Source of the DNA: Asterionella formosa
Lineage: Eukaryota
Direction of reading: 5' to 3'
Length of the DNA stretch: 20,000 nt
Assembly: GCA_002256025.1 (NCBI GenBank)
Contig: NKIB01013073.1
Location: forward strand, 44,600-64,599
In this document: positions 1 to 20,000 of the stretch, in pieces
Layout: every line of letters begins with the position of its first letter
How positions within the stretch are numbered: position 1 is the first letter of the stretch
Notes under the pieces: model-generated
Seen by the model: the letters and a program-made list of their open reading frames with translations, nothing else
Database searches by the model: none
Told to the model about the DNA's origin: nothing
Made by a program: the position numbers and the translations under genes

Positions 1-3000
1 TTACAATAGGATCGAAAATAATCCAATAACATTGCTTATGGCAATTAAAGAACACGCATTAAATTTTCAAGAAAATCGATATTCAATGTCGATTATTTTA
101 GATGCGATGAGAACTTTTTTGCTTACAAAGCAAAAGGAAGGAGAAAGTCTACAAGACTACACCAAGAGATTTCGTGTGGCATGAGATGTGCTCAAGTCAC
201 ACATGGGAGGACCAATTATCCTCACCAAGTTTGTTGAAGCCATGGACAAATACAACGAGACTGACATCAAGCAAGCTACGAGATAAATTTCGCAAACAAG
301 CTTTCAGTCAATTTATGGCCTATTTATATCTCGATAATGCCGATAAACCAAATACGGATCAATTATGACCGGGCTGAACACTCAACAATCACTCGGCAAC
401 TATCAATACCCAAAGAGCATCATCGAGTCGAATAATGTTCTCAGCAAGAACCATCGGTTTGACGTAACAAGAAATAAATCCAAAAGTCACAAGAAACCAG
501 GAGATCATAATGAAGAGAGAGAACAAAAGGATGCAGGGAAGGAAGACGAAGATGTGAACTTGTCGTTTGCACAGTTAGAAGGAAAATGTTACTGCTGCGG
601 AAAAGCAGGTCAAAAATCTCCTTCGTGCAGAGACAAGAATAAACCCGAAGATGAATGGGCTATAAACAGGGCCCAAAGCCATGCACAGGCACAGGCTAAG
701 AATACATCGGACACAAGTACAGTTACCTCTGTTAATTCCAACAACCCGCCGTCATCACAAGCTTCACAACAAGCAAATGTTAATCAATTTGGATGGGCGG
801 GAGCTCATATGAAACTTCAATTATACCAAGCATCTGAGATGCATGACTGGATACTATTGGATAATCAATCAAGTGTCACAGTCTTTTGCAATCCAAAAAT
901 GGTTGATAACATTCGAATGTCAACCAATGGAAGCATGCACCTGGCCACAAATGGTGAATCCATGGTCGTCACTAAGATTATGAAGGCTGATCTTCCACAA
1001 TGGGGAAAAGAATGGTTTAATGAGAAGGCAATCACAAACATCTTCAGTTATGCCGAAATGGCAGATAGTACTAGGTACAGAATTACCTACAACTCTGAAA
1101 AAGAAGATGCATTTATTGTTCATTTGCCTGACAAGCCAGTTCGATTCAAAAGAATTGGGATGAACTTAACTTTTTTCAAGCCTCCTACAGCAATTAAAGT
1201 GGAGAATGCTCAAATCTTTAATTCAGTTGAAGAAAGCAAAACATTTTACACTGAGCGTCAATTTAAAAAAGCGAAGTGAGCTCGTGATCTATTTCATGCC
1301 TTGGGTACACCATCAATTAATGATTTCAAGGCAATAATTCGTATGAATACGATCAACAATAATCCAGTTGTGACCACAGATGATATCAAAATTGCAGAGA
1401 AAACTTTTGGACCTGACATCGGAACACTAAAAGGCAAGACAACTCGTCTCAAGCCGCTGCCAGTCGTGAACGACTACATCGAGATTCCTAAGGAGCTTAT
1501 CAGAGCTCAACGCAAAGTGACTCTTTGCATGCTGGATGGAATGAAAGTGAATGGACAATCATTTATCACAACAATTTCTCGAAACATTATGTATAGGACA
1601 GCGCAATGGGTCAAGAATCAGACAGCTGAAGTCTATCGAGATGCTTTGACTCAGGTAGCTATTCCGTGTTTATAATACCGGAGGATTTAAAATTTCAGCA
1701 ATTCACTGTGACAACGAGTTTCGATCTTTGATGGAACAAATTTCCAATGAATTTCAAGTCACTATGAACTAAGCAAACCCACAAGAATGTGTTCCTGAAG
1801 CGGAGCGAAATAATCAAGTGATTAAAGAACGCGTGCGCGAAGCTTATCATCGATTACCTTTCAAACATTTGCCACGACTGATGATTAAGATTCTAGTGAC
1901 AGAATCTGCAAAGAAACTGAATTTCTTTCCGGAAAAGAACGGGATATCCCCGTATTACAGTCCTCGTATGATTTTACATCAACGAAACCTGGACTATGCT
2001 CGACATTGCCAGTATACATTTGGCACTTATGTCCAAGCACATGAAGAACCTGTGTTTTCAAGCACTAATGCACCACGCAGCCTAGATTGCATTCATCTAC
2101 GCTACAATGACAACGTGCAAGGAGGTCATGAGCGAATTATTAAACCTACCTACAAATTCATTGATCACTAGACAAACAGTTACTCCTCTACCACTTACCC
2201 CTGCAATCATGAATCAAGTACATGCCCTTGCTGTGCAGGAAAATATGCCAGATGGTCTCAAGATATCAAATCTAACGGGACAACTTTTTCATGATAGTGC
2301 TTGGATTGCAGGAGTGGATTATGATAATGAAGCATTTGAAGATGCACAAGATGAAGATTATGAAGATCAACAAGTTAGTGAGGACTATGAAAGCAATGAT
2401 GAAATTCTCGGAGAAGATTATGATGAAATGACTCCGGATGAAATATATGAAGCAGAACAGCTCGAATTAAACAACAATATCCAAGAGGATGACCCTGAAC
2501 CTGAGGGCAACAATGAAAATAATGTTGAAACGAATGCAGCAGATGAAATCCAAGATGAGGATGAAGAACCAGTAAATAAAAATGAAAATGAAGAGGCAAT
2601 GTTAAAAGTCAATCAAAGCACTGAGGATGACACAGACCCAAATGTTAGAACTACAAGGTCTGGAAGAGCCTCAAGACCACCATCAAAACTAACTATGATC
2701 CAACATCATTTGCATACCCAAGCACACTGTCAAGAAGAATACACGACTGATAATGCGAAAGTGATCGCAAAGACAATGTTTTAAATGAATGAGATGTGTA
2801 TCGATAAAGAAGCATTTCACTTTGTTCAGTCATACAGCTTAAGGAAAGTCCAAAGGAAATTTGGCCAGAAAGGAAGAGACGCAAAATTAGTCAAGATCAT
2901 GAATTTCTTGAAAGCAGCTCAGAATGAGGTTGCATCTATGAGTGCTGATGACACTCAGAGCATTAAATGGTACGTTGATGTGGCGTTTGCAGTACACAAA

Positions 3001-3426
3001 GTTTTTAAAAGTCACACTGGACCTACATTGTCACTTGGAAACGGAACTATTTGTTCTATGTCTACGAAACAGAAAGTGAACACTAGAAGTTCGACTGAAG
3101 CAGAATTGGTTCGTGTCGATGACATTATATCAAAGGTGTTATGGACGAAATAATTTATTGAAGCACAAGCAAGGACATAAGGTGACTACTAGTAATGTCA
3201 TTTACCGTTACAACACTAGCGCAATGAAGCTAGAAGCAAATGGAAAAGCAAGTTCAGGAAAACGCACGCGACATTTCAACATCAAATATTTTTACATTAT
3301 TGTTCTTATTGAAAGAAAGGAAGTACAAATTAAGTACTGTTCAACGGATGCCATGCTAGCAGACTACATGACAAATCACTGGTTGGAACGAAATTTATTC
3401 ATTTTCGTCAGCAAATTATGAATTGA
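1..3426 (+). pseudogene. Disrupted gag-pol polyprotein of the copia element
   Basis: ORF fragments 365-1279, 1301-1675, 1818-2171, 2107-2784, 2785-3153 and 3113-3421 join into one polyprotein when stops (TGA 182, TGA 1277, TAA ~1770, TAA 2782, TAA 3151) and several frameshifts are bridged. The probable original end is ...FRQQIMN* at 3424-3426. Confidence 0.9.
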
Positions 3427-3444
3427 AAGTAGCCATCCGTGTCC

Positions 3445-3454
3445 AGCAGGAGTG
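3445..3454 (+). other. Polypurine tract of copia element 1
   Basis: AGCAGGAGTG lies ~20 nt after the pol stop and directly abuts TGTTGG. Confidence 0.7.
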
Positions 3455-3646
3455 TGTTGGAGAAATTATTTTAGGAAAGAAAATCCGGTATCAATTACCT
3501 ACTACATATTGAGGAATCGAATGAATCAAAAAGAATACCGGTATGGTACCAGAGAAAACTCAGAATTCGAAAACAATCTACATCAACAGTAAAACCCATA
3601 ATTCTACTAAAACTCTTAGGAACGATTACAATCGATTACTTCAACA
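3455..3646 (+). repeat. Putative 3' LTR of copia element 1 (~190 bp)
   Basis: Starts TGTTGG right after the PPT and ends TTCAACA at 3646 (TGTTG...CAACA termini). An alternative CAACA ends at 3588. The 5' LTR is not in the window, so the end is unconfirmed. Confidence 0.6.
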
Positions 3647-3694
3647 TCGTTGTTCATATCTACAGCCTATTTGGTCCTTAACGTGTCCTTACAG

Positions 3695-4875
3695 GATACA
3701 AGAAAGCATAGAGTGCTTCGGGACGCAATTTCAACAATTTGTTATGCTTCTTGATGCCACTACACCCTTTGCTTTGCAATATGTCTAAGCAGAAACCTAT
3801 TCCCAAGATTCCTTAATGACTCAAGAACTTTGGCAAACGGAGTTCCCCAATGAGTCATTCTTTGCTGAAAATGGTGAGGTTGGAGAAATTCCTGATCCTA
3901 GATGTGAGCGATCAGTTTCTCTAATGGCAGGTTTTGATTTGTCAGGATCCTCCAAGCGCCAAGCAGGCTTTCTTTGGCAATTCTCGACATCTTCATTCGA
4001 AGATATTGAGTTTTTGGAGCAGGGAGTCATAAACTACTGGAAATTTCTCCTCTTGAAGCCAAGAGCATAGAAACAGGGGAAAGTTTAGTACCAACATACT
4101 AGTACATTACTTGATGGAAACAGCATTCCATTTTTCTGTCTTGCCTTTGTCACTCTTCATCCTCACCCATTCCATTCTTACTTTCCTCTTTGCTTATTGT
4201 AGTCAAATCGATACGATGTTGCACACACACATGCTCTCGTCAATTGCTGGCTACGACTCCGACTGCAAGACCATCATGGGTTCAACATTGCACCACATCG
4301 ATTTCTTGGTTGACCGCACCAAAGGTAGCATTTTGGATCTCTAGTATCAATCAACCAAGCAAATGTGGCTTGATGAGTTTGGTTCTGAGTATGTGGTGGA
4401 CGGTGGCATGTATCGAGGCGAACCTCCATCCTCCTATTACAGTGCAGAGTGGCAGCCTACAGGAGCTCCTACAATGGTTGTGGCCAGTGAAATGGGAGCT
4501 TCCTCAACATCATCAAACAGAATTTTGCTACCTTTCAAATGGGCAACTATCTCTGATAATACCTCAGATGGATCTCCTGCCTTCATTGCTCCAACTGACA
4601 AATCAGAACGCCGTGAAAATCTATGAGGTGAACAATACCGTGAGTATTATGTCCTTGGCAACAAGGTTAACAACATAGTTGGCTAGCTACTATTAGCTAC
4701 CTTGAGACGAACGAAGCCCATCAGATAATTTTTTCAAGACTTCTGTTCAGGATCCAATATTAGTTGCATTGATTCCCTGTTACCACTAGTGTCTTAACTG
4801 CTGTTCGCATATGAAGGATTACGTAACAAATAAACCATCTGTCTACAAGCAGATCGGCGTTCTCGAAAAAATGCG
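3695..4875 (+). pseudogene. Glycine-rich domain-containing protein (GRDP/DUF1399-like) pseudogene fragment
   Basis: Fragments GFDLSGSSKRQAGFLWQ..FLEQGVINYWKFL, VPTY|QIDTMLHTHML, LHHIDFLVDRTKGSILD and WLDEFGSEYVVDGGMYRGEPP match the GRDP motif series (VPTxxIDxxWHTH, HDDSxxDR, GxMYRGEPP). Multiple stops (3786, 4068, 4342, 4624, 4684) and frameshifts; remnant intron 4102-4202. The 3' limit is approximate. Confidence 0.82.
4102..4202 (+). other. Remnant intron in the GRDP pseudogene
   Basis: GTAC... start, pyrimidine-rich body, ...TTGTAG end. Splicing joins VPTY to QID. Confidence 0.7.
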
Positions 4876-4879
4876 TTTT

Positions 4880-5523
4880 AATGAGTTAAATAGAGATGCA
4901 CAATTGCTCTGTTTTTGTATTTAAATCTAAATTAATTAATTAAAACCAGTTTAACATTAGTTTATTATATTCCATACATGTACATATCGCCAAATGTTGT
5001 TATACATTGGCCAGCCACTCAACTATTTGTGGGAAACCAATAAAAAGAGTATTTTTCATTTGGTAAACTTTCTACGACGGTTGTTGCACCTAGCTAAATG
5101 GACCATACTGCCAGATATTTAACAGTTACAATCCTCAAAACGAGCATACCATTGTTTTCTTCCTTCCCATCATTGCCACTTTTGGGGTTGCGCATTCCAT
5201 AATTGAATGCAAGTTGCCGTTGTTCTACTTTTATATCGTACTTTGTACGTATGTTGAGAATAGATGCATCGAAGAAAAATGGGTCCTCAGCATGCATCTG
5301 CATTTTGCTTGAGATAGTTGTAGCCATGAGTGAAAAACGAAAAAGTCGAAAAACATTTTTTCAAATGTAGTTGCCAAGTCTTTCTATATATATTATATAC
5401 ATGGATCCGTAGCTTAGAGCTATTCGCACAATAGGGCAATTGAGCTGGAGAAAATCGTAGGAGTCAAAATGGCCCCAGATAAATTTGAAAAATCGATGCA
5501 AGTAATATTGGACAGAGGGAGTA
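4880..5523. mobile_element. Truncated Tc1/mariner (Stowaway-like) DNA transposon remnant; only one terminus visible
   Basis: Ends GGACAGAGGGAG-TA (5510-5523), the reverse complement of TA-CTCCCTCTGTCC, which resembles the Stowaway/mariner TIR plus TA target site. The interior is AT-rich. No matching left TIR was found and the left boundary is a guess. Confidence 0.5.
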
Positions 5524-5570
5524 CAGTTTTTACCCAGAACCCTAGCAGTAGTCTACCCATATACTGCGTG

Positions 5571-6300
5571 CACTCTGATAAGAAAAAATATTACATTATG
5601 TGTATTACAACACAATCATTGTACCCATAAACCAAAAATTTGTGCTCACATGCAACCTTTTTTGTGAATCAAATGTTTGAAGAAAAGAATCCTAATAATT
5701 CTTGTGTTTTTTAGCTAAGTACATATCATTTCATCCTGCCAAAATGAGGGGTCCATTGCTGTCATTTTGATTTTCAACTTCTTTGTCTCTCAGATAATAG
5801 CTGATGTTTGGAATGCTGCCAAGATTTACTGGGAGATGAAAATGTTGAACAATTGCAGCAATTTTATAATTTCAGAGATTCATCACTCATATGTCTGTGT
5901 GTAGAAAACCTTCATAGACTTTGCCTGTGGTGGTTGTGGTAGTGGTTGTGGATTTGGATTTGGATGTGGTGTGACCAATGGTGCTGACTGATCATATCTT
6001 GCCATGCATTTCACTTTACTGTCAGCACCATAAATGTGAGTTGTTTCATTTTTTTATTAGGACAGGCTGCATGGGTTGCTTAATTCATTTGATCGGTTTT
6101 TCAAACATACTGGTTTATCAATTTTTTTACATAAAATAAATCTAGATTGCGCCTTCCAAAATGCCACAAGATGCACTTGATCGTGACTTTTTATGAAGCA
6201 GCAAGGTACACTCTATGTTACAAAAATGAATTTGTATGATGAATAGAAGTACTGGTAGAATTTTTCACGGACGGCGCATGACCTTTTTTCATAGTATTGC
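5571..6300 (-). other. Unidentified decayed, CpG-depleted relic with a Pro-rich coding-like stretch
   Basis: Only about 3 CpG in 5581-6240 (by eye). The minus strand reads ...SAPLVTPHPNPNPQPLPQPPQAKSMKVFYTQTYE** across the TGG/TTGGA repeats at 5927-5975. Confidence 0.35.
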
Positions 6301-6560
6301 CCCGGCCACCCAATTTCGCGAAAATGTGCCTACTATGTATGAAAATTACCGTAGTTATTCCGAGTACCTGGTGCCGGTACTATAATGCAACAAACATTAT
6401 ACCGGTATATAGACTAAACTAGAGTCTTTGGTCCCAGCATGCTTCTTGCAAGTGCACTTCACTCCCCGCTCCATTGACCACCACCAAACGGCAAGAACAT
6501 TTTCATTCCTAGCCTATAGTAACGTCTGAACATATCGACATTACCCTATCCAAAGCAACC

Positions 6561-8363
6561 ATGGCACAATCCGTCGAGACCAAAAGCAGCAACAAGAAAA
6601 AGAAAAAGGACCCTGATGGTGAATTGAACGTCGCTCGAGGAAATGTCATTTCCTCCTCCGAATCCAAAAAGCGCCGCATCAAGCTTCTGTCTGCTAAATC
6701 TCCACTTGACCAAGAGCGTATTCAATCATACCTTCAAAGGGACCACCATGCGGAAGAACGCATGGCAGCCATGATACAAGACGATCGAGCACCCAAGTTG
6801 GAGCACTTGACAGAACATCAACGTCGGTCGTTACTCAAACGAAGCAAGGCAGTTCACAAGGATAAGGCACTTTTGGCGAACTTAGAACGGCACGAAACGA
6901 AGCGTTTGGATGCTGCTGTATCCGCAGCGGATGCACAAGTAATACTGAATACAGAAACACCAGGGCTGATTCAAGCCGAGCATGACATGGAGCGAACTAC
7001 TAGATTGACTCAACGGGAGTTGAAGAACAACTTCTTGGATGAACAAACAGCGCAACAAATCTATGATTTGAATTTGGATAGCTATGCTCCGTATGGAATC
7101 AAATATGATCGATCAGGCGCTGCAGCTGTGCTTTTTGGAAGAGGCGGCCATGTTGCCTTGATGAACTGTCAACAACGATCGCTAAAAACTGAATTCTATC
7201 TCAACGAACGCGTCCGCGACGCTTGTTTTCTCCACAATACCACTTTATTTGCAACGGCACAAACCAATCACGTCTATATTTATGACGATGCGGGAGCTGA
7301 AATTCACAAGCTAGATGACCACACCGACCCGACAAGGCTGGATTTCCTCCCCTACCATTGGCTTTTGGTGAGCGTTGGCCGTGCTGGCTATTTAAAATAC
7401 CACGACACCTCCACTGGAACGTTAGTCTCGCAGCATCGTACCAAACTAGGCCCTTGTGATGTAATGCGCCAGAACCCGTCCAACGCCATTATGCATTTAG
7501 GGCACAAGAGCGGCGCTGTGACAATGTGGTCACCTGCATCAAGTACTTACCTGGCCAAACTTTTGTGTCACAAGGGAGCTCCCGTTACCTCGTTGGCAGT
7601 GCAGGGAAATGTTATGGTGACGGGTGGAGCCGACCGGCAGGTGCGCATTTGGGATTTGAGAATGTACAAAGAGACGCATGCGTATTGGACTGCAGCAGGG
7701 GTCCCCACATCGCTGGATATTAGTCAACGGGGGGTGTTAGGGGTGGGACATGCGGGGCACGCTACCTTTTGGAGTCCTGAGGCACTACGAAGTAAGGTGC
7801 AAGACCCGTATATGCATCATGACATGGCGGGATGTAGTCCAATAGAAACGTTGAGATTTCGTCCTTTTGAAGACGTATGTGGGATTGGTCATGCCAAGGG
7901 AATCAGTTCGATTGTTATTCCTGGCTCAGGAGAACCAAATTTGGACACCAATGAGTTCAATACCAATCCTCACACAGACAAGAAACAACGGCGAGAAGCA
8001 GAAGTCAGAGCTCTTTTGGACAAGTTGAGTCCTGACATGATATCCATCGACCCAGATGTTGTTGGTGGGGTAGAAGCAAGCGATCCTCACAGTCGTTATG
8101 AACGATTAAAGGACATTCAAGAAGAAGCCAATGCCAAGGTCATTCCCAAGAAGAAGCAAAAGAGCAGGAAACGAGGTCGCAGCAAAATTCAGACTCAACT
8201 TCGCCGCAAGGCGAGGAATGTGGTGGATGAAAATACAGTCAAGTTGCGCGAGGCTCGAAACCAAGAGAAGGCTCAAACGCAGCGCGAGCTCAATACGGAG
8301 GTTGGCGGACACCACCAGACGCCCAAGGATGTAGCACCGACAGCACTCAAACGATTCTTTTAG
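6561..8363 (+). CDS. UTP7: WD repeat protein 46 / Utp7 (BING4), U3 snoRNP small-subunit processome component
   Basis: Intronless 600 aa ORF. Basic N-terminus, LDFLPYHWLLVS, MRQNPSNAIMHLGH, WD repeats (RQVRIWDLR), and BING4CT-type LRFRPFEDVCGIGH..SSIVIPGSGEPNLD..RREAEVRALLDKL; ends ALKRF. Confidence 0.96.
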   Translation: MAQSVETKSSNKKKKKDPDGELNVARGNVISSSESKKRRIKLLSAKSPLDQERIQSYLQRDHHAEERMAAMIQDDRAPKLEHLTEHQRRSLLKRSKAVHKDKALLANLERHETKRLDAAVSAADAQVILNTETPGLIQAEHDMERTTRLTQRELKNNFLDEQTAQQIYDLNLDSYAPYGIKYDRSGAAAVLFGRGGHVALMNCQQRSLKTEFYLNERVRDACFLHNTTLFATAQTNHVYIYDDAGAEIHKLDDHTDPTRLDFLPYHWLLVSVGRAGYLKYHDTSTGTLVSQHRTKLGPCDVMRQNPSNAIMHLGHKSGAVTMWSPASSTYLAKLLCHKGAPVTSLAVQGNVMVTGGADRQVRIWDLRMYKETHAYWTAAGVPTSLDISQRGVLGVGHAGHATFWSPEALRSKVQDPYMHHDMAGCSPIETLRFRPFEDVCGIGHAKGISSIVIPGSGEPNLDTNEFNTNPHTDKKQRREAEVRALLDKLSPDMISIDPDVVGGVEASDPHSRYERLKDIQEEANAKVIPKKKQKSRKRGRSKIQTQLRRKARNVVDENTVKLREARNQEKAQTQRELNTEVGGHHQTPKDVAPTALKRFF

Positions 8364-8469
8364 GCAGCAAGTGAACACCGTAGCTATATTGGCATGGATT
8401 ATTTATAGACCAAGACTAGTCTAGGAGTGAGTTTATGTTCATCTGTTGTGATAGGGTTTTTATTTGTTC

Positions 8470-10411
8470 TCAGTATGTTTCAAGCACTGCTAGACTCAAG
8501 CCTTGACTAACGACTGGATCATTGCGAAGCAGCTGTAAAAGAGGTTTGATCACAACGTTGCGAATCTCTTCTCTGCTTGTCCCTTCAAGTTGTAAACTTA
8601 CTAGAGGATCGTGAAGACTCTTTCGCAGCATAAAGAAGCCCCCATTTCCAATTCTCACACGAACACCTTCCAAGTTGTCTCGGTCCAGGGACCATGTGCT
8701 CTCGGTGATACAAAATTGCTCCAACGCTAAGGATGCCGCATCAAAGACAGTCACCGTTGTTTCTAACGATTGATCAGTAACATCCATACGAAGCTCTTGA
8801 GTCTCGGGCATTTCTTTCAAACCAGCAATCAAATTCAACAAGCTCGTTCGATCATTTTTGGACCGAGCCAAGAGGCCAATCACTTTGACTGCTGTATAAG
8901 TACCATCGTCTAGGTAGCCATTTTCTTTCATGGCGCAATGTCCCGAAGTTTCAATGGCCAGCTCTGCATTGGCAATACCCGCTTCTGTCAATTCACGAGC
9001 CTTCCCAATGACGTTGGCATATCCCTTTAGGTATCGGACATGCTGTAGGCCAAGATCATCTTGTAGAAAGGTTGCCAAACCTTCGGATGTGACCGAGTCC
9101 GTCACAACTGTACATCCCGGAGCTGCTTGACTGAATATAACTCCCAACAAGGCAATGAGACGATTTCGATGGAGAGGTTCATAGTTTGAGTTTTGCCCAT
9201 CTGCCGTGGTAGATCGAGGCACGACAAAGCCACATCGATCAGCGTCAGTGTCTAGCATAATGCCTATATCGGCATTTGATGCTTCGCATATTTGCGTCGT
9301 TTCGTCTACCATATTCTTAGATTCTGGGTTCGGTATGTATACAGGAAAATCTCCATTTGGTTCAATATGTACTGACGCAGACATGTCAGCTCCAAGTTCT
9401 TGCAAGACCTTGTTAAAGAATCCACCCGAGCCGTGTCCAGCGTTAAGGACAATCTTCAATCCAGCCAAGGGTGCGTGACTAATGGTACCTACTTCTCTCA
9501 CAATAGCGTCCGTCAATGTTTTGGCATAGTGTGGCATCCAGTCTACCCACTCAGTGCAAAAGACCGCCCCCGCTCCAGATGTCGGAGGGATGATGCCCGT
9601 GTCATGCCAATACTGGGCCTGAAGGGCTGCAAGTTCGACCAATCGTGCAATATCACTCTTGCTAAAGCCACCGTCGTTTTTGGTGAATAGTTTAAAGCCA
9701 TTGCGGTCCACTGGTAAATGCGACGCTGTTGCCATGACCCCTCCATCACAAAAGTCGGATCTAACGTGTATCATGAGAAAGCAGCAAAATCGTGAGTTGT
9801 TCCTTCCTCGTCGGCATGTGCCACCTCCCTTCCCCCCTAGTAGTATCAACTCACCTACAAAATTCTAACATGGCAGGCGTTGTGGCAATTCCTGTGTACA
9901 GCACCTGTACCCCCGGGACACTTTGCGCTCCGCGTGCAAATGCATCACTGAGGCGAGGTCCATGCGGCCGAGGATCGGTCCCAAGTCCAATCTTGACCGT
10001 GGATCGCGTTTCTCTGAGCATGGTTGCGAATGCATATCCAAAGCAATGCGCCGCCATTGGAGTTAGGGCTGGTAATGTGTTTGTGGTAATTCTGTGTGCC
10101 ACATTGGCAATGGATCCCACGCGCGCATGGTCTATAAACTGACCCCGAATGTCAGACCCAGATTGCAGCTTTGAGATGGATTGGAGGAGGGTGGAGAGGC
10201 TCGGAGGCATGTTGGAGTCATCGCAGTCGGAGGAGGAGAAGAAGGACGCGACAAAGGCGTCGCTGTCTGTTGTTTTGCTGTTGCTTGGCGACGAGGCGGA
10301 GAGGACCACATTGGCGCTACGACGGGCATGTTGCTGGAATTTAAAACTATGTGCTGAGCTCAATAGAAGCGCTGTGAGCGACAAAGACAGCCGGCTCTTT
10401 TTAGTCATCAT
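8470..10411 (-). CDS. Phosphoglucomutase/phosphomannomutase (alpha-D-phosphohexomutase) family protein, probably plastid-targeted; exons 10411-9855 and 9760-8470 (~615 aa)
   Basis: Motifs GSDIRG, ATTPAM, catalytic TASHLP, metal-binding DTDADR and sugar-binding ETSGH. A GT-AG intron joins the two ORF-track pieces in frame (EFC-R-SDFCDGGVMATASH). First ATG is at 10411 (10417 is TTG). The N-terminus is a hydrophobic signal ending AHS-F followed by an S/R-rich transit-like stretch. Confidence 0.93.
9761..9854 (-). other. Intron (94 nt, phase 2) of the PGM/PMM gene
   Basis: Minus strand AG|GTGAGT ... CACGTTAG|A; removal restores the frame. Confidence 0.9.
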
Positions 10412-10762
10412 AATCAATATAGAGAATGAGCAAAGGAGTTGATTGACGAAGGAAAGTTGGAACGAGCAAACTTATTCAATTGCTGAACTTTGAATTATGA
10501 TCGAAGTCTAATTTCCATCACACATTCATCAAAGAATTACGGATGTGTCCTACCGGTAGTATTACATAACATCCATGTACGTACTAGGCTGATGGTCCGT
10601 TGATGTCTGCAATCTGGAATCGGCAAAAAGGGTTCGCGAAGAATGGAATGAGATCAGTTTGTTGCAGTATCTGTTCCTTTTAACCGTTAAACCGTTAGCC
10701 TTCATTTTTGCTCTCCCAATTTCCGAATTTGCTCTGCTGGCTCCTTCTGACAAGTATTCCTC
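10412..10762. promoter_or_regulatory. Compact divergent intergenic region (probable bidirectional promoter) between PGM/PMM and the transporter
   Basis: Head-to-head genes ~350 bp apart, with the palindrome CTACCGGTAG near the middle (10550-10559). Confidence 0.5.
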
Positions 10763-12610
10763 ATGGCATGTCGGACGAAGAAATTATCTCATTATTATTA
10801 TTTAAAACACATGAACGACAGTGGCAAATGTGACCAACATCCCGCAGGAAGCAGCGGCACTGACGACGACGACCTCACCATGACAGCATCTGCCTGGCTC
10901 AAGAAACCCCTCTGGGTCATTCACGAACAAGAAATGCAGCACAGCTCGTCGGTCGAACGACATTTGACGCTCTTGGACCTGTGGTGCATCGGAGTTGGCG
11001 GGACCATTGGATCTGGCATTTTCGTCTTGACTGGATACATTGCTCATCACTATGCAGGACCATCCACGTTCGGGAGTTTTATCATTTCGGGCATGGCAGC
11101 ATCTTGCAGCGCGTTAGCATACGCCGAACTGGCAGGTCGGTTGCCAGTGTCAGGGTCCACGTATTTGTATGCCTACGTCGCTATGGGAGAATTGGCTGCT
11201 GTTGTGGCAGCCGCGTGTTTGACTTTGGAATATGCCGTGTCGGGAGCTGCGGTGGCGAGGAGTTGGGGAGACAAGTGTGTGCTGTGGATCGTGGACCAGT
11301 GGAATATACCCGAGGCAGCCACCTATTTGGACCCAGGCTACGGCATCAACCCAATGGCATTCCTTGTGTCAGCGCTGTCCGTGGCGCTACTACTGGGCGG
11401 TGTAAAGGAGTCAAAGGGAGTATCAAATGCCATTACAAACTTTAAAGTTTTCTTGGTCATATTCATGATTGTTGGGGGCTTTTGCTTCTTCAATACAGAC
11501 AACTTTAAGCCATTGCTACCCTTCGGAACTGCTGGTGTCATGCGTGGGGCTACATCTAGTTTCTTTGGGTACCTGGGGTATGACGAAGTATGCTGCCTAG
11601 CTGGAGAAGCCTTGCATCCACAGCGTGACATGCCGCGAGCAGTCCTTGCCATTATTTCCACAGTCGCCGTATTGTACGTTCTTGCTGCCATCGCCTTGAC
11701 GGGAATGCAACCCTACACGACCATAGATGATACCAGTGCATTCCCTGCTGCGTTTTCATACCACGGTCTGCAATGGGCGGCACAACTCACGGCTGCTGGA
11801 GAAATTGCTACGTTACCAGTCGTGGTGCTCATATCGCTCATGGCGCAACCTCGCCTTCAACAAGCATTGGCCAAGGACGGATTGTTGCCTGGTGTCTTTG
11901 GAAGGGTGGATGAAACAGGAAACTTGAGGGCTGGAACTTGGCTGTCAGGCATTGCGATGACGCTTCTTGCTACTTTTTGTCCTTTTGGAATGTTAGATGA
12001 TTTGATATCGGCAGGGATTTTAGTTGCCTTTTCCATGACGAATGCATGCTTAGTTCTTCTAAGGCATGAATCACCTCCCTCCGATCCGAACTTACTTACC
12101 AATCTGTTATTGTTCTACAATGCTTTGTGTTTTCTGACGAGCATGATGGTGTCGTATGTTCAATCGGGTGCACTTGCAACACTATTTGGTTTTTTTACTC
12201 TACTGACAGCCATGTACTTGTGGTGTCACTGCCCAACATCAACATCCTTTGGAGGATCTATCTATCGATCACCTACATCACACTTGACATATTTCAAAAC
12301 GCCACTGGTTCCGTTCCTACCCTGCCTTGGAACTTTTGTCAATTGGTATCTGATTAGTCAGCTGGAGATGATCGGTCTTTTGCTGTTATTGGTTTACCTT
12401 GGTCTTGCCACAATATACTATTACAGCTACGGTGTCAAACACAGCGTTGGAAATACCACTGGTTGGAGAGGAGGACCGTACGAAGGACTGGCTGATGTGG
12501 ATGCGGATGCGGTGTTGCTGAGAACCATCTCACTACCTAGGGTCAGCCTAACATCGAATCATGAGAAGCTCGACGAGCCTGCAATTCGTGATCTCGGCGA
12601 GTTTTCCTAG
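10763..12610 (+). CDS. Cationic amino acid transporter (APC superfamily, CAT/SLC7-like)
   Basis: 615 aa with many hydrophobic helices. Motifs LERHLTLLDL..IGVGGTIGSGIFVLTG, YAELAGRLPVSGSTY, FFGYLGYDEV, E..HPQRDMP, QPRL..LAKDGLLP, and C-terminal FKTPLVPFLPCLG. The true start could be 10763, 10811 or 10880. Confidence 0.94.
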   Translation: MACRTKKLSHYYYLKHMNDSGKCDQHPAGSSGTDDDDLTMTASAWLKKPLWVIHEQEMQHSSSVERHLTLLDLWCIGVGGTIGSGIFVLTGYIAHHYAGPSTFGSFIISGMAASCSALAYAELAGRLPVSGSTYLYAYVAMGELAAVVAAACLTLEYAVSGAAVARSWGDKCVLWIVDQWNIPEAATYLDPGYGINPMAFLVSALSVALLLGGVKESKGVSNAITNFKVFLVIFMIVGGFCFFNTDNFKPLLPFGTAGVMRGATSSFFGYLGYDEVCCLAGEALHPQRDMPRAVLAIISTVAVLYVLAAIALTGMQPYTTIDDTSAFPAAFSYHGLQWAAQLTAAGEIATLPVVVLISLMAQPRLQQALAKDGLLPGVFGRVDETGNLRAGTWLSGIAMTLLATFCPFGMLDDLISAGILVAFSMTNACLVLLRHESPPSDPNLLTNLLLFYNALCFLTSMMVSYVQSGALATLFGFFTLLTAMYLWCHCPTSTSFGGSIYRSPTSHLTYFKTPLVPFLPCLGTFVNWYLISQLEMIGLLLLLVYLGLATIYYYSYGVKHSVGNTTGWRGGPYEGLADVDADAVLLRTISLPRVSLTSNHEKLDEPAIRDLGEFS

Positions 12611-12854
12611 AAATTCCATGACCCCATTCTCAAGCTATCCTAGGGGACTACCGGTATTTCAACAACGGATTATAGTTGAGCCCAACCATTGTTGACATCA
12701 CGTAAGCCGTCTGTATGTCTACCGCGTCATGTTTCTGCCGCTATTTTCTTCTCGTTTCCTCTCATGATTTCGGTATTTTATTTTGCGAGAGACACAACGT
12801 CAATCAATTTTATCTGACGTCGTTCTTCTTGGCGGACTTGTCAATGGAATCAGC

Positions 12855-13656
12855 ATGCACACTTCATCATTCTTCTTCAGAACAACATTTTTCTGGCGGT
12901 GTGCGTGGATGGCTTTGATGCATCTGACAGTTTTCGTTCAATGCCAACGCCCAAACGGATACAAACCCTCGTTGCCCGCGTTTGCTTCTCCATCTATACC
13001 ACCTCCTCCGTCCATATCCATGCCTGTTTGGTCCCTCGCAAGTCCCATCGGACAGGATACATCCATGAATATTGTTACGTTTGCGATCCCAGTATCGGTG
13101 GCTCCCCCAAAGATCTGGGCTGTTTCGCTGTATTCCAATACGAAAACGCGCACCGCATTTCTTCAGTCCAAGGTGGGGGTGCTGCAACTCTTGACTCCGT
13201 CGATGAAGCATGTCGTGCCTCTATTAGGAAAAAGAAGTGGTTACGAAGAAGGTTATTCAAAGAGAGTCGCATGTGCTAATCTTGGGCAAGAGTGGATACA
13301 ATGTGACGACACACCCAAAGGATCTAGTTGTTTCCCTATGGGGCGAGAATGTAGGTAAGTCGAGGTTTATCCCCTCTGTCCTTTTTCAGGAAAGTGGCTA
13401 CTTGTGGTGCTAAATTATTTTCCCGCTATTATTTATCAGGATTGACCTACTTCCAGGGTGCGCATCGTATCTCCAATTAAAGGTACTGTCTACGCATAGA
13501 GCTGGCGACCATGATGTTGCACTGTGCGAAGTGCTTGCCAGTGGAATGTGGAATGAACATTACAAAACTATTATTCTTGCTGAGGAAGGCCCCAACTTTT
13601 TGGATTCAAAAAATGTTCTTTATTCGGGTCAGTTACGAGACGAAGGCATCATTTAA
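12855..13656 (+). CDS. Flavin reductase-like (FMN-binding split barrel) protein; exons 12855-13354 and 13440-13656 (~238 aa)
   Basis: MNIVTFAIPVSV.PPKIWAVSLY..TKT, LQLL, LGKRSG, and after splicing LLPGCASYLQL..AGDHDVALCEV (GDH motif); ends LRDEGII*. First in-frame ATG is at 12855 (12783 is TTG). The N-terminal extension may be a targeting peptide. Confidence 0.85.
13355..13439 (+). other. Intron (85 nt, phase 2) of the flavin reductase-like gene
   Basis: AG|GTAAGT donor, GCTAA branch-like motif, TTTATCAG|G acceptor; removal restores the frame. Confidence 0.9.
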
Positions 13657-14380
13657 AAATGTGGAATCCGATCGTATACTTGCTTGTTTCCATGAGAAAA
13701 TGCTGAGGGCACACCAAATTCATTGCAAGAGGTCGTTTGTAACTGTAATTGCTGCCAAAAATGATCGTTTATCTGGCAGGGCGGCACTCGCCACCAAAAG
13801 TAGAAAGAATTCTTTGGACGAAATTGGTCATAGCACGACATTTTGTACACCATTTGGAATGATGAATAAATTGTCCCGGGCTCCCCGGTCATGGAATGAT
13901 GGTGTCGTGCAACATTTGGGTTTCTTCTGCCTCTCCGCCTGTTTCAATCACGAATTTGCGTAAATGATGCGAACACCAAACATCGAACATCGACTGCCAC
14001 AGCACCGTTGGTACCGTACCCCTACATACCAGTAACCGCCACCTAATTATATACGGACCGGTACAGTACCAGAGTACCAGTAATCAAATTATTATACCGG
14101 TAACCAGCATCCATTTTCTTACAAATTTACGGGTACTTGAATTTAGTATAGTATAATTAGCATTCTTCGTGAAAAAGAATGCTTGTATTGAATAAAATGA
14201 CTTGAATGTGATTCACTTCTTCAGCTCGCCACTTGTGAACCCAGACAGTAGTAACCTATATCTACTCTGAAGTCCAACAACTGATAAGAGTGGATGATGG
14301 GTAAGGGTGCTAGCAATTAGTATTTACAAGTTAGTTTCTATATACATCAATTCCACTCAATCCCTCATACATGTTGTTAT

Positions 14381-14863
14381 TCATTCTGTGACTGCAATTT
14401 GGTGTGGGCTTCCAAAAAATGACTGCATGGCTTTTCCCGAGCATTTCCGGTCGCGATGCAAACGACGGCACCCACGTTTCACTTCCTCCTCGGGAATATC
14501 CGCAAGGATGTTTCGACGGTCATCAAAACTTAAACGGAGCTCGTGACGAGGCCTGCGACATGGGCATCGCTTTTCCTCATAGTCGTCAATAGAGCAAGTC
14601 TTCTCCTCTGAATAGTCCCAACCCAAACTGACAGGTGGTCCTTCTAAACAACAAGGGTGATCACCGAGAATCTGAGAGTACTCACGAATATGCGTCTCGC
14701 CAAAGCTAACGTTTCGACGCGATGCCGGCTTGGGCGGTTCAGAGAGCTCTATCTCCATCATGGTATCAGATCCTTCCAGTTCCAGGAAGCCCTTTCCTAT
14801 TCTCAAAATAGGCTCTGCAGTCGATAAATCCATGTTTATACGGTCCATTGTCGTTCCTCCCAT
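14381..14863 (-). CDS. Uncharacterised 160 aa protein of a diatom-type family (VSF..IREY..LGDHP.C..GPP.SLGW)
   Basis: Intact ATG-to-stop ORF. The core RRNVSFGETHIREYSQILGDHPCCLEGPPVSLGWDY..SIDDYE..R..L.L...R..IL resembles a multi-copy hypothetical family I recall from diatom proteomes (not verified by search). Confidence 0.8.
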   Translation of the reverse strand: MGGTTMDRINMDLSTAEPILRIGKGFLELEGSDTMMEIELSEPPKPASRRNVSFGETHIREYSQILGDHPCCLEGPPVSLGWDYSEEKTCSIDDYEEKRCPCRRPRHELRLSFDDRRNILADIPEEEVKRGCRRLHRDRKCSGKAMQSFFGSPHQIAVTE

Positions 14864-17364
14864 AATGTCTGATAAGAGGTGAATGACTCAAAGTGGAAGT
14901 GCGCGAAGTTCTGATTTTTGAAAACGGTTCTCAAAAGTTTCAGATATTACAAACTTACACCCTTCTGAACTCCGCTTAGATGATATATTGCCTCAGAGAG
15001 AGGGATCACTCAATGTCTTGCAAACAGAAACAAAGAGGAACTGACAAAAGGGAGCACAATATCGGTGCGTACAGACAATGCGTGATTGTTTTCAAGTTCA
15101 TTAAAAGTGCAGAAGAGTTTTATGTGACCTTTTTTCTAACATGTAGTAGGCTATCGTGTGGAGCACTACATACATCCTGGTATGTCGGATGCAGCGGCGA
15201 TAAATTCCGCTCGTAGACCACTGTGCAAAATGTTGGCAGGACAACGAAAACAGGTCGACGCAGGCAAGGGTCAACGCATGCAGCAAGCAAGCACATCCGG
15301 TACACAAAAAGCGAAATGTGAAAGTGCACAACAAATTGCTGCTGTCGTCATCATCCCAGTCATGCAAAGAAATACAGTAGAATGCATCTTGCATGACCTC
15401 CTGAGCGAACATACTCCGGGTAGGGTGCCCTGTTGGTACCAGTAACTGGTGCTCCCAAAACTCGGGACATCAGTGATTATATACCGATAATTTGTGTACA
15501 GGAAAGGTGAAAGGCATTTTCAGGAGTGCGTTCCGTAAATTCTACAGCATGTCCTTATTTAGACCTCGCAAATAAATTTTGGCGGCTGGCTGGCGGCGAG
15601 ATCTGATACCTGCAGGCGTTTTCATTTGGAATTGACATACCCGTGGGCGGTAAAAGCAAAAAGCAAGGTGCTGCTCTCCTTGGCATACAGTATACCGGTG
15701 AGTTCAAACAAGAAAAAAATTTGTCCCTAAAAGATTTGTTTAACATGACCGATAGGTCTAAATTCCTATTATGAATACAAAGGTCGCCCAATAGATTTTA
15801 TACTAGTATAATGTTGTATAGTATATCAATTTCTGTCAGCCATCTACCGTTGCGGCTTCAACGGACAATTTCTCCTCTCGTCGGAGTTATGAAAAATCAT
15901 TACCGGATCCATTACCACCGGTACATCGACGAGGTCCTTACGAGAATGTACAGATAGCAGTCTAGAAGTAGCCAGCTACCGGTGCATATACTGTACTTAG
16001 GAGGCATTACTTACCGTAAAACCTGGTTTCTCGTATCCCCATACCGGTGCAACGCACCAGTATACCTTTTTACCCCAAGACAATGAGCACCAAGGAGATT
16101 TGGTCACCAAGAGGGAACATTTAAAAGTATACTTACCACTACACCATTTCTCATGGAATTTTGTGTGGGTCAAACTTGTATGTCAAATGATCTCTCGAGA
16201 ATGAATATATTGTTTCCTTGCTGAAAAATTGTGCTTATTTTTTCAACAAGGTTCCCTGGTAGCCTATTTTTCTTGCTTGCACATCAAGGAAGGTTGAGCT
16301 GAACAGCAGAATAGAATCAAACAATTGCTTCTAAAATCTAGTGCTGGAATCAAACCTCACAACCGTACGACAAAGACAAGAACATGATGCTAACCATTAG
16401 GCAATTCCTTCTTCTATCCCATTAAGTTTGGTCCTATGCCTGGGTGCAATTTTTAGAGCCACTGGCTAGACCCCGTATGCCTGCTAGTATTAGCATAACT
16501 CTATCCCAATTGTCAATAATATTTTGCGACTGAATAGGCATGATACAAACACATGTATCATGTTGGTACTATTCTGTTGCTTTTCTCAATAACAGAACAA
16601 CCTCCTGCACCAGTAACTCAATGTTTTGAAATTTCATTCAACAAATTAAATTGTTTTGCTACTGATTTTCTAGTAGTATTTAAAAAAATATTTGAACACA
16701 ACAATAAATCTGTAATTCATATGCGTTGTGGCTGTACAAAGCAATACCTGCCATCGTGTCTTGCTTGATTGCAGAATCCATAAACACTCTTAAGAAGTCA
16801 ACCATGTGTGCAAGCAAGTGACACCAAACCTCTAGTTATTATTGCCATAGCTCACATACCTTGTATTATCATCACCATAGCTCAATCCTGATTCTTGTAT
16901 GTCCATACTGTGTCATCGAAAACATCATCGTCCTCTTCTATTCATCAGCTATTCACTCCCATTGAGATTCTATCAGGATACATGGTACCAGAGTTACCTG
17001 ATGGTGCATCAGATTAGTCTACCTATGTAATACTGGACCACATTCTACTTAAAGCCACCTGCCATCAGCAAAAGTATTCAAATAGTATGCAAGAAGTCAC
17101 ATGATGTACTGTTTGTTACCGCCTACTTCCAGTTAGAAAATATTTATCTCCTCATCCAACCATTGGGACTTTTCCAATGAACAAAATGATGAATTTACTT
17201 TCTTTTGTTGCTTTGTGGTATGAATCAATCTAGTTTGAAGGAGACTATATGGGATGATTGATTTGAGGTAGGAATGCCTTCCAGGAGGTATCCCTACCCT
17301 TGGAGATGCCATAGGTTGTAGGTGTTTGTCAGAATGGATCATTCTTGTCTTCATTGGGAGCTTC

Positions 17365-18813
17365 TCATAAATCCTTATAGGTATCATTGGTACACAATGA
17401 AGCTTTTTTGCTGCCATCTGTACCACCCCACTCCTCTTCCTGGTAGACGAGTTTACATTGAGTCCCCGAAATTTTGGTGGCAAATAGTGCGTAAAAGCCA
17501 ATTCCATAGGTAACACATCTAGCATTGACTGCCAGCATCAAATCGACAAAGGTAGCATAATACGCTGGCGCAGATCGTCCTTTTTGTCGATCAATGTGAG
17601 TATTCTCCATTGACATCTCGCGAGCAACCACATTGATTGGTCCCACTGCCTTCAAGGCTGCCTGATCGATGGGGTTGTCAAAGAGCGTCTTATTTCCCCC
17701 CAGATACTGTGGATCTGTAAGTTCATGAACCATGTAACGGACCAAATCATTCGAATCTGCAAAAAAGTAAATTGGTTCAGATGGCGTGGAGGCAAGTGTT
17801 CTGGCACACATGACAGCATGTGTTGCAATTGAAACCGCAAAGTCTTTTGTTATTCCTAACCAGGGAAGGCCTGTCTTGTCCGCAGGGTAGGATGGATTTT
17901 TCCCTTTCACCGTGGTTCCAAAAGCAGTCGCTTTAGGATGTCGGACACGACAGTGCACCGCTGTATACTGGCCCTTTTTGAGCCCCAAACTTTTGTAAAC
18001 TAGATCTAATGCAGCCTGCACAGGTTCTGATGGCTTGAAGAAGGCACGAAAAATCTTTCCAAAGCTGGGCGTCCAATGAATCATATCCGTCTCCCCTAAA
18101 TCCTGCAATCGTCGTTCCAGTATGTCTTCATTCAAGTGGCCTAAGAGAATATGTCGCAAGACCTTGATATCTTTGAACGCCCCATACCTCGCTCGTTCTA
18201 TACAAATATCCAATTCCGACTCCCAAAACCTTTGTACCGGTCGATCCGAGCGATATCCTTCAAAAAACTCCTTCTGTGACCTCGTTTCTTTAATGTCAGC
18301 AAAGCCCTTGACGTCTATCGGCACCGTCCAATTGAAGGCATTCGGTACCAAAAAGTGTTCTAACTGCTGGGGTCGATCCCATTTAATAAACAGCACTCGT
18401 CTCGTTTGGTTCGCAAGATACAAATCCCAGGGCAATTGTCCCAATCGATCATGAAGCCCACCGCAAAGACCCATACAAACGCGGACAATGACATTTGGTG
18501 CATCAGGATGTTCAAATAGTAACTTGCCCGGATACAGTGCTCTCATTTCATTGTGCCAAGCAATGTAATTGGTAATCCATTGTGGCATACCTTGAGTGCG
18601 GTAACTTGACGTTAGGGAGGCAGCAGCAGCAGCGTGTCCGGGAGAAGGAAAGGATTGCTTTGGTTCAGGAGTTGTATACTGAACAAATACAAGGCAGATT
18701 TGTAGACTGAAGAACGTGACGAAGAAGCATGCCAAAACGGCCTTTACACTTGGGCCTTTTCGTCGTTGCTTGACTCTTCCGTACTCGATAGGTTCATGTT
18801 TTCGCTTCCACAT
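17365..18813 (-). CDS. Type II membrane glycosyltransferase, O-/alpha-fucosyltransferase-like (GT-B fold)
   Basis: 482 aa. Basic N-tail, single TM helix (AVLACFFVTFFSLQICLVFV) and stem. Fucosyltransferase-like motifs CGGLHDRL, YTAVHCRVR (HxR), IYFFADS and FVDLMLA..ARC. Confidence 0.8.
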   Translation of the reverse strand: MWKRKHEPIEYGRVKQRRKGPSVKAVLACFFVTFFSLQICLVFVQYTTPEPKQSFPSPGHAAAAASLTSSYRTQGMPQWITNYIAWHNEMRALYPGKLLFEHPDAPNVIVRVCMGLCGGLHDRLGQLPWDLYLANQTRRVLFIKWDRPQQLEHFLVPNAFNWTVPIDVKGFADIKETRSQKEFFEGYRSDRPVQRFWESELDICIERARYGAFKDIKVLRHILLGHLNEDILERRLQDLGETDMIHWTPSFGKIFRAFFKPSEPVQAALDLVYKSLGLKKGQYTAVHCRVRHPKATAFGTTVKGKNPSYPADKTGLPWLGITKDFAVSIATHAVMCARTLASTPSEPIYFFADSNDLVRYMVHELTDPQYLGGNKTLFDNPIDQAALKAVGPINVVAREMSMENTHIDRQKGRSAPAYYATFVDLMLAVNARCVTYGIGFYALFATKISGTQCKLVYQEEEWGGTDGSKKASLCTNDTYKDL

Positions 18814-18923
18814 GATGTTCTTGTTTGCTAGAAGCAGTGACGGCTAGGAGACAAGAAGACTCGTCATTGTCCATTTGTTTATTTATTCAAAACAGAAAAA
18901 CAATACGAATACACAGCAAGTAC

Positions 18924-18946
18924 AAATAATAAATAAATAAATAAAT
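18924..18946. repeat. (AAAT)n microsatellite
   Basis: AAATAATAAATAAATAAATAAAT upstream of the glycosyltransferase. Confidence 0.7.
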
Positions 18947-19089
18947 ATATACATAGATAAAATTTAGTTCTATTGTGTGGTCGATGAATCCGACGAGGAC
19001 ATGAAAAGTCCTGGTACCTAGTACCTTTTACCATGTACCATGGACCTGGTACCTGTACTGTGATTCATTTCTATACCGGTGTACCGTTC

Positions 19090-19468
19090 TGTTGAAAGGT
19101 CTCGTACTCCTTCCCGTCTGACGGGTTCCTCTTTCGTAGAACTTACCTGCTATACCACTAGTATTGTTATCTTCTTTCTGCTGCTAGCCTTCGTGCTAGT
19201 TTTCGCTATTGACCTTACTCTGTCAATTCTCACTGTTTCTTAATTATAAGATTAAACTAAAACTAAGTTTCAATCCCATTCATCACACTTCGAGAACCTG
19301 TTCTTCGTGTTCCCTTTTCGTTGATGTAAACCTTCTTCTGATTGATCTAAGACATCAATCTCGTTAGCAAGCTTCTTGACATGGGAACGCACCATTTGAC
19401 TCATTGGACTATAATCGAGTCCACAGTCCTTGTGACTCATTATAGCCATTGATGCTATATTCTTGACA
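19090..19468 (-). repeat. Putative 3' LTR of copia element 2 (379 bp)
   Basis: On the minus strand it begins TGTCAAG right after the PPT and ends CCTTTCAACA at 19090 (TG...CA). Candidate TSD is 19085-19089. Confidence 0.7.
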
Positions 19469-20000
19469 TCCTCCTCGTTACCATGTTCAAGAAGTTCTAA
19501 AATTGTACCACTCAGCACGGGTCCAGATAACCTTGTAAAAATCTGCTCTTTGACATTCTTCGTCAAAATGTCTGCTGGATTGTTTTCTGATCTTAGAAAA
19601 ACAATATGCAACTCACCCTCATCTATCATGTTCTTGACATGATGAAACTTAATATCAATGTGTTTTTGTAGTGGACCTTGTTCCGTGATATTAAAATCCT
19701 CCTTGATCATATTTTTCATGTAGTCCACTGCATTCCTGGTACCACAAATAATTCCATCATCCACATAGTTTGCCAACAGCCCTTCAATTTGTCCATTGTT
19801 GTTACGGTAGATAAACAACATTGGGTCTATTTCGCTTTTCGTTATACCTTTCTTGCTGGTGACGCATTTCGCAAATGTCTTGGACCAGCATCTTGGAGCT
19901 TGTACAATTCCATACATAGCCTTAATTAATTTGCAGATATGTATATTCTGATCGATCCCTGTCAATCCTTCTGGGGGCTCAATATAAATGTCTTCGTCGA
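19270..20000 (-). pseudogene. Copia pol fragment (RT fused in frame to the RNase H C-terminus by internal deletion)
   Basis: The frame is open from the window edge to TGA at 19270. The end of RT and most of RNase H are missing at the KH junction (19660-19665). Confidence 0.85.

Follow-up and report, generated by a model that had tools for sequence, protein, structure and literature searches.

The window analysed here, a 20,000-nucleotide stretch of the genome of the diatom Asterionella formosa, carries at positions 1..3740, on the forward strand, a decayed LTR retrotransposon copy whose sister copies are 88-92% identical to it. It hosts most of the scars described below. We take it to be Copia-like, as proposed in the initial annotation and from family motifs; four of its open reading frames gave no Pfam match. 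Its 3' LTR lies at about 3455-3740, and approximately 1-1.2 kb of sister sequence is absent at position 2882. The copy is followed by a GRDP-like pseudogene (3760..4753, forward strand), a paralog of which, L064, matches PF07173 (E-value 7.8e-18), and by a Stowaway-like MITE (4753..5522) with an eroded left end and a right end that reads GGACAGAGGGAG followed by TA.

In the retrotransposon copy and the pseudogene, the initial annotation had noticed reading frames broken by words in which a palindrome stands between two TA dinucleotides. All of these words are present at the positions given for them, and alignment shows that the inserts are derived, being absent from sister Copia copies and GRDP paralogs, and that one stereotyped insert type is common to the two unrelated loci. 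TAGCTA at 1656..1661 (TA-GC-TA) is a gain of 4 nt relative to 29/29 sister copies, and TA-GTAC-TA at 1066..1073 is a gain of 6 nt relative to all 29 covering sisters, 25 of the 27 matched ones reading GGCAGATAGGTACAGAAT; the latter probably represents two TA-G/C-TA scars in succession. In the pseudogene, the 8 nt gained at 4684-4699 relative to 3/3 paralogs are consistent with two TA-GC-TA scars (4684..4689 and 4694..4699). The extra codon (3 nt) at 3187..3194 is found in 28/29 alignments, but the sisters read TACGAATG or TACAAATG, so that a TA-G-TA reading costs one extra substitution; at 4097..4101 there is a 3-nt gain relative to 3/3 paralogs, which already have TAGTA, and the gain is therefore TA-C-TA rather than a CTAG palindrome. 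Under a first-order Markov model of positions 1-4800, TAGCTA occurs three times against 0.6 expected (p=0.03) and TACTAGTA twice against 0.01 expected.

At least 10 further insertions of the same build, overlooked initially, lie in the same copy at dinucleotides other than TA. Sister alignment places AA-GC-AA at 269..274 (4 nt absent in 19 of 19-20 sisters; alternatively a tandem AAGC), AA-G-AA at 446..450, 469..473 and 698..702, TC-G-TC at 966..970 (relative to 29/29 sisters; or tandem GTC), TG-C-TG at 1530..1534, GA-GC-GA at 2130..2135, CA-G-CA at 2537..2541 (or tandem GCA), AA-GC-AA at 3167..3172 (or tandem CAAG) and GA-G-GA at 3511..3515. The pseudogene has AA-C-AA at 4660..4664 relative to 3/3 paralogs (or tandem CAA), and the MITE contains three extra 3-nt scars, at 4798, 5074 and 5288. 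A TA-CCGG-TA scar at 3536..3543, 6 nt of which are absent in 28/29 sisters, belongs to a separate, mariner-like class.

The same rule governs most small insertions in the repeats that we examined, where 174 polarised insertions were found against 54 deletions. Of these insertions, 112 duplicate a dinucleotide XY around a fixed spacer, as XY-G/C-XY (78, among 89 3-nt insertions) or XY-GC-XY (34, among 41 4-nt insertions), and thus keep a duplicated target, as an excision footprint does. Gains of 3 and 4 nt (130) exceed those of 1 and 2 nt (31), and deletions are mostly of 1 nt (35/54). Among insertions that duplicate two bases only, 46/48 of the 3-nt ones have a G or C spacer (p 2e-16) and 12/17 of the 4-nt ones a GC spacer, CG being almost absent. 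The spacer is still G or C in 66/70 insertions whose XY consists of A and T only, and it is therefore not a copy of the flank. Nor does it generally complement the flank, as the extra bases left by hAT, CACTA or RAG flank hairpins do, since in 96/133 two-base-duplication 3-nt indels the G or C is complementary to neither X nor Y. In non-coding DNA (231 kb), 15 of the 16 dinucleotides show XY-GC-XY in 1.4-3.7x excess, and the figure is lower (0.6-1.4x) in ORF-like DNA; XY-CG-XY shows no comparable pattern. Four 5-nt gains have GGC or GCC spacers, and none of the four has the element-derived TGC, GCA, CGC or GCG. Compound words such as TA-GTAG-TA, TA-CTAC-TA, TA-GCTAG-TA and TA-GCTAGC-TA also occur.

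Scar density is patchy, at about 2/kb in the Copia-like copy of the window, where there is approximately one scar per 13 substitutions, against ~0.18/kb in its sisters, so that neutral DNA is not saturated with footprints, contrary to what the initial annotation suggested might be the case. Density showed no significant correlation with copy divergence (p=0.20, 0.08, 0.48), 38 kb of a young Copia family with 0.9% divergence contained no polarised insertions, and no G/C-type polymorphism appeared among the 12 indels listed, of 33, in reads over 3800-19200.

Two resident families with C...G ends and variable 2-bp target duplications, Plavaka and an unclassified family B, together share the duplication length and target spectrum of the scars. 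Plavaka is represented by 593 exact ends (CATCTAAGCCGCG), with TA at 23/48 flanks; paired contigs have identical 2-bp flanks in 3/3 cases, and one of these contigs carries an additional right end that does not match. Transposase reading frames that remain open and encode the C(2)C and H(3)H motifs lie downstream of the end. These CATCT-ended elements combine a PF18759 transposase bearing C(2)C and H(3-4)H with inverted ends and a 2-3 bp duplication (3/3 pairs), the features that PMC12730594 (Kojima 2025) gives for PlavakaA/B of the CMCT clade: a PF18759 transposase, C(2)C plus H(3-4)H and, in PlavakaB, CATCA..TGATG ends with a 2 or 3 bp duplication. The 2-bp duplication and CAT-like start are shared with the diatom elements, whose ends differ in reading CATCT..AGATG; the words 'footprint', 'hairpin' and 'diatom' do not occur in PMC12730594.

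Family B comprises 632 exact ends (CGTCTGYAAATAAAAA), with identical 2-bp flanks in 6/8 pairs. Its C-starting inverted ends and duplication within 2-5 bp agree with the CMCT clade, although the termini are CG..CG and not CA..TG. Copies of family B are decayed or non-autonomous. A Pfam search of 27 and 8 ORF pieces for its transposase gave no match except one sub-threshold DUF, a tblastx comparison with Plavaka loci gave nothing, and an Atlas search returned no usable match.

The XY spectrum of the scars is not distinguishable from that of Plavaka (p=0.42) or from an equal mixture of Plavaka and family B (p=0.83), whereas family B alone does not match it (p=1e-4). The flanking context of the scars resembles that of the pooled ends of both families (z=8.9; leaving out the adjacent base lowers it to 5.7). 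With a Plavaka context matrix built from 48 ends and several tests run, 4-nt scars fit the Plavaka context (z=4.1-4.2), which 3-nt scars do not (z<1); the latter fit the family B context (z=3.6-5.2). This shared context could also stem from DNA accessibility rather than from one enzyme.

In the search for an element and a scar at one site, the sole candidate, L304 compared with L326/L330, is ambiguous and has its left flank missing, and no scar was present at the homologous empty sites of approximately 25 other family B flanks. Of 26 metagenome matches 10 were B-like. Three flanks searched in the genome itself yielded the ambiguous case, one site that did not align, and one site that was empty, a GA-C-GA word standing next to the insertion. 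The L185 site sits in a Glu-rich paralog and is uninformative.

We consider it probable that the scars were left by the excision of C...G-ended cut-and-paste transposons, Plavaka and family B, which duplicate 2 bp at many dinucleotides, the link between scars and families being statistical. Insertion of a Plavaka or family B element doubles XY, and later excision would leave two broken ends, each of which, judging from the scar letters, may gain one G on the 3' strand before joining. Retention of both would give XY-GC-XY, and retention of one, or overlap of the two as a mismatch, would give XY-G-XY or XY-C-XY. Repeated hits on the new XY would then build compound words such as TAGTACTA, which can equally well be read as two one-base scars in succession. 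Since retained C...G ends would give CG, an extra step has to be assumed, either G added without a template or a cut that departs from the usual. We prefer the addition of untemplated G by a host polymerase to the alternative of a flank hairpin that retains the terminal C of the element, is opened on the 5' side and is filled in, because the GGC and GCC spacers, none of them element-derived, argue for G tailing. More tentatively, and with a chance somewhat short of even, repair after Plavaka-type excision in this diatom may almost invariably leave one G on each end, whether through TdT-like tailing or because the cut falls one base within the element. Such a footprint rule would be the first of its kind in this lineage and would account for most of the small insertions in its repeats (112/174).

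Topoisomerase VI and Spo11 type enzymes cut DNA with a 2-nt 5' stagger. Breaks of this kind, filled in, extended by G and joined end to end, would yield the XY duplication and untemplated spacer with no donor element; the GGC and GCC spacers agree with such tailing, and scars are far more numerous than resident elements. We nevertheless regard this origin as unlikely, given that the XY spectrum and context track the target preferences of two resident families and that plain 2-nt gains, expected wherever tailing fails, number only 5/174. More doubtful still is an unfound G...C-ended family that makes variable 2-bp duplications and whose terminal bases, one from each end, would remain as 3' overhangs. 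Its mariner-like inside cut would give GC directly, but an inverted-repeat scan of ~0.45 Mb (<1.5% of the genome) found no such family, and the G...C candidates TAGGGCAATTGAGC and TAGTTGCAACC look as if they came from the interior of Stowaway-like or longer repeats. A CGATAGCTAG inverted repeat and two apparent TA|G...C|TA elements were also discarded, their flanks being either common to several copies or part of Stowaway-like ends.

The original interpretation is upheld in part: the inserts are derived and stereotyped, recur at unrelated loci, and are most readily explained as excision footprints. Its TA specificity, its rule of palindromic element ends and Tc1/mariner as the source of TAGCTA are not supported. 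It seems improbable to us that every scar was left at TA by Tc1/mariner elements with palindromic ends. TA is indeed enriched 4-6x among scars, there are TA-flanked elements whose ends are CTCCCTC and CCAG, and TACCGGTA and TACCAGTA are enriched 42x and 8x. Against this, 80 of the 112 polarised scars lie at other dinucleotides (32 at TA) and most spacers are a single base. The TA-flanked elements found begin with C, so their expected footprint is CG or CC..GG and not the GC of TAGCTA, and their GG-rich context fits these scars poorly; their context matrix scores z -2.3 for non-TA 3-nt scars and weakly (z 1.1 and 2.2) for TA scars. Different, TA-specific Tc1/mariner-like elements would account well for the separate TA-CCGG/CCWGG/CCAG-TA class, and it is plausibly only in the CCAG/CCWGG class that the spacer equals the terminal bases of the element. 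TA-CCGG-TA segregates at 13769 (the TA at 13770..13771), in part of the read depth of two other samples. Such elements may also be the source of some TA-C/G-TA scars. A DDE_3 (PF13358) profile search of the genome gave no match, and thus ties no transposase to the TA-flanked elements. Ordinary replication slippage is extremely improbable, for although 32/89 3-nt and 8/41 4-nt gains can be read as tandem duplications, 73/112 scars are non-tandem with fixed spacers, which refutes it for this majority, and the size spectrum given above also opposes it.

Excision footprints of transposons are a textbook phenomenon. Stowaway/mariner footprints likewise keep both duplications with a few bases between them, but they lie at TA, and their extra bases are the termini of the element itself (PMC4561436, in the part consulted), whereas here XY varies and the GC spacer has the complement order of the candidate ends. 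Flank-hairpin excision by hAT, Transib, RAG and MULE (PMC5499845) and Arabidopsis Pack-CACTA footprints (PMC6379663), both from partial texts, involve related clades and, as here, central bases that are complements rather than copies. Their extra bases are flank-derived and accompanied by deletions, whereas those in the diatom are constant, flank-independent and nearly deletion-free. None of 24 Pack-CACTA empty-site clones, among 26 of 45 supplement matches, reads TSD-G/C/GC-TSD, all being flank-derived or deleted (PMC6379663); this one CMCT-clade data set with readable footprints counts against the Plavaka and family B explanation. The portions of PMC3193017, PMC4423477, PMC12312487 and PMC9674265 consulted give no CACTA or Plavaka footprint sequences.

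In V(D)J joining, TdT adds N nucleotides, G-biased untemplated bases, at a transposase-type break. On the favoured reading, the diatom scars would share this G bias of untemplated bases and differ in having almost always one G per end.

A full-text search of open-access papers found no description of this scar type, which makes up approximately two thirds of the small insertions in the repeats examined. If Plavaka is the source, the scars would be a direct readout of cutting by an uncharacterised RAG/CACTA-related transposase and of break repair in diatoms. Since 3-nt scars preserve the reading frame, they could add codons to genes. If the reading of a single G per end is true, it would imply an insertion bias of ~3:1 and frame-preserving codon gains, and past jumps would become countable genome-wide.

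To derive an insertion rule, we compared all fetched loci of at least 300 bases pairwise, required clean flanks, and polarised an indel when four or more loci covered it and no fewer than 60% of these supported the call, which yielded 174 insertions and 54 deletions. The insertions include 89 of 3 nt and 41 of 4 nt; 78 have the form XY-G/C-XY and 34 the form XY-GC-XY, where XY is any doubled dinucleotide around a G, C or GC spacer (hereafter scars). A tandem duplication reading is excluded for 73 of these 112 scars. When the duplication is exactly two bases long, G or C forms the spacer in 46 of 48 cases and GC in 12 of 17. A larger unpolarised set contains 174 4-nt indels, of which 98 are of the GC form and one is CG-only; with A/T-only XY, the spacer there is still G/C in 66 of 70 cases. 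This constancy indicates that the spacer derives neither from slippage nor from the flank. A 231 kb non-coding sample is enriched in XY-GC-XY for almost all XY, and ORF-like DNA shows no such enrichment. The initial annotation had restricted such insertions to TA, which is indeed the commonest target (4-6x enriched) but accounts for only 32 of the 112 scars and is not general.

The words on which that annotation relied were all found in the window, and alignment to sister copies of the decayed Copia-like element (1-3740; many sisters, 88-92% identity) and to paralogs of the GRDP-like pseudogene (3760-4753; four paralogous loci) identifies them as gains. The insertions at 1066 and 1656 are gains relative to 29/29 sisters, and 8 nt at 4684-4699 were gained relative to 3/3 paralogs. 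The word at 3187 is a gain in 28/29 alignments, but its TA-G-TA reading requires one substitution; that at 4097 is a gain against 3/3 paralogs, but only TA-C-TA is new. Ten more gains of the same build occur in the window copy, at AA, TC, TG, GA and CA, beside one TA-CCGG-TA gain, while gains at 976, 1369, 2380 and 3553 do not fit the build cleanly. Repeated hits on one site, as indicated by the compound words TA-GTAG-TA, TA-CTAC-TA, TA-GCTAG-TA and TA-GCTAGC-TA, are the simplest reading of TAGTACTA.

Other features of the window include a Stowaway-like MITE directly after the pseudogene (4753-5522; family copies L066-L090), of a family with plant-type ends (TA, then CTCCCTC) despite its diatom host, whose copies are preferentially located in GGTACC-rich scar arrays; in 38 mariner-like ends, the two bases preceding TA are G in 71% and 63%. 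The window is diatom DNA, as nearly all named homologs of its UTP7-like gene are from diatoms, and sequencing runs containing it are for the most part freshwater. A second, young Copia-like family (~99% identity) lies at 19200-20000, this copy being among those that lack the same 689 bp. Within 16136-18705, cover over 16650-18191 is absent from runs X2 and X3 and present in X6 and X7, a contig gap being no proof.

Saturation of neutral DNA with footprints, as had been proposed, is not borne out: scarring is heavy and patchy. By strict counting, the window copy has 2.1-2.3 scars per kb; 34 kb of copies of family B (a family with C...G ends) hold 46 scars, and 136 kb of sisters hold 24, the sisters being best-scoring hits and hence biased to few indels. 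The window copy branch measures 0.047 substitutions per site, or ~13 substitutions per scar based on the 14 scars listed for 1-3740. In a putatively kinase/phosphatase-like gene start, the own-genome copy (L324) holds several small insertions relative to a metagenome copy (L304).

Two candidate sources were identified. Family B, uncovered via a nested insertion within a Copia copy, has ends CGTCTGYAAATAAAAA (632 exact ends) and identical 2-bp flanks in 6/8 pairs (TA, GA, AA, TG, AC, GG); a search for its transposase found none. A PF18759 search returned 43 matches to Plavaka transposons, whose open frames reach 770 aa with C(2)C and H(3)H motifs, described as CMCT-clade features in PMC12730594. 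In three loci, ends CATCTAAGCCGCG are located 5' of the Plavaka frame; exact ends number 593, and 2-bp duplications occur in 3/3 pairs. TA flanks 23/48 Plavaka and 9/109 family B ends. Separately, a 4.2-kb repeat (L141:7764 to L142:1933) lies inside CGATAGCTAG inverted repeats, its true ends being further outward, and encodes a 380-aa ORF.

The 281 scars tested show an XY spectrum no different from that of Plavaka (p=0.42) or an equal mix (p=0.83), and different from that of family B alone (p=1e-4). Context was scored with matrices from element ends against XY-matched background sites, in several tests on small matrices: the pooled-ends matrix gives z=8.9 on scars (5.7 with the adjacent base removed). 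The 4-nt scars match the Plavaka context (z=4.1 non-TA, 4.2 TA) and, at non-TA sites, that of family B too (z=4.2); 3-nt scars match family B (z=5.2 non-TA, 3.6 TA) and do not fit the Plavaka matrix (z<1). With a control matrix built from TA-flanked mariner-like ends, z ranges from -2.3 to 2.2. DNA accessibility could be responsible for part of the context match. Direct support from element sites is weak. At one family B site, the metagenome copy is followed by TA-CGAC and lacks its left flank, and own-genome copies there read CCGG-TA-C-TA-CGAC, which would fit a scar or a plain empty site equally; about 25 other element flanks with homologs have no scar at the insertion site. A GA-C-GA scar at L298:1490-1500, one base off a family B insertion, hints at repeated hits on one site.

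Both the 2-bp duplication upon insertion and the scar letters are observed. The element would then excise, with one G gained per 3' end. Retained C...G ends would yield CG, so an extra step is needed: either a host polymerase would add the G, or the first nick would fall one base inside the element, leaving C at the tip of a flank hairpin that would be opened 5' of C, with fill-in writing G. We favour tailing over the hairpin route on small numbers, as longer spacers are GGC/GCC in four cases and TGC/GCA/CGC/GCG in none. The 15 non-GC cases include five CA/TG spacers, which could represent retained Plavaka ends or CG that has decayed. Plant CACTA differs from this diatom, as the G/C/GC-spacer form occurs in 0/24 Arabidopsis empty-site clones among the matches listed (26 of 45) from the PMC6379663 supplement, which argues against a clade-wide scar rule.

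A second class is TA-specific: TACCGGTA is enriched 42x and TACCAGTA 8x, and TA-sited CCAGG/CCTGG words rank among the top 8-mers. Dense clusters of GGTACC/TACCGGTA/TACCAG words occupy intergenic window 14010-14100 and 19012-19085. The excision of Tc1/mariner elements, to which the insertions had been tentatively attributed, fits this TA-CCGG/CCAG-type class, but not the G/C class as a whole, whose targets are not restricted to TA. A TA-flanked element with CCAG ends is present (L148:20-3259); nested in it is a Harbinger-like element with a TTA duplication and a GGGCC start. At window 13769, TA has become TA-CCGG-TA in about half the depth of X2 and X3 (two samples, one study), and the TA-specific class therefore segregates today. 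The G/C-spacer insertion process is real, genome-wide, stereotyped and broader than a TA rule, and its scars were most likely left by Plavaka-type elements and relatives that likewise duplicate 2 bp.
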